Made by a program: the position numbers and the translations under genes
The notes under the pieces: generated by a model
What the model was told of the DNA's origin: nothing
What the model saw: only the letters and a program-made list of their open reading frames with translations
The model's database searches: none
Shown: positions 1 through 64,000 of the stretch, piece after piece
How positions within the stretch are numbered: position 1 is the stretch's first letter
Layout: each line of letters begins with the position of its first letter
DNA from: Caldisericia bacterium
GTDB lineage: Bacteria > Caldisericota > Caldisericia > JAAYUI01
NCBI GenBank assembly: GCA_963674785.1
Contig: OY771555.1
Location: 480,001-544,000 of the forward strand
Direction of reading: 5' to 3'
Length of the DNA: 64,000 nucleotides

Positions 1-2
1 GT

Positions 3-2486
3 GATGGATTCTATGAAGATAGTGGATATCCAGTTGAACGTGGTGAAGCTCTTTGTTATGAACTGGAGTGGAGCTTTGATAACCCAAATAATGACCCTCT
101 TGCAGCTGCTTATCTTTATGATGTAATCCCTGAAAACACAACATATCTTGCAGGAGCAATACCAGAATATAATCTTTCATACTCCGTAGATGGTGGGACA
201 ACCTGGCTTTCAGGCGAACCAACAGTTGGAACAGCCTCTGGAACAATCCTCAGATGGGGACCACTGCCAAGTGGATGGGTCGGTGCAGATGACTCACAGT
301 ATATTGGTTCAATGGTAAGTCAGCCAATGGATATTGATGTGAGTAGATCTCTTACCAACTCTTATACTGATGAGGACAGATTCCTTGCACTTGATTCAAA
401 CAACTACCCACACATTGCTTGGAGAGAGAGACTTCCAACAGACGAAGACATCTATTATGTAAGATGGGATGGCTCAAACTGGGTAACAGCAAACGGTAGT
501 GTTTATGACCCATTAACAGAAAATGCAAACATAAGCAGAACAACTGCAGAATCAAGAAGTCCATCATTTGCCCTCGATTCAAATGACCTCCCACATATTT
601 CGTGGAGAGAGCTTGACCCACAGGTAACCGGCGGCGGATACGACATTGTATACATCAAGTTTGATGGAACAAACTGGGTTTGTGCGGATGGAACTGTATA
701 TGACCCAACAACTACCAATTCAAATGTATCCGATAATGATGGATCATCACAGCACCCATCACTTGTACTTGATTCAAATGATAACCCATGTATCGCATGG
801 TATGATTGGGATCCACCAACCATAAATGGCAATGAATACGACATTTATTTTGTAAGACATGATGGAACAGACTGGGTTAATGCAGATGGTACAAACTACG
901 CTGCAAACCACGCCGGAGCAAATGTCAGTTATAACCCAGGAATCTCAGCAATGGTAAGACTTGCTGTTGATAATAATGATAATCCACATCTTGTGTGGCA
1001 CGATACAACAACCGCAATAACCGGTGGAGACTTCGATGTTCTCTATGTCAGATGGGATGTAAATCAGTGGGAATGTGCAAATGGAAGCCCATACACTGCC
1101 ACGGAATCAGATGCAAATGTCAGCAACAATAACGGAGGATCGAATAACCATCCAGCAATTGAGATTGACAGCAACAACCTTCCACATATCGCCTGGTTTG
1201 ATAATGAATCAACTGCAGTAAACGGTCTTGAAGATATATATTACGTACATTGGGCAGGAAATGCCTGGCTTGCAGCAGATGGGACTCCATACTCAACAGA
1301 CCACGCATCAGCAAACGTAAGCAGAAATGATGGTAGATCTTACAGACCTTCATTGGCACTCGACAGCAATGATATACCTCATCTTGCCTGGTATGACGAA
1401 ACTGCATCGATTATTTTTGGTACAGGATCAGATGTTTTATATGTAAGCTGGAATGGAACAAATTGGGTTTCAGCAAGTGGCGATAACTACAGCCCAGCAA
1501 ATTCAACCTCAAACGTCAGTGTTGATGACGGTGGCACACTGCTCACATGTCTTACACTCGACTCATACGATGAACCCCATCTTGTCTGGGAAGAGTTTTC
1601 AAATGGTTCTTATCAAGTTACATACGTTCACTGGGCACCAGTTGAAAGAACATTCAATTTCTGTGTTGAGGTTGCTGATTTTGATTGCTGGGATAATGAT
1701 GGTGAACCTATCATCCGTTCAATAACAAACAGAGCATACTTCACCCACGCATTTGGTACAGCTCCACAGTACACAAATTATGTGATAAACCCCGTAAAAT
1801 TCTGCCCAGTCCCCGACGAAGAAAAAGCAGAACTTGCAATCGAGAAAACAGCTCAGAAACTTCAATATAAACTCGGTGATGTAGCGGTATTTAATGTAAC
1901 CGTCTCAAACACTGGAAATATTGATGTTACCGATGTAGCACTTTCGGATGTCTTCCCAAGAGAACTTGTTTATCTCTCATCAAAACCTGAAGGCTCATCA
2001 AGCATAAACGGCTGGAAATACAACATCGGAACTCTAAGAGCCGGCGAAAGCAGACACTTCCAGTTCAGATTCAGAATTGACCCAGCAATCAAACTCGGTG
2101 AATCCCCACTCGTCATTGAAAACATCGCCACCGTCACTTGCAACGAGCTTGACGCATTGACAGATTCTGCAGTTATAACTGTTTACAAAAATATCGTAAC
2201 AGAGCAAATCAATCTTGTTGTTGTTTGGACTGGAATCGACATTGAGACCTCACAGGGTGAATCAGGTAGCGAGATCACACTCGACATGGTTGCATCAGGC
2301 GGATCATCACCATATGAAATCTATATCGATTGGGGCAACGAAGATGAAACCGTTATCTCAGAGGTTGTAAGAGAGGCCTCAACAACATACACATACAACT
2401 CATCTGGAGAATATAAAGTTGTTATCAAACTCGTGGATAGGTTTGGAAAAACCAAATATGTCGAAAGGGTTCTTTATATCGATTAA
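3..2486 (+). CDS. Large surface protein, 5'-truncated by the window: DUF11-like domain with an inserted 7-repeat beta-propeller, second DUF11-like domain, C-terminal PKD-like domain
   Basis: The frame is open from base 3 (DGFYEDSGYPVERGEALCYEL...) into ORF 312. Seven 'LDSNxxPHIxW...YVxWDGxNW' repeats; 'LAIEKTA...FNVTVSNTG...DVFPREL' DUF11-like; 'IDWG...YxxSGEYKVVIKLVD' PKD-like. Confidence 0.8.
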   Translation, partial: DGFYEDSGYPVERGEALCYELEWSFDNPNNDPLAAAYLYDVIPENTTYLAGAIPEYNLSYSVDGGTTWLSGEPTVGTASGTILRWGPLPSGWVGADDSQYIGSMVSQPMDIDVSRSLTNSYTDEDRFLALDSNNYPHIAWRERLPTDEDIYYVRWDGSNWVTANGSVYDPLTENANISRTTAESRSPSFALDSNDLPHISWRELDPQVTGGGYDIVYIKFDGTNWVCADGTVYDPTTTNSNVSDNDGSSQHPSLVLDSNDNPCIAWYDWDPPTINGNEYDIYFVRHDGTDWVNADGTNYAANHAGANVSYNPGISAMVRLAVDNNDNPHLVWHDTTTAITGGDFDVLYVRWDVNQWECANGSPYTATESDANVSNNNGGSNNHPAIEIDSNNLPHIAWFDNESTAVNGLEDIYYVHWAGNAWLAADGTPYSTDHASANVSRNDGRSYRPSLALDSNDIPHLAWYDETASIIFGTGSDVLYVSWNGTNWVSASGDNYSPANSTSNVSVDDGGTLLTCLTLDSYDEPHLVWEEFSNGSYQVTYVHWAPVERTFNFCVEVADFDCWDNDGEPIIRSITNRAYFTHAFGTAPQYTNYVINPVKFCPVPDEEKAELAIEKTAQKLQYKLGDVAVFNVTVSNTGNIDVTDVALSDVFPRELVYLSSKPEGSSSINGWKYNIGTLRAGESRHFQFRFRIDPAIKLGESPLVIENIATVTCNELDALTDSAVITVYKNIVTEQINLVVVWTGIDIETSQGESGSEITLDMVASGGSSPYEIYIDWGNEDETVISEVVREASTTYTYNSSGEYKVVIKLVDRFGKTKYVERVLYID

Positions 2487-2582
2487 TCAGATGATCCTCA
2501 ACATCGCTTAAATGCGTTTTTTACGCTTTTAGGAATAAAACACCCAGGGAATGCACACTCCCCTGGGTGTTTTTTATTGGTC
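2445..2582 (+). repeat. Direct repeat copy 1 (gene 3' end plus terminator), paired with 5238-5375
   Basis: Near-identical to 5238-5375 (offset 2793). Confidence 0.85.
2537..2575 (+). terminator. Intrinsic terminator
   Basis: AAAACACCCAGGG...CCCTGGGTGTTTTTT hairpin plus T-run after stop at 2486. Confidence 0.8.
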
Positions 2583-2690
2583 TTTAATTTTTTCTCGGCT
2601 CAATGAGCAATCAAAAATGATTAAGTTGAATGATAAACTAACAACAAATATAATTATTCCTGCTTTGAAAACTATGCCAGGAGAACTCAC

Positions 2691-5279
2691 ATGAAAAATC
2701 TCACAAGATTTATTTTGATTTCGGCACTTATAATATAAACCCTGTGGTTTGCACCAAGTGGTGCACCGGAAAGCGTTTCTGCGTATACCGGCTGGGTTGG
2801 TGCTGCCGGTTCTATCTATGATGGAAGCACGATAAATCAGCCTTTCGATATCAATGTTAGTAGTATTTATTCACAAGATTCATCAATGGTGCTTGATGGT
2901 AATGGATATCCACATATTACATGGGAGGTCGATACAATCGTCAACTCTGAAATCTACTATGTTCACTGGAATGGCACAAACTGGGAATGTGCAAATGGTG
3001 ATGATTACAGCACAAACCAAGCAAGTGCGAATGTGAGCAATAATGCTGGACCTTCATGGAGACCGTCCCTAGCACTCGATGATAATGGATATCCACATAT
3101 TGCATGGAATGATTATACACCCGGAAACGCTGAAGTTCTGTATGTTCATTGGAATGGAACAAACTGGCAGTGTGCAAATGGTGATGATTACAGTGTTAAT
3201 CCTGGAAGTGCGAATGTGAGCGGCGTCAATAGTGGTTCAGGCTATCTATCCCTTGCAGTTGACAGCAGTGGATATCCACATATTGCATGGCGTAGTAATG
3301 TTTCTGGAAGACTTGAGATCCTGTATGTTCACTGGAACGGAACAAACTGGCAGTGTGCAAATGGTGATGATTACAGTGTTAACCCCGCAAGTGCAAATGT
3401 GAGTAATAATATCGGGTATTCAGAACACCCGTCTATTATACTCGATGACAATGGATATCCGCATATTGCATGGATCCAAAACACCTCTGGAAATTACGAA
3501 ACCTACTATGTTCATTGGAATGGTTCAAACTGGGAGTGTGCAAATGGTAATAATTACAGTGTTAATCCAGCAAGTGCGAATGTGAGCGGCGTCAATAGTG
3601 GTTCAGGCTATCTATCCCTTGCAGTTGACAGCAGTGGATATCCACATATTGCATGGCGTAGTAATGTTTCTGGAAGACTTGAGATCCTGTATGTTCACTG
3701 GAACGGAACAAACTGGCAGTGTGCAAATGGTGATGATTACAGTGTTAATCCCGCAAGCGCAAATGTTAGCATCAATAGCGTGTATTCAGAAAATCCATCC
3801 CTGACACTCGATGATAATGGATATCCACATATTGTATGGGATGATACTTCACTCGGGAATTATGAAATCTTGTTTGTCCATTGGAATGGTGGGAGTTGGG
3901 AGTGCGGAAATGGTCATGATTACAGTGTTAATCCTGCAAGTGCAAATGTGAGTAATAGTAGTGGGAGCTCGTACAATCCATCTCTAGAACTTGATGGTAA
4001 TGGATATGCTCATATTGTATGGCGTGATTTCACACCAGGAAGCTCTGAAATCTATTACTTACATTGGAACAGCTTTGAGTCTACTTTTTCTCTTTTAAAA
4101 TCAGTTGATGTGAATAATGATGGGGTGTATTCTGATGACCACACAGTTATTCAGAATGGTGATGTGCTTACATATCAGATCAATCTTGATAAACAATCAG
4201 GTTTTGATCCAGTTTTTGATGGATATGTCTATGACATGATTCCATCTGGGACAGTGTATATTTCTGGTTCTGCGATGCCACTCTCACAGCTTTCCTATTC
4301 TGATGATTTTGGTACATCATGGACACCTGGAGAGCCACCAGGTACTGCCCCTGCCAGTACATTGCTCAGGTGGGATGTAATTGACATTCCTCCACTGACA
4401 AGCGGAAATCTTATAAACGCATTCTTTTCAGTAACTGTTGTGGATTCAACCATCATGGGCATCAACAATACTTCATATTTTAATCACAGAGATAGCGAAC
4501 TAACCGGATTCCTTGCATCAAACATCATTTCAAATACAACAGTGGAATGTTCTGGCTGTCCAGACTGTCCTGAATGCCCAGAGTGTCCCGATGACCCAGA
4601 CGACCCACCCACAAACTCAGCAAATCTTGAGGTAACCAAAACAGCAGGTTCAATGCACTACTACAAGAATGATCTGTTTACATTCAAAGCAAAGGTTGGA
4701 AATGTTGGTGACTTAGAGGCAACAAATGTGATGCTTACTGACAACTTCCCAAGAGAGATGGAGATTGTAGGAAGTAGACCAGAAGGTGTCATCTCAAATG
4801 GAAAATGGACATACAATGTCGGAAGACTAAACCCTGGTGAGGGCAGACTTTTTGACTTCATCTTCAGACTCAAAGGTGGTGTGAATCTTGGCAGTGAGCC
4901 ACTCTCACTTACAAATATCATCACAGCAACATCAGATGAAACCGATAAAGCAACTGACAACGCATCGATAGTCATCAGTAGTAAAACAGGAAGTAGTCCT
5001 CTTTCACTTGATGTCAAATGGGATGGAATTGATGTCAAAACCTCAACTGGAAAAGCTGGTGAACTCATAACCCTAGCACTTACCCCAGATGGTGGAAGTT
5101 CCCCGTATGAAATAGTTGTTGATTGGGGAGATGGGGAAAAGACATTTGCATCGGAAGTAACAAATTCAAAAGAAGTTTTCCACAAGTACACATCATCAGG
5201 CAAATACAAAGTCATCATCAAACTTACAGACAACTATGGAAAAACAAAGTATGTAGAGAGGGTTCTTTATATCGATTAA
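2691..5279 (+). CDS. Secreted 7-repeat beta-propeller + DUF11-like + PKD-like surface protein; in-frame TAA at 2736-2738 in the signal peptide (possible pseudogene; ORF track starts it at 2886)
   Basis: AGGAG RBS then ATG 2691 gives MKNLTRFILISALII*TLWFAPSGAPESVSA-YTGWVGAAG, in frame with ORF 2886. Seven 61-aa GYPHIxW repeats; CPDCPECPECP linker; same C-terminus KTKYVERVLYID as the upstream paralog. Confidence 0.8.
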
Positions 5280-5375
5280 TCAGATGAACCTCAATATCGC
5301 TTAAACGCGTTTTTTACGCTTTTAGGAATATAACACCCAGGGAATGCACACTCCCCTGGGTGTTTTTTATTGGTC
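5238..5375 (+). repeat. Direct repeat copy 2 (gene 3' end plus terminator)
   Basis: Near-identical to 2445-2582. Confidence 0.85.
5332..5368. terminator. Terminator between convergent genes
   Basis: AACACCCAGGG...CCCTGGGTGTTTTTT hairpin. Confidence 0.75.
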
Positions 5376-7214
5376 AATTTTTTTCAAAGCCTCAAGGGAA
5401 AAAGGAAGCTTAGCCCCACCAACCTCAAGAAAACCATCACCCACACAAACTCCAGGCATTTTCATCACATCAAAACTCAAGTTTGCTGGGGTATTTTCAG
5501 GATACCTGTCTTTTATGTTGTAGTTTATCTCAAGGCCATCAAACCGGCAGAAAAGATTTGATTCAGTTTTCTTGGTTTCAAATTCAATCCGTCCACTCCA
5601 ATTTGCAATATCAGATTTTTTATCAACACCAGAAAAGACCTCAAGAGCAAACCCACAAAAAACGTCATCAACCTTTATTTGACGTGGGTCAAAACTCATT
5701 AGTTCAAAGTCAATGATATTGCCCGGAAAAGGAAGGTTTTTCTCAATATGAATTTTTGGTACCATCTGGTCAGAAATAAAAAAAGGCTTCACAAAAACTG
5801 AGGTCTCCCCATCAGAAACCGAAAAAGAGTTTTCGTGTGTTTTTATCTCAAGGTGTTTGGGGATGATGAAAGTCTGGGCTATCCGGTTTACGTCTTTTGA
5901 GGTATCACCTGAAAAAAGAATATGAGAAAGCTGAATGAGTCTCTTCCCATCATGATTTGTGTAAACTGGAATCCTCAGATGATTGTGACCCGAACCACCA
6001 CCCAGACTTGGAAGAAGCCAAGGTTTTTTATTAACTGAAATCACAGGTACAAATTGAGAAGAATTAGCATCTTCAGAAGGAAAATCAATCACAACATTTC
6101 TATCCTGCGATCCATAACTTCTGCCTGATGTTCCAATCGAAAAATCTCCATCGAAAAAAGTCTGCCTGACCTGCCACGGATCAAATCCCCATCTTGATTC
6201 AAATAAAAACGATTCAGGAAGATTATCAACAAATTCTGAAAGCCAGGAAGGCAACTCATGGTCATAATAAAATGGGGTAATATCACCAACATCTGAAATC
6301 AAGTCTTTTGACATGTATCCATTTGTAAGCCTCACAAGTTCTTTAATTGTTCCACCAGAACCAGAGAAAACATTGTAGCTTCGGGAGTTAGCACCAGATA
6401 AGCTTTTAGTAGATGGATTATAATGGATCAACAAATCAAGAAGGATGAGGTCTACCCAATTTTTTGCGAGGGTTTTCATATCGGAGTCAGATGAATACTT
6501 CTCAATCAGATATAGAGCTTGAAGGTCAACTGCCTGATAGGTTGGTGAATTGAACTCATAAATCCCATTTGAAAGAGAATATTTGATGAAAACATCAAAA
6601 GCGACTTTTGCAAAAAACTGTCCAACAGGATTATTGGAAATCTCAGACGAAAGAAGAAGATCACACACAAAAAGTAGATGATAGTTAGTGTGAGTGAGTG
6701 TCGACTGGTAATCACTAAACCATGTCCTGATAAGTCCTTTTGAGCATGTTTGTAGAGACTCCAAAAGAAGCTCTTTTGTTTCAGGTTCAAGTCTACATGC
6801 AAGTTCAAAATATATCTGAAAAATTGTTATCGGCACAAACATATCCCACTCAAGCCCCGACATAGAATCCAGAAGCTCGGGATAATACCACGCCCCATAA
6901 TAAGGACTTTCAGGATCTTTGACCTGAGAACTTAGATATTTTCTAAGAATCATGTTTCCAAGTTCCTGATGACCTTTATTTTCTGATGAGAGAAGACAAA
7001 GAGAAAATCTGAATTCTGATCTGCAGGTTGGGATGTTGCCAACCGACTTGAATCTCAGTTCATCAAAATCATAGATGTCTTTTTCCTGTACAGCATCAAT
7101 GATGATTAGTGCAGCCTGCTCAACAGAAAGTTCTTCCGAACCAGCACCTGAAGTAATCACAGAGCAGAAAAAGACAAAAGCAAGAAGAATTGAAATGATT
7201 CTTTTTCTTATCAC
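5367..7214 (-). CDS. Secreted hypothetical protein (helical N-terminal part with NY-H and EFNSPTY motifs; possibly lyase/heparinase-like fold)
   Basis: 615-aa ORF with signal peptide and GTG start. The fold call is tentative. Confidence 0.65.
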   Translation of the reverse strand: MIRKRIISILLAFVFFCSVITSGAGSEELSVEQAALIIIDAVQEKDIYDFDELRFKSVGNIPTCRSEFRFSLCLLSSENKGHQELGNMILRKYLSSQVKDPESPYYGAWYYPELLDSMSGLEWDMFVPITIFQIYFELACRLEPETKELLLESLQTCSKGLIRTWFSDYQSTLTHTNYHLLFVCDLLLSSEISNNPVGQFFAKVAFDVFIKYSLSNGIYEFNSPTYQAVDLQALYLIEKYSSDSDMKTLAKNWVDLILLDLLIHYNPSTKSLSGANSRSYNVFSGSGGTIKELVRLTNGYMSKDLISDVGDITPFYYDHELPSWLSEFVDNLPESFLFESRWGFDPWQVRQTFFDGDFSIGTSGRSYGSQDRNVVIDFPSEDANSSQFVPVISVNKKPWLLPSLGGGSGHNHLRIPVYTNHDGKRLIQLSHILFSGDTSKDVNRIAQTFIIPKHLEIKTHENSFSVSDGETSVFVKPFFISDQMVPKIHIEKNLPFPGNIIDFELMSFDPRQIKVDDVFCGFALEVFSGVDKKSDIANWSGRIEFETKKTESNLFCRFDGLEINYNIKDRYPENTPANLSFDVMKMPGVCVGDGFLEVGGAKLPFSLEALKKIDQ

Positions 7215-7271
7215 ATTCTAAATTCTATCAATATCCATTTGAGAAATCCAGAGAATTAAACAACCCACCCC

Positions 7272-7299
7272 TTGACCTTAAGGAAATCTATCGCATAAT
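7272..7299 (+). promoter_or_regulatory. sigma70-type promoter of tRNA-Tyr
   Basis: TTGACC-16 nt-CATAAT just upstream of the tRNA. Confidence 0.6.
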
Positions 7300-7313
7300 A
7301 TCCGAACTGTCGT

Positions 7314-7399
7314 GGGTAGTTAGCGAAGTGGTCAAACGCGGCAGACTGTAAATCTGTTGACATAAGTCTTCGGAGGTTCGAATCCTTCACTGCCCACCA
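7314..7399 (+). tRNA. tRNA-Tyr(GTA)
   Basis: Acceptor stem GGGTAGT/ACTGCCC; anticodon arm GCAGA-CTGTAAA-TCTGT; long variable arm; GGTTCGAATCC; encoded CCA. Confidence 0.97.
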
Positions 7400-7898
7400 T
7401 TCCCATCCTAAAAATAGTCATTAACTCCTTATACCCAGGCATTTATCAAATTGGTGCAAACTCGACATCCTTTCAATCTGCCACCATAAGTCTTAAGGTT
7501 GGAAAGATATTCACTGCCCACCATCTCAAAACATCCCATCATTCTCGACGTATCTGTGTTTCCAGGTATTTATCGAGTAGCCAAAACTCGGCTGCCTGAA
7601 CATCTGCCACCATAAGTCTTGAAGCTAAGGACTTTTCACTGCCCACCATTCCCATCCTAAAAATAGTCATTAACTCCTTATACCCAGGCATTTATCAAAT
7701 TGCTACAAACTCGACATCCTTTCAATCTGCCACCATAAGTCTTAAGGTTGGAAAGATATTCACTGCCCACCATCTCAAAATATCCCATCATTCTTGACGT
7801 GTCTGTGTTTCCAGGTATTTATCGAGTAGTCAAAACTCAGCTGCCTGAACATCTGCCACCATAAGTCTTGAAGCTAAGGACTTTTCACTGCCCACCAT
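7400..7898 (+). repeat. Tandem array of four degenerate tRNA-Tyr copies (124/125-bp units, ABAB)
   Basis: TTCACTGCCCACCAT at 7386 (tRNA), 7510, 7635, 7759, 7884; ATCTGCCACCATAAGTCTT in every unit. Confidence 0.9.
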
Positions 7899-7956
7899 CT
7901 CAAAATTCCTTAGCCATTCATTCCAAATTCTTGTGCTGGGCATATCGTGATTGACC

Positions 7957-8330
7957 TTAACCCTCCCTGATGCCTACGGCATCTTCCCTCCCTGAAAGGG
8001 AGGGTTTTTAAAACTCGTCATTCTTGGCTACTCTCCCACCTCATGCCGTGCTTGACCGTGAATCTCACCACCCTTGTCATTCCGTGCTTGACACGGAATC
8101 CAGGGTTAGTTTTGAATCACAGATTATTTTGTGATGATTCTTGATGTCGGAAAAATCATTTCACCAGACAAAACAAATACGCTTTTTTATACCCTAGACC
8201 CCGGGTCTTCACCCAGGATGACGGAAAGAGGGTGCAGTGTGAAAGGAAAGTACATGGTTTACAGTATTATCAGTGAAAGGCTCAACCCATTCCTCCCTGG
8301 TGACTTCGTCACCGTCCTTCACTGATAGGA
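7957..8330. repeat. Composite REP cluster (two CCCTCCC double-hairpins around REP doublet 8076-8223)
   Basis: GTCATTCCGTGCTTGACACGGAATCCAG ... CTAGACCCCGGGTCTTCACCCAGGATGACG; homologous to clusters at 33015, 36945, 37106 and 52331. Confidence 0.85.
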
Positions 8331-8470
8331 AGGACATTTTAACCCTTCATTCCAAACTCTTGTATTGAGCACAAAAAAACTATTTATATGCAACAGAACT
8401 TTTGGAATTATATTCTCATATCCAATTTTGAGATGTTCGATCAAGCGATGGGCTATCTCAGTTTATTGCC

Positions 8471-8514
8471 AAAAAAATCCCGTACTCCAAAGCGTACGGG
8501 ACAGATTTTTTTTT
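8471..8514. terminator. Bidirectional intrinsic terminator
   Basis: A7-TCCCGTAC-loop-GTACGGGA...T-run. Confidence 0.7.
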
Positions 8515-8536
8515 ACCAATTCATGTTGAAAAGTTG

Positions 8537-9049
8537 TTAAGCTTTCCACTCGTATTCAAAAACAGTTCTGCCATGTATTGCCATATTTTCAACCAAGTCG
8601 GCTCTTGTTAGAAGTTTGTTATAGAATCTAATAAATCCTTCACCGACTCCTATATGAAAACCTTCATCAAGAGGACTTCTTGTTACTACTCTAATAAAAC
8701 CATTTTGAAGGGTTTCAATTTTATACTCATCAACATCAGCACCCTTATTATTTTCCTTGTACATCTCTGTGATGATTGTAAACGCCTTGACGACATATTC
8801 TGCTTTTGTAAGTGCTCCGGTCATCCCATCGAGCGTTTTTGCAATCTGTTTTCCAACCAGTCTCGGACCAATCTGCCCAACTTTTTGTCTTAATGCTGCC
8901 ATGTAATTGTTAAACTCTTTATGTGGTACCCAACTGTTTTCAAGCATTGTGAAATCGATACTAGCATTACTCCTACAAAAATCTCTATTTGTTGGTGCAA
9001 CAAGCGAATCCGCCATCATCAAAAGCTCACCCTTTATATATGCGTCCAT
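8537..9049 (-). CDS. V4R/H-NOX-like small domain protein, paralog 1
   Basis: AAGGAGG RBS before ATG 9049 (MDAYIKGE); clearly paralogous to 9354-9878 and 13962-14471. Confidence 0.7.
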   Translation of the reverse strand: MDAYIKGELLMMADSLVAPTNRDFCRSNASIDFTMLENSWVPHKEFNNYMAALRQKVGQIGPRLVGKQIAKTLDGMTGALTKAEYVVKAFTIITEMYKENNKGADVDEYKIETLQNGFIRVVTRSPLDEGFHIGVGEGFIRFYNKLLTRADLVENMAIHGRTVFEYEWKA

Positions 9050-9247
9050 TCTGACCTCCTTATACCTTAAATTTAACAAATAATTCATTTGAATGCAAAT
9101 CTGGATTCTGATTAAAACTAAATGTAAATTTTTATATAAAATTAGATTTCTTTCTCCAGTTTCAGATCATATTAAGAATACTTATTAAAAAATTATCTAA
9201 CACCGAATTGATTAATTATCTCTTTGATTGACTCTTTAATTATCTAT

Positions 9248-9275
9248 AAAAAAAGGGGTATCTCAAGGATACCCC
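9248..9275 (-). terminator. Intrinsic terminator
   Basis: GGGGTATC/GATACCCC hairpin with a T-run on the minus strand. Confidence 0.7.
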
Positions 9276-9353
9276 CAGAGCGTATGAACGAACAAAAAAA
9301 ACAAGCAACCGCAGTGTTTTCTAGTTAATGCTCAATTCTTTTTTGTGGTAAAA

Positions 9354-9878
9354 CTAGCTTGCTAGGCCATCTTTCCAGGAAACCTCAAAAACTGACTTTC
9401 CATCTTTTGCATATGTTTGGGTGATTTCAGCTTTTGTGATCACCTTCTTATAAAACCTAAGTAGACCCTCAAGAAGCCCAAGGTGAAATCTTTCATTTAT
9501 GTTGCCGGTAAAAGTGAGTTTCATGAATCCATCATTTAGTTCATCGATAATAAACTCACCGGAGTCATTCCCCTTGTTATTTTCTTTGTAAAACTGTGGG
9601 ATAGGCTTGAAGCCAACTTTTGGATCATTTGACTCAGCAAGCTCGGGCACATTTTGAGAAAGTGCAACACCTGCTTGTCTTCCGGCAATCTGTGGTCCGA
9701 TGTTCCCAGCTTTTTTAGTTAGTGCATCAAAATACTTATTGAATTCCTGATGGGATACCCATTTGCCAACGAGATCATTAAAATCAACATTTGTATTAGA
9801 CCTGCAAAATGACTTGTTCTGTGTGCCAACGACCGAATCAACCATCAAGAATATCTCGCCTCTTATGTATGCATCCAT
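9354..9878 (-). CDS. V4R/H-NOX-like small domain protein, paralog 2
   Basis: AAGGAGG RBS; MDAYIRGE...YKENNKG...FHLGLLEG. Confidence 0.7.
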   Translation of the reverse strand: MDAYIRGEIFLMVDSVVGTQNKSFCRSNTNVDFNDLVGKWVSHQEFNKYFDALTKKAGNIGPQIAGRQAGVALSQNVPELAESNDPKVGFKPIPQFYKENNKGNDSGEFIIDELNDGFMKLTFTGNINERFHLGLLEGLLRFYKKVITKAEITQTYAKDGKSVFEVSWKDGLAS

Positions 9879-10077
9879 ATCTCCTCCTTACATAAAAAAA
9901 TTTACCAACTGTTAACATTAAATACAAGTCAGTTTTGATGTAGATAAGGTTATCTCTTTGAGATGATACACATTTCTTTTATGAAAAAATAACATTTCAA
10001 AGGTATAATCTCAAAATTCTCAAAACTGTAAACAAATGGTATCTTTTTGAAGATATATCTAAATATGAAAAACCTAC

Positions 10078-11076
10078 TTAGCAAATTCTTGGGAGAAGTT
10101 CACCTGCAGGTGGTTCGAGAATCCTTGATCCACCAATCTCTGTGATGAGATATGTTTTTCTTTTGTGGTCTTTTGTCGCCAGTCCTATAATCGATGATTT
10201 TGTTCCATGCTCGGTACTTGAAAGCATCAAAACAACTGCATCAGCTATCTCAGGTTTGACAGCAAGAAGCACTCTTCCCTCGCAAGCAAGTGTGAGAGGG
10301 TCTATTCCAAGTGCAGCGCAGATTCCAGAAACATCAGCATCAACAGGAATTCTCTCCTCATGTATTTCAACACCGACATCAGATGAATGGGAGAGTTCTG
10401 AGATTATCGCAGCAAGTCCACCGCGCGTGACATCGCGACAGGTTTTTATGTCCTCGCCAAATTTATCAAAAATTGGAACAAGCATCGAAGAAAGATTGGC
10501 AACATCAGAAACCAGTTCCGATGAGAAACCAAGCTCTTCGCGTTTCGCCATGATAGCTGCACCATGTCTTCCGATACTTCCCGATACAATAAAAAAGTCT
10601 CCTGGCTCAATCCTCGAAGCTGATGGTTTTGCATTTATAAGCTGTGCACCAACTCCGGTTGTAGTAATAAAAATTCCATCGGCACTACCACGTTCTACAA
10701 CCTTGGTATCACCGGTAACAATGGGTACATCACCGGCGGTTTCTTTTATTGAGTATAAAATTTGTTCAAGATCGGTCTTTGAGAAACCCTCTTCAACAAT
10801 CAGCGAGAGTGAGAGTGCAAGTGGTCTTGCACCCATGACTGACAAATCATTTATTGTCCCACACACAGCAAGTTTACCAATATCTCCACCTGGGAAAAAA
10901 ATCGGTTTAACAACAAATCCATCAGTTGTAAATGCAAGTTTTTCATGAGGAAATTTGAGAATTGCAGAATCCTCAAGAGAATTGAGAATCGGATTCCCCA
11001 AAATCGCAACAATCGAATCAATCAGATTTCGGGAGTCGATTCCTCCACCGCCGTGTGAAAGTTTTATTTTATCCAC
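10078..11076 (-). CDS. hypE: Hydrogenase maturation protein HypE
   Basis: LSHGGGG, FTTDGFVVKPIFFPGGDIGKLAVCGTINDL, RDVTRGG, C-terminal LPRIC. Confidence 0.96.
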   Translation of the reverse strand: MDKIKLSHGGGGIDSRNLIDSIVAILGNPILNSLEDSAILKFPHEKLAFTTDGFVVKPIFFPGGDIGKLAVCGTINDLSVMGARPLALSLSLIVEEGFSKTDLEQILYSIKETAGDVPIVTGDTKVVERGSADGIFITTTGVGAQLINAKPSASRIEPGDFFIVSGSIGRHGAAIMAKREELGFSSELVSDVANLSSMLVPIFDKFGEDIKTCRDVTRGGLAAIISELSHSSDVGVEIHEERIPVDADVSGICAALGIDPLTLACEGRVLLAVKPEIADAVVLMLSSTEHGTKSSIIGLATKDHKRKTYLITEIGGSRILEPPAGELLPRIC

Positions 11077-11081
11077 AATGT

Positions 11082-11597
11082 TTATTTCAGATAAATCTCT
11101 TCAAATTTTTTTGTAAATTCATCGGGATTATCTTTGAGCATATGCAAAGTGTTGAGGTCGTCTAAATCAGCCCCGCGGTAAATGAAATAATTTATGACGG
11201 TTGATGGTTGAAAGCCGCTTGTGCCGGCAACAAATGTTTCATAGACATATTTAATATCATCTTCTGTGAGTTCATTTTGAGGATTTTGTGCCCAGGTTCT
11301 TCGCTCTTCTTCGATAATTTTCCACTGCTTGCTGGTTGTCATATTTTTCTTCAAAGACACTGAGGCATCCAAGACTTTTTCGGCTTTCATGAATGTTTCA
11401 CAGGCAACCCAAAGGGCAGGCTGGTCGGGAGCTTCCTGAAGCTCCCTCTGGTTCTGATTTGTATTTTTCGACTCTGTTGATTGATTTGTTGTATTATCTG
11501 TAGATTTGTTTGTGTCCACTGGCTCAACCTTTCCGCCACACGAAACAACAAAAAATGCGACCAACAGGACAGTTATGATTACAGTAAATCTTTTCAT
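11082..11597 (-). CDS. Hypothetical lipoprotein
   Basis: GGAGG RBS before ATG 11597; MKRFTVIITVLLVAFFVVSC lipobox. Confidence 0.7.
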   Translation of the reverse strand: MKRFTVIITVLLVAFFVVSCGGKVEPVDTNKSTDNTTNQSTESKNTNQNQRELQEAPDQPALWVACETFMKAEKVLDASVSLKKNMTTSKQWKIIEEERRTWAQNPQNELTEDDIKYVYETFVAGTSGFQPSTVINYFIYRGADLDDLNTLHMLKDNPDEFTKKFEEIYLK

Positions 11598-11724
11598 ATC
11601 ATTCCTCCAAGCTTTCCTACACAATGAGATAATAAATGGTTTCAATTCTTTATCAAGAGAATAAGGACTGTACTCATAAAAAAAGCTATTGCATATGCAC
11701 TTTATTTATGTTAAAATCTCCTTC

Positions 11725-12126
11725 GTGCCACTTCGAATAAAACATATTGAATCAAGCGGGAGATTGATAAGAGCCGAGAAGAAAATGCAAGCAGGGCATT
11801 TTGGTTCAGCTCTCAAGGATGTTTCAATCTCATTTTATGCTGCCCTTGGACACTACGGAATTCATCTTGAGTCCAATCCGACAAACATAACAGGCTCTGA
11901 TCTATTGAGATTCTGGATTCGCAAGTTTGGAGTAGATGCAAAAAAGTTTTCAAAATTCGAAGTTATAGCCCCAAATGTAAAATTCAATTTTGTTCTTCAA
12001 AGATTCGAACCCACAAAAGAACAAAAAACATTTTTGCTTTCAAAAAACGAAGTCCAATTCTGTTTTGATTTCGCACTTCAATCAATCCTTCAAATCGAGT
12101 CTGAATTTGAAAGATTAATGCGCTGA
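11725..12126 (+). CDS. Hypothetical protein (weak HEPN-like helical pattern), probably leaderless GTG start
   Basis: Within ORF 11689-12126; TTGCAT-17-TAAAAT ends 7 nt before GTG 11725. Confidence 0.55.
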   Translation: MPLRIKHIESSGRLIRAEKKMQAGHFGSALKDVSISFYAALGHYGIHLESNPTNITGSDLLRFWIRKFGVDAKKFSKFEVIAPNVKFNFVLQRFEPTKEQKTFLLSKNEVQFCFDFALQSILQIESEFERLMR

Positions 12127-12196
12127 GTTTTTTGAACTAAATCAAATCTTATTCGTTATATATCATACAGACCGCCATCGGAGGAACTTTGATACT

Positions 12197-13321
12197 ATGA
12201 CTTCAAAAAAGGCAAAGATAGTTGCAGATGCTTTTCTTATTTTGGTTTTACTGGTTGGAATAAACCCAGCTTTTACCGTAACAACCGATGCACCTGAAAA
12301 CATCAAGTGGATCAGCAAAACAGTGAATGTTGATGGCAAAGACTACAGACTGAGTTATGTGGAGATTGATGCGAGAAAGGGAGCTGTAGAAATTGGTCTG
12401 GCACTTGCATATCAGCAGATGTGGTATCGAGATGACCCTGATAGGATTGCAAGATTTGTGGGAGCAACAGCTGCAATCAATGGACCATTCCACAATGAAT
12501 CCGGAGGATGGTCACAATACCTTTTTGATTCAACAATTGTAGAAAACGGAAAAGCCATGCATATCTTCAACTCAGGTTCACAATTTTGTGCAACAAAATC
12601 TGGAAACTGGTATTTTGGAAAACTTAGGTTCAAGATGATGGGGGCTGTAAAGGAAAACCTGCTTCCACCATCTCTTAAAACAATTTATGTAAGTGGACTT
12701 AATCAACCAACTGCAAAAAATTCAACGGTTCTCTACACCGATGACTGGAGAAAGGAAACCCCAAGTGATTCAGTAAACGTCGTCATTCAGGGTGGAGTTG
12801 TAACCGATGTTATTACCGGTTCAATCAATATTCCTTGGGGGGCATACGTTCTTTGTTACACTGGAACAAATAGAGAGAGAACCTATAAATCCCGCTGGCC
12901 AAAGGGTTACCTGAGAAAAGGTCTTCATATCAATATCTATTGGGCACCAGAGGCTGGAAATGAGGTAAACCTTGGTGCTTGGAGAAATTGTGAAACAATC
13001 TTCGGTGGTTCACCAACCCTTGTGAAATACGGAAAACCATATTGGAATCTTGAAGCCGACAACCACCAGAATTATTCAGCTTTGTCATACTCATCAAGGA
13101 GAACAGCCTTCGGAATTGATGGGAATGGCAAGGCTTTTTTTGTGAATTTCCTCAATGGTATCAAAGTGCAAGAAATGGGGAAAGTGCTTGTGAAGCTTGG
13201 TGTAAACTACGCCTTCAATCTTGATGGTGGATGTTCAACATATCTTTGGTATGACGATGCCGAGAGAATCGAAAACTGCCGAAACCTCCCTGGGGTTATT
13301 TATGTGAAACCAAGGGAGTAG
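12197..13321 (+). CDS. Phosphodiester glycosidase (NAGPA-like) family protein
   Basis: Signal peptide; AAINGPF, RRTAFG, AFNLDGGCST motifs; GGAGG RBS. Confidence 0.85.
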   Translation: MTSKKAKIVADAFLILVLLVGINPAFTVTTDAPENIKWISKTVNVDGKDYRLSYVEIDARKGAVEIGLALAYQQMWYRDDPDRIARFVGATAAINGPFHNESGGWSQYLFDSTIVENGKAMHIFNSGSQFCATKSGNWYFGKLRFKMMGAVKENLLPPSLKTIYVSGLNQPTAKNSTVLYTDDWRKETPSDSVNVVIQGGVVTDVITGSINIPWGAYVLCYTGTNRERTYKSRWPKGYLRKGLHINIYWAPEAGNEVNLGAWRNCETIFGGSPTLVKYGKPYWNLEADNHQNYSALSYSSRRTAFGIDGNGKAFFVNFLNGIKVQEMGKVLVKLGVNYAFNLDGGCSTYLWYDDAERIENCRNLPGVIYVKPRE

Positions 13322-13389
13322 CTCCCAAGCAAGAACAATCTTGAGTTTTACAATTATGCAAATTAGAATTTTCGTGTGAGATTTCATAA

Positions 13390-13951
13390 AAAGCTGTAAA
13401 TGGTTGTGAGCTTACATACACATTTCCAAGAGAGCTTGAGTTTGTGACATCCAATCCAAAGGTTACTTTTGGTGCAGGAAGTGTGACAGTGCCTGCAGGT
13501 ACTATTAATCCGGGACAGAGTAGTTATTTTGAGTTTGTGTTTAGGGCAAGGAATATTGGTGTTTCAGGTGACGGAACAGCCATGAGCAACACGGCAACAA
13601 TATTTGGTGAAGAGATTAATCCACTCTCAGCAACATCCACAGCCGTCTATAAAGAAAAAAGGGTCAGTAGAGAATTACTTGTTGATATTTCCTGGAATGG
13701 GATTGAGACAAAGAACAGTTCATGTTCTGTCGGAGATGAAATTGAACTCTCGTTTGATATCTCTGGTGGATCTGCTCCATACCAAATAAAGATTGACTGG
13801 GGGGGATGGGGAGAGGTCATTTGTGAGTACTGATAATACAGTGGTGTTATCTCATGTTTGGAATGAGGCTGGGGAGTATGAGGTGATGATTTTTGTGACT
13901 GATATGTTTGGGAAAATGAAAAGCATGGAGAGAATTTTACTAGCAGAATAG
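13390..13951 (+). pseudogene. Truncated, frameshifted DUF11/PKD C-terminal module
   Basis: FPRELEF...GGSAPYQIKIDWG is homologous to the C-termini of genes 3-2486 and 2691-5279. Removing one G from the G7 run at 13799-13805 restores DWGDG...GEYEVMIFVTDMFGKMKSMERILLAE*. No start codon or signal peptide. Confidence 0.75.
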
Positions 13952-13961
13952 TAGACCGGAG

Positions 13962-14471
13962 TTACCTCCACTCATAGTACAATGCGGTTCTACTGCTTGT
14001 TATCATGCTTTCTTTAAGCTCAGCAGTTTGTATAAACTTATTGTAAAAACGAATGAAGCCTTCACCGACTCCGAGATGGAATCCCTCGTCTAATGGGCTT
14101 GTTGTAATAACATAAACACTGTTGTTTGTGAGGTCTTCGATTCCGAGTTTACCCGAGTTTTTTCCTTTATTGTTTTCAGCATAAATATTTGTCCACGCAT
14201 GAAGCATATTCTCAACAGAGCCTGCCTTAGAAAGTGACCCAAAGAGCTTTTCAACTGTTGGCCCTATCTGTCGACCAACGATTCGGGGTCCAATATGACC
14301 AGCTTTTTGCCTTAAAGCTTGCATATAATTATTGAACTCCATGTGGGGCACCCACGAACCTTCAAGCTTTGTAAAATCCAAAGATGTGTTGTCTCTACAA
14401 TACTGTCTGTACATTTCAGCAGTAAGAGAGTCAGCCATCAACATATGTTCGCCTCTTATGTATGAATCCAT
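13962..14471 (-). CDS. V4R/H-NOX-like small domain protein, paralog 3
   Basis: AGGAGG RBS; MDSYIRGE...SPLDEGFHLGVGEGFIRFY. Confidence 0.7.
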   Translation of the reverse strand: MDSYIRGEHMLMADSLTAEMYRQYCRDNTSLDFTKLEGSWVPHMEFNNYMQALRQKAGHIGPRIVGRQIGPTVEKLFGSLSKAGSVENMLHAWTNIYAENNKGKNSGKLGIEDLTNNSVYVITTSPLDEGFHLGVGEGFIRFYNKFIQTAELKESMITSSRTALYYEWR

Positions 14472-14690
14472 ATACCCCTCCTAGGTATCCAAATTTTACC
14501 TGAAGTTAACAATTTGTCAAGTGGCAGCAACCCAGAAGATATGAATGTAATTAAAATATTATAGTTATCATTTATGTTGCATAATCCGACATGATCATTT
14601 GTAACTTTGAAAAAACAATTTAGCATTTCCTTCAGAACAAGAAAATCCGTTTTGTTGTAAGATTCACCACTAAACCGATAATTATGGCAT

Positions 14691-16253
14691 ATGGATACAG
14701 ATTTTGAGATAAAAGCATTTCTGGGAATCTTCCCTGCTCCTATTCAAGAAGCGCTTCTAAACCACGGTGAAATTGAGAACCTATATGAAGTGGTAATGGA
14801 TATTGGCAGGAAACCAGAGGCAAGATACAAGGATAAATCGCTGTTCCTTACTGACGGGGTTGTTTCTTTTTTTGATCTCGAGTCAGTGATTTCAAGGGTG
14901 GGAGATTTTGACCGGGATAATCGCTCAGGGATTGAGCGTACACTTCATAGAATCTCAGGAATCATGAACAGGAGAGGAAGACCCGTTGGTCTCACATGCA
15001 GATTTGGTAGAGCAATCGAGGGAGTAATTGATGCCGTAAAGGACGTATTCGAACGAGGCGAATCGGTTCTTCTACTTGGAAGACCTGGTGTCGGAAAAAC
15101 AACAATCCTTCGTGAGGCTGCAAGAGTGCTTGCTGACAAGGCTGGGAAGCGAGTAGTTGTCGTCGATACATCAAATGAAATCGCAGGAGATGGGGATATT
15201 CCTCATGGTGGAATTGGATTTGCCAGAAGGATGCAGGTTCCAATAGGGGTTGAGCAACACACAATCATGATTCAGGCTGTTGAAAACCACATGCCAGAGG
15301 TAATAATCATCGATGAGATTGGGACAGAGCAAGAAGCTGCCGCTTGCAGAACAATAGCAGAGCGTGGTGTTCAGCTTGTGGGGACGGCACATGGTCACAG
15401 TCTTCCAAATCTTTTGATGAACCCAACACTCTCTGATCTTCTTGGTGGTGTCAACTCTGTCATCCTATCTGACGAAGAGGCTTACAGGCGAGGTACCCAA
15501 AAAACAGTTCTTGAGCGTACTGCTCCACCAACATTTGATGTACTCATTGAGATTGCAGACCGTGGTAAATTCGTCATCTATGACAACATCGCAAACACAG
15601 TCGATGAATACCTCAGATATGACAGGCTCAACCCAGAGGTCAGGGTTCGACATTGGGATGGACGAGTTGAAAAAATCAGTAGCCCAGAATCAGTTCCAGA
15701 GCCACTTGAGACAAGAAAAAAAGAGCCAACACCAGAAGAGGAAGCAAAGATAAAAATTAAGCCTGTGAATATCTACACCTTTGGTGTTTCAAAGGATTAT
15801 ATCAGGCGTGCAATTCACCACTTCCATATTAATGCCCAGGTTGTTTCAATCCTTGCTGAGGCAGACATGGTTTTGACAACAAGTTCATATGAACAGAAAA
15901 AACCAAAATCCATAAAAACCGCTCACAGCCTTGAAATCCCAATATATTCTATCCCAAAAAACACACTCTCACATGTCAAAAGGATAATCAAGGGAATCAA
16001 GAGAAATCGCACCCAGCAAGAGGTTGACCAGGCTGCTCTTGATGATGCAATAGAGGTCGTATTTAAAGAAAACAGGTCTGTCAGATTACCCGCTGCACCA
16101 GCATCAGTTCGAAGATTTCAACACAAGTTCGGAGAAAGATTCGGGCTGATCACATCATCAATCGGCAGAGAACCAGACAGGTCAGTGGTATACCATCCAC
16201 CAGATTTTACTGAATTTGAAACGGAGTTTGAAGAAGAAAATGAGAACATCTAA
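14691..16253 (+). CDS. Ycf45/SpoIIIAA-like AAA+ ATPase with C-terminal R3H domain
   Basis: GRPGVGKTT, VVDTSNEIAGDGD, NHMPEVIIIDEIG, R3H-like RRFQH...SIGREPDR. Confidence 0.88.
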   Translation: MDTDFEIKAFLGIFPAPIQEALLNHGEIENLYEVVMDIGRKPEARYKDKSLFLTDGVVSFFDLESVISRVGDFDRDNRSGIERTLHRISGIMNRRGRPVGLTCRFGRAIEGVIDAVKDVFERGESVLLLGRPGVGKTTILREAARVLADKAGKRVVVVDTSNEIAGDGDIPHGGIGFARRMQVPIGVEQHTIMIQAVENHMPEVIIIDEIGTEQEAAACRTIAERGVQLVGTAHGHSLPNLLMNPTLSDLLGGVNSVILSDEEAYRRGTQKTVLERTAPPTFDVLIEIADRGKFVIYDNIANTVDEYLRYDRLNPEVRVRHWDGRVEKISSPESVPEPLETRKKEPTPEEEAKIKIKPVNIYTFGVSKDYIRRAIHHFHINAQVVSILAEADMVLTTSSYEQKKPKSIKTAHSLEIPIYSIPKNTLSHVKRIIKGIKRNRTQQEVDQAALDDAIEVVFKENRSVRLPAAPASVRRFQHKFGERFGLITSSIGREPDRSVVYHPPDFTEFETEFEEENENI

Positions 16254-17955
16254 GTTTTTTGCACCAACACTACGCGAAGTACCCGTCGAAGCGGAGGCAG
16301 TCAGCCACAAACTGATGCTTCGTGCTGCACTCATCAGGAAGCTTTCAGCCGGAATCTACACCCTGCTTCCACTTGGAAAAAAAGTCCTCGAAAACATCAC
16401 AAAGATTGTTCGTGATGAGATGGATGACATCGGATGCCAGGAAATCCTTATGCCTGCACTTCTACCATCTGAACCATGGCAGGAATCTGGAAGATGGGAT
16501 GTTTATGGTGGAGAGATGTTCAGGGTAAACGACCGTAAGGGTCGTGAATTCTGCCTTGGCCCAACACACGAAGAGATTGTCACTCTACATGTCAGAAACG
16601 AACTGAAGTCCTACAAACAGATGCCACTCATGCTCTATCAGATTCAGACAAAATACCGCGACGAGAGGCGTCCAAGATTTGGTGTCATTAGAGCCAGAGA
16701 ATTTTTGATGAAGGACATGTACTCATTTGATGTGGACGAGGAAGCACACGAAAAAAGCTACAAGATTGCATATGACTCATACTGCAGAATCTTTGAAAAA
16801 TGCGGTGTCTCATATATTCCTGTTGAAGCAGATACTGGTGCTATTGGTGGCTCAGCCTCACACGAGTTTGTTGTTGAGGCAGAAAACGGCGAATGCAGAT
16901 TTGCTCACTGCAAGGCATGCGGATATTCAGCAAACACTGAGATTGCTAAAGCCGGCAAAAGAACCGACCTACCAAAAAATGAGGAAGTTGAACTCAAACT
17001 TGTTGATACTCCAAATGCAAAAACAATCGCAGAGGTAGCATCATTTTTAAGCATTAAACCAAAGAAACTCATCAAAGCAATCATCTACAAGGTAGACAAG
17101 GAATTTGTCATGGCGCTTACTCGGGGTGATGATGAAATCTCTGAGGTGAAACTTCAAAAAGCCTTGGGTGCAGGAAGTATTGAGATTGCAACCGAAGAGG
17201 ACACAGCAAAAGTAACAGGCGCACCTGTCGGATTTGCAGGACCTATTGGGTTTGATGGATTCATTGTTGCTGACAATGAACTCATGGACAGTGCCGGACT
17301 TGTTTGTGGTGGAATGGAAAAAGACAAACACTACATGGGTGTTTCACATGGTCGCGACTGGAATCAAAAGGTTTACGCTGACATCCGCGAGGTAAAAGAT
17401 GGTGATACCTGTCCAAACTGCCCAGAAAAAATGGTCATTTCAACAGGGCTTGAGGTCGGACAAACGTTCACGCTTGGGACAAAATACTCAGCACCAATGA
17501 ACTGCAATTTCCTTGATCAGAATGGTAAATCCATGCCAATGATCATGGGTTGTTACGGAATCGGAGTCAGCAGAACAATCGCTGGCGTAATCGAACAAAA
17601 TCATGACGATAAAGGAATCATCTGGCCAGTCAGGATTGCACCATTCAAGGTATGTGTAATCCCTGCAAATGTCAAAGATGAAGCTATCATGGCAGCTGCT
17701 GACAAGCTTTATGACCAGCTAAGGGATGCTGGAATCTCCACAATCATTGATGACAGAAAAGATAGACCAGGTGTAAAATTCAATGACGCTGAGCTTATCG
17801 GATATCCTGTAAGAGTTGTCATAGGAAAAAAACTTGCCGAAAATTTGGTCGAAGTAACTATTCGTAGGACTTGTGAAACTAAACTTATGGAGCCTGAAAA
17901 AGTTTTGGACTTCGTAAAAGATTTCATTAAGGAGAGTCTTTCGACCAATAAATAG
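16240..17955 (+). CDS. proS: Proline--tRNA ligase (bacterial type with INS editing domain)
   Basis: SHKLMLRA, LGPTHEE, RDERRPRFG, MGCYGIGVSR. Confidence 0.97.
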   Translation: MRTSKFFAPTLREVPVEAEAVSHKLMLRAALIRKLSAGIYTLLPLGKKVLENITKIVRDEMDDIGCQEILMPALLPSEPWQESGRWDVYGGEMFRVNDRKGREFCLGPTHEEIVTLHVRNELKSYKQMPLMLYQIQTKYRDERRPRFGVIRAREFLMKDMYSFDVDEEAHEKSYKIAYDSYCRIFEKCGVSYIPVEADTGAIGGSASHEFVVEAENGECRFAHCKACGYSANTEIAKAGKRTDLPKNEEVELKLVDTPNAKTIAEVASFLSIKPKKLIKAIIYKVDKEFVMALTRGDDEISEVKLQKALGAGSIEIATEEDTAKVTGAPVGFAGPIGFDGFIVADNELMDSAGLVCGGMEKDKHYMGVSHGRDWNQKVYADIREVKDGDTCPNCPEKMVISTGLEVGQTFTLGTKYSAPMNCNFLDQNGKSMPMIMGCYGIGVSRTIAGVIEQNHDDKGIIWPVRIAPFKVCVIPANVKDEAIMAAADKLYDQLRDAGISTIIDDRKDRPGVKFNDAELIGYPVRVVIGKKLAENLVEVTIRRTCETKLMEPEKVLDFVKDFIKESLSTNK

Positions 17956-18705
17956 ATGGATGTTGCAGTAATTATTCCGGTTTACAACGAAGAAATAGGG
18001 ATTGGTGGCGTTTTAGAGTGTGTGAAAAAAGCCACCATCCCAAATGAAATAATTGTAGTTTCAGATGGGTCAACTGACAAAACTGTAGAGATTGCAAAAA
18101 GCTTTGAGGGAGTCAAAGTCTTTGAGCAACACCCAAACCAGGGCAAGGCTGCTGCAATGAGCAGAGGTATCCACGAAACCGAAGCTGAAATCATTCTTTT
18201 CCTTGATGGCGACCTCGTAAATCTCAGATCAAAAGATGTCGACGCACTCATCAAACCTGTTTTAAAAGATGAAGCGGATGTCACGATTGGTCTTTTTTCA
18301 GGTGGACGCTTTTCAACTGACTGGATTCAAAAAGTTTTCCCGTTTTTGACCGGTCAAAGGTGCATCAGACGTTCGATGTGGGTGAAGGCAAAAATCGATG
18401 AGGACATCGGTTTTGGCGTCGAGGTGATGTTGACAAAATACATCGCCGCAAACAACCTTCGTGTTGAAAACGTTCTTCTTAAGGGTGCAACACACCTTCT
18501 CAAAGAGGAAAAAGCAGCTGAGGGTAAAGCTGTTAACGGATTTGCAAGAAGAATGAAAATGGCCTGGGAGGTCAGCAAACTCATGCTCACCCCTCCACCC
18601 GCCGAATACAAACAAGACAAAAAGAACAACAAAAAGAAGAAAAAGAATGGGAAGAATGGGTTTTGGAATAAAAAGGAAAAGGATAACCCATCCTCAAATT
18701 CATAA
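17956..18705 (+). CDS. Glycosyltransferase family 2
   Basis: IIPVYNEE, DGSTD, FLDGD. Confidence 0.88.
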   Translation: MDVAVIIPVYNEEIGIGGVLECVKKATIPNEIIVVSDGSTDKTVEIAKSFEGVKVFEQHPNQGKAAAMSRGIHETEAEIILFLDGDLVNLRSKDVDALIKPVLKDEADVTIGLFSGGRFSTDWIQKVFPFLTGQRCIRRSMWVKAKIDEDIGFGVEVMLTKYIAANNLRVENVLLKGATHLLKEEKAAEGKAVNGFARRMKMAWEVSKLMLTPPPAEYKQDKKNNKKKKKNGKNGFWNKKEKDNPSSNS

Positions 18706-18770
18706 ATTGTTCATTTATTCTTTCATCTATCTGTTGAATAAGCAATAGCAAACAATAAAATAATCTTATC

Positions 18771-20225
18771 ATGGATAAAGCAAATAAGATTGACAAAGTA
18801 GTTTTGGGAGTGATTGTTGCACTTATTATAGTTGGGTACACCATACATCATAGAAACCCGATATATCTAGCACCTGGAAGCATGTATTATTCACAAGCTT
18901 TTACTCTTCTTGACAGCCAAAAACCACCAAAGGAAGAATTTTCACTTACAACAGACATTCAATACCCCGAAAACTCGATATATAAACCAACCGATGATTT
19001 TGAGCTGATAACAAAGGGTTTAAAGCAACCAACTATCTTGTCTACCTATAAATCTGAATACAAGGCAAAAGAAAAAACTCAGAGAGCCTATGAAGAAATT
19101 GGTGATCTTGAAAAAGTATGGGAATATGACGCAAGTGATATCTATTTAAGTTTTGAAACATCACTCGTAGAACTTCCAGTTTCGATTGATGATAAGATTT
19201 GGGGGTTGCCGAGATATAATAACACTCGTATTTTCATTGACCCTGATACTGGGAAAGAAATTGAGCAATTAAACGAGAATGATTTTTTCAAATACGATCC
19301 AGATTTATTGATACTTGAAAATGGTAATATTTTAAAATTCGAAAGATTTTATTCTGGGAAAAATCACAAAAGTATTGGGCTTTATGATAAAGAAAATCGG
19401 GTAATTTGGAGCTATAGATTCAAGTATTTCTTTAGTGACCCAATCGAAACCCATTACCCACGGTATATCACGAGCCATAAAGATTCAGCATTTATATTTC
19501 ATAAGGGCAATCTCTACTGTGTAGATTTATCATCGGGAATTATGAAATGGATACTAAAAAGCATTAATATGTTGGACATTCTTTATTTTGAAAAAGTCAA
19601 TAATTACTTGTTCCTTCAACTCACTAAGGATTATAAAGATGCTGACCATAAATTTGAAGAATCGAAATTCTATAGATTAGATTTAGAAAATCTGGAGTTA
19701 AAAGAATTAGTTTTTGAGCGTGAACTCTTTTATAGAAAGCTTTTCTTCAGAGGTGGCAAGATTTACTCCTATCAAAGATTTAGCCCAGGTCTTGAAATGA
19801 AATCTTTTGATTTTAAAAGTGGCGTATTTATCGATTCATTTTCGCGACCAGAGGGAAAAGAATGGGGTAACAGTTACAATGATAATCCATTTTTATTAGA
19901 ACACTATTCTGATAACCAAGTTGATTATTCGATTTTTGACCCAACAACAAAAAAAGAAACAATGATTAATATCCATCAATACAATTTTGAAAAAGATTTT
20001 GATTGTTATATTCAAACAAACTACGAGGTTTATCATGTGTTGGGGAATATGTATGTTGAAGATGAAAATCGATTCTGGGGTTACGACATGGATACACACA
20101 AAAAAACATGGTTTATTGAAAAAAATGGGTTTTCAGAAAATACAAAAGTTTTATTAATCGATTCGAATGGAGTACTTGTTTATGACAACAAAAAGCTTAT
20201 ATGCTTCAAGAAATCTGAAAACTGA
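18771..20225 (+). CDS. Membrane-anchored PQQ-like beta-propeller protein (paralog of 50780-52192)
   Basis: N-terminal transmembrane helix; LYCVDLSSGIMKW, GYDMDTHKKTW; AT-rich. Confidence 0.65.
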   Translation: MDKANKIDKVVLGVIVALIIVGYTIHHRNPIYLAPGSMYYSQAFTLLDSQKPPKEEFSLTTDIQYPENSIYKPTDDFELITKGLKQPTILSTYKSEYKAKEKTQRAYEEIGDLEKVWEYDASDIYLSFETSLVELPVSIDDKIWGLPRYNNTRIFIDPDTGKEIEQLNENDFFKYDPDLLILENGNILKFERFYSGKNHKSIGLYDKENRVIWSYRFKYFFSDPIETHYPRYITSHKDSAFIFHKGNLYCVDLSSGIMKWILKSINMLDILYFEKVNNYLFLQLTKDYKDADHKFEESKFYRLDLENLELKELVFERELFYRKLFFRGGKIYSYQRFSPGLEMKSFDFKSGVFIDSFSRPEGKEWGNSYNDNPFLLEHYSDNQVDYSIFDPTTKKETMINIHQYNFEKDFDCYIQTNYEVYHVLGNMYVEDENRFWGYDMDTHKKTWFIEKNGFSENTKVLLIDSNGVLVYDNKKLICFKKSEN

Positions 20226-20240
20226 AATAACTGTCTTATC

Positions 20241-20297
20241 TGATCTCAAATCTAGATAAAATGACGGGGGAGATTCCCAATCAGGTAGAGAATGACG
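20241..20297 (-). repeat. Degenerate CGTC-type REP copies
   Basis: AGATTCCC...GAATGACG plus a second ...AATGACG remnant. Confidence 0.5.
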
Positions 20298-20390
20298 GGT
20301 AGTTGGGAACAACATAGGAGACTGCACAGACGGAGAAGCAACACAGAATGCTGTTGCAACACCCACACAAATATATAAAATACTACACAC

Positions 20391-21773
20391 ATGAAGAAAT
20401 CAAAAAGACGAAAGAAGCTGATTAAGGTTCTTTTCAGGCTCAGTCTGCTTGCGTTTGCCGGAGTGTTTGTTATTTGGGGGCTTTGGGCAGGTGCATCATG
20501 TTTGATTGGAAGAAGCAGAACAACCCAGAATGTAAATATCTTTTTGTATGACGATATTATTGGCAAACTTGTTCCCGTGCAAAGAGAGATTCCAAAAGAA
20601 AACATCCATGAGGGAATCATCAGGTCACTTATAGCGGGACCCGAAAAAGGTGAGTTTGTTCTACCAACAATCAATCCAGAGGCAAAACTCAGATCAATTA
20701 AGGTCACAGAAAGAATCGCAACAGTTGATTTCACAGCAGAGATTAAAGACATTGGTAACATCAATGTTCCCGAAAAAGAGATAGCATATTCGGTCATAAA
20801 CACTCTTCTTCTGCTGCCAGACATTGATAGCGTCGCGTTCAAAATAGCTGGCGAAAAACCATCATACCTCTCTGAAACGTTTGATATATCCGGTGTTTTT
20901 TCAGATATTTCAGAAGATGCTCCGCCATCACATGACTACATCCTCTACTTCCCAGACAAAAGAGGAAGGTTTATTGCTGCAGAAACAACAAAAATCAAAG
21001 AAACCGCGGACACAAAGGATGTCGCTTCCTTCCTCGCCAGAAGATATATCCAGGGAACTGAAAACTCAAAATTCTACTGTGCGCTTTCTCCAGAAACAAA
21101 GGTTTTAAGTACATCCCTTACACAAACACTTCTGACTGTGAATTTTTCATCAGATATTATCAAATCCAGCCTTTCAGCTGAAGAAGAATCAGACTTTTTG
21201 AAGTCATTCATCTGGACAATGACAGAGCTTTCTGGAGTTGAAAGCGTCATGATCGAAATTGAGGGGTCTGTTGTGGATTCAGTTTTTGGACATCACTACT
21301 ACAAAAATCCATTCACAAGGCTTGATGAAGAGCGAATCGTAGACACAGAGGGAAGTGGACTTCCGGTTTTGATCTATTTTGCTGTCGAAACAGGGGACGA
21401 GGAATACCAGCTTGTACCGAGACTTCGGTATATATCAGCAATAAATGATGTGCTTCCACAGGTTGTAAACATTCTGCTTGCGGGACCCGACGGAAGTGAA
21501 TCTGAAAACACAATTATTTCCTGCATCCCAAAAGATTTTACAGGAAAAGCGACACTTGAGGGTGGGACAGTAAGCATCAATCTAATCCCCGAAAATGATT
21601 TCGCAAAACTGAAAAACAAAGCTGTTGAGGAGATGTTTGTCAGACAGATTGTAATGACGCTGACAGAAAACAGGGTCGGAGCAGACCTTGTAAACATCTC
21701 AATCGACGGAATGACACAGGAAAAACTCCCATATGGTACATTCCTGTCAGGTGACCTTCAAAGGAATCCATGA
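20391..21773 (+). CDS. GerMN domain protein (three repeats)
   Basis: Repeated LVPVxR...LxxGP...TVDF...IxxTL pattern; N-terminal transmembrane helix. Confidence 0.85.
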   Translation: MKKSKRRKKLIKVLFRLSLLAFAGVFVIWGLWAGASCLIGRSRTTQNVNIFLYDDIIGKLVPVQREIPKENIHEGIIRSLIAGPEKGEFVLPTINPEAKLRSIKVTERIATVDFTAEIKDIGNINVPEKEIAYSVINTLLLLPDIDSVAFKIAGEKPSYLSETFDISGVFSDISEDAPPSHDYILYFPDKRGRFIAAETTKIKETADTKDVASFLARRYIQGTENSKFYCALSPETKVLSTSLTQTLLTVNFSSDIIKSSLSAEEESDFLKSFIWTMTELSGVESVMIEIEGSVVDSVFGHHYYKNPFTRLDEERIVDTEGSGLPVLIYFAVETGDEEYQLVPRLRYISAINDVLPQVVNILLAGPDGSESENTIISCIPKDFTGKATLEGGTVSINLIPENDFAKLKNKAVEEMFVRQIVMTLTENRVGADLVNISIDGMTQEKLPYGTFLSGDLQRNP

Positions 21774-23398
21774 AAAAAATATTCATCATCATTCTTGTTA
21801 TTTCTGTGTTTTTGTCTTTGGGATTGAAACCTGAAGAGTACAGGATTTATGTTGAGTCAGATAACCCTATTGGTGAAGTAGCTTTCCATCTTCTTGATGA
21901 TGATACATATTATTGTATCTGTGAACCAGAAGAGATTACCCCTGATTCTGTAGTTATCTCAAAGATTGTAAACGGCCAGAAACCAGGACTTTTCCATACC
22001 TATGACGAGGTCAATGCTGAGCTTGAAAAACTTGCTACAGATTATCCTGAGAAATGCCAGATGTTGACAGTTGGTTCATCATTTGAGGGAAGAGAGATTA
22101 ACGCTCTCAGGTTTTATCCTGGAAGCCCCTCCCCAGGATTTTTGTTTGTTGGAACACACCACGCAAGGGAATGGATGAGCACAGAAATCCCACTTGAACT
22201 CTGCCATTATCTTTCCAAAAACCCCGACTCCGACCCAAGAGTTGATGAATGGTTATCGAAATTCGATATCTGGATAATTCCAATGCTCAATCCAGATGGT
22301 CACCAGTTTACGGTTGACCATGACAGGATGTGGAGAAAAAACAGAAAGCCTGTTGGCATGACTGGTGAGACTGGAGTTGACTTGAACAGAAACTACGGTT
22401 ACCACTGGGGTGGAGAGGGTGCATCTGGCGATCCAAGTAGCATTGTTTACCACGGAGAAGGTCCTTTCTCAGAGCTTGAAACCCAGGTCATCAAAAAACT
22501 TGTGCAAGAATTTCCCATGATTGGATGCCTGACCTACCATACCTTTGGAGAATTGGTGCTTTACCCGTGGTCATATGCCAGTGAACGGGCACCATATGAA
22601 GAGCTCATGCAGGAACATGCAATTGGGCTAGCCGAAAAAACAGGTGAACCAGATGATGAAGAGGACAAAAACTCAAAGCACGAGTTTGCTGGAAAATATG
22701 ACTACCTTCCAATCAAGGCCTCCGAGCTCTACTGTGCATCTGGTGAGATGTGCGATTATCTCTACTCACAACACGGCACGGCATCATTTACAATTGAAGT
22801 TGGCTGCAAAAAAGACGGCTTTACACCTGAAGACTCACTCATCGAACCAACAATCGATCAGCTTCTGGACTTGAATTTCTACATGCTTGATGAGATTCCA
22901 AAGGATTTTTGCATTGTAGAAGGATTCATCAAAACCGCCATTGGCACAGTGCCTGATGCAAAAATCTATCTTGGCAAGAGCTATTTTGAGATCGAACCCG
23001 ACCCATTCACCGGTTATTACTTCAGGGTGCTGCCTATCGGAAAACATCTGCTCAAAGCGGAGTGGACAAAAGATGACACCCACCGTGAGATGGTGGAGCT
23101 GACAGAAGGCATCAACAGGATTGATCTCACCTGGGTTCGTGAGGATGGACTCACACTTTCAGGGGACATCCTTGATGAAACAGGAGAACCATCAAAAACC
23201 CACATCACACTGATCGACTCAAACGGCACCACCGTTTCAGAAGGGTTTTTTGAAGGGGAATATACTTTTTCAAACCTCAACAAGGACGAGTACACCCTGA
23301 TCGCCAGCCAACCCGAAACCCCACCTGTCAGCTACAATGTTAGCCTTGTCTGGGATCTGTCTGTTCCTGTTATGGTGAAGGGTGTTTTTGGGTATTAG
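21770..23398 (+). CDS. M14 zinc carboxypeptidase with C-terminal beta-sandwich domains
   Basis: HHAREW, NPDG, WRKNR, GVDLNRN, YHTFGE, FTIE. Confidence 0.9.
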   Translation: MKKIFIIILVISVFLSLGLKPEEYRIYVESDNPIGEVAFHLLDDDTYYCICEPEEITPDSVVISKIVNGQKPGLFHTYDEVNAELEKLATDYPEKCQMLTVGSSFEGREINALRFYPGSPSPGFLFVGTHHAREWMSTEIPLELCHYLSKNPDSDPRVDEWLSKFDIWIIPMLNPDGHQFTVDHDRMWRKNRKPVGMTGETGVDLNRNYGYHWGGEGASGDPSSIVYHGEGPFSELETQVIKKLVQEFPMIGCLTYHTFGELVLYPWSYASERAPYEELMQEHAIGLAEKTGEPDDEEDKNSKHEFAGKYDYLPIKASELYCASGEMCDYLYSQHGTASFTIEVGCKKDGFTPEDSLIEPTIDQLLDLNFYMLDEIPKDFCIVEGFIKTAIGTVPDAKIYLGKSYFEIEPDPFTGYYFRVLPIGKHLLKAEWTKDDTHREMVELTEGINRIDLTWVREDGLTLSGDILDETGEPSKTHITLIDSNGTTVSEGFFEGEYTFSNLNKDEYTLIASQPETPPVSYNVSLVWDLSVPVMVKGVFGY

Positions 23399-23406
23399 AT
23401 AAAACG

Positions 23407-23569
23407 CCCTCCCTCATCAGGGAGGGATGTCACCAAAGGTGACAGGGAGGGTTAATCCCAATCACCTTCATTCCCGCTTTCCCCAACGTCATTCCCGGCT
23501 TGACCGGGAATCTTCACCCTCCATCATTCCCACTCTCTCACACGTCATTCCCGCGCAGGCGGGAATCCA
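23407..23569. repeat. REP cluster left of DUF4917 gene 1
   Basis: Reverse CCCTCCC element; CGTCATTCCCGGCTTGACCGGGAATC; GTCATTCCCGCGCAGGCGGGAATCCA. Confidence 0.85.
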
Positions 23570-23726
23570 TGTGTTTTCTGATGCAAACAAAATCTTCGAA
23601 TCTACATATTTTCATATGTAAAACTTTATAATTTAGAGTTGATAATAACTTAGGATTTGACGTTGTGAGCCTTCCTTATATCATTTCAATATAATTTGAA
23701 TCCAGTATTGGGAGAAAAAAGGCTTT

Positions 23727-24821
23727 ATGAGTCAAGAATATATAGAAGTTAGCTCAGAGGAATTATGGAATGAAGTTTTTCCAAAAGCAAGTATAGAAAA
23801 CAAAATAAGGGTAGATCGAGATGGTAAACCAAAAACTGCAATTCTTCTCGGTGCAGGATTTACAAACAAATATATTCCAAACACTTGGGGATATGACAAC
23901 ATATGGGATTATGCCAGCAGATTTGCTTTTGATAATGATGAGAAAGACATTCTAGAGTTAATGGACAATTATTTTAAAGAAATGGGGAACAAGAATTTTG
24001 AAAGGTTGATTGCATTATCAAATGAATGTACAGATTTTCTCAATTTAGCAAAAAAACCATTCAAGATTTTTCTAAATAGCAAACAAATTCTGAGAATCAA
24101 AGAAGTTTTCATAAATGCTATGCACAATGCTGGAATAGACTCAGAAAAAAGACTATGCAATAACACCCCAGCTAGAGAGATAGGGAGCTTTTTAACAAGA
24201 TTCGACCAAGTTTTTACAACCAACTACGATCCATTAGTTTATTGGTCAATAATGAAGCACACAAATTCAGACGAAAATCGATATACTATTGGAGATTTTT
24301 TTCATCGTGGGGAGTATGCCCCAGAAAATCCAAACTTTGTTAATGCAGTTTTAGAAAGGGATAAAACTCTCGTCTCGTATCTTCATGGAGCTTTTTTTAA
24401 TACAGACACCGATTCAATATATAAAATATCAACATCTCCTGATTCAGATGAATCCCTAATGAAGTTAGCAAAGAAGCGATATGGCATTCATAATATAAAA
24501 CCATTGATTGTTACAGACGGTAGTTCTGAACAAAAGATTCTTGCAATTGATCACAATAGGTATCTGAGTGATTCATTGAGCAGACTTAGAAGATTTGACT
24601 TAGATTATCTTTGCACAATAGGTTTTGGGTTTACACCACCAGACAAACATATTATTGACTCAATAAGGCATAATAGACCAAGTAAAATTGCTATAGGCTA
24701 CTATGGCGAAATAGGTAATAATATGAAGAAATTCATCAAAGATATAATGCAATGGAATCCAAAGTGTGAAATTATGGTTTTTAAAACAAATCAGCTTCCT
24801 TGTGATGAAACACCCCCGTAG
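23727..24821 (+). CDS. DUF4917 / SIR2-like protein (putative defence)
   Basis: ILLGAGF, VFTTNYDPLVYW, YLHGA, PLIVTDGSSEQK...NRYL, IGFGF..DKHI; AT-rich. Confidence 0.8.
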   Translation: MSQEYIEVSSEELWNEVFPKASIENKIRVDRDGKPKTAILLGAGFTNKYIPNTWGYDNIWDYASRFAFDNDEKDILELMDNYFKEMGNKNFERLIALSNECTDFLNLAKKPFKIFLNSKQILRIKEVFINAMHNAGIDSEKRLCNNTPAREIGSFLTRFDQVFTTNYDPLVYWSIMKHTNSDENRYTIGDFFHRGEYAPENPNFVNAVLERDKTLVSYLHGAFFNTDTDSIYKISTSPDSDESLMKLAKKRYGIHNIKPLIVTDGSSEQKILAIDHNRYLSDSLSRLRRFDLDYLCTIGFGFTPPDKHIIDSIRHNRPSKIAIGYYGEIGNNMKKFIKDIMQWNPKCEIMVFKTNQLPCDETPP

Positions 24822-24847
24822 GGAGAACATTCATTTCTTAGGCTTCC

Positions 24848-25140
24848 TGGATTCCCGCCTGCGCGGGAATGACAGAGAGAAGATGCTGTCATAAGTGCGG
24901 AATGAAGGTGTTGCTAGCCAGGTAAACTTTCTTCGCTTATGTCTTTCCAGCGATGCTTTGACAACTCAGCAACCAGCTGGAAACCAAGGTACATAAAAGC
25001 GTGTTTTTTTATCTGGTCGGATTGCTTGACCTAGAACAAAACTCTTTACGAAATAGTTAATGTTACAATTCTAACCCTGGATTCCCGGTCGTAGCCGGGA
25101 ATGACGGGGTGGGGGATTCCGGGTCAAGCCCGGAATGACG
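24848..25140. repeat. REP cluster right of DUF4917 gene 1, including reverse REP doublet 24941-25106
   Basis: TGGATTCCCGCCTGCGCGGGAATGAC; CTGGATTCCCGGTCGTAGCCGGGAATGACG; GATTCCGGGTCAAGCCCGGAATGACG. Confidence 0.85.
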
Positions 25141-25215
25141 GGAAGAGATTGAGGGAGGGCAAAGGGGCTGGATAATCTCCAAAAATCGGCTATCATAAAA
25201 AAGCGGAGGTTTGAA

Positions 25216-26844
25216 ATGCCAAAATTCCTGTTTGTAACGGGTGGAGTTCTGAGTTCCCTTGGAAAGGGAATTGTGTGTGCATCGCTTGGAATGCTTTTGA
25301 AAGCGAGAGGTTACAAGGTAACCGTTTTGAAGTTTGACCCATACCTGAATGTTGATGCGGGTTCACAAAACCCATTTCAGCATGGTGAGGTTTTTGTGAC
25401 AAATGATGGTGCAGAGACCGACCTTGACCTTGGTCATTATGAACGCTTTTTAAACCAGCCGCTTGGAAGAATGAACAACGTGACCACAGGCTCTCTTTAT
25501 CAGTCTGTTCTCGCAAAAGAACGTCGTGGAGACTTCCTTGGTTCAACCGTTCAGATTATTCCACACCTCACACAAGAGATAAAATCACGTATCCTTGCGC
25601 TTGCTGATGAAACCGAGTCGGATATTGTGCTTTGCGAGATAGGCGGAACTGTCGGAGACATTGAGTCTCAGCCGTTCCTCGAGGCTATCCGTCAGTTTGG
25701 TGCTGAGCGAGCAGAAGACGATGTTCTCTATATCCATCTAACATATGTTCCACATCTGAAGATCACGGGTGAACTCAAAACCAAACCAACACAGCACTCC
25801 GTCATTGAGCTCAGACGTTCCGGTATCAAACCAGACATAATCGCCTGCAGGTGTGAAGTCCCAGTTGGTATTGATGTTCAGGAAAAAATCGCAATGTTTT
25901 GTGATGTGCCATTTGACCATGTTTACTCAATCCCTGACTTACCAAGTGTCTACCGAGTACCACCGATGATTGATAGCCAGGGCATGGTTGACCAGCTTTC
26001 AAAACTTTGGGGAATGCTTCCACGAACAGGTGATTTGACTGAGTGGAACGCAATGCTTGATAAAACTGAAAAGCTTGATGAAAACGTCAAGATTGCGATG
26101 ATTGGCAAATATTCAAAACTCACGGATGCCTATCTTTCTGTTAATGAATCACTCAAACATGCTGGCATCCACCTTGGTGCAAAGGTCGACATCGAATGGA
26201 TTGAGGCAGAAGCACTTGAAAAACCAGGCGGAACCGATGTCTTGAAGGACTATCATGGCGTGCTTGTTCCTGGAGGATTTGGTTACCGTGGAGTTGAGGG
26301 AAAGATAAACGCTGCAAACTACGCAAGAGTCAACAGTGTTCCATATCTTGGACTCTGCCTTGGTCTTCATATGATGATAATCGAGTTTGCAAGAAATGTC
26401 TGCGGACTCGAAGGTGCAAACTCCACAGAATTCCTTCCTGATGGTAAATATCCTGTTATTGATGTCATGGCTGACCAGAAATATGTCACAGAAAAAGGTG
26501 GCACAATGAGACTTGGTGCTCAACCTTGTGTGATCGAAGAGGGAACATATACGGGTGAGATTTATAATCAGGCAAAGATTTCAGAACGTCATAGACATCG
26601 ATTTGAGGTAAACAACAAATACCGTGAACTCATGCAGGATAAAGGTATGGTTTTCTCTGGAATCAATCCAAACCTCGGGCTTGTTGAGATTGGAGAACTT
26701 AAGAATCATCCATTTATGATCGGTGTACAGTTCCATCCAGAGTTTGGGAGCAATCCGCTCAAACCACATCCGTTGTTCATGGAGTTTGTAAAAAAAGCAC
26801 TAAATCTGAAAAGGAACCCAAACCCACCTCAACTGGATATGTAG
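25216..26844 (+). CDS. pyrG: CTP synthase
   Basis: [44 protein letters not shown]. Confidence 0.98.
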
Positions 26845-26850
26845 TATATC

Positions 26851-29844
26851 ATGCCAAGAAAAACAATTTTCATCAAAGGTGCCAGAGAGCACAACCTGAA
26901 AAATATTGATTTGACAATCCCAAAACATTCAATGGTGGTTGTCACAGGACTATCTGGTTCTGGAAAATCATCACTTGCCTTTGACACACTTTATGCCGAG
27001 GGGCAGAGAAGATATGTTGAGTCACTTTCTGCGTATGCAAGACAGTTTATCGGCATGATGCAAAAACCTGATGTCGACAATATCGAAGGGTTATCTCCTG
27101 CAATCTCAATTGATCAGAAGGCTAGTTCAAAAAACCCAAGGTCAACTGTTGGCACCCTCACAGAAATCTATGATTACCTAAGACTTCTGATGGCAAGGGC
27201 TGGAATCCCACACTGTCCAAAGTGTGGAAAGGCTATCCAAAGGGTGACCGTTGAACAGATGGTTGACCGTCTCATGGAAGAGCATGAAAATTGGAGATGC
27301 ACAGTTCTTGGACCAATTGTAAGACAACGCAAAGGTCAACACAAAGACACCATCAGTAAGATGCAGAAGGCTGGATACACAAAACTTCGTGTCGATGGAT
27401 TCACATATGATATTGATGAGCAGATTGATATTGCAAAAACAAAACGTCACGACATTGATGTTATTGTTGATAGACTTCTTGTAAATGAGGAATCCAAGGG
27501 AAGGCTTGCTGATTCACTTGAAACTGCACTCAAACTTGGTGAGGGAGTCCTGAAGGTTCTTGTTGCCAAGTCTCGAGATGATGAACCAATCGAGATGACA
27601 TTTTCTGAAAACTTCGCCTGCCCTGACTGTGATATTTCAATTGAGGAGATTGAACCAAGATTGTTCTCCTTCAACTCACCATTTGGTGCATGTCCTGAGT
27701 GTGATGGTCTCGGCAACAAGCTTGTGGTTTCTGAAGACCTCATGATCCCTGACCAGAGCCTTTCAATCGAAGAAGGAGCAATCAAAGCCCCCGGTTTCAA
27801 TTCTCCTGATAGCATGAGCAATGGTTTTTTGAAGCAGATTGCAACACATTTTGAAATTGATCTTAAAAAACCCTGGAAGGATATTCCACAGGAGAAAAAA
27901 GACAAACTACTATACGGAACTGGCAAGAAAACAATCCGCCTCGAGTGGACAAACAGTGCCGGTGACACCTACAAAAGACGAATATATTTTTCAGGACTAG
28001 CAAACACGATTGAGCGAAGATATAAACAGACCACATCACAGGGGATGCGTGAGTGGTACGAGCAGATGATGGAACCAGTCCCTTGCACAACCTGTGGCGG
28101 CAAAAGACTCAAACCTGAGGCTCTTGCTGTAACACTAGGCGAGAAAAATATCGCAGAGATAACCGCAATGCCAATCGATGCCTGCTTTGATTTCTTTGAG
28201 GGAATCAAGCTGACTGCAAGACAACAGGCAATCGCAAAGCAGGTTTTGATTGAGATAAAATCCAGACTCAGATTTTTGCTTGATGTTGGGCTTTCATACC
28301 TGACTCTAAACCGAGCATCAGCAACCCTTGCTGGAGGTGAAGCACAGAGACTGAGACTTGCAACCCAGATTGGCTCAGGGCTTGGTGGAGTTTTATATGT
28401 TCTTGATGAACCTTCAATTGGGCTTCACAGCCGTGACAATACAAGGCTTCTTGCCACTTTGAAGCGACTCAGGGATTTGGGTAATACCCTTGTTGTGGTT
28501 GAGCATGACGAAGAGACCATAAGAACTGCTGACTTCCTTGTAGACATTGGGCCAGGTGCTGGTGTTCATGGTGGACATGTTGTCGCAACCGGATCACCTG
28601 ATGATATTGCAGCTGTTCCAGAATCAATCACAGGGCAGTTCATCGCAAAAAAAAGAACGATTGCTGTTCCAGAAAAAAGAAGACGTGGAAACAAACACGC
28701 TTTGAAAATCATCAACCCTCAGGAACACAACCTGAAAGGTGGAGAGTTTGAAATTCCCCTTGGTGTGATGTGCGTCGTGACAGGTGTTTCAGGATCAGGT
28801 AAGTCCACGCTCATCAACGACATTCTTAACAGATACATTAGCAGAAGATTCTACGGCTCAAGAAAAATGCCAGGCAAGGTTGATAAAATTGAGGGACTTG
28901 AACATATCGACAAGATTGTAACAGTCGACCAATCACCAATAGGAAGAACACCACGCTCAAACCCCGCTACATACACAGGAATTTTTACACCAATACGTGA
29001 GCTTTTTGCAAAACTACCTAAGTCGAAGGCAAGGGGATATGGCCCCGGAAGGTTTTCCTTTAACGTGAAGGGTGGAAGGTGTGAAGCCTGCAAGGGTGAT
29101 GGAATGCTCAAAATCGAGATGCAGTTCCTTCCAGATGTCTATGTTCCCTGCGAGGTCTGCAAGGGGAAACGTTTCAACCGGGAAACACTTGAGATTGAAT
29201 TCAAAGGCAAGTCAATCTCTGATATCCTTGATCTTTCAGTTGAAGAGGGTGAAAAGCTATTTGAGAACTTCCCAGGAATCCACCGCAAACTCAAGATGCT
29301 AAATGAAGTTGGGCTTGGTTACATCAAGCTTGGTCAACCTGCAACAACTCTTTCTGGTGGAGAGGCCCAAAGAATAAAACTCACATCAGAACTTGCAAAA
29401 CGTGGAACAGGAAGAACTCTTTATATCCTTGATGAACCAACAACAGGACTTCACATGGCAGATGTTGACAGACTTATTCAGGTTCTAAATCAGCTCGTGG
29501 ACATGGGCAATTCTGTTCTCATAATTGAACACAACATGGATGTCATAAAGTCTGCTGATTATATACTCGACCTTGGCCCCGAGGGAGGCGACTGGGGAGG
29601 ATTGCTTGTCGCTCATGGAGCACCAGAGGAAATCTGCATGGTGGAACAATCCTACACAGGAAAATATCTAAAGGACTACATCAAGAAATCAAGGTGGGGT
29701 AAACCAAAATGGAAGGATTATGAATCCCCAATTGATGATGAGAAAGTCAGATCACCAAGACGCAAAGTTCGCCAAAGGAAAGCATCTGAAGAGGAACTTG
29801 CCGAGGAGATCATGGAGCAGTTCATCGACTCCATGGATGAGTAG
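26851..29844 (+). CDS. uvrA: Excinuclease ABC subunit A
   Basis: GAREHNLKN, two Walker A motifs (SGSGKS), zinc fingers, [11 protein letters not shown]. Confidence 0.98.
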
Positions 29845-29855
29845 GAAAACACACA

Positions 29856-31067
29856 CTACAACCTCAGAATAAAATCTGTCAGAGCCTCAGCTATCTCTGT
29901 GATCCTTTCGAAACTCACAATATCAAGGTTATCCTTTGGTGTATGGGTAATTTCTTGACTATCAATATTTTCTGTAAACCAAGCAGATGATACTGCAACA
30001 GCTGGGATTCCACTTTGAATAAAGATGCTATGATCTCCCTGATACCATTTGACACCCTCTTTTATTTTATCAAACTTTTGGAGGGTTTGATTCGCTTTTT
30101 TATGGATTTCTTCTGGTAAATCGTAGAATGAAAACGCAGATAACCCATCCTTGTATCCTGCCCCATCGATGTTGATGTTGAGCATTATGTCATCGGTTTT
30201 CTTCATGGACTTTTTGATGTATTCCATCTGACCTGAAACTGCATAATAGTCTTCACCGTTTAATGCCACGATCTCGATGAGTTTGTTGCCATCATAGTTT
30301 TTCAAAGTTTCTGCAAGGAGAAGCAGAATTGTAACCCCTGTTGCATTATCGATTGCCCCAGGTGTTCCTTTTTTTGCATCGATGTGTGCTGTGATGATTA
30401 TACGGTTGCCAGAAGGATTACCTGTTTTTGAAATTATATTTTCACCAGTTCCTGGGATTCTCTTTGATCTAGAAACAAGATTTATCTTTTCACCAGCAAA
30501 AGCAAGAAGATTCTTGCCATCTTCTTCTGTCATGAAAACTGACGGGATATCAAAGTCTCCATCCTCAATCAATGGGAATGGGTAAACACCACCGGCAAGG
30601 GCTGCGTTTCTTCCTGTTGCACAGATGATTGCCGTTGGTTTTTTCTCTTCAAGCAGGGATATGATTTTTTTGTGATGGTCGGGATTATAGAAAACAAAGT
30701 TTTTTGGCATGAGCTGTTCAGCCGCAATTCCACCGTGAAGAAGCACAATTTTTCCTGTCAAATCTTTTCTCTCTAGCTCTTTGATATTTGATACTGAGAC
30801 TAATTCGGCAACCCCATCAAAACCAAGAGAATACGGACTTGGACGGCAGTAAAATGATAATCCTGAAGCGGTTAGTTTTGCGCCATCCTCCCACCAATCG
30901 ATGGCATCAAATCCTTGGGTTGTGACATCACAACCCAAGGATTTTACTATGCTTTTAAAAAAATCGGTCGCTTCTCTGTTGCCAGGATTTCCAACCGAGC
31001 GGTCAGAAATCTCGCTGCAAAACTTTTTCATGTAAGCTTTTCCGTGACTCAAAAGTGTATGCTTCAA
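29856..31067 (-). CDS. M28 family peptidase with PA domain
   Basis: TAHIDA, PGAIDNATG, GED, NID, GDH. The probable TTG start overlaps the upstream stop (ORF track gives 31094). Confidence 0.85.
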   Translation of the reverse strand: MKHTLLSHGKAYMKKFCSEISDRSVGNPGNREATDFFKSIVKSLGCDVTTQGFDAIDWWEDGAKLTASGLSFYCRPSPYSLGFDGVAELVSVSNIKELERKDLTGKIVLLHGGIAAEQLMPKNFVFYNPDHHKKIISLLEEKKPTAIICATGRNAALAGGVYPFPLIEDGDFDIPSVFMTEEDGKNLLAFAGEKINLVSRSKRIPGTGENIISKTGNPSGNRIIITAHIDAKKGTPGAIDNATGVTILLLLAETLKNYDGNKLIEIVALNGEDYYAVSGQMEYIKKSMKKTDDIMLNINIDGAGYKDGLSAFSFYDLPEEIHKKANQTLQKFDKIKEGVKWYQGDHSIFIQSGIPAVAVSSAWFTENIDSQEITHTPKDNLDIVSFERITEIAEALTDFILRL

Positions 31068-31963
31068 GAAAGTGCCTTTCTTGCAAATTCGCAAATCTCA
31101 GCCAATGCCTGTTTTGCCTCAGGGAAGAGTGGCGACATGATTGGGAATGCATGCACCATGTTGTCCCACACTGTAAATGTAATATTAACTCCAGCATCGT
31201 GCGCTTTTTCAGCCAGATTTCTGCAATCATCGAGGTGTATTTCGTGTGAACCAACACAGATATAAAGTGGTGGAAATCCATCAAAATCCCCAAACTGAGG
31301 GGAGAGAATCGGGTCGGTTGGGTCAGAGTCTGCAATATACATCTCTGTCCACACCTTCCAGGAATTCATCGGTGCTATATCATTTTTAGCATTGTATGTG
31401 AATGATTCAGCCAAACACCTGAGGTCTGTTACAGGAGAGATAACAAATGCTGCTTTTGGGAGTGGAAGATTCTCACGTTTGACAAGGTGCAAAAGCGAAA
31501 GAGTAAGTGTTGCCCCGGCAGACTCTCCACCGACAACAATATCATCTGCTTTATACCCATTTTCAAGTAGCCACCTGTATGCCTTCAAACAGTCCTCCGG
31601 TGCTGCAGGGAAGGGGTGTTCTGGTGCTAGTCTGTAGTCAAAAAGAAGGCACTTAAGCCCACTTCCTTTTGCAAACTTTGCAACATGCATGCGGTGTGTG
31701 ACAATCGAACCAGAGATAAATCCTCCGCCATGGATATAGAGAAGAATCTTACCAGGGATTGGGTTTTCCGGAGTAATCCACTGCCCATTCATTCCGTTTA
31801 TGTCTACATTTTCTGTATTAACACTTTTTGGAAGCTTCATGCTCCCGACAGCTTTATCGATTTCATCTCGAAATCCCTGCACATCAAAATTCTCATCTAC
31901 AATCTTTTTTTGCTGTCTGTTTTTCAGAGCCCATAATAGTAGTCTTGATCTAAAGCTTTGCAT
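31064..31963 (-). CDS. Alpha/beta hydrolase (HSL-family esterase)
   Basis: HGGGF, DYRLAPEHPFPA, GESAG. Confidence 0.92.
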   Translation of the reverse strand: MQSFRSRLLLWALKNRQQKKIVDENFDVQGFRDEIDKAVGSMKLPKSVNTENVDINGMNGQWITPENPIPGKILLYIHGGGFISGSIVTHRMHVAKFAKGSGLKCLLFDYRLAPEHPFPAAPEDCLKAYRWLLENGYKADDIVVGGESAGATLTLSLLHLVKRENLPLPKAAFVISPVTDLRCLAESFTYNAKNDIAPMNSWKVWTEMYIADSDPTDPILSPQFGDFDGFPPLYICVGSHEIHLDDCRNLAEKAHDAGVNITFTVWDNMVHAFPIMSPLFPEAKQALAEICEFARKALS

Positions 31964-32033
31964 ATTTCATCCTTTCATCGTATCAGTGAACTGACAGAAT
32001 AGGAAATACCAGGAAGTTTTCTTCCGGTTCATT

Positions 32034-32600
32034 TCATTCCCAGCCTTTCCCTTTTTCTAGCATAGAAATAGCCTCGGCAAGCCTCTTAAGTTTTGTCTCT
32101 TGTTTTTTTGCAGATTGAATCCAACCCAGATATCTTTTTTTATGGCTCTTTGGAATCCCATTAAAATTCTCCCAAGCAACTTTATTACTTTTAAAAACAC
32201 TCTCAAGCTCAGGTTCAAGCTGGCTTTCAATTTCGGCTATATCATCATAACTTTTCCTGTTTTGAAATTTCAACAACCCAGCCTCGGTCATTTGCCCCTC
32301 TTTTATCATTTTCTCAGCAAGACGAATGTTTAAGTCCGACCAGCGGCTATCGGGTCTTCTTGGTGAAAACCTGTGGGTATAGCGAGAATCATCAATCCGC
32401 TTTTTGATGCCGTCAATCCAGCCAAAACAAATCGCCTGCTCAACAGACTCTCGATATGAAACAGAGGGTATTCCTGTGTGTTTTTTGAAATAAACCAACC
32501 ACACCTCGGACTGCTTGTCATGGTTTTCAATTAACCATTCCCTCCACTTGCCCACATCGGTAGCACTGTAGCTCGGTTTCAAATCCATCTTCACCCACAC
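32034..32600 (-). CDS. YdeI/OmpD-associated family protein
   Basis: WREWLIENH, AICFGWIDG, FSPRR..SRWS, WIQSAKKQETK. Confidence 0.88.
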   Translation of the reverse strand: MWVKMDLKPSYSATDVGKWREWLIENHDKQSEVWLVYFKKHTGIPSVSYRESVEQAICFGWIDGIKKRIDDSRYTHRFSPRRPDSRWSDLNIRLAEKMIKEGQMTEAGLLKFQNRKSYDDIAEIESQLEPELESVFKSNKVAWENFNGIPKSHKKRYLGWIQSAKKQETKLKRLAEAISMLEKGKGWE

Positions 32601-32712
32601 CTTTCAAAACAAGTGTAGTGATTTTTTCAAAAATTCTCAAACCAACCGGAAGATTTTACACAGGTTTACTGTAGACAAACCAATTTGTTTGGTTATAATC
32701 AACTCCCTGGAT

Positions 32713-32788
32713 GCCGGGATAGCTCAGTTGGTAGAGCGATAAATTCGTAATTTATAGGTCAGGAGTTCGATTCTCCTTCTCGGCTCCA
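32713..32788 (+). tRNA. tRNA-Thr(CGT)
   Basis: Acceptor stem GCCGGGA/TCTCGGC; AGCTCAGTTGGTAGAGC; loop TTCGTAA; GTTCGATTC; CCA. TAGACA-16-TATAAT upstream. Confidence 0.95.
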
Positions 32789-32986
32789 GTTTAATATTTC
32801 CCAGAAAATAATACCTCTTCCTTCATATAAATTCATAATTTATAAGTCATCTACAGTGTAGCTTTGCGATTCTCCCTCTCGGCTCCAAGTCATTCATCCT
32901 CCCTTCATTCTTTATCTGATCGAGAATCTAAATTCGAATTTATAGGTCATCTACAATATAGTTTGCGATTCTCCTTCTCGGCTCAA
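32789..32986 (+). repeat. Two degenerate tandem copies of the tRNA-Thr 3' half (~99-bp period)
   Basis: TAAATTC..AATTTATA(A/G)GTCA...CGATTCTCC(C/T)TCTCGGCTC(C)A ending near 32887 and 32986. Confidence 0.85.
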
Positions 32987-33014
32987 AATAGCATTAACAA
33001 TGCCTTTTCTTCTA

Positions 33015-33245
33015 CGTCATTCCCGTCCCGCATCAAGTGCGGGATGACGGATCGGGAATCCAGGGTTACTCTTGATACATGAATTCTTTATTCAGTAATT
33101 CTTGATGTTGGTCAAATCATTTCAGCAGACAAAAACGAATACGCTTTTTTGTGCCCTAGACCCCGGGTCTTCGCCCGGGGTGACGAAGAGAAGATGCGGG
33201 GTGACGAAGGATGATGTCATTCCCGCGAAGGCGGGAATCCAGGAG
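33015..33245. repeat. REP cluster left of DUF4917 gene 2 (nested REP, REP doublet, single REP)
   Basis: CGTCATTCCCGTCCCGCATCAAGTGCGGGATGACGGATCGGGAATCCAG...; GTCATTCCCGCGAAGGCGGGAATCCAG. Confidence 0.85.
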
Positions 33246-33287
33246 TTGTCGATTGACCAACAGTTTTATCTCTGTATTATTCAACAT

Positions 33288-34415
33288 ATGGGAATCAGCA
33301 AAAGTATTTATAATTCAATTTCTAATGAGCATCTGTGGAATAGAGTTTTTCCTGAAAGAGATTTATCAAAAGATTATATCCTGCCTGGAACTCCAATTAA
33401 GATAATTCTTTTTGGGAATGGGTTAACATTGAGATTTGATAGAAATTTCCTAAATAAAACGATTGTGTCTTATTCAATGAAGACAGTATTTGAAAAAGAA
33501 TTCTCTGAAAAATTTGGCACTGACATTCAATATATAATCTTAAAAACTCTTGAATCAGGAATAACATCTTTCGAGGAGATCTTCTTCAAACTTGGTACGG
33601 CCTCAAAAGCTCTAAGCCGATTGGGTTTTATACCAAAACAAAATAATTATGATTTGGAAGTTATAATGAAAGCTATAAAGCACATATTAATCATCCATAT
33701 AAACGGCATAATGAGGAATCCAAAGATTCTAAACTTTAGCCAGATAAGGAATTGGTATCTTAGGTTCAACGGAATTTTTACCCTCAATTATGATATATAT
33801 ACGAACTTAGCGTTAGAAGATGATTTCCGGTCAAAGCTATGCTACAATTTTTTTGAAGAACCAAAAAGAAACAAAGGTAATCCAAGATTTCAAAAAGAAA
33901 ATAATAAGAACAGACTCTTTTCGGTAAAAAATAAAAATTGTAGTTTTTTTAACTTACATGGATCATTGTTACATTCTCTCAAAGATAAGCACACTTACTA
34001 CAAACGGACTGATCAATACCTAGAAAAGGATATGCTTATCGACTCAACTGCTGAAACTTGCGTTATAGGTGGAGATGGAGACTCAAAAAGAGAATATATC
34101 TCAAAAAATGACTATTTAGCTTTTTGTTTTGATCAATTTTCGACAGTTCTCCAGAATGACTACAAAAAAGACATATTAATCTTTGGTGCAGGCTTAACAA
34201 GTTATGATTCGCATATTGTTGATGAGCTTAAAAAAGCAAACAATGCAAAAATCTATTTTCAACATATGGAGGCTGACGAACTTGAAATAAGTGATGAGAA
34301 GAGAAACCTATATCACTACATAAATGACAGGGGTAATTCAGAAGCATTTTTTGTGTATATTCCGAGGGATAGAGGATTGCCATTTGAATCAAGTACAAAT
34401 AGTAACGAAACATAA
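33288..34415 (+). CDS. DUF4917 / SIR2-like protein, paralog 2
   Basis: ILFGNG, IFTLNYD, NLHGSL, SKNDYLAFC, IFGAGL..DSHI; shares LWNxVFP with gene 23727. True start is likely ATG 33288 because the upstream extension is translated REP. Confidence 0.78.
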   Translation: MGISKSIYNSISNEHLWNRVFPERDLSKDYILPGTPIKIILFGNGLTLRFDRNFLNKTIVSYSMKTVFEKEFSEKFGTDIQYIILKTLESGITSFEEIFFKLGTASKALSRLGFIPKQNNYDLEVIMKAIKHILIIHINGIMRNPKILNFSQIRNWYLRFNGIFTLNYDIYTNLALEDDFRSKLCYNFFEEPKRNKGNPRFQKENNKNRLFSVKNKNCSFFNLHGSLLHSLKDKHTYYKRTDQYLEKDMLIDSTAETCVIGGDGDSKREYISKNDYLAFCFDQFSTVLQNDYKKDILIFGAGLTSYDSHIVDELKKANNAKIYFQHMEADELEISDEKRNLYHYINDRGNSEAFFVYIPRDRGLPFESSTNSNET

Positions 34416-34419
34416 ATTC

Positions 34420-34556
34420 CTGGATTCCCAGTCCGTCATCCCGCACTTGATGAGGGACGGGAATGACAAGAAAAAGCTCAGGATAACAGGGGGCATGTAG
34501 GTATCGTAGAGATTCCAAATCAAAAACCCGGATCCCCGATCGGAGTCGGGGATGAC
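34420..34556. repeat. REP cluster right of DUF4917 gene 2
   Basis: Inverted copy of the nested REP at 33016-33063, plus GGATCCCCGATCGGAGTCGGGGATGAC. Confidence 0.85.
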
Positions 34557-34595
34557 ATTCTTCCGAATTTCTTCTTTGAAGAAATGGGAATAATC

Positions 34596-35120
34596 TCACT
34601 TTAAGCAGTATTTCTCCCAGTGCACCTTACTCTCATCATACCTGTGTCTTGGCTCTTTTTGTTCCGCTTTGTAACCAACATAGACGATGCCAAGGGGTGT
34701 GACATGCGCAGGGATTTCAAGGATTTCTGTGACTTTGGTGACTCGCTCAGATATTGGATACACACCAAGCCAGACTGTGCCAAGGTTTATGCTAACTGCA
34801 GCCACCATGACGTTTTGAATCGCAGCGCTGCAGTCCTGTGGCCACATCTCGCCTTTCACACGTTCCGCAGCAACAGTTTTGTTCGCACAAACTATGATTG
34901 CCGCAGGGGCATTGTAATTTCCGTATGTCAGACCCTCACGAATTTTGTCCATCTGGGCTTTTTCTGTGACAACAATAAACTCATATGGACGTGAGTCTTT
35001 TGCGGATGGTGCTGCAAACCCAGCCTTGAGTAACCACTCGATTTTTTCTTTTTCAACCGGCTTTTCTTCATATTTTCTGATGCTCCTGCGAGCAAATATT
35101 GTGTTTATAGTTTCATTCAT
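34596..35120 (-). CDS. Nitroreductase family protein
   Basis: RRSIRKY, AAPSA..RPYEF, DCSAAIQN, LGTVWLG. Confidence 0.92.
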   Translation of the reverse strand: MNETINTIFARRSIRKYEEKPVEKEKIEWLLKAGFAAPSAKDSRPYEFIVVTEKAQMDKIREGLTYGNYNAPAAIIVCANKTVAAERVKGEMWPQDCSAAIQNVMVAAVSINLGTVWLGVYPISERVTKVTEILEIPAHVTPLGIVYVGYKAEQKEPRHRYDESKVHWEKYCLK

Positions 35121-35295
35121 TTTTCATGTCCTCCTGATTTCCTCTTTATACACCTATACTTTTTAAAGGTCAATACATCCTATATTCCAGTTTTGCCCTT
35201 GAACAGGGTTACTATCGGTTCGCTGATTCATGTTTTGAAATCATTCAGCATCTATGTATAATAACTCCAGAGTAGAAAATCTGTGGAGGAAAAAC

Positions 35296-36768
35296 ATGAA
35301 AAAACCTGATCAGCTTGTTTATCTTATAGTTACTTTCCTTATTTGTCTTGTGATTTTTGCGGGATGCACGCAAAAAAAAGAGATATGTGAATCAAACTTT
35401 GATTCAGAGAATTGGACAGTTTATAACCCAGATGACTATACCGAAAATGACCCATCGATAATCCCAATAACAAAGAATTCTTCCTATACTCCAATATTAA
35501 GATTGGATAGTAAAGGTTTTCCACATATTGTTTGGTGTGAGGCTTACCCAGGCACAATCAAATATATAAGATGGAATGGTGAGAATTGGGTATGTGCAGA
35601 TGGATCAAAGTATGATTCTAGGCTTTCAAAAACTTTGCCGGCAAATGTTAGCAGATCACAGACCGATGCAATCAGGCCATACTTTGAACTCGATTCTAAT
35701 GATAATCCGCACATATCATGGACTGATTTTCGAATTGGTGGTGATGGATACGTTTATTATACTAAGTGGGATGGTGAGAATTGGGTATGCATTGATAACA
35801 CGATTTATGACTACAATGACAATGAGTTAAGTAACCCTTCAAACTTAAAGATAAAAAACGTTGACTCTTTTAAATTCACACTAGACAAAACGGACAACCC
35901 ACACTTTGTTTTTTCAACAGGGTTTAGGAAAAGCGATATATGTTACGTAAGGTGGGATGTAGAAAAGCTGGTTTGTGCCGATGGAACAAAGTTTTCTCAA
36001 CTTCAAAAGGAATCCTATGAAAGTGCTAATGTTTCCAAAAGAGTATGTTCACTAGAACCATCAATAGTTTTAGATTCAAATGATTACCCACATATTGTGT
36101 GGCAGGATACATCAAGAAATGGTTTTTCCATTGGGGATATTTTTTATATTAGATGGAATGGTGAGAAATGGATATGTGCTGATGGAAGTCCTTACGATGA
36201 GAGTGATAATTGTTTTTCAAATCCAGCAAACATTAGCAAAACTAAAAATTGGTCAGAAAAACCCGCTATAATGCTGGCTGAAAATGATTTCCCAATTATC
36301 CTGTTCAGAACTTATTTTTCGAGTGATGAATCAAATCTTATTTTTTGGGATGGAAATGAGTGGATTTGTTTAGATGGATCACCGTATGTACCTGAGAATT
36401 GTAAAACTTCAGAATCTGGTTTTGTTAGAAATTATTTCCAAAAACTTGACAACTTTGAATTTCTTCCACTGCTTTATAAAAAAGAGAAATATATTCACCT
36501 TGCTAGAATTAATGATGAATTTGAAGAGGATAAAGGAAAAATTTGTTTTAACACAATTGGCGAAATGGAATTTCTCACAAGCTCTACGAAAAAGAAACCT
36601 GATTTTATAACCACTATTGGTATTTGTTGGAATTATGATGAGACAACAATCTCGTATGGATTTGATGAATGTGGATATCCCCACATAGTTTGGCTTGTTG
36701 ATGGGTGCGATAATGAAGGTGTTCACTACATAAGGTGGGATGGAAAGAATTGGGTGACTCCGAAGTAG
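35296..36768 (+). CDS. Lipoprotein with the same PHIxW/RWNGENWVCADG beta-propeller repeats as genes 3-5279
   Basis: GGAGG RBS, ATG 35296, lipobox FAGC. Confidence 0.75.
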   Translation: MKKPDQLVYLIVTFLICLVIFAGCTQKKEICESNFDSENWTVYNPDDYTENDPSIIPITKNSSYTPILRLDSKGFPHIVWCEAYPGTIKYIRWNGENWVCADGSKYDSRLSKTLPANVSRSQTDAIRPYFELDSNDNPHISWTDFRIGGDGYVYYTKWDGENWVCIDNTIYDYNDNELSNPSNLKIKNVDSFKFTLDKTDNPHFVFSTGFRKSDICYVRWDVEKLVCADGTKFSQLQKESYESANVSKRVCSLEPSIVLDSNDYPHIVWQDTSRNGFSIGDIFYIRWNGEKWICADGSPYDESDNCFSNPANISKTKNWSEKPAIMLAENDFPIILFRTYFSSDESNLIFWDGNEWICLDGSPYVPENCKTSESGFVRNYFQKLDNFEFLPLLYKKEKYIHLARINDEFEEDKGKICFNTIGEMEFLTSSTKKKPDFITTIGICWNYDETTISYGFDECGYPHIVWLVDGCDNEGVHYIRWDGKNWVTPK

Positions 36769-36787
36769 ATTTGATACTCAATCCTCA

Positions 36788-37394
36788 TGTCATTCACAGC
36801 ATTAACCAGGAATAACGAATAACAGATCACACTTCAAGTAGCCGAGATGCCCAGTCAAGCTGGGCATGACTTTATTCCCTGGTGACTTCGTCACCATCCC
36901 TCCCTATCGGGGAGGCTTTTAATAACCCGCCATCCTCTCCTCCTCGTCATTCCGTGCTTGACGCGGAATCCAAGGTTATTTTTGAATCACAAAATATCTT
37001 TTGGGGTATCATTGATGGTAGATTGGTAATTTCTCCCGATAAAAAAATAATACGCTTTTTTGTGCCCTGGTTTCCAGCTTCCGCTGGAAAGTCGTAAAGA
37101 AACCACGTCATTCCAGACTTGATCGGGAATCCAGGGTTACTTTTGATACATGAATTCTTTATTCAATAATTCTTGCTGAAAGAGGGATTGTTTCACCAGA
37201 CAAAAGCAAATACGCTCTTCCATGCCCTAGACCCCCGGTCTTCGCCCGGGGTGACGGAGAGAAAATGCGGGGCAACAGAGAGAGGGTACAGGCAACAGGA
37301 AAGCACATGGTTTCGTGCTGGTTGCTGAGTCTGCATAGGTATATGCGAAAGACTTAACCCTCCCTGGTGACTTCGTCACCATCCCTCCCTATCT
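36788..37394. repeat. Large composite REP cluster (doublets 36945-37094 and 37106-37256, two CCCTCCC elements)
   Basis: Direct similarity to 8076-8330 and 52253-52477. Confidence 0.85.
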
Positions 37395-37395
37395 T

Positions 37396-37806
37396 TCAAT
37401 CATCCAAAATCAAAGTAGATGTTAACTCCCCATTTTTCTCCACTACCTCAAGCCCACCATATGTTGCTGATTTGATACAGTGAAAAAGCTCATGCTTTTC
37501 TTGCTTATATATTTCCCCAGAGGTTTTGCAGAAAACATCATCCCCCGAAACTTCAATATCACAGGTTTTGGGAATAAAACCGGTGGTTTCAAAAAGAAAT
37601 ATCAGCTCATTGATAAGTAGGACAAGTTTTCCTTCAGGGTTATCCGAGCCAATCTTAAACTCCCTCTCCACATCACAAGAGAGGGAATCTGGGTCTGTAA
37701 GAAGTGCTGTGTAACCAAAAACGGCTGACCGCAAAAGCTCCTCCTGGGTTGCACCAGAAAGAGCAAGTGCTAAGTCAGCCGTATGGTCGATTATTTTAAA
37801 ACTCAA
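37396..37806 (-). CDS. Archease
   Basis: IIDHTAD, IKSATY, C-terminal ILDD. Confidence 0.88.
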
Positions 37807-40274
37807 AGTTTAGGGTCTTCTTCTCCATCCCCGTTGTTTCCATTTCTTTCCGGGGTTTCACGGGTGATTGCGTTTACAACATCACCTTCTTTGAGTTTGA
37901 TGAGTCTGACACCAGTTGCGTATCTGCCGCATTCTCTGATGCTGTCAATTGTGATCTTGATTGTCTGTCCACCCTTTGTGATGATGAAGAGATGATCATC
38001 AGGCTGCACAACACGGCAAGTCTGAACTGGGCCAGACTTAACATTGATCTTCATCGCGCGAACGCCTTTTCCGCCACGTTTGATAAGTCTGAATTCATCA
38101 AATCCTGTGCGTTTTCCATAACCTTTTTCGGAAACACAAAGCAGTGAACCACCCTCTTCATAGACTTCCATTCCAACAACCATGTCATCAACACCAAGTC
38201 TGATACCGATGACTCCGCGTGCTGTTCTCCCCATCGTTCGGACGTCAGCTTCATTGAAGCGGATTCCAAGACCATGTTTTGAGACGATGATGATTTCTGT
38301 TTGAGGGTCAACCGCACGGGTTTTTCTGAGCCAGTCATCACCATCGAGAGTGATTGCAATAATACCGGTTCTTCTGACCTTCTGGAATGATTTGAGTGGA
38401 AGTTTTTTTACGATTCCCATCGATGTGACCATGAATAAGAATCTTTCATCCCATTCTTGAACAGGAAGGATTGTTGTAACAAACTCTGATGGAGCAAGTG
38501 GAAGAAGAGTGGTAATTGGAGTGCCTTTTGCGGCTCGACCAACCTCACCAACATCGTAAACCTTGAATTTGTAAACCTTACCGAGGTTTGTAAATGCAAG
38601 CATATCTTGTTTATTGGTGACACTGAAGATATCTTGAGCCTGGTCTTCACCAGCAGTCTGGATACCGGTTACACCAAGTCCACCTCTGCTTTGTGCTCTC
38701 CACTCTTCAGGTTTGACACGTTTGATGTAGCCGTCTTTTGTTGTTGCAATGATCATTGGGTCATCACGGATGAGGTCTTCTGCTGTTATGTCGCCTTCTT
38801 CAATGTTTCCAACCTGAGTTCTTCTCTCATCGCCAAATTCTTTTTTGAGTTCATTAAACTCTTTTTTGATGAGCTTTTTCATCGCCTCTGGGTTTTCAAG
38901 GATTTCACGAAGACGTTTGATTGTTTTGACAAGCTCTGCAATCTCTTTTTCGATCTTACCAACCTCAAGCTTGGTGAGTCTTCCAAGCCTCATTTCAAGG
39001 ATTGCTTTTGCCTGTTTTTCAGAAAGCTCAAAACGTTTCCTGAGTTGTGCCATCGCCTCAGTGTTGCCTGCGGCATTTCTGATAATCTTGATTGTCTCAT
39101 CAATATTTGTGATGGCGATATGGATTCCCTCTAGGATATGTTTACGCTCTTCTGCTTTTCTGAGCTGGAATTTTGTTCTTTTGGTAACAGTTTCGCGTCT
39201 GAAATCGAGGAAGTTGTTGAGCATTCCGATAAGACCAAGTGTCTTTGGCATGCCGTCAATGATTGAGAGCATGTTTCCGCCAAATGTTGTCTGAAGCTGA
39301 GTGTGTTTGAAGAGTTTCTTTTCAATGAATTTCCAGTCAACACCGGACTTCAGCTCAATTACAATCCTCATTCCTTCACGGTCAGATTCGTCTCTGAGGT
39401 CTGTAATTCCAACTATCTTTTTGTCTCGAACATGATCGGCAATTGATTTGATGAGGTTTGACTTGTTTACCAGATATGGGATCTCTGTGATGATATATGA
39501 GGTTTTTCTTCCTTCTGCCTCAACATGACCAATACCTTGAAGGATTATTGAACCACGTCCAGTTTCAAAAAATGATCTGACACCAGCAGGGGATACAATG
39601 CGACCACCTGTCGGGAAGTCTGGACCTGGGATAATCTTCAAGACATCTTCAATATCGGGGTTTGGATTGTCAAGAAGCATAGTCAGACAATCAACAAGCT
39701 CTGTGAGGTTGTGTGGCGGAATGTTTGTTGCCATTCCAACACCGATACCAGATGAACCATTTAGAAGCAGGTATGGGAGTTTTGCAGGAAGTGTGAGTGG
39801 TTCATCGATTGTATTGTCGAAGTTTTTCTGCCAGTCTACTGTATCCTGTTCTATTTCATCAAGCAGATGGGTTGCAATCTTTGTGAGTCTTACCTCAGTA
39901 TAACGCATTGCCGCAGCACCATCACCGTCTACACTACCAAAGTTTCCCTGACCATCAACAAGTGGGTAGCGGAAGGTGAATGGTTGAGCCATTCTGACAA
40001 GTGAATCGTAGATTGCTGTTTCACCGTGCGGATGGAATTTACCAAGAACATCTCCAACAACCCTTGCTGCTTTTTTATATGGTTTTGAAGGGACATTACC
40101 AAGCTCGTGCATCGCAAAAAGGATACGTCTGTGAACTGGTTTCTGTCCATCATATGCAATTGGGATTGATCTACCGATGTTTACAGACATCGCATAATCA
40201 AGATAGTAATCCTTCAACTGCTCATTTATCTGGACAATCTTCATGTTTTCGCCAAGATTTTTACCGTTACTCAT
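37803..40274 (-). CDS. gyrA: DNA gyrase subunit A
   Basis: [20 protein letters not shown], GyrA-box QSRGGLG, C-terminal pinwheel repeats. Confidence 0.96.
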
Positions 40275-40281
40275 GTTTCAC

Positions 40282-42174
40282 CTATATATCAAGATTTCTG
40301 ACTTCGTGCGCATGTTCTTCGATGAACTTACGTCTCGGCTCAACTTTATCACCCATAAGAAGTGAGAAGAGTCTCTCAGTTTCAGCTACATCTTCCATGT
40401 CTATCCTTATGATTGTTCTTCTCCATGGGTCGATTGTGGTTTCCCAAAGCTGATTTGCACTCATCTCACCAAGTCCTTTATAGCGCTGGACGTGGCTGCT
40501 TTTTCCTATCTCTTCAAGTGCCTGTTTCAAAGCTTTATCTGTGTACACATATTTTGCCTTCTTACCAGAACCAACTTTATAAAGCGGTGGCTGGGCAAGA
40601 TATATATGTCCATTTTCAATGAGTGGTCTGAAATAGTTATAGAAGAGTGTCAAAAGAAGTGTTGCGATATGAGCACCATCAACATCAGCATCAGCCATAA
40701 TAATAACTTTGTGATAGCGGAGCTTATCGATGTTGAAATCATCACCAATTCCACAACCAAGTGATGTGATAATTGACCTGATTTCTGCATTTGAGAGAAT
40801 CTTGTTGAGGTTTGCTTTTTCAACATTGAGGACTTTACCACGGAGTGGAAGGATTGCCTGGAATTTTCTGTCTCTTCCCTGTTTTGCGTTACCTCCAGCA
40901 GAGTTACCCTCTACAATGAAAAGCTCACAGCGGGATGCATCTTTTTCAGAGCAATCAGCAAGTTTTCCAGGAAGTACTGATGACTCGAGAAGTGTTTTTC
41001 TTCGTACAAGTTCACGAGCTTTTTTGGCTGCCTCTCTTGCTTTTTTGGCCATCAAGCATTTTTCAAGAATAATCTTGAGGGTCGCGGGGTCTCGGTCAAA
41101 ATAGAAAGCAAGTTTTTCTGCAACAAACCTGTCAACTGCAGACTTCGCAGTCATGTTTCCGAGTCTACCTTTTGTTTGACCTTCAAACTGAGGATCTGCA
41201 ATACGGATCGAAAGGATTGCAACAAGCCCGTCTCTGGTATCTTCACCTGCGAGTTTCATGTTAGGATCTTTGATGATTCCGTGCATCTGACCACGATCAT
41301 TTAAAACTCTTGTGAGTGCTGAGTGGAATCCAGTGACATGTGTTCCGCCATCGGTTGTTTGGATTGAGTTGACGAATGAGAAGAGGTCTTCACCATAACC
41401 ATCAGTGTAGTGCATTGCGAAATCTACAAAGATGTCATCCATCTCGTCGCTAAAACTGATGACCTCTTTATGGAGAGCGTTTTTACCCTCTGAGAGGAAC
41501 TCTACGAATTCACCAAGTCCGCCTTCAAACTTGAAATCTTCTTTGTTCCCAGAGATTTCGTCAGCTATTGTTATTCGAAGTCCGGAGTTAAGATATGCAA
41601 GCTCACGTAGTCTGTTTTTGAGAGTCTCATACTTAAACTCAACTGATTCAAAAATCTCTAAATCTGGTTTGAATGTTACAATTGTTCCGGTCGAGTTTGT
41701 CTCACCGGATGTTTCAAGTTCGGTCTCCTGGATACCTCTTCTGAATCGCTGACGATGGATATGTCCATCACGTTTGATTGTTACTGTCAACCACTCTGAA
41801 AGAGCGTTTACACAGGAAACACCGACACCATGAAGACCACCGGATACCTTATAGGTATTCTTATCAAATTTACCACCGGCATTCAGTTTTGTAAGTGCTA
41901 CCGTAACACCAGGGATTCCAAGTTGTGGATGAATATCGATTGGGAAACCTCGACCATCATCTGCAATCGAGATTGAACCATCAAGATGAAGGGTGACATC
42001 AATTCTCTTGCAATGACCTGCCATCGCCTCATCGATTGAGTTATCAACAACTTCATACACCAAATGATGGAGACCGCGTATATCGGTTGTTCCGATATAC
42101 ATCGCTGGTCTGAGCCGAACATGCTCAATTCCATCAAGTACTTTTATGTCTTGTGCTGTATATTCTTTGGACAT
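40282..42174 (-). CDS. gyrB: DNA gyrase subunit B
   Basis: EVVDNSIDE, SGGLHGVG, VEGNSAGG, PLRGK, DADVDG, RYKGLGEM. Confidence 0.97.
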   Translation of the reverse strand: MSKEYTAQDIKVLDGIEHVRLRPAMYIGTTDIRGLHHLVYEVVDNSIDEAMAGHCKRIDVTLHLDGSISIADDGRGFPIDIHPQLGIPGVTVALTKLNAGGKFDKNTYKVSGGLHGVGVSCVNALSEWLTVTIKRDGHIHRQRFRRGIQETELETSGETNSTGTIVTFKPDLEIFESVEFKYETLKNRLRELAYLNSGLRITIADEISGNKEDFKFEGGLGEFVEFLSEGKNALHKEVISFSDEMDDIFVDFAMHYTDGYGEDLFSFVNSIQTTDGGTHVTGFHSALTRVLNDRGQMHGIIKDPNMKLAGEDTRDGLVAILSIRIADPQFEGQTKGRLGNMTAKSAVDRFVAEKLAFYFDRDPATLKIILEKCLMAKKAREAAKKARELVRRKTLLESSVLPGKLADCSEKDASRCELFIVEGNSAGGNAKQGRDRKFQAILPLRGKVLNVEKANLNKILSNAEIRSIITSLGCGIGDDFNIDKLRYHKVIIMADADVDGAHIATLLLTLFYNYFRPLIENGHIYLAQPPLYKVGSGKKAKYVYTDKALKQALEEIGKSSHVQRYKGLGEMSANQLWETTIDPWRRTIIRIDMEDVAETERLFSLLMGDKVEPRRKFIEEHAHEVRNLDI

Positions 42175-42293
42175 TTCTACTCCTTGAGATTAACCGAATA
42201 ATTTTAACATCTCTCAACACATAATACAATAAACATGTGGTGGTGTTCACGGAAAAATTTTTCTCCCCATATAAGAGCTAATTCTTTAAAAAA

Positions 42294-43076
42294 TTAATGA
42301 TTCTCTTCAAATTTTTTAAAATATGAATCAATTTCAGGTCTGAGGGTTTTCCCTGCAACCTCAAAGCATTCAAGGACATCGTCGTATGCCCCGATACCAC
42401 CAAGAAAATCCCAAAACTCCTCAGCAACTTTCAATTCATTTTCAATATCTAGCATTCCCTTCATTGTCCATCTTTCATACGGTTTTGGATGATATGGATT
42501 GTAAGGGATCCCGATATATGTAAAAATATTCCCCGAATCTTGATTCTGCCCTTTATAAATAGCAATCCACTCAAGAAGAGTTCTTTTAAAATCTTTGAAA
42601 TTGCTCAGATTTGGTTTGGCAGTTTTAATGTCAAACATATGGACATTCCCGTCAAAATCATCGAGAAAAATATCAGCCTTTACGGCTTTTATTTTATCAG
42701 TTGAACCCATATCAATTGATTTTAAAATTTGTGAGGTCTCTTTTGGTTTATCTGTGTTCGTACCAGAGCTAAGCTGATTGATAATATGCTGAATTTCTGA
42801 CTGAGCTTTGTTGGAGATTTCAGAACCCAGTGAGAATTGCTTTTCAACTCTTTTGAACCTACCCTTGGCTATTATCTCTGCTATTGGCTCAAACAATGAT
42901 GTACCAAAAGTTGTGTTCAATGAGTGGATAAACGAAAACAGATACATCCTGTCTTTGCCAAGTAATCGATAATGAAAAGGCATATGTTTCGACTCAGGGT
43001 TATATTTAATAAGCTTCTGCCTAATCGATGCAATTATAGTTTTCTCAATTTCATCCTTTTGTTCTTTTTTAAGCAC
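42294..43076 (-). CDS. Type II restriction endonuclease, TdeIII/MjaII-like family
   Basis: MPFHYRLLG...SLNTTFGTS.FEP, D...DIKTAKPN, PYNPY, EFWDFLGG. Confidence 0.8.
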   Translation of the reverse strand: MLKKEQKDEIEKTIIASIRQKLIKYNPESKHMPFHYRLLGKDRMYLFSFIHSLNTTFGTSLFEPIAEIIAKGRFKRVEKQFSLGSEISNKAQSEIQHIINQLSSGTNTDKPKETSQILKSIDMGSTDKIKAVKADIFLDDFDGNVHMFDIKTAKPNLSNFKDFKRTLLEWIAIYKGQNQDSGNIFTYIGIPYNPYHPKPYERWTMKGMLDIENELKVAEEFWDFLGGIGAYDDVLECFEVAGKTLRPEIDSYFKKFEENH

Positions 43077-43078
43077 CC

Positions 43079-44671
43079 CTAAATCTCCTTCATATGAAAA
43101 ATGGTTTCTGAATAAAATCCCCTATTCTTTTCAACCCTATTTAACACTGGTCTTTCATATCTATCAACAATCTTTAATCCAGCTTTTTCTGCAATTTTTG
43201 GGTACAGGTTGTATTTGTCATTTGCGACCAAGAAAATATTGAAATCTTTTTTCATATAAGGAATAAAATTCAAAAGAACCGTAGAAATCGAAGAAACATA
43301 TGAAGTCTTTGCTTTCTCACCCTGTCCCTCAAAAAGTGGACCAATTTCAGAGTTATCATTTCTCTTCAAACCAAATAATTCATAAGCGTATGCGTGTTGC
43401 TCATGATAATCTATAAGACCAACATACGGTGGGGATGAAAAAATACCAGAAATACCTTCTCTCTTCAACATCTCCGCAAATTTTGGATTTGATTTTTCCA
43501 ACTCTCTTGTAGTAGAGGTTTTTCTGCTGTCTCCATGAATACAAACCTCCCAAGCACCAGTCTTCAGTTTATCAAACTCCGACAATCGCCTTAAAGTATC
43601 AGATGAGTATCTACGCCACCATTTCTCAATTGAAAATAGTGGTTTGCAAATCCTACCATGTTTCTTGCAGTAATAGGGTTTAAGAGTGGGCTTCACTAAA
43701 GTACCAAGATCAGAATGTGTCGTTGCTCTACATGATCTTGTTGTACGACTCAAGATGACCATCAAGACATGTCTGATCTTCTCGTCTGAAACCTTGTTTA
43801 TTTCGCCTTTTAAAAATTCAATCTCTTCCCTAACTGGTTTTGAATACCATCTACCCATAAAGCTATCATCAGATTTTTGTTTTACCTCAAAACTCTCATC
43901 AGCGACAAGTTTATCAAAATCATATATCACCTGAGATTCAATTTTTTTTGTATAAGATTTCTCATCTATCTGACCAGACCTAACCCTGTACCTGTACTCA
44001 GGCGAAGGGAAATATTTACTGTTATACCCATAAAGAACTTTTTGAAGCTTCTCCTCAAACAAAATGTTTTGCCTGTTTTTTTGAAACTCTGAGAGTTTTT
44101 TTGATAAGTCTGATAAAATTCTCGAAAGCTCAAGTAGGTCATGTTCGCCCACTTTTACTTCACAAATTATCTTGTTGAACTGGGAGATATCGATTCCTAT
44201 CCCGTTTATTCCAAGTTCGTTTGCCTGGATTAGAGTTGTGCCACTCCCGCAAAACGGATCTAGAACAATATCGCCTTTCCCAAAAAAGACTTTCTTCTTG
44301 AAATCATCGGTATGGTTATCCAAGAAGTATTCAACAAGCTGTGGAATAAACTTCCCTTTATATGGGTGAAGTCTATGAACATGTTTTGTTCGTTCGAATT
44401 CTCGGTACTCTTTAAATGAAAGGTTCCAGTTAATATGCTTGCCATTTGACTTTTGCGCACTTTTGAAGTCAGTATGCTGTTTATCAAAATACTCTTTCAG
44501 ATCATCTCTAAAGATTATCGGTCTAGACTTGGTTCCATTGTTTTTTACTCTACCATACGAAACCAGGTAGGAGATGTTTGAAATACTAATTTCCTTTTTA
44601 CAATAACTTGTTGCCCATTCACTTGCCTCTAGGAAACCATGGAATTCCTTTAAATATAGATTCTTTTTCAT
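43079..44671 (-). CDS. N4-cytosine DNA methyltransferase with N-terminal HTH-like region
   Basis: HRLHPYKGKFIPQL, DPFCGSGTT (motif I), SSPPY (motif IV); start at 44671 or 44692. Confidence 0.88.
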   Translation of the reverse strand: MKKNLYLKEFHGFLEASEWATSYCKKEISISNISYLVSYGRVKNNGTKSRPIIFRDDLKEYFDKQHTDFKSAQKSNGKHINWNLSFKEYREFERTKHVHRLHPYKGKFIPQLVEYFLDNHTDDFKKKVFFGKGDIVLDPFCGSGTTLIQANELGINGIGIDISQFNKIICEVKVGEHDLLELSRILSDLSKKLSEFQKNRQNILFEEKLQKVLYGYNSKYFPSPEYRYRVRSGQIDEKSYTKKIESQVIYDFDKLVADESFEVKQKSDDSFMGRWYSKPVREEIEFLKGEINKVSDEKIRHVLMVILSRTTRSCRATTHSDLGTLVKPTLKPYYCKKHGRICKPLFSIEKWWRRYSSDTLRRLSEFDKLKTGAWEVCIHGDSRKTSTTRELEKSNPKFAEMLKREGISGIFSSPPYVGLIDYHEQHAYAYELFGLKRNDNSEIGPLFEGQGEKAKTSYVSSISTVLLNFIPYMKKDFNIFLVANDKYNLYPKIAEKAGLKIVDRYERPVLNRVEKNRGFYSETIFHMKEI

Positions 44672-44706
44672 TCCTTCTCTCATACACCACACCTAAAAAA
44701 ATGCTC

Positions 44707-44721
44707 ATCGGATAATCCGAT
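44707..44721. promoter_or_regulatory. Palindromic operator candidate at the methyltransferase promoter
   Basis: ATCGGAT-A-ATCCGAT overlapping the 3' end of the minus-strand TAAAAT -10. Confidence 0.45.
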
Positions 44722-44965
44722 TTTAATCAGATAATGAGTTTACACAATAAACATGCACAGATGTTTTTTTGTCCCACAAATGTGTAATAAACCGAAAACT
44801 GAAGTGTTACAAACATTAGCAATAATGGTTATAGATTCCTTGATGAGAAATATCTGCCCGAATATCTGATGTGCAATATTTTTACAATTTGTGAAAAATA
44901 ATAACAACTTTGAAGAGAATATGTATATAATTGAGTTTTTTAACATAGATAAATCCCCTTTTCAC

Positions 44966-44993
44966 TTGACACAAAGGGTCTGTAGTTTATAAT
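44966..44993 (+). promoter_or_regulatory. sigma70 promoter of the M23/bactofilin operon
   Basis: TTGACA-16-TATAAT; 5' UTR hairpin TTGGTGT...ACACCAA follows. Confidence 0.7.
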
Positions 44994-45066
44994 GTTTCCT
45001 TGGTTGGTGATTGGTGTGTTCGCAGGACGACACCAAACATTGTTATATGGAGAATGATATATCTAC

Positions 45067-46068
45067 ATGAACAAGGGCTATGACACCAAAGAAATGAAGG
45101 TGATTCCACTAGGTAATAGTGGGAAGCGACCTTTCACGATAAGATGGGGCTACCTCTACGTCGCAACAATTATTTTTGTGATTCTAGGTTCGTTGCTATT
45201 CAATTTCACCTTTGTCCTGTACCCAGAAAAAGTAGAATCATACAACCTTGCAACCTCAATTGATACAAGCGAACTCATTTCTAGACTAAGCCAGGTCAGG
45301 GCACAGGCCACCCCTGAACTTCGCATATATGATGAATCTTCCAAGCTTGCGCTCGAAAACCTTGAGGTTTTCCATAACTCAAATGTCACACTAAGATCTG
45401 ATAATGATTTATCCGAGCCAATCCTATCTCCCGCCGATGTAACTGATCCTAGCCTTCACAGTGAAAATGCTTCATTTTCTGATCCATCCGAAATTGCTGG
45501 GAAGCTCTCCGCCGAAACATCCGATATGATGGAGAGACAAGAGCTTTTGTCATATGAAATTCCAAAGTTAGAAAGGGATTCTGAGAATATCTCTTGGGTA
45601 AAGGCACATACACCTTCAAGATACCCTGTTCCAGACGGTGTCACCAGAGAGATTAGTTCTGATTATGGCTACAGAATTCATCCAGTCTATGGTTATCCAA
45701 AATTCCATGAGGGAATCGATATGCACGGTGTTTCTGGTGAAGAGATACTCGCAACAGCAGACGGAACGGTTACAAAAGCCGGATGGTTCGGTGGATACGG
45801 TCTCTGTGTAATAATTGTTCACAGAACCGAACCAAAGATAGAATCTAGATATGGTCACCTCATTCGTGGGGGCGTTAAAGTAAAAGTTGGGGATGTTGTA
45901 AAAAGGGGAGATGTTATTGGTCTGATGGGGTCAACTGGTGTTTCAACAGGGACTCATGTTCACTATGAAATCAGAGTTGATGGCAAGCACGTAGATCCAA
46001 AGGATTACACAATGAAAAATTGGTCATGCGGTGGTTTCCCCTGGGAGGAGGAAGCAAGTGCAGAATAG
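45067..46068 (+). CDS. M23 family metallopeptidase (transmembrane + coiled region)
   Basis: HEGID, YGHL, GSTGVSTGTHVHYE. Confidence 0.9.
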   Translation: MNKGYDTKEMKVIPLGNSGKRPFTIRWGYLYVATIIFVILGSLLFNFTFVLYPEKVESYNLATSIDTSELISRLSQVRAQATPELRIYDESSKLALENLEVFHNSNVTLRSDNDLSEPILSPADVTDPSLHSENASFSDPSEIAGKLSAETSDMMERQELLSYEIPKLERDSENISWVKAHTPSRYPVPDGVTREISSDYGYRIHPVYGYPKFHEGIDMHGVSGEEILATADGTVTKAGWFGGYGLCVIIVHRTEPKIESRYGHLIRGGVKVKVGDVVKRGDVIGLMGSTGVSTGTHVHYEIRVDGKHVDPKDYTMKNWSCGGFPWEEEASAE

Positions 46069-46666
46069 AAAGTTTTCAATTTTTTTTTCAATTGCGCTTA
46101 CAGTTATTTTTATTTTTTCAATCATGTTGATTCCACATCAAACAAATCTCAAACCAGCGGGAGAAGCCTGCTATTATGAACCGGTAGATTTTGATTTGAT
46201 GGATTATATATATGTCGAGAATCTCCCTGAATACACCTGGGAATTCCCACTTTCAAACTTCTCGGAAAGAGAAATTGATCGCGGATATGGTTGGAAAATT
46301 CACCCAATACATGATTACCCGAAATTCCACGAGGGAATTGATATTAGAGGTATTGTTGGTGAAGAAATCTATGCAATGAGTTCTGGCACCGTGACAAAGG
46401 CCGGTTGGTTCGGTGGATATGGTCTTTGTATTATCATTAAACAAGAAAACGGTGTCGAGACAAGATATGGTCATCTCGCCAGAGGTGGCATCAAGGTAAA
46501 AGTTGGAGACATTGTGACAACGGGTCAGCATATTGCGGGCCTTGGGTCAACAGGTATTGCAACAGGTCCACATCTTCATTTCGAAGTAAGGATTAATAGC
46601 AAACACATAGATCCAATGGATTACCTAATGAAACTCGGAGGAGGAAACTATGCTCCTATCAAGTAA
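46058..46666 (+). CDS. M23 family metallopeptidase (short)
   Basis: GGAGG RBS with GTG 46058; HEGID, GPHLHFE. Confidence 0.88.
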   Translation: MQNRKFSIFFSIALTVIFIFSIMLIPHQTNLKPAGEACYYEPVDFDLMDYIYVENLPEYTWEFPLSNFSEREIDRGYGWKIHPIHDYPKFHEGIDIRGIVGEEIYAMSSGTVTKAGWFGGYGLCIIIKQENGVETRYGHLARGGIKVKVGDIVTTGQHIAGLGSTGIATGPHLHFEVRINSKHIDPMDYLMKLGGGNYAPIK

Positions 46667-47618
46667 GAAAAGAACAAACCACATCAGCTTCATGGTGGTT
46701 CCACACTATGATGCAAAGGTCAGAACAATAAAGATTCCATACGTTTTGATCTATGGACTTGTAATAGTTTTGGTCATGAGTGGTGTTATGCTCTGGCAGC
46801 TCGTCTCAAAGTATGATGCAATGAGCCACGAGATTGCCGTTGCTGAAGAAACCAACAACTCAAGAACAATCGCACTTCTTGAGGAGAGTTTCTACAGGAT
46901 GAGCAATGAGCTTGAAGGAGAACAGAAGAAGGTTTCCGCAATCTCCGAGTGCATGACAGAAATCGAAAGGCTTGATGATGAAATAATGGCTGCTGCTGGA
47001 TTTGACATCAAAGCCAATGATTGGGAAGCAAGCCTTATTGCAAACGGAAGAGCCCCAGAACAAACACTTAAGCCAGCGTCCATAAGCCCAGAGGTAACGG
47101 ACAACATCAATCGTGTTGCAAACTCAATCGTTTCAGAAAGAGACCAGAGAGAACGCTCACTTGCAATCCTCAAAGCCAACTATGAAGAGGCACATGACAG
47201 AATGGATGCCACACCATCAGGACTGCCATGTAAAGGAAGAATTCAGGATGGATTCGGATACTATTCATGGCGTGGAAGATTCCACTATGGAATCGACATC
47301 ATCACCCCAACAGGCACCCCAATTTACGCTCCTGCTGATGGTAAAGTAATCAGAACAGCACCTGGAACATATGGTGCATATGGTAACATGATCGATGTTA
47401 TGCACGATGGTGGAATCATTACCAGATATGGTCACCTCAGCGCATTCTATTGCGAAGAGGGTGATTATGTCTGTAAGGGTCAGCTTATCGGTGCAGTAGG
47501 CAACACCGGAAGATCCGCCGGTTCGCATCTTCACTACGAAATCAGAGTTGGCGCATCCATTTCTGAAAACGGATTCATCCACCAGGGTGAGGCAGTCGAT
47601 CCACTCAACTTCCCATAG
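46650..47618 (+). CDS. M23 family metallopeptidase (transmembrane + coiled coil)
   Basis: HYGID, YGHL, GSHLHYE. Confidence 0.9.
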   Translation: MLLSSKKRTNHISFMVVPHYDAKVRTIKIPYVLIYGLVIVLVMSGVMLWQLVSKYDAMSHEIAVAEETNNSRTIALLEESFYRMSNELEGEQKKVSAISECMTEIERLDDEIMAAAGFDIKANDWEASLIANGRAPEQTLKPASISPEVTDNINRVANSIVSERDQRERSLAILKANYEEAHDRMDATPSGLPCKGRIQDGFGYYSWRGRFHYGIDIITPTGTPIYAPADGKVIRTAPGTYGAYGNMIDVMHDGGIITRYGHLSAFYCEEGDYVCKGQLIGAVGNTGRSAGSHLHYEIRVGASISENGFIHQGEAVDPLNFP

Positions 47619-47630
47619 GAGATATTCATC

Positions 47631-47999
47631 ATGCTTAAACGAGTCCCTACAGATATTAGAGACAGGTCAGAATCATATATTAGTTCAACAGTCAGAATTG
47701 TCGGAAAATTCATTTGCAACGGTGTTTTAAGGATTGACGGAACACTTGAAGGAGATGTTGAGGGAGAAGGGCATCTTATCGTTGGAAAATCTGGTCATGT
47801 CCAGGGTACAGTAAAAATGAGATCTGTCACAAACCTTGGCACAATTGAAGGTGACCTTTTCTGTACCGAACTGATTGAGCTTCTAGAAGGAAGCAAACTC
47901 CTTGGTGACGTTTCACTCCAGACCTCCAAATTCCGTATCGAGGAAAACGTCACATTCTCCGGAAAATCAAATACCAACCTGGCAACCAAAAAGAAATAG
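47631..47999 (+). CDS. Bactofilin (polymer-forming cytoskeletal protein)
   Basis: LRIDGTLEGDV...LIVGKSGHVQG...IEGDL beta-helix pattern. Confidence 0.9.
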   Translation: MLKRVPTDIRDRSESYISSTVRIVGKFICNGVLRIDGTLEGDVEGEGHLIVGKSGHVQGTVKMRSVTNLGTIEGDLFCTELIELLEGSKLLGDVSLQTSKFRIEENVTFSGKSNTNLATKKK

Positions 48000-48039
48000 C
48001 TCAAATAAAACAAACAAATCAGTTTGGGAGGGTTTTGTG

Positions 48040-48618
48040 ATGAAAAGGGGTACTTTTTCCTTTGCTTTAATTCTTACTTTTGCTCTCTCATTGGTTTTCA
48101 TGTCCTGCACCGGTACACCGGACTCTGATTCGCAAAACAGGTTTTCTATTGATATTTCAGATAAATGGGAATGCATTGCTGATAATTGGATTTCACACGA
48201 ACAATGTCAAAGAATCGATTTTGAACTACATGAAGGTGATTCTGTAAACGGTTTTTTATACATAGAAATCTATCCTGACTGGGCATATTTTGGTGATGGA
48301 CAGAAGATGAGTTTTAATGATATTGTAGAAGCAACCCACATTGAGCTATCTTTTTTAAACTGCGAAAAATATGACAACATCAAGCTCGGAAGCCATACTT
48401 ACGGTAGATTTTTTACACCTCCACACAATACTCATGATGATTATTGGCACGACATGTTGACACATGTGACGCTTGTTGGTGATGATATGATCAGAATTCG
48501 AACGCTTCTCCCCTCGCTTACAGATGATAATGATAAGCTTTATGATGAGGAGATGCTTCAAATTCTCAAATCACTTAAATTCAAAGATCTGAAAATGAGT
48601 GATTTTCAAGATTATTGA
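48040..48618 (+). CDS. Hypothetical lipoprotein
   Basis: GGAGG RBS; MKRGTFSFALILTFALSLVFMSC lipobox. Confidence 0.7.
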   Translation: MKRGTFSFALILTFALSLVFMSCTGTPDSDSQNRFSIDISDKWECIADNWISHEQCQRIDFELHEGDSVNGFLYIEIYPDWAYFGDGQKMSFNDIVEATHIELSFLNCEKYDNIKLGSHTYGRFFTPPHNTHDDYWHDMLTHVTLVGDDMIRIRTLLPSLTDDNDKLYDEEMLQILKSLKFKDLKMSDFQDY

Positions 48619-48699
48619 TTCCTTCAAACCTTGAATAACAATCCATAGACAACGATAATCTACCTGTAAGAAATATCCGGATATTACGGGGGTAGAAAC

Positions 48700-49266
48700 A
48701 TGAAAAACACAACTGTACAAATCACAAGAACCGCATTATTCATTGCACTCGGAGTTGTCATTCCATTGGTAATTCACACCGTTGGTGCAGGAAGATTTGG
48801 AAGAGCACTTCTTCCCATGCACATTCCAATTCTTCTTGCAGGTTTTTATCTTGAACCACTGTATGCAACGTTTGCTGGTCTTGTGACTCCGTTCCTCTCA
48901 TCAATTTTGACAGGGATGCCACCACTCTACCCAACAATGTATATTATGGTTTTTGAACTCGCAGCATATGCTCTCTGTGTGTGTCTATTCTTTAGACTTT
49001 TTTCAAGATATAAAAAGCTCAGAAAGTCAAAACTACATATAATTCTAGCATTAATAATCTCAATGATCATTGGGAGAATTATTTCAAGCGTTGGTTCATG
49101 GATACTTGTAGGCAACAACACACTTGGATTTGGAAGCGCAATGACACAAATTTCAATTATTTTTGCTGGTCTTTTTGTGACAGGATTGTTTGGGATAATC
49201 ATACAACTTATAATCATCCCAACCCTTGTAATCACAACCGAATCATCACTTATAGATTTAAAATGA
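48700..49266 (+). CDS. ECF transporter S component
   Basis: TALFIALGVVIP...LLPMHIPILLAG...GMPP..P...MVFEL; multiple transmembrane helices. Confidence 0.85.
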   Translation: MKNTTVQITRTALFIALGVVIPLVIHTVGAGRFGRALLPMHIPILLAGFYLEPLYATFAGLVTPFLSSILTGMPPLYPTMYIMVFELAAYALCVCLFFRLFSRYKKLRKSKLHIILALIISMIIGRIISSVGSWILVGNNTLGFGSAMTQISIIFAGLFVTGLFGIIIQLIIIPTLVITTESSLIDLK

Positions 49267-49868
49267 GCAATAAAAAAGAGAGGCGAACAGAGTTTTTTAA
49301 TGAGCGTGCTGCCGGGTGGGATGAATATGCGAAACACGATCCGGAAAAAGTCAGATATATCCTTGATAAGCTTTCAATAAAACCTGGACACAAGGTTTTA
49401 GATGTGGGTTGCGGAACTGGAATACTAACCACTTTTATAACAGATTTGATTGGAGACACTGGAAACCTAAAAAGTATAGACATCTCAAAAGAGATGATAA
49501 AAATCGCAAAATCAAAGTTTTCCATGGAAAATGTCGAATTTGTCTGTGACGATATTGCAACGATAAATATACCAGAAAATCATTTTGATGCAGTTGTTTT
49601 CTATTCGGTGTTCCCTCATATTGACGAAAAGGAAGATGTAATCAGAAGGTGTACCGGTTTCCTCAAGCATGGCGGAAAGCTGAGTGTTGCTCACTCTCAA
49701 TCCAGAAAAGATATCATGGCAATCCACAGCAGAGGTGACGACTCCCCAGTTTCAAATGACTATTTCCCGGAAATGACTGAGATTGAAAAAATGTTTACAG
49801 ATTCAGGATTATCTGTTATATTCAACCGAGACGATAGTCAGATATTTATAATCACAGGGGAGAAATGA
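49263..49868 (+). CDS. Class I SAM-dependent methyltransferase
   Basis: FFNERAAGWD, VLDVGCGTG, FPH; ATG overlaps the upstream stop. Confidence 0.88.
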   Translation: MSNKKERRTEFFNERAAGWDEYAKHDPEKVRYILDKLSIKPGHKVLDVGCGTGILTTFITDLIGDTGNLKSIDISKEMIKIAKSKFSMENVEFVCDDIATINIPENHFDAVVFYSVFPHIDEKEDVIRRCTGFLKHGGKLSVAHSQSRKDIMAIHSRGDDSPVSNDYFPEMTEIEKMFTDSGLSVIFNRDDSQIFIITGEK

Positions 49869-50317
49869 TGAAGAAGTTTGGAGCATTCATCGGTAGAATC
49901 ACAAGAGATGATTTCAGGGTGAATGCTTTTTATGATGTTGGACTCAAGATTCTTATGTTGATTACTGTTGTATTGGAACTTTTTGGTTTATATAGCTTTT
50001 TTATCAATAATCCCATTTACACACTTTTTGTCATTGACATCATCATTGCGATTCTGCTGTTTTTCATTCTTTTTGTTATTAATCTTATCAAAAGAAAGAG
50101 GAACAAACACACCCAAAACATTTTGAATAGAAATGGGGACATTTCACCACTTCTTTCTACTGCGGGTTCAATTTGCTTTTTGATAGCTATATTTATCAGT
50201 CCCAAAAATGCTCCGCTGTTACTGATTTCAATCATTCTTCTCATCGGCTCAATCGCGTTTTATGTTTTAGGGTATAAACAAGCTCAGAAGGATTTACATT
50301 ATGAAAAAATTGCTTGA
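49865..50317 (+). CDS. Hypothetical 4-TM membrane protein
   Basis: Hydrophobic segments; similar to 50301-50717 (ITRD...FYD). Confidence 0.65.
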   Translation: MMKKFGAFIGRITRDDFRVNAFYDVGLKILMLITVVLELFGLYSFFINNPIYTLFVIDIIIAILLFFILFVINLIKRKRNKHTQNILNRNGDISPLLSTAGSICFLIAIFISPKNAPLLLISIILLIGSIAFYVLGYKQAQKDLHYEKIA

Positions 50318-50717
50318 ACAAATCACGAGAGATACGCAAAAGAATAACTTTTTCTATGACTTGTCATACAGATTTTTTTGGATACTCACCTTAGTATCAG
50401 GACTGTATCATTTGACTGACATTATCTCAAACTTTTCTTCACTACTTTTGTTTATCATCCCAGGAATACTGGCTGTCTATTTTGTTTTTTTGATAATGAA
50501 TCTTTCCAAACGCACAAAAAATAACACAGTAACGAGTGGTTACAAATACTCAGGATTGAACTCATTTCTTTCAATCATCGGAGCAATGATCAATATCCCA
50601 AACCTGTTCATGAACAAACACATCGCAATACTCTATATTATCGGATTAGTATTCATGATTGCAGCACTATATTTTACCATCAAGGAATATAGATTCATCA
50701 GCAATTCAAATACCTAA
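50301..50717 (+). CDS. Hypothetical 4-TM membrane protein (tandem paralog)
   Basis: QITRD...FFYD; four hydrophobic segments. Confidence 0.65.
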   Translation: MKKLLEQITRDTQKNNFFYDLSYRFFWILTLVSGLYHLTDIISNFSSLLLFIIPGILAVYFVFLIMNLSKRTKNNTVTSGYKYSGLNSFLSIIGAMINIPNLFMNKHIAILYIIGLVFMIAALYFTIKEYRFISNSNT

Positions 50718-50779
50718 AGCCAGTTAGATTTGTGTTGATTATCGAGTAAAAAAGGAATATATTTGCTGTGGAGGGAGAT

Positions 50780-52192
50780 ATGAAATCAACCAAAATCATT
50801 GTTGCGGTTCTAGCAGTTTTCATTACTGCATCATGCACCGGTTACAAACTTGCGCCGGGGAGTTACAAGGTAGGAAAATTCACATCAACTCTTCCAAAAG
50901 AAGAGTATATTCTCACATCACCAACAGAGTTTCCAGAAGGTTCGATCTACTCACACACGGATGATTTTGTACTACAAACCAAAAACCTCCCCAAACCAAA
51001 GATAACAAGGGAATATGATGAGTCATTTACCTTCACTCCGTATAAAGATGGAAATTTTGAAAAGAGTGGGGAGCTTGAGGAGGCTTGGAGAGTTGAATTT
51101 GTGAAAGATGTCGTCGAACCTTACAATAAAAGGTTTATGATTTATGTTACACCAAAGTCTAAAGATATTTTCAACATAAAACTTTCATATGACCATAGAG
51201 ATGAAAGAAACAAAGAAAAAAATATTGACCCTAAATCTGGAGAAGAGGCCATAGAGGATAATTCCAAATGGCTAGAAAAAAAGAAGATCTTAAGAAATAC
51301 TGTTTATAATGTTAATCATGATCATTGCCTAGTCATCGACGAGGATAACTTAAGTCTTGTCAACAGCAGAAATGAAATCCTTTGGCACCAAAAAGTTAAA
51401 AACTTCAGTTATTATATTTATAATTTCGATGATCTGATTATGCGAAATAACAATTTAATTTTTCATGATGGGTACAAGATTTATTGTCTGGATTTATCTT
51501 GTGGTGAAGTAAAGTGGATTTTATTTAGTGAGAATAGATTGCTATATAGTCATGTCATAAGGTACTCCCCCGATAATATATGGATGCTATTTGCAGATAT
51601 CTACTCTGAAGACGGGAAAGAGTTAACTCATTGGGAGTATTATAAAACGATGGAGGTTTTTAAGCTTAATCTAGATACATTAGAAATTGTAAATGTGGAT
51701 GTCCCGAGCAAGAATGAAATAAAGTTTGTTGGTGATTATTTTTATAATGAAAAAGATGATACATTAAGGGAATATTTGATAAACACTGGACAGATGGTTT
51801 CAGAGTATACACCTCCTGATGACCTTGAGAATGGGTTTTGGCAATTTGATAGCGCGAATCCGTTCTTTTCATTCTTTATGACGGAGGATAAAGAAAGAGG
51901 ATTCAAATTCTTTAACAAAAAGAATAACACAGCGCTAGATGTAATCGATTATTATTCGGAAAACTCTGAATACACCGACAATTTGAAAAAGAATGTTCGA
52001 ATTCAAATGATTTTTTTTGAAAACAAATACTTTGGTTTTGATGACAAAGAATTCTTCGGCTTTGATCCTGAAACAGCCACTAGAACCTGGACTATCAGCA
52101 AAGAAAAGACTGGTGATGATGCATACATCACATACATTGGAGAAGATGGAGTTTTTATTGTGGATGGAGCAACGCTTTATTGTTATAGGTAG
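50780..52192 (+). CDS. Lipoprotein with PQQ-like beta-propeller (paralog of 18771-20225)
   Basis: GGAGG RBS; lipobox TASC; IYCLDLSCGEVKW; shared LAPGS...PKEE...PExSIY..TDDF block. Confidence 0.7.
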   Translation: MKSTKIIVAVLAVFITASCTGYKLAPGSYKVGKFTSTLPKEEYILTSPTEFPEGSIYSHTDDFVLQTKNLPKPKITREYDESFTFTPYKDGNFEKSGELEEAWRVEFVKDVVEPYNKRFMIYVTPKSKDIFNIKLSYDHRDERNKEKNIDPKSGEEAIEDNSKWLEKKKILRNTVYNVNHDHCLVIDEDNLSLVNSRNEILWHQKVKNFSYYIYNFDDLIMRNNNLIFHDGYKIYCLDLSCGEVKWILFSENRLLYSHVIRYSPDNIWMLFADIYSEDGKELTHWEYYKTMEVFKLNLDTLEIVNVDVPSKNEIKFVGDYFYNEKDDTLREYLINTGQMVSEYTPPDDLENGFWQFDSANPFFSFFMTEDKERGFKFFNKKNNTALDVIDYYSENSEYTDNLKKNVRIQMIFFENKYFGFDDKEFFGFDPETATRTWTISKEKTGDDAYITYIGEDGVFIVDGATLYCYR

Positions 52193-52252
52193 AGGTATCT
52201 GCACAAGACCTACCCGTCATTCTGTGCGATCGCTGAGCTTGTCGTGAATCAC

Positions 52253-52477
52253 CTTAACCCTCCCTGGTGACTTCGTCACCATCCCTCCCTGACAGGGAGG
52301 GCTTTTAAAATCACATCATCCTCTCCTCCTCGTCATTCCGTGCTTAACACGGAATCCAGGATTACTTTTGATGTATGGATTCTCTACTTAGCAATTCTTG
52401 ATATTGGATAGACAATTTCACCCAAAAAAAAGAGTACACCTTTTTATGCCCTGGTTTCCAGCTTTCGCTGGAAAGAC
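52253..52477. repeat. Composite REP element (CCCTCCC double hairpin + REP doublet 52331-52477)
   Basis: Collinear with 36876-37094. Confidence 0.85.
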
Positions 52478-52485
52478 TAAAAAAG

Positions 52486-52887
52486 CTACCTTTCCAAATA
52501 CCTCATCAAAATAATCTGAGCTTCGATTGAATCTTTTGTCTTACGCATGGATTTGTCTTTTTTGCCAAGGGAGTGGCCAATATTTCGGGCTTCAACAGAA
52601 CTGAAGCTTTCATCAACAAGCTCAATCTTGATACCTGTTTTTGTAGCAAGGATTTCTGAAAATTCTCTTGCTTTTTTGGCGGATTCTGTTTCATTGCTTT
52701 GGTTTCCAACAGGGTAACCAAACACAATGAATTCAACACCTTTATCATCAATTACTTTTTGTATCTCAGCAATAGAATTTTCTATACCTGTATTTAAAAT
52801 AGACTCCATGGAAAACGCAAAAATGCCATCTGGAGAGTAGGCAAGGCCGATGTTTTTTGTGCCATAATCTATGGCAAGAATCACCAT
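52486..52887 (-). CDS. ruvX: RuvX/YqgF Holliday-junction-resolvase-like protein
   Basis: LAIDYGTKNIGLA, VFGYP, VDESFSS, DSIEAQIIL. Confidence 0.9.
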   Translation of the reverse strand: MVILAIDYGTKNIGLAYSPDGIFAFSMESILNTGIENSIAEIQKVIDDKGVEFIVFGYPVGNQSNETESAKKAREFSEILATKTGIKIELVDESFSSVEARNIGHSLGKKDKSMRKTKDSIEAQIILMRYLER

Positions 52888-53826
52888 TTAAAAAACGCGA
52901 AGGGCAAACGCTGGACAGGCCTGAATGCAGTATGTACAAAGCACACATTCATCCTGATTTATTTTTGCTTTGCCATCGTCACCCATCGAGATCGCATCCT
53001 GAGGACAAGCCTCAACACAGTTTCCGCAACCTTCACACCATGGATAAACATGCATCTTTCTTACAATCATGTCGATCTTAGTTTTTGGTTCTTTTCCTTC
53101 GAAAAGGTCAGCGTTATAGTCAATCTCTCGAACATCCTTCATTCCGATCGCAACAGAGTGTGCATATGGGAAATCACGTGAATACTCAAGGGCTTCACGG
53201 GCACGCTTGATGAGCTTGCCACCACCAAGAGATTTCATCAAATAAACACCAAGTCCGCACTCGTAGTCATCTTTGAGTTCTTTTTCCATGTCGTCACGTG
53301 TTCCATCTTTGATGCCGTGACCTTCAATGTTATGCATTGGGAAAATGACCTCAAGTTCTGGAAATTGTCTTACAACTCGAGTGATTTCAACAGTGTGAGT
53401 GGAGACACCAACAACCTTGATGAGTCCTTTATGTTTATATTCAAGCAAAACATCAAGTGCAGCTCGATGTCCAGTGAGTGTTAACGCGGTTTCTTGTTCA
53501 TGAAGAAGATAGATAGGAATAACATCGAGCTTCATCTCACGAAGTGAGTTTTCAACAGAAGCTCTCATTCGCTCTGCTGTATCTGAGTATGATTTTGTTG
53601 TGATAACCGCTTCATGACGGATATGTGGAGGGAGCGCCCCAAGATAGGGCTGTGTTCCATAAAGCTCAGCACTATCGTAAAAATTGATGCCTCTTTCCCA
53701 GGCATGTTCAACAACTTTGACCGCATCTTGAATCGGAAGTTTGGCTTGTAGTGGTCCAAACGTCATTGTTCCATAACAAAGCTTTGAAACTTCAAGTCCG
53801 GTGTTGCCAAATTTTACTTTCTCCAC
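52888..53826 (-). CDS. Aldo/keto reductase with C-terminal 2x[4Fe-4S] domain
   Basis: GNTGLEVSKLCYGT, DSAELYG; CEGCGNCVEACP and CVLCTYCIQACP. Confidence 0.9.
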   Translation of the reverse strand: MEKVKFGNTGLEVSKLCYGTMTFGPLQAKLPIQDAVKVVEHAWERGINFYDSAELYGTQPYLGALPPHIRHEAVITTKSYSDTAERMRASVENSLREMKLDVIPIYLLHEQETALTLTGHRAALDVLLEYKHKGLIKVVGVSTHTVEITRVVRQFPELEVIFPMHNIEGHGIKDGTRDDMEKELKDDYECGLGVYLMKSLGGGKLIKRAREALEYSRDFPYAHSVAIGMKDVREIDYNADLFEGKEPKTKIDMIVRKMHVYPWCEGCGNCVEACPQDAISMGDDGKAKINQDECVLCTYCIQACPAFALRVF

Positions 53827-53841
53827 AGTTTAATTATCCTT

Positions 53842-56445
53842 TCATTTTGTAAGCTGTTCTGCAAGCTCTGATTCGATCGTTGTTAAAACCTGATCAGCAC
53901 GTGATGGATCGATTCCACCAGCCTGACCCATCTCAGATCTTCCGCCACCTTTGAATCCGACTATTCCACCAACTTTTCCAACAAGTTTACCACAATGGAC
54001 AACATTTGAGGGAAGACCCTTTGATATAACGACAAGAAGAATTTTGCCAGCGTTTTTTCCAAGCAAAACTGCAACCCCGTGATCAAAAGCATCGAGTGTG
54101 AAATCAGCAAGCATTCGAAGTCCTTGCATATCAAAGTTATCCTGTCTTGCAATGACAACGTGTGTTGCTCCAACTTTCCTTGCTTGATCTTTTAAAACCT
54201 CTGCTTGATTTTTTGCAATGGTTGTTGTCAGAGACATGATTGTTTTGTTGGCAGTGGAAAGATTTTCAGTCAAAGATTCAGCTTTATCTATTGTCTCTGA
54301 AACCGATGAGCCAAGAGCTTTTGCTGTCGATTTGAGTGCATCTTCCTTTTCCTGGAGATACTCAAGGACTTTTTTATTTGTGACAGCTGTGATTCGTCTG
54401 AGGTTTGAGCCAATCGATGATTCAGAGGTGATTTTGAAAATCCCGATTTTCGATGTGTTTTCAACATGGCATCCACCGCAAAGCTCCATCGACTCATCAC
54501 CAACCGTTACAACCCTTACAGTATCACCATATTTTTCACCAAAGAGTGCAACAGCACCTTTTTTCTTTGCATCTTTAATTGACATCTCTTCAGTGTCAAC
54601 GGTATGACCAGCCCAGATGATACTGTTTACCTGATTTTCGATCCTTTTTATCTGATCATCTGTAAGAGCACCAAGTGTGGTTGTGAAATCAAATCGAAGT
54701 TCATCCTCGCCAACCCACGAACCTGCTTGGTTTGCATGGTCTCCAAGTTCAGCCTTTAGAGCTGCGTGAAGAAGATGTGTTGCAGTATGTGCATGTGTTA
54801 TATTATCTCGTTTTCCACAATTGATTTTGAGAGTAAGAACATCGCCGACCCTCAATTCACCAGAAATAATCTTTGCTTTGTGGAGGATAAGTTCATCAAT
54901 TGGTGATCTTGTGTCTTCAATTTCAAGTTTGACATGGTCATTGAACGCAGTCCCCTGGTCACCAATCTGACCACCCTTTTCTGGATAGAAAGGTGTAATG
55001 TCTGTGTTGAAGTAAACGGTTTCCCCTTCTGTTCCAGTAGACACAGGAAGCTTATCCTTCATGATTCCGACAACTTTTACATCCTTTATTTCAAAGTTTG
55101 AAAAACCATCGAAGTTTGATTTACCTGTTTGGTCTCTGAAGGTAAGCAGAGTTGTTGCTCTTTCAAATTCCTTTTGTCCAGAATATGATCTTCTACCACG
55201 TTCACGTTGTGCTTCAAGTTCAGCATTGAATCCATCAAAATCAACCGAGATTCCTTTTTCCCTTGAATACTCATCTGTAAGCTCAACCGGGAATCCATAG
55301 GTATCATAAAGCTTGAAGGCAGTTTTTCCATCGAGTGTTCCGCCACTGCCTATTTTTGCAAGCTCAGAGTTAATGAGGTCAAGTCCAACCTGAAGAGTAG
55401 AGATAAACTGTTTTTCTTCGTTACCAATTATCTTTGTGATGGCATCACGTCTCTCATCAAGGAATGGATACGGTGCCTTGTAGAAATCGATTACACTATT
55501 TGCAAGATTTGAAATAAATGCTCCATCAATTCCTAGATTTCTTCCAGCAAGAAGTGATCTTCTGATGAGTCTTTTCATAACATAACCACGACCATCATTT
55601 GCTGGGAAGACACCATCACCGATGAGGAAAGTCACAGCTCTTGTATGATCGGCAATCATTCGCTTTCGACCCTTATCATCAGAGTCTGTCAAAGCGTTTA
55701 TTGCCTTCAAAACCGATCCAAACAGGTCAGTATCGAAACTTGATCTGACTCCCTGTGATACTGCGGTAATTCTTTCAAGCCCTGCACCAGTATCGATATT
55801 TTTTCTTGGAAGTGGTTCTTGCGAACCATCTTTTTTCAGATTGAATTGAGTAAAAACAACATTCCAAAGCTCAACAAACCTTGGATGGTCAAGGTCAACT
55901 CCGCCATCTTTCATCGGGAATGGAGTATTAACCTCCCAATCAAAATGAATTTCAGAATCAGGTCCACAGGGACCGACATCACCCATTGTCCAGAAATTTG
56001 ATTTTTCTGGAATAATCTTACCCTCAGGGATGCCGACCTTTTTCCAGAGAGAAACACTTTCCTCATCATCAGGGTAAACTGTTACAACGAGTCTGTCTTT
56101 TGGTATACCTACGACTTTGACGAGATATTCAAGTGCCCAAGGGATAGCTTCATTTTTGAAATAGTCACCAATTGAAAAGTTACCAAGCATCTCAAAGAGA
56201 GTATGGTGAAAATTTGTTTTCCCAACATTTTCAATGTCGTTTGTCCTGAAGCACCTTTGGCAACTTGTGAGTCTATTTGAAACAGGGGTTCTCTCACCTG
56301 TAAAAAATGGTTTCAATGGAAGCATTCCAGCAAGCGTGAAAAGCACAGTTGGGTCTGACGGAATCAGTGATGCACCCTCTAAAACATAGTGGTCATTGCC
56401 AGAAAAAAAGGATAGGAAGCTTTCCCTTATCTCGTGTGATTTCAT
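53842..56445 (-). CDS. alaS: Alanine--tRNA ligase
   Basis: FEMLGNFSIGDYFK, IDTGAGLER, LYDTYGFP, HTATHLL, ELCGG. Confidence 0.98.
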   Translation of the reverse strand: MKSHEIRESFLSFFSGNDHYVLEGASLIPSDPTVLFTLAGMLPLKPFFTGERTPVSNRLTSCQRCFRTNDIENVGKTNFHHTLFEMLGNFSIGDYFKNEAIPWALEYLVKVVGIPKDRLVVTVYPDDEESVSLWKKVGIPEGKIIPEKSNFWTMGDVGPCGPDSEIHFDWEVNTPFPMKDGGVDLDHPRFVELWNVVFTQFNLKKDGSQEPLPRKNIDTGAGLERITAVSQGVRSSFDTDLFGSVLKAINALTDSDDKGRKRMIADHTRAVTFLIGDGVFPANDGRGYVMKRLIRRSLLAGRNLGIDGAFISNLANSVIDFYKAPYPFLDERRDAITKIIGNEEKQFISTLQVGLDLINSELAKIGSGGTLDGKTAFKLYDTYGFPVELTDEYSREKGISVDFDGFNAELEAQRERGRRSYSGQKEFERATTLLTFRDQTGKSNFDGFSNFEIKDVKVVGIMKDKLPVSTGTEGETVYFNTDITPFYPEKGGQIGDQGTAFNDHVKLEIEDTRSPIDELILHKAKIISGELRVGDVLTLKINCGKRDNITHAHTATHLLHAALKAELGDHANQAGSWVGEDELRFDFTTTLGALTDDQIKRIENQVNSIIWAGHTVDTEEMSIKDAKKKGAVALFGEKYGDTVRVVTVGDESMELCGGCHVENTSKIGIFKITSESSIGSNLRRITAVTNKKVLEYLQEKEDALKSTAKALGSSVSETIDKAESLTENLSTANKTIMSLTTTIAKNQAEVLKDQARKVGATHVVIARQDNFDMQGLRMLADFTLDAFDHGVAVLLGKNAGKILLVVISKGLPSNVVHCGKLVGKVGGIVGFKGGGRSEMGQAGGIDPSRADQVLTTIESELAEQLTK

Positions 56446-56468
56446 AAAAATTTCCTTACAACTTGTAT

Positions 56469-56894
56469 TTACTCAAACGAACCAAAGTCATTTGAGGATT
56501 TTTTGGGTGTATCATCCCACATTCGAAGCTTCTCAGATGAAACTGCGATATTTTTTGTAGCGAAAAGAAAAACGTTTTTTCCGATTTTTTCGACCATACC
56601 ATCAAGCGCGTAACAAGCACCTGAAACAAAATCAATAAACCTTCTTGCAATTCCAGATTCAGTTTCTTCAAAGTTTGCCATTATAGGTTTTCCATGTTTC
56701 AATGAATCAACTGATTTACGGGCTTCTTCAAAGGAAGTTGGATTCATTACAACAACGGTCATTTTAGACAAAGCAGATTTTATTTCAGGGTTAATCTTTC
56801 TTTCAGTGCTTTCAACCTCTTCTGCTCCATCATAGAGTTCTCCTCCGTCTTCATCCATACCAACAAGAGACTTAAACCAATCACCTATACCCAT
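56469..56894 (-). CDS. sepF: Cell division protein SepF
   Basis: PTSFEEA...RRFIDFVSGACYALDG...VFLF. Confidence 0.9.
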   Translation of the reverse strand: MGIGDWFKSLVGMDEDGGELYDGAEEVESTERKINPEIKSALSKMTVVVMNPTSFEEARKSVDSLKHGKPIMANFEETESGIARRFIDFVSGACYALDGMVEKIGKNVFLFATKNIAVSSEKLRMWDDTPKKSSNDFGSFE

Positions 56895-56897
56895 AAT

Positions 56898-57569
56898 CTA
56901 CCTTCCTTCAGAAAACAGCGCCCTTCCAATTCGAACCTGTGTTGCGCCGCATTTTATTGCGAGTTCAAAATCCCCGCTCATTCCATACGATCTTTCTATC
57001 TTTCTTCCGAGCGTCTGTTCAAGACCATACGCCAGCTCTGATGCTTTATTATAAATAGTTTCTCTGAATTTGCTAGTAGCATCAATCGGACACATTGTAA
57101 AAACTCCTGTGAGCCTCAAATGGTTCAGAGATATGATTCTATCAGATAGTGACGCAAACTCAGTAATACTGCATCCATGTTTGACTTCTTCACCAGAAAT
57201 GTTTACTTCAATCATCACGTCAACAAGCTTTTCTGAGATGATGTCTATTCTTTCTGCAAGTTTTGTGGTGTCGACAGTATCTATTGAATCAAAAATTGTA
57301 AGAGCCGGTCGAACCTTGTTGCGTTGAAGATTTCCAATCATATGGAGTTTTATCGAGTCACGACCTTCATATGTCTTCCATCTTTGTGCATTTGCAACCC
57401 TATTTTCGCCAACATGCACAATATCTCCCGCGGTAATAACTGGGATGACATCTGCAAGTTCAGAATATTTTGTAACAGCCATAAGGGCAATAGACTGTGG
57501 GTCTCTTCCAACCTTATCTGCTGCCTCCCTTATTCTGTTTTTTATGTTTGAAAGAGAACTAGGCTCCAC
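56898..57569 (-). CDS. yggS: YggS family PLP homeostasis protein
   Basis: AVTKY, GENR, HMIGNLQRNK, SYGMSGDFELAI..GATQVRIG; probable GTG start at 57569. Confidence 0.9.
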   Translation of the reverse strand: MEPSSLSNIKNRIREAADKVGRDPQSIALMAVTKYSELADVIPVITAGDIVHVGENRVANAQRWKTYEGRDSIKLHMIGNLQRNKVRPALTIFDSIDTVDTTKLAERIDIISEKLVDVMIEVNISGEEVKHGCSITEFASLSDRIISLNHLRLTGVFTMCPIDATSKFRETIYNKASELAYGLEQTLGRKIERSYGMSGDFELAIKCGATQVRIGRALFSEGR

Positions 57570-58647
57570 CAGAGCCTTTCTTTTTCTGCAGGAATGGTGG
57601 AATGTCAAGCTCTTTACCAGAGACTAGTTCATCCAGATCACCCCTGTTGATTTTCGGTTTTATTTTAATTCCGGTACTGTCTGCTGATTGTTTGGCTTCA
57701 AAACCAGTTGCGATGACAATTACGCGGAGTTCATTTTCAAGGGCTTTATCAATTACAGCACCCCAAACAATATTTGCCTGTGAGTCAACCATCCTGGTGA
57801 TATATCTTGAAACCTCATTTGCTTCAGATATTTTGAAGTCTTTGCCGCCAATACAGTTGACAAGGAGTCCTTCTGAACCCTTGAGTGAAGCATCAAGAAG
57901 TGGTGAGCTGATAGCCTGGTTTGCAGCTTCTTCGGCTCTGTTTTCACCTTTCGCCTGACCAATACCCATCCAGGCAGTTCCAGCGTTACTCATGATTGTG
58001 CGGACATCTGCAAAGTCAACATTGACAAGACCAGGAACAGTTATGATTGTTGTGATTCCCTCAACGGCCTGCCTCAAAACATCATCAACCATGAAGAATG
58101 CTTCTGTGAGTGGAGTGTTTTTGTTTGTCGCTTCAAACAATCTGTCGTTGCTGATTGTTATCATCGCATCGACTTTTTCCTGGAGTTTTTCAATACCCTT
58201 ATCGGCAAGGATCATTCTTTTTTCGCCCTCAAAACTGAATGGTCTTGTTACAATGGCGATTGTAAGGGCTCCTAGTTCTTTTGCGATCTCGGCAATGACT
58301 GGAATTGCACCTGTGCCTGTTCCTCCGCCCATGCCACATGCAAGGAAAATCAGGTTTGCACCAGAAAGCATTTCTGCGATGATATCTTTGCTCTCCTCTG
58401 CAGATTTTTCTCCCAATTCAGGCATAGCACCTGCACCCAAACCTCTTGTTGTTTTCGGTCCAATCTGAACTTTATTTGGAGCAAGAGACATACGTAACGT
58501 CTGAGTGTCAGTATTCATTGCAATATATTCAACATTGTCGAGACCGTATTCGATCATACGGTTGACGGCGTTGTTCCCTCCACCACCGATTCCGACAACT
58601 TTTATTACGGCGTTTGTGCCTTCCCATACATCAAAAGCATTTGACAT
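57559..58647 (-). CDS. ftsZ: Cell division protein FtsZ
   Basis: GGGGNNA, GMGGGTGTG, NVDFAD, C-terminal LDIPPFL. Confidence 0.98.
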   Translation of the reverse strand: MSNAFDVWEGTNAVIKVVGIGGGGNNAVNRMIEYGLDNVEYIAMNTDTQTLRMSLAPNKVQIGPKTTRGLGAGAMPELGEKSAEESKDIIAEMLSGANLIFLACGMGGGTGTGAIPVIAEIAKELGALTIAIVTRPFSFEGEKRMILADKGIEKLQEKVDAMITISNDRLFEATNKNTPLTEAFFMVDDVLRQAVEGITTIITVPGLVNVDFADVRTIMSNAGTAWMGIGQAKGENRAEEAANQAISSPLLDASLKGSEGLLVNCIGGKDFKISEANEVSRYITRMVDSQANIVWGAVIDKALENELRVIVIATGFEAKQSADSTGIKIKPKINRGDLDELVSGKELDIPPFLQKKKGSGGA

Positions 58648-58713
58648 ACCGAGTTCCTTTCTATATCCTAACCTCTTTCAAGCCAACCATAATAACAGGT
58701 AAACATACCAGAA

Positions 58714-59721
58714 TCAACTACCAACCGTACTTTTTCTGGGAACTGTTGTCACCTGATGGGGAATATCGAGTTTAATCATCAGAGGAAGTGTTTCACCTTT
58801 ACTAAACTCTGTATCCATCAAATGTCCCAGTGCACCAAACTTTGTTTCAAGACCGGTTGATGTTCCAAAATATATAAGCATACCTTGGTTAGTCTCACCA
58901 AATAACCCTCTTGCAGTCTCAAGGTTCACTTTATTATAAAAGATTTGTTTTGGTTTTTCGTCAGGATTTGCAGATTTTAAATCATCCGCATCATCTATAC
59001 TTTCGAGTTGATGTATTTCTCCACCAAACTCAACAAATACAGGGTTTAAATTGTTTACAGCATAGGGAGCAACGAGAATATACTCCCCCCTAATGTTTTG
59101 ATAAATGAAGTAAGTAGCTTCATTTCTAAGAACCCTAAAAAAATTCAGATTTAACGCTGATCGGTACTGGAGGATCATCCCGATAAGTGGACGAAGATAC
59201 AAATTCTCACTTGCGTTTTCATCCTCCTTGGATAAATCAAAAGGATACATCGAAGGGCTGGGTTCATTAAAACCTGAAATATTACCAGCGTTTTTTGAGA
59301 GTATCTCAAATTCAACTTTCTTTGTGTTGTCCGGGGTTATATCCTCAATGAAGTTTCCTTCAATATCAACTGCGATCCTTCCACTGAGCCTTCCCCAAGC
59401 AAGAGCAAAAGTGTCTTGTTTCTCATAAATATTAACGGTTGCCCTAAAAAAGAATCTTGGTTTAATTGTGACTTTTTCCACCAATGGCCCGAGTATGTCC
59501 TGTGCATCACTTAGTTTTTTGTTTGATGTCGAAATCAAACCCATATTGGATTTTGCCTCGATGTACCTTTCAACTTTCACAATCTCCAACCTTTGTATCC
59601 CCTCATAATCCACTCTCGAAATCGGAATCATGGGCGATGCAAAGGAGAGAAAAACGAAAATCAGGAACAGCGCCAATACCACCAAAAGCAGTACTCGTAG
59701 AGGTGAATTCCCCGCCTTCAT
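58714..59721 (-). CDS. FtsQ/DivIB-like protein (transmembrane + POTRA-like)
   Basis: Directly upstream of ftsZ; single transmembrane helix then ISRVDYEG...VEKVTIK...VNIYEK. Confidence 0.55.
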   Translation of the reverse strand: MKAGNSPLRVLLLVVLALFLIFVFLSFASPMIPISRVDYEGIQRLEIVKVERYIEAKSNMGLISTSNKKLSDAQDILGPLVEKVTIKPRFFFRATVNIYEKQDTFALAWGRLSGRIAVDIEGNFIEDITPDNTKKVEFEILSKNAGNISGFNEPSPSMYPFDLSKEDENASENLYLRPLIGMILQYRSALNLNFFRVLRNEATYFIYQNIRGEYILVAPYAVNNLNPVFVEFGGEIHQLESIDDADDLKSANPDEKPKQIFYNKVNLETARGLFGETNQGMLIYFGTSTGLETKFGALGHLMDTEFSKGETLPLMIKLDIPHQVTTVPRKSTVGS

Positions 59722-59728
59722 GACAACA

Positions 59729-59757
59729 ATGTTAATAACTTAATTTCTCATTGTCAA
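59729..59757 (-). promoter_or_regulatory. sigma70 promoter giving a leaderless ftsQ-like transcript
   Basis: TTGACA-17-TAACAT-7 nt-ATG. Confidence 0.65.
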
Positions 59758-59969
59758 TCGGAAAAATCATTTTACAGAGGTGGTTTCTTCAGATGTTACC
59801 AAATTGTTTCAATATTATCAATTATTGTTAACAAGCAAAATATATGAACCGCTGGATTACACAGTGTTAGGTCGATTTATATAACCTGATTTTTACAACA
59901 ACCAAGCTCTCGAATATATGTCGAATACGATTTGTTGATAAATACCGAAAATCTTTTCGGTATAATTTG

Positions 59970-60683
59970 CTATGGAACTCCAATCGTAATCCTTTTTGTA
60001 CTGCCGTCCCAAGATACACCTCCACCAATCATTTCAGAGAAAAATCTCGACGGAACATAGGAGGCTCCGTAAATCGATGTAGCAGGCGGGTCACATGTAA
60101 CAGTTTGTCCATTGATAACACCGATATCTGCTCCGAGCTTTATGCTCGAACTCAACTTACCAAGAGTAACAACTATCTCTCTATTCTCTTCATCCCATGA
60201 AACTTCAGCTCCAAAAAAACCAGCAAACTCACGAAGAGGAACCATCGATCTACCTGAAATTATCTTTACAGGATGTGCGAGGCTTCTCGTATCCATGTTT
60301 ACAAACGCAACTCTATCATCGATTGCTGCTGAAACACTGCAATCCCTAAACACAACAATTCCACTCTCAACATATGTGTCAGAGACCTTTGCCTGTAATG
60401 AAATGGAAGTTTTTCCGGCACCAAGAGAGATATTTGAATCGAAATATCCACCGACACAGGGAATTGTTTGTCTGCCAACAGTTGCTCCATCGAGGATTAC
60501 ATCGATGTTTGATATGGACTTATCTGAGATAGAACCTTTTATATAAAGGTTTTCTGATCTGACATGTATCCCTGAGGGTGGGGAATCTATCTTTATCGTC
60601 ACTTCAAATGTCATAGCAACAAACAATAACGCAGCTATCAACAACAGCAGGGTTTTGTGAACAAAGCATGAATTTTTTGTCAT
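59970..60683 (-). CDS. Copper amine oxidase N-terminal (stalk) domain protein
   Basis: GRSMVPLREFAGFFGAEVSWD, YVPSRFFSE..GG.VSWD; signal peptide. Confidence 0.85.
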   Translation of the reverse strand: MTKNSCFVHKTLLLLIAALLFVAMTFEVTIKIDSPPSGIHVRSENLYIKGSISDKSISNIDVILDGATVGRQTIPCVGGYFDSNISLGAGKTSISLQAKVSDTYVESGIVVFRDCSVSAAIDDRVAFVNMDTRSLAHPVKIISGRSMVPLREFAGFFGAEVSWDEENREIVVTLGKLSSSIKLGADIGVINGQTVTCDPPATSIYGASYVPSRFFSEMIGGGVSWDGSTKRITIGVP

Positions 60684-60729
60684 TACTTCCCCCTTCATTT
60701 ATTTCCTTTTTCCTATATGATAGTTACAA

Positions 60730-61038
60730 ATGAAGAATGTGATAGGTTCAAGTTTTCAAGGTGGATTAAAAGCTCTTGCTGAAACAACACGTCTTAGTAT
60801 TGTGATTTTACTCTCAAAAAATAAAGAATTATCCGTCAAGAAGATAATGGAGGTACTTGGACTCACACAGGTCAAGGCATCTCAGCACTTAAAAGTCCTA
60901 AAATTTCAAGAGATCGTAAACAGCAGAAAAAGCGGTAACAGCACACTTTACTCCATCAATTCAGAGAGGGTACAAGCATTGATTACTGAGTTTCAATCAA
61001 TATTTGATAACACATCTGATTTTCCATTTAAAGAATGA
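60730..61038 (+). CDS. ArsR/SmtB family transcriptional regulator
   Basis: LKALAETTRLSI...SQHLKVL...RKSG...YSIN. Confidence 0.9.
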   Translation: MKNVIGSSFQGGLKALAETTRLSIVILLSKNKELSVKKIMEVLGLTQVKASQHLKVLKFQEIVNSRKSGNSTLYSINSERVQALITEFQSIFDNTSDFPFKE

Positions 61039-61214
61039 CACCAAATTGAGAAGTCAAAAACCAATTCAATCGAGTCATAATCGAGAGAAATTGAACTTGC
61101 TTTTTACTTAAAATGTAGTTATATTGGACTATTGACCCACATGGGGTCAAATGAAATACTTATGTTAAGAAAATGCTCAGAGATGAGATTCAAAGAGCGG
61201 AAAGGAGCAAGACA

Positions 61215-61736
61215 ATGAAGAAATTTGCAGTATTTGCACTAGTATTTGTCTTTGCGTTAAGCCTCGTTGCTGCCTCTCTCGCCCTTGCCGGTACATACGG
61301 TTGAGGAAGCGGCGGCGGTTGCGTTGCAGCCCCACCACCCCCACCACCAGCAGCGGCTGGAGGAAGCGGAAGTGATGTAGATTTGGCTTCTGACCCAACA
61401 CCAAGTTCATGGTTCAACAATGTGCTTGATGGTGACACAATCACCACCCCATTCACAATCCTTGGTGAGTATAAAGCTGAAGCTCGAATCGACACAATCC
61501 AGGTCTCCCCAGATGGCGGAGAAACATGGCTTACAGCAGAAGTTGACAAAGACACAAGAGAATGGTCACTACACATTGCTTCACCTCCAGGTGAAAATGG
61601 TGTTTACCACCTCATTTCTAGAGCAGTTGACAAAAACGGCAGAATGGAAAGAACAGTCAATCCTAACGTCGATGTCAGTCTCAGAAAAAAGCCAGTCGAA
61701 GCATATATTGTTAGAGCTGGAGCAGGCAGAGAGTAA
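61215..61736 (+). CDS. Secreted protein with in-frame UGA (candidate selenoprotein), poly-Pro linker and Ig-like domain
   Basis: AAGGAG RBS; MKKFAVFALVFVFALSLVAASLALA-GTYG(TGA 61302-4)GSGGGCVAAPPPPPP, in frame with ORF 61383-61736. Confidence 0.7.
61305..61336 (+). promoter_or_regulatory. Candidate bacterial SECIS element
   Basis: GGUUGC-GUU-GCAGCC hairpin, apical loop 18 nt after UGA, extended by flanking GG/CC pairs. Confidence 0.5.
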
Positions 61737-61759
61737 AAGTAAAATACTAGCCGCAAACG

Positions 61760-61791
61760 AAAAAAGCCACCCGATGAGGGGTGGCTTTTTT
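61760..61791 (+). terminator. Intrinsic terminator
   Basis: AAAAAAGCCACCC-GATGAG-GGGTGGCTTTTTT. Confidence 0.85.
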
Positions 61792-62002
61792 ACATTCTAG
61801 AGAGCTTTGGGAGTCTTTTTTCTTATTTGGCACAAAAGAAGCTTCGATCGATTATAGAGGTAGGAACCACACAATAATTGAAGTTAATAATGATTAATTC
61901 AATATTCATAATCGATTGATTTTTCCATAATAGGCTGTATACTTGTAGCGTAACTCGAATGTTCTCGTAAACCTTTGTATAAAAAACATAGGAGGTTCTG
62001 AC

Positions 62003-62404
62003 ATGGATATGAAATATAGCTACGACAAATCGAATAATATCATGTTTGTAAGTTACAACGGTTTGATCAGTACCACTGATGATTTAAAACAAATGAGAGA
62101 ACTCACCGACCAGATTTATAATGACGTTGCAACAAAAATATGGCTGATTGTTAACATCGCTGAGTACAAGGTGAAAAACCCGATGCTTGTTAAGGAATGG
62201 CAAAAGAGCGGCAAAAAGACCATGGACAAATACGTTATCGACGAAGTGATGATTTGTAAGAATCCCATTCAAAAAGCGATGTCTCTTCTCTTCAACACAA
62301 TTAGAGGCAAAAAGAGTCCTATCTTTAAGTCAAAAGAGGAAGCTGTTGAACACGTTTTAAAGCTACAGGAAACGGTGGGAAAGTCGAAACCTATTATTGA
62401 TTGA
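62003..62404 (+). CDS. STAS/SEC14 (SpoIIAA-like) domain protein, paralog 1
   Basis: AGGAGG RBS; C-terminal FKSKEEA motif shared with the next gene. Confidence 0.6.
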   Translation: MDMKYSYDKSNNIMFVSYNGLISTTDDLKQMRELTDQIYNDVATKIWLIVNIAEYKVKNPMLVKEWQKSGKKTMDKYVIDEVMICKNPIQKAMSLLFNTIRGKKSPIFKSKEEAVEHVLKLQETVGKSKPIID

Positions 62405-62493
62405 AACATACAAAGCTTCATAGAGCAAAGGTTATCTTTGATAAGATAAAAGGTTTAAATTGTAAGCCCTAAAAACATAGAAAAGGAGTAATC

Positions 62494-62889
62494 ATGGAAC
62501 ATAAAGCAGAATACGATCCAATAAAAAATATCCAATTCTTTGAGTTTATTGGGACACCGAGAGACTCAAATGATATTGATTTTCTAGTCAAAAAAAACAT
62601 CGAGGCACTCGAAAAACTAACATCAAGGGTTTGGCTTGTCACAAACTTAGGAAGTATGTCAGCCGCAAGCCCCCCATTACTTGCTGAGTTTGGTCAAAAA
62701 AGCGTGCCTATGGTTGAGAAATATGGAATAGAAGAATTTGTTCACACACACAAAAGCATCCAGAGACTTATGATTCAGATATACAACAATATCTCTGGTT
62801 CAAAAGTCAAGGTATTCAAATCAAAAGAAGAGGCGATAGAATACATACTTGAACGACAAAAAACTGTCGGAGTGATGCTCCCATTCTGA
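62494..62889 (+). CDS. STAS/SEC14 (SpoIIAA-like) domain protein, paralog 2
   Basis: AAGGAG RBS; VWLVTN...FKSKEEAIEYI. Confidence 0.6.
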   Translation: MEHKAEYDPIKNIQFFEFIGTPRDSNDIDFLVKKNIEALEKLTSRVWLVTNLGSMSAASPPLLAEFGQKSVPMVEKYGIEEFVHTHKSIQRLMIQIYNNISGSKVKVFKSKEEAIEYILERQKTVGVMLPF

Positions 62890-63058
62890 TTCCGTATAAC
62901 ATTTAAAATACACAAAACAGCAAAAGAAACTTTGATTCAGAAGATTCTAGTTTCAATGTTTTGAGCTTAAACCAATACTCATTCTCGGAAATTCGTGATT
63001 CGATAGAGGTGGGTGTTTTACGTTTGATAACTTATAAATAACAGCTATAATAGCTTGT

Positions 63059-63796
63059 ATGTTGATGGCAGACAAAAGCAGGTGGGGAATTGAGGTTGGT
63101 ATGGGTAGATACCTTAAACCCGACATGTTTTGTGACTCTAACGCAAAAAATATAAGCAGAATAGTCTCATCATTGGTTGACAAGGACAGACCGTTTACAG
63201 AGGCTGTAAAAATCATATACCACTTTGTAAAAAATAATATCTGGTTCTGTGGACCCCCTGGCACATTAATCCCTTCATCTAAAACACTTTCTGCAGGCAA
63301 GGGTTGTGCAAACAGCAAATCGGCTCTGCTCGTCTCCATGTTTAGAAGTCTAGGAATACCCGCATATTTTCAGGCATTCCTTATAAGCGGGACTGTCTTT
63401 TCAGAATACATCCCCAGTTATCTAAAAAACTATAAGGAAAAATACTATCTTCATCTAAGACCACTCGTTCGAATAAAAAAGAAATGGATTAGTGTTGAGG
63501 GTGTAATCCCTGATGATAAGTTTCTTGAAACAATAATGAAAAAGCGTTCACTCTCCCACCCAGCAAAAGGAATTGGAATATCTTCCCAGCATTCACTTAG
63601 TAAACTGAAGGCAATTCTTGATTCGTGGGATGGAGAGTCCGAAACTTTCTGTATGGATAGTTCTGTAACAACTTCGCTAGGTGAGGTTATCGATGTTTCA
63701 AATCTATACCTGAAATACAGAAAAAACAGCATTGTAAGTAGAATCGTAAGCTCTATGATAGAGAAGAAAATGGAAGCTATCAGAACAAGCTTATGA
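63059..63796 (+). CDS. Transglutaminase-like domain protein
   Basis: IYHFVKNNI, GKGCANSKSALLVSMFRSLGIPA, H...WISVE. Confidence 0.75.
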   Translation: MLMADKSRWGIEVGMGRYLKPDMFCDSNAKNISRIVSSLVDKDRPFTEAVKIIYHFVKNNIWFCGPPGTLIPSSKTLSAGKGCANSKSALLVSMFRSLGIPAYFQAFLISGTVFSEYIPSYLKNYKEKYYLHLRPLVRIKKKWISVEGVIPDDKFLETIMKKRSLSHPAKGIGISSQHSLSKLKAILDSWDGESETFCMDSSVTTSLGEVIDVSNLYLKYRKNSIVSRIVSSMIEKKMEAIRTSL

Positions 63797-64000
63797 AAAA
63801 CAAAGACAATCCAACAAAACCTGAAGGATACAGGTCGGCAACGGCGGTATCAAGCATCTCAGTTCTCCCTTGGGAGGTTTGGTCTCTGCTTACAGACCCA
63901 AGTAAACTTTCCGCCATAACAGGCTCTCTTGTAAATATCCCAGTCGATATGGGGGCTGAGGGATTCATTAGATTCAAAAACAACGACACTCAGACCGAGT
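63793..64000 (+). CDS. SRPBCC-like protein, 3'-truncated by the window
   Basis: ATG overlaps the upstream TGA; ISVLPWEVWSLLTDPSKL pattern; open to the window end. Confidence 0.5.
   Translation, partial: MKNKDNPTKPEGYRSATAVSSISVLPWEVWSLLTDPSKLSAITGSLVNIPVDMGAEGFIRFKNNDTQTE

Follow-up and report, generated by a model that had tools for sequence, protein, structure and literature searches.

A small secreted protein encoded in the analysed window (64,000 nucleotides of Caldisericia bacterium contig OY771555.1, assembly GCA_963674785.1, positions 480,001 to 544,000) almost certainly contains a selenocysteine (Sec, U), specified by the UGA codon at 61302. Judging from sequence comparisons, the gene at 61215..61736 is highly likely to encode a real selenoprotein and very probably represents a genuine new selenoprotein family. 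As a whole, the locus is probably best explained as one exported selenoprotein gene, whose product combines a Sec/Cys arm with an Ig-like domain. An earlier note on this DNA had proposed that UGA encodes Sec in an exported protein of a new family. Both parts of this proposal are supported: the Sec machinery of the genome is complete, TGA is found in 10/10 orthologs, the gene and strong SelA matches are limited, within the phylum, to the same bacterial family, and no known selenoprotein model matches the protein. The features of the locus are as follows, with positions counted from the first nucleotide of the window.

60730..61038, + strand: gene for an ArsR/SmtB-type regulator; context only, probably not a functional partner
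61132..61160, + strand: promoter-like site made of TTGACC, 17 nt and AATACT, the latter preceded by TG; a consensus match only, at 9/12 positions
61200..61207, + strand: ribosome-binding site GAAAGGAG; ATG 61215 lies 7 nt downstream
61215..61736, + strand: candidate selenoprotein CDS of 173 residues including U30, with stop codon TAA at 61734-61736; 10 orthologs are co-linear over the full length
61215..61289, + strand: predicted signal peptide, residues 1-25 (MKK, hydrophobic core, A-L-A end), with probable cleavage before G26
61302..61304, + strand: UGA, almost certainly the Sec codon, residue 30; preceded by GTYG and aligned with TGA in 10/10 orthologs
61305..61342, + strand: SECIS-like stem-loop, folding at -17.1 kcal/mol
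61320..61322, + strand: UGC codon of Cys36, the putative U-x5-C partner, within the core helix of the hairpin
61332..61349, + strand: run of six Pro, residues 40-45; at the RNA level, it supplies the 3' strand of the lower stem
61380..61733, + strand: conserved pre-domain segment (DL.SDPTP.SW..NVLD.DT) and Ig-like beta-sandwich (fold by model), residues 56-173
61506..61529, + strand: Asp-box-like motif S-P-D-G-G-E-T-W, S98-W105, from the ortholog alignment
61766..61791, + strand: intrinsic terminator with a 7-bp G+C stem, a 6-nt loop and T6

The earlier note had described most of this layout, and the ribosome-binding site, ATG 61215, signal peptide, in-frame TGA, Gly/Pro linker, Ig-like domain and terminator are all in place. 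The residues that follow U30 are GSGGGC-VAA-P6, and the frame is open from there to the TAA. The upstream ATG at 61173 was rejected as the start codon because both the ribosome-binding site and the orthologs favour 61215. In the structure prediction, the signal-peptide region was modelled as a helix (residues 3-24). The terminator stem (61766-61785) and T-run fold at -21.8 kcal/mol (z = -7.6), and 0/200 shuffles fold as well. This site was identified by folding; a pattern scan for terminators did not list it and returned instead a weak site within the CDS. Promoter-like sites number 6 in the selenoprotein region, against 3.5 expected from shuffles.

The gene is present in 10/93 Caldisericota genomes, all from a single Caldisericia family and distributed over three genera (g1, g2 and g3, the window belonging to g1). 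All 10 orthologs begin with MKK and a hydrophobic stretch, the ATG-AAR-AAR start being preceded at 6-8 nt by the same ribosome-binding motif (GAAAGGAA in one of them). Every ortholog has an in-frame TGA at this point of the alignment, and none has TAA or TAG there. Downstream of the TGA, all 10 have a Cys, then a Pro run and the domain. As 10/10 orthologs preserve the TGA together with the signal peptide, the upstream start and its ribosome-binding site, the in-frame TGA is more than a chance occurrence. A Cys is found within six residues after U in all orthologs, at +6 in g1 and at +1 in g2 and g3. The U-x5-C motif described in the earlier note thus holds for this genus (4/10 orthologs) but not for the other six orthologs, in which U and C are adjacent in a G-U-C motif.

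If TGA 61302 were a true stop codon, the upstream ORF would be limited to 29 residues, and the Ig-like domain would either have an internal start of its own or remain untranslated. The public gene calls, which begin past the TGA, agree with such an arrangement, and so does the statistically unremarkable hairpin described below. Nevertheless, we consider a true stop very unlikely. The 29-residue product, a signal peptide plus four residues, makes little sense, and the Ig-like domain would be devoid of a signal peptide of its own. Gene callers picked differing starts for this gene, the first in-frame one past the TGA being TTG 61383 here, and a GTG within the linker having been chosen for another ortholog. 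None of these alternative starts is conserved among orthologs, and none has a ribosome-binding site. Furthermore, the linker between the TGA and the downstream starts is conserved as protein, with A39 and P40-P44 invariant. Finally, frame and TGA are kept in 10/10 orthologs, yet only 26% of the long ORFs of the genome end in TGA (230/874 ORFs of >=300 aa). The latter count also agrees with the view that TGA is an ordinary stop codon elsewhere, and the N-terminus of the protein was indeed missed by gene callers, as had been anticipated. Public annotation of this selenoprotein therefore consists of shortened pieces only, and its correction touches at least 10 genomes.

Beyond the TGA itself, nothing speaks for a pseudogene with a nonsense mutation or for a mistake in sequencing or assembly, and both are extremely improbable. 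These explanations are refuted by the presence of TGA in 10/10 orthologs from separate assemblies and by an independent DNA assembly contig (X3) that covers the CDS without any difference. In addition, a variant strain is represented by a 428-nt contig with nine differences, all at third codon positions by our own count (9/9), which indicates purifying selection. The TGA is also bridged by a contig of 88 nt from an RNA library, although contigs from RNA libraries are not proof of transcription.

The Sec machinery, on which the proposed decoding depends, was found in full in this genome, namely selA, selB, a Sec-containing selD and one tRNA-Sec. SelA scores 444 bits, the match to SelB wing domain 3 lies within a 628-aa frame, and SelD scores 261 bits, its gene having an in-frame TGA of its own. 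The single tRNA-SeC(tca) gene directly follows selB and provides the sole TCA anticodon among the 47 tRNAs found. Strong SelA matches (397-444 bits) are present in 11/11 genomes of the gene-bearing family and in 0/82 other Caldisericota genomes, where only two weak matches, of 51.7 and 22 bits, were obtained. The formate dehydrogenase FdhA is absent from the selenoprotein-bearing lineage.

These data also bear on the possibility that near-cognate or suppressor decoding inserts a standard amino acid (Trp, Cys or Gly) at the UGA, rather than Sec. Other conserved in-frame TGAs in the genome, one of which is at a variable position of a beta-propeller repeat, would be in keeping with the insertion of a standard residue. 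This is nevertheless most improbable, as the only tRNA with a TCA anticodon is tRNA-Sec, and TGA terminates more than a quarter of the long ORFs. Moreover, the complete Sec machinery is restricted to precisely the family in which the gene occurs, and the partner Cys beside the site fits Sec chemistry. Decoding of UGA 61302 as Sec remains our preferred reading.

The hairpin GGUUGC-GUU-GCAGCC was confirmed at 61317-61331. Its core helix pairs 61317-61322 with 61326-61331 around the loop GUU (61323-61325), which begins 18 nt after the UGA, and its lower stem pairs GGN (Gly) with CCA (Pro) codons. The limits for bacterial SECIS elements that appear in section 5 of PMC13188914 are a loop of 3-9 nt, a stem of 4-16 bp, a spacing of 16-37 nt, a G in the first two loop bases and an MFE <= -7.5. 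The post-UGA hairpins of 10/10 orthologs are within these published consensus limits. The sequence of the top helix varies between genera, and the hairpin stays at 16-19 nt from the UGA. At conserved residues, identical codons are used somewhat more often immediately after U than in the remainder of the gene (44/72 versus 142/318 in g1, and 13/14 versus 57/82 in g3).

Folding energy was rejected as evidence for a SECIS, since shuffles and synonymous recodings match it. Compared with dinucleotide shuffles, the hairpin has a z of -1.15, and 24/200 shuffles fold as well. Among synonymous recodings of the same peptide, 30-93% of the variants fold equally well or better, and 0.2-40% also pass the SECIS consensus. 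The energy is unremarkable, as Gly codons will pair of their own accord with Pro codons that come after them. The description of the hairpin as SECIS-like thus holds with respect to the consensus, but the hairpin is no more stable than Gly and Pro codons alone would make it. Covariation, which the earlier note had proposed to check, was not found, with compensatory changes in 0/13 pairs within the genus. When the pairing was slid by 3 nt, 77% of the cells still paired, again within the genus. These pair counts refer to the genus, as an ungapped MAFFT alignment across genera leaves the hairpin loops out of register. An Rfam search at E <= 10 over 61150-61850 returned no SECIS family, its sub-threshold matches being nearly all on the terminator stem.

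We compared the protein with known selenoproteins. No NCBIfam (release 20.0) or Pfam selenoprotein model matches it at E <= 1, including those for UGSC (NF041046), GUxG (NF049953), selenobacteriocin (TIGR04081) and DUF1573 (PF07610). DUF1573 proteins are Ig-like. According to the catalogue in PMC13188914, the UGSC protein, the DUF1573 UGC protein and the DG GUxG protein likewise have short Sec motifs with Gly and Cys nearby. The motif here is G-U-G-S-G-G-G-C or G-U-C-P, in contrast with U-G-S-C or U-G-C in the UGSC and DUF1573 proteins. Like other bacterial selenoproteins that depend on SelB and a SECIS within the ORF, the candidate has a small, G-initial apical loop 16-19 nt after the UGA, selA, selB, selD and tRNA-Sec in the genome, and a Cys near Sec. 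It differs from typical ones in that Sec lies not in a thioredoxin-like fold but in a disordered arm at the N-terminus of a protein that is exported. The protein is not among the 119 selenoprotein families or subfamilies catalogued in the available portion of PMC13188914. Our literature searches found no publication that describes it.

The earlier note had also raised the question of whether the TGA aligns with TGA or with Cys in homologs. It aligns with TGA in 10/10 orthologs, and no Cys form was found. A search for Cys-form homologs among proteins of 95-303 aa gave three matches, all of them post-TGA fragments. Among the best 150 matches of the ortholog profile, none is 120-369 aa long and none spans the U position, and there is no match outside the family among the 93 genomes of the phylum. 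Scanning metagenomes with the ortholog alignment yielded 18 loci, the best of which is 44% identical over residues 93-157. These matches are restricted to the domain, and therefore no further orthologs or Cys forms were gained. Cys homologs aligned to Sec, which most selenoprotein pipelines (SECIS-independent ones included) require, were thus not found for this protein, a point against its reading as a selenoprotein.

The structure model has block-mean pLDDT values of about 73-84 over residues 71-140. Among PDB structures, Foldseek ranks the C-terminal domains of sulfite dehydrogenase and of sulfite oxidase highest, with E from 1.6e-5, and a CopC structure is among the weaker fold matches, at rank 44. 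At the sequence level, the Ig-like domain has weak matches to Big_13, Mo-co_dimer, SorA and SorT, and the Pfam gathering cut-offs are not reached (Big_13, 16.3 bits versus 27; Mo-co_dimer, 15 versus 22.7). Together with the top Foldseek matches, the weak SorA, SorT and Mo-co_dimer matches bear out the resemblance to the E-set domain of sulfite oxidase-type enzymes put forward in the earlier note. The ortholog profile retrieved 573 proteins at E <= 1e-3; 5/5 of those scanned carry Big_13 or Big_7 above the cut-off, and related Big_13/Big_7 repeat proteins bear Pfam BNR/Asp-box matches. In the orthologs, the invariant residues of the Asp-box-like motif are S98, D100, G101, G102, T104 and W105. 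Big_13/Big_7 repeats and the Mo-co dimerization domain of sulfite oxidase, SorA, SorT and SoxC share with the candidate a common fold and an S-x-D-x-G-x-T-W motif. Unlike the repeat arrays and the sulfite-oxidising enzymes, the candidate selenoprotein consists of a single domain.

We propose that translation would start at ATG 61215 and that UGA 61302 would be decoded as Sec by tRNA-Sec and SelB, with the help of the stem-loop of GGN and CCA codons. Translation would then run on to the TAA at 61734. The linker thus seems to double as peptide stalk and SECIS. Cleavage of the signal peptide, predicted after A25, would yield a mature protein of ~148 residues, with Sec at the fifth position and the partner Cys close to it. 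The likely order of the mature protein is a Sec/Cys arm, a disordered Gly/Pro-rich linker and a single Ig-like (Big_13/E-set) domain with the Asp-box. A selenolate and a nearby Cys would thereby be presented on a flexible arm tethered to the Ig-like domain in the cell envelope.

Our leading model of function, a tentative one based on analogy, is that Sec and Cys form a reversible selenenylsulfide couple that may exchange with extracytoplasmic thiols, disulfides or polysulfides. In thioredoxin reductase, adjacent Cys and Sec on a flexible C-terminal tail form a selenenylsulfide that shuttles reducing equivalents. The redox model would resemble this Sec/Cys tail, or the Cys swinging arm of SoxY. 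However, thioredoxin reductase is a cytoplasmic flavoenzyme, whereas the protein described here is exported, has no catalytic domain, and has an N-terminal arm with the order U-C or U-x5-C.

Nearly as likely as the redox couple, and likewise no more than possible, is that the Sec/Cys arm binds soft metals or metalloids (Cu(I), Hg, As, Ag) for capture or hand-over in the envelope. Adjacent C-U or U-C pairs occur in CopZ-family GxUC and CU proteins, MbdU, SaoC, SaoL and HgcA, according to PMC13188914. G-U-C in 6/10 orthologs, an HMA-type protein with M-U-P-A-C in the same genome, the CopC structure among the weaker fold matches and the ArsR/SmtB-family gene that adjoins the selenoprotein gene in this genus all point in the same direction. 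Nevertheless, resemblance between motifs is a lead and not a test, and no metal transporter or resistance gene adjoins the selenoprotein gene in any genus. The ArsR-type neighbour is clearly a member of its family (HTH_5, 3.1e-9; NF033788, 76.5 bits versus a cut-off of 55). It contains no Cys and one His, from which we infer that it lacks the usual sensing ligands. ArsR homologs are found near the gene in the window and at three other g1 loci, directly adjacent only in the window and at one of these other loci, and are missing from the neighbourhood of all six g2 and g3 loci. More generally, no neighbour gene is conserved across genera at the selenoprotein loci. The link to the ArsR regulator drawn in the earlier note does not hold outside the genus, and ArsR was rejected as a functional partner. 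As it is unconserved beyond the genus and devoid of Cys, this neighbour gives no support to a metal role.

SoxY has a Gly-rich C-terminal motif and an Ig-like fold. By analogy, the selenoprotein might do the work of SoxY in an anaerobic sulfur or selenium metabolism, with sulfur or selenium species bound covalently to its swinging arm as Se-S(n) or Se-Se adducts, which we regard as quite unlikely. Its Gly-rich arm bears a reactive residue on an Ig-like beta-sandwich body, domains of sulfite-oxidising enzymes lead both its fold and its sequence matches, and SoxY holds intermediates on the Cys of its swinging arm, as described in PMC5336275. The two proteins have in common a reactive chalcogen residue on a Gly-rich flexible arm, a beta-sandwich body and a periplasmic location. 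The arm is N-terminal here, with Sec plus Cys and a linker of ~25 residues to the body, so the likeness to SoxY is one of analogy only. Moreover, there was no SoxY (PF13501) match at E <= 1, no SoxY chain among the Foldseek matches listed, and no sulfur-metabolism genes, sox included, in the selenoprotein neighbourhoods. The sulfite-oxidase match concerns only the dimerization domain, a generic Ig-like fold that is also found in giant surface proteins. The reversible selenenylsulfide couple remains our leading model.

According to PMC13188914 (section 7) and PMC12013277 (introduction), the majority of selenoproteins known from prokaryotes are redox enzymes of the cytoplasm that have a thioredoxin-like fold, and relatives with Cys exist for nearly all of them. 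The protein described here would break this pattern three times: it is an exported Ig-like protein with Sec in a disordered arm at its N-terminus, a Cys form was not found, and its lineage is without FdhA. Homology pipelines that need Cys/Sec pairs would overlook such a family. The gene would also provide a concrete case of a peptide linker, a Gly run followed by a Pro run, that is able to encode its own SECIS. Small and experimentally tractable, the protein lends itself to work on the extracytoplasmic role of selenium in an anaerobe.

At least one further exported Sec protein is encoded in the same lineage, a 778-residue exported protein with a U-x-x-C motif, and PQQ-like propeller genes of the lineage contain TGA as well. 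More speculatively, and with rather low probability, this Caldisericia family might keep its whole Sec machinery without formate dehydrogenase mainly for unique exported envelope selenoproteins. The protein described here would then be a never-Cys, selenolate swinging-arm carrier, with the Gly/Pro stalk as both linker and SECIS, that works in a relay with the 778-residue protein. If so, the two proteins would constitute an extracytoplasmic selenium-based relay for redox or for chalcogen or metal transfer. A genome-wide TGA scan was incomplete, as its hairpin filter rejected SelD and the gene of the HMA-type protein was missed; therefore, it gives no selenoproteome count. The reading frame of the HMA-type protein with M-U-P-A-C was checked. 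Conserved TGAs within the reading frame also occur in several further ORFs of this genome, and where one of these falls in a beta-propeller repeat, the other repeats carry Y, F, W, D, S or A.

The gene at 61215-61736 (+), coding for 173 residues with selenocysteine (Sec, U) at position 30, very probably encodes a genuine selenoprotein that is missing from annotation and represents a new family, found so far in one lineage only. It looks monocistronic. The window corresponds to G000:C1:480001-544000, part of one contig of 2.23 Mb. The ribosome-binding site, start codon, signal peptide, in-frame TGA, Ig-like frame and terminator described in the earlier note were all located, as follows.

60730-61038, ArsR/SmtB-type gene, directly 5' of the selenoprotein gene
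61200-61207 (+), ribosome-binding site GAAAGGAG, by sequence inspection
61215 (+), start codon ATG
Residues 1-25 (+), signal peptide, MKK and a hydrophobic core ending in A-L-A, by translation
61302-61304 (+), in-frame TGA after G-T-Y-G, residue 30
Following the TGA (+), arm G-S-G-G-G-C-V-A-A-P6, then a Gly/Ser/Ala stretch
61734-61736 (+), TAA closing the open frame over a domain of ~118 residues
61766-61791 (+), intrinsic terminator, stem 61766-61785 plus T6, -21.8 kcal/mol, z = -7.6

A pattern scan passed over this terminator and gave a weak site within the coding sequence instead (61580-61595). TGA is otherwise an ordinary stop codon, as had been stated for the window, with 230 of the 874 ORFs of at least 300 residues in the genome ending at it.

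The TGA is retained in other sequencing data. A DNA contig from a different study (X3) spans 61000-61900 and differs from the window only from 61773 on; its agreement rules out an assembly error at the TGA. The differences at 61773-61778, three substitutions and two single-base indels, lie within the terminator loop or border it. A further dataset (X1) is identical and may be the source. RNA library X5 contributes an 88-nt contig (61266-61353) that spans the TGA with zero differences and a 428-nt contig of a variant strain (61324-61752) with nine differences, all at third codon positions as counted from the ATG. A second RNA library (X6) contains 61503-61731. Contigs of this kind do not prove transcription.

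Using the post-TGA part as query, we searched 93 Caldisericota genomes and found the gene in 10, including its own, all of one family. It occurs in the window's genome and all three other members of its genus (g1), in 4/4 genomes of g2 and in 2/3 of g3; the lone family member without a match is a 96% complete genome, and one copy (G063) is broken across two contig ends. In all 10 orthologs the frame, followed upstream, passes through exactly one TGA and then enters a signal peptide starting with MKK, with GAAAGGAG 6-8 nt 5' of the ATG (GAAAGGAA instead in one genome). The codon at the Sec position is TGA in 10/10 and TAA or TAG in none, in a context conserved at the protein level, aromatic-G/A-U before and A-P5-6 after it. 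The very end of the protein (61713-61733) is also conserved across genera, as P/A-G-x-G/D-R/N-E/D. A public protein 91% identical to the window's product exists. Gene callers were expected to miss the N-terminus, and the public starts in three relatives indeed all lie 3' of the TGA, at differing positions, and thus there is no conserved internal start. A profile of the 10 orthologs retrieved 573 proteins at E <=1e-3 among 1.84 billion representatives, and none of the best 150 aligns across the U position. The comparison of orthologs gave TGA against TGA throughout, and these searches yielded no Cys form.

The complete Sec machinery sought in the genome is present. SelA was detected at 444 bits, SelB by a match to wing domain 3 within a frame of 628 aa (locus L002), and SelD at 261 bits (locus L003, G000:C1:175772-176806, +). 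SelD is itself a selenoprotein, with one in-frame TGA in the motif G-C-A-G-U-E-S-K; its post-UGA fold fails a simple consensus filter. A single tRNA-SeC(tca) lies at C1:1784782-1784873, immediately 3' of selB, and filtering the 47 tRNAs found revealed no other with anticodon TCA. Strong SelA matches (397-444 bits) are present in 11/11 genomes of the family and 0/82 other Caldisericota genomes, which yielded two weak ones only (51.7 and 22 bits). The Sec trait and the selenoprotein gene are thus limited to the same clade, and as the genomes carrying the gene are relatives, they represent one evolutionary event rather than many independent ones. FdhA (TIGR01553) was found in 0/11 family genomes, which is unusual, since a 2026 review (PMC13188914) gives it the widest distribution of all bacterial selenoproteins.

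RNA folding predicted a hairpin 3' of the UGA in 10/10 orthologs, all within the limits of the bacterial SECIS consensus as set out in section 5 of that review. Its lower stem pairs GGN with CCA codons, its upper helix has 4-7 contiguous pairs (in g3, 4 and then a bulge), and its loop of 3-5 nt, with G at position 1 or 2, starts 16-19 nt past the UGA. The upper helix differs by genus (GGUUGC/GCAGCC, GGAGGCG/CGCCUCC and a GC-rich variant) at an unchanged location. The proposed SECIS-like element thus conforms to the consensus, but its energy is not distinctive: the window hairpin scores z = -1.15 against shuffles, 24/200 of which are equally stable. When the same peptides were recoded with synonymous codons, 81-93% of the g1 and g2 variants and 30-31% of the g3 variants folded at least as stably, and 12-40% and 0.2-0.3%, respectively, passed the consensus. 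Covariation within g1 did not bear the hairpin out. Compensatory changes affect 0/13 pairs; 10 are invariant, 2 vary on one side and the remaining one is disrupted in a single sequence. Sliding the pairing by 3 nt leaves 77% of cells paired. Rfam gave no match for the hairpin. Identical codons are mildly in excess just after U relative to the rest (g1, 44/72 vs 142/318; g2, 75/84 vs 591/696; g3, 13/14 vs 57/82), which is consistent with an RNA constraint, though the numbers are small. In our reading, the peptide's Gly and Pro runs are the gene's own means of building a SECIS. On this reading, the hairpin is necessary but weak evidence, and what carries the case for a selenoprotein is the combination of a conserved TGA, one continuous frame and the Sec machinery. 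The decoding mechanism is the known one.

Regarding novelty, neither the architecture nor the motif appears among the 119 prokaryotic selenoprotein families tabulated in section 7 of PMC13188914, in line with the new family suggested earlier. The nearest listed there by motif are UGSC, UGC-DUF1573 and GUxG, whose models gave no hit to the protein at E <=1. We found no description of the protein in the literature, the supplements of the deep-Sep paper and the source papers of the catalogue being outside the scope of this search.

An AlphaFold model from the 10-row ortholog alignment (mean pLDDT 60.7) showed a helix at residues 3-24, low confidence over 17-65 with no regular structure at 25-56, and a beta-sandwich at ~74-167 (block-mean pLDDT 73-84 across 71-140). 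The likeness to the E-set domain of sulfite oxidases was recovered, the top Foldseek matches in the PDB being the C-terminal domains of SorT, SorA and chicken, plant and Thermus sulfite oxidases (E 1.6e-5 to 3e-4), followed by generic Ig-like and FnIII modules. Sub-cut-off sequence matches were to Big_13 (0.014), Mo-co_dimer (0.026) and SorA (1e-4). The best 150 of the 573 profile matches are mostly giant multi-repeat proteins, with five short fragments of 53-119 aa and none of 120-369 aa; all five repeat proteins scanned have Big_13 or Big_7 over cut-off, several with BNR/Asp-box in addition. The orthologs share an invariant BNR/Asp-box-type motif, S98-x-D-G-G-x-T-W105. The protein thus has an unremarkable bacterial Ig-like domain as its body, and its special part is the Sec arm.

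A single frame with a conserved UGA, a consensus-type hairpin and an export signal, in a genome with Sec machinery, encodes a disordered Sec/Cys arm on an Ig-like body. The U-x5-C motif reported initially holds in g1, where G-x-G-G-G-C follows U, but not in g2 and g3, which have C-P-(S/G)-G-G; the Cys is therefore at +6 in four orthologs and +1 in six. Signal-peptide cleavage after A25 would make Sec the fifth residue of the mature protein. On a disordered arm, its selenolate would be reactive without an active-site pocket, and the nearby Cys could close a selenenylsulfide with it. That no Cys form was found suggests a function needing selenium chemistry itself. Tentatively, we prefer a model in which the arm engages in reversible Se-S redox or exchange chemistry. 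Binding of soft metals by the same Sec and Cys is only slightly less probable, and a chalcogen carrier by analogy with SoxY appears improbable.

The neighbouring genes tell nothing about function in any genus. The reported adjacency to the ArsR/SmtB-type gene holds in the window and in G068, but two small ORFs intervene in G067 and ~2.5 kb in G066, and the ArsR gene is absent from all six loci of g2 and g3. The window's ArsR protein has no Cys and one His. Neighbours in g2 and g3 are of housekeeping type (Metalloenzyme-superfamily, acetokinase-family, AdoHcy hydrolase, acidic zinc-ribbon/DUF2007). The window also harbours two ORFs at 62003-62404 and 62494-62889 (+; 133 and 131 aa), with a non-significant best match to DUF7793 (E = 0.025). 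The two intervening ORFs of G067 (126 and 131 aa) are of similar size, and the pairs do not match each other at E <= 1e-8.

Other genes of the lineage contain in-frame TGAs. A tandem HMA-domain protein outside the window (G000:C1 ~2137747-2138155, +) has M-U-P-A-C in domain 1, a reading frame that was confirmed, and M-C-E-V-C in domain 2; the genome-wide TGA scan, which is incomplete, passed over this gene. Two PQQ_2/BamB-like propeller ORFs (L049:274-2304 = C1:1492973-1495003, +; L050:256-1410 = C1:1075355-1076509, +) have TGAs at a repeat position (G-T-U-D, N-S-U-T) that is occupied by Y, F, W, D, S or A in the other repeats. The best match of the former in 8/10 relatives, and the sole relative matching the latter, also have one TGA within the frame. 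These TGAs may represent Sec, read-through or decayed copies. A second candidate exported selenoprotein, of 778 residues (L048:240-2576 = G000:C1:1767639-1769975, +, outside the window), has a signal peptide, the motif E-P-E-U-T-K-C-P and Ig domains of the BACON/HYDIN-like and Big_5 types, and ends in a Cu_amine_oxidN1 domain; one TGA and U-x-x-C are kept in 11/11 family genomes. Cu_amine_oxidN1 (5.7e-33) is also the C-terminal domain of a secreted 242-aa protein with a weak Glucodextran_B/Big_7 Ig-like part encoded in the window (59970-60698, -), whose gene is kept 5' of the ArsR gene across g1.
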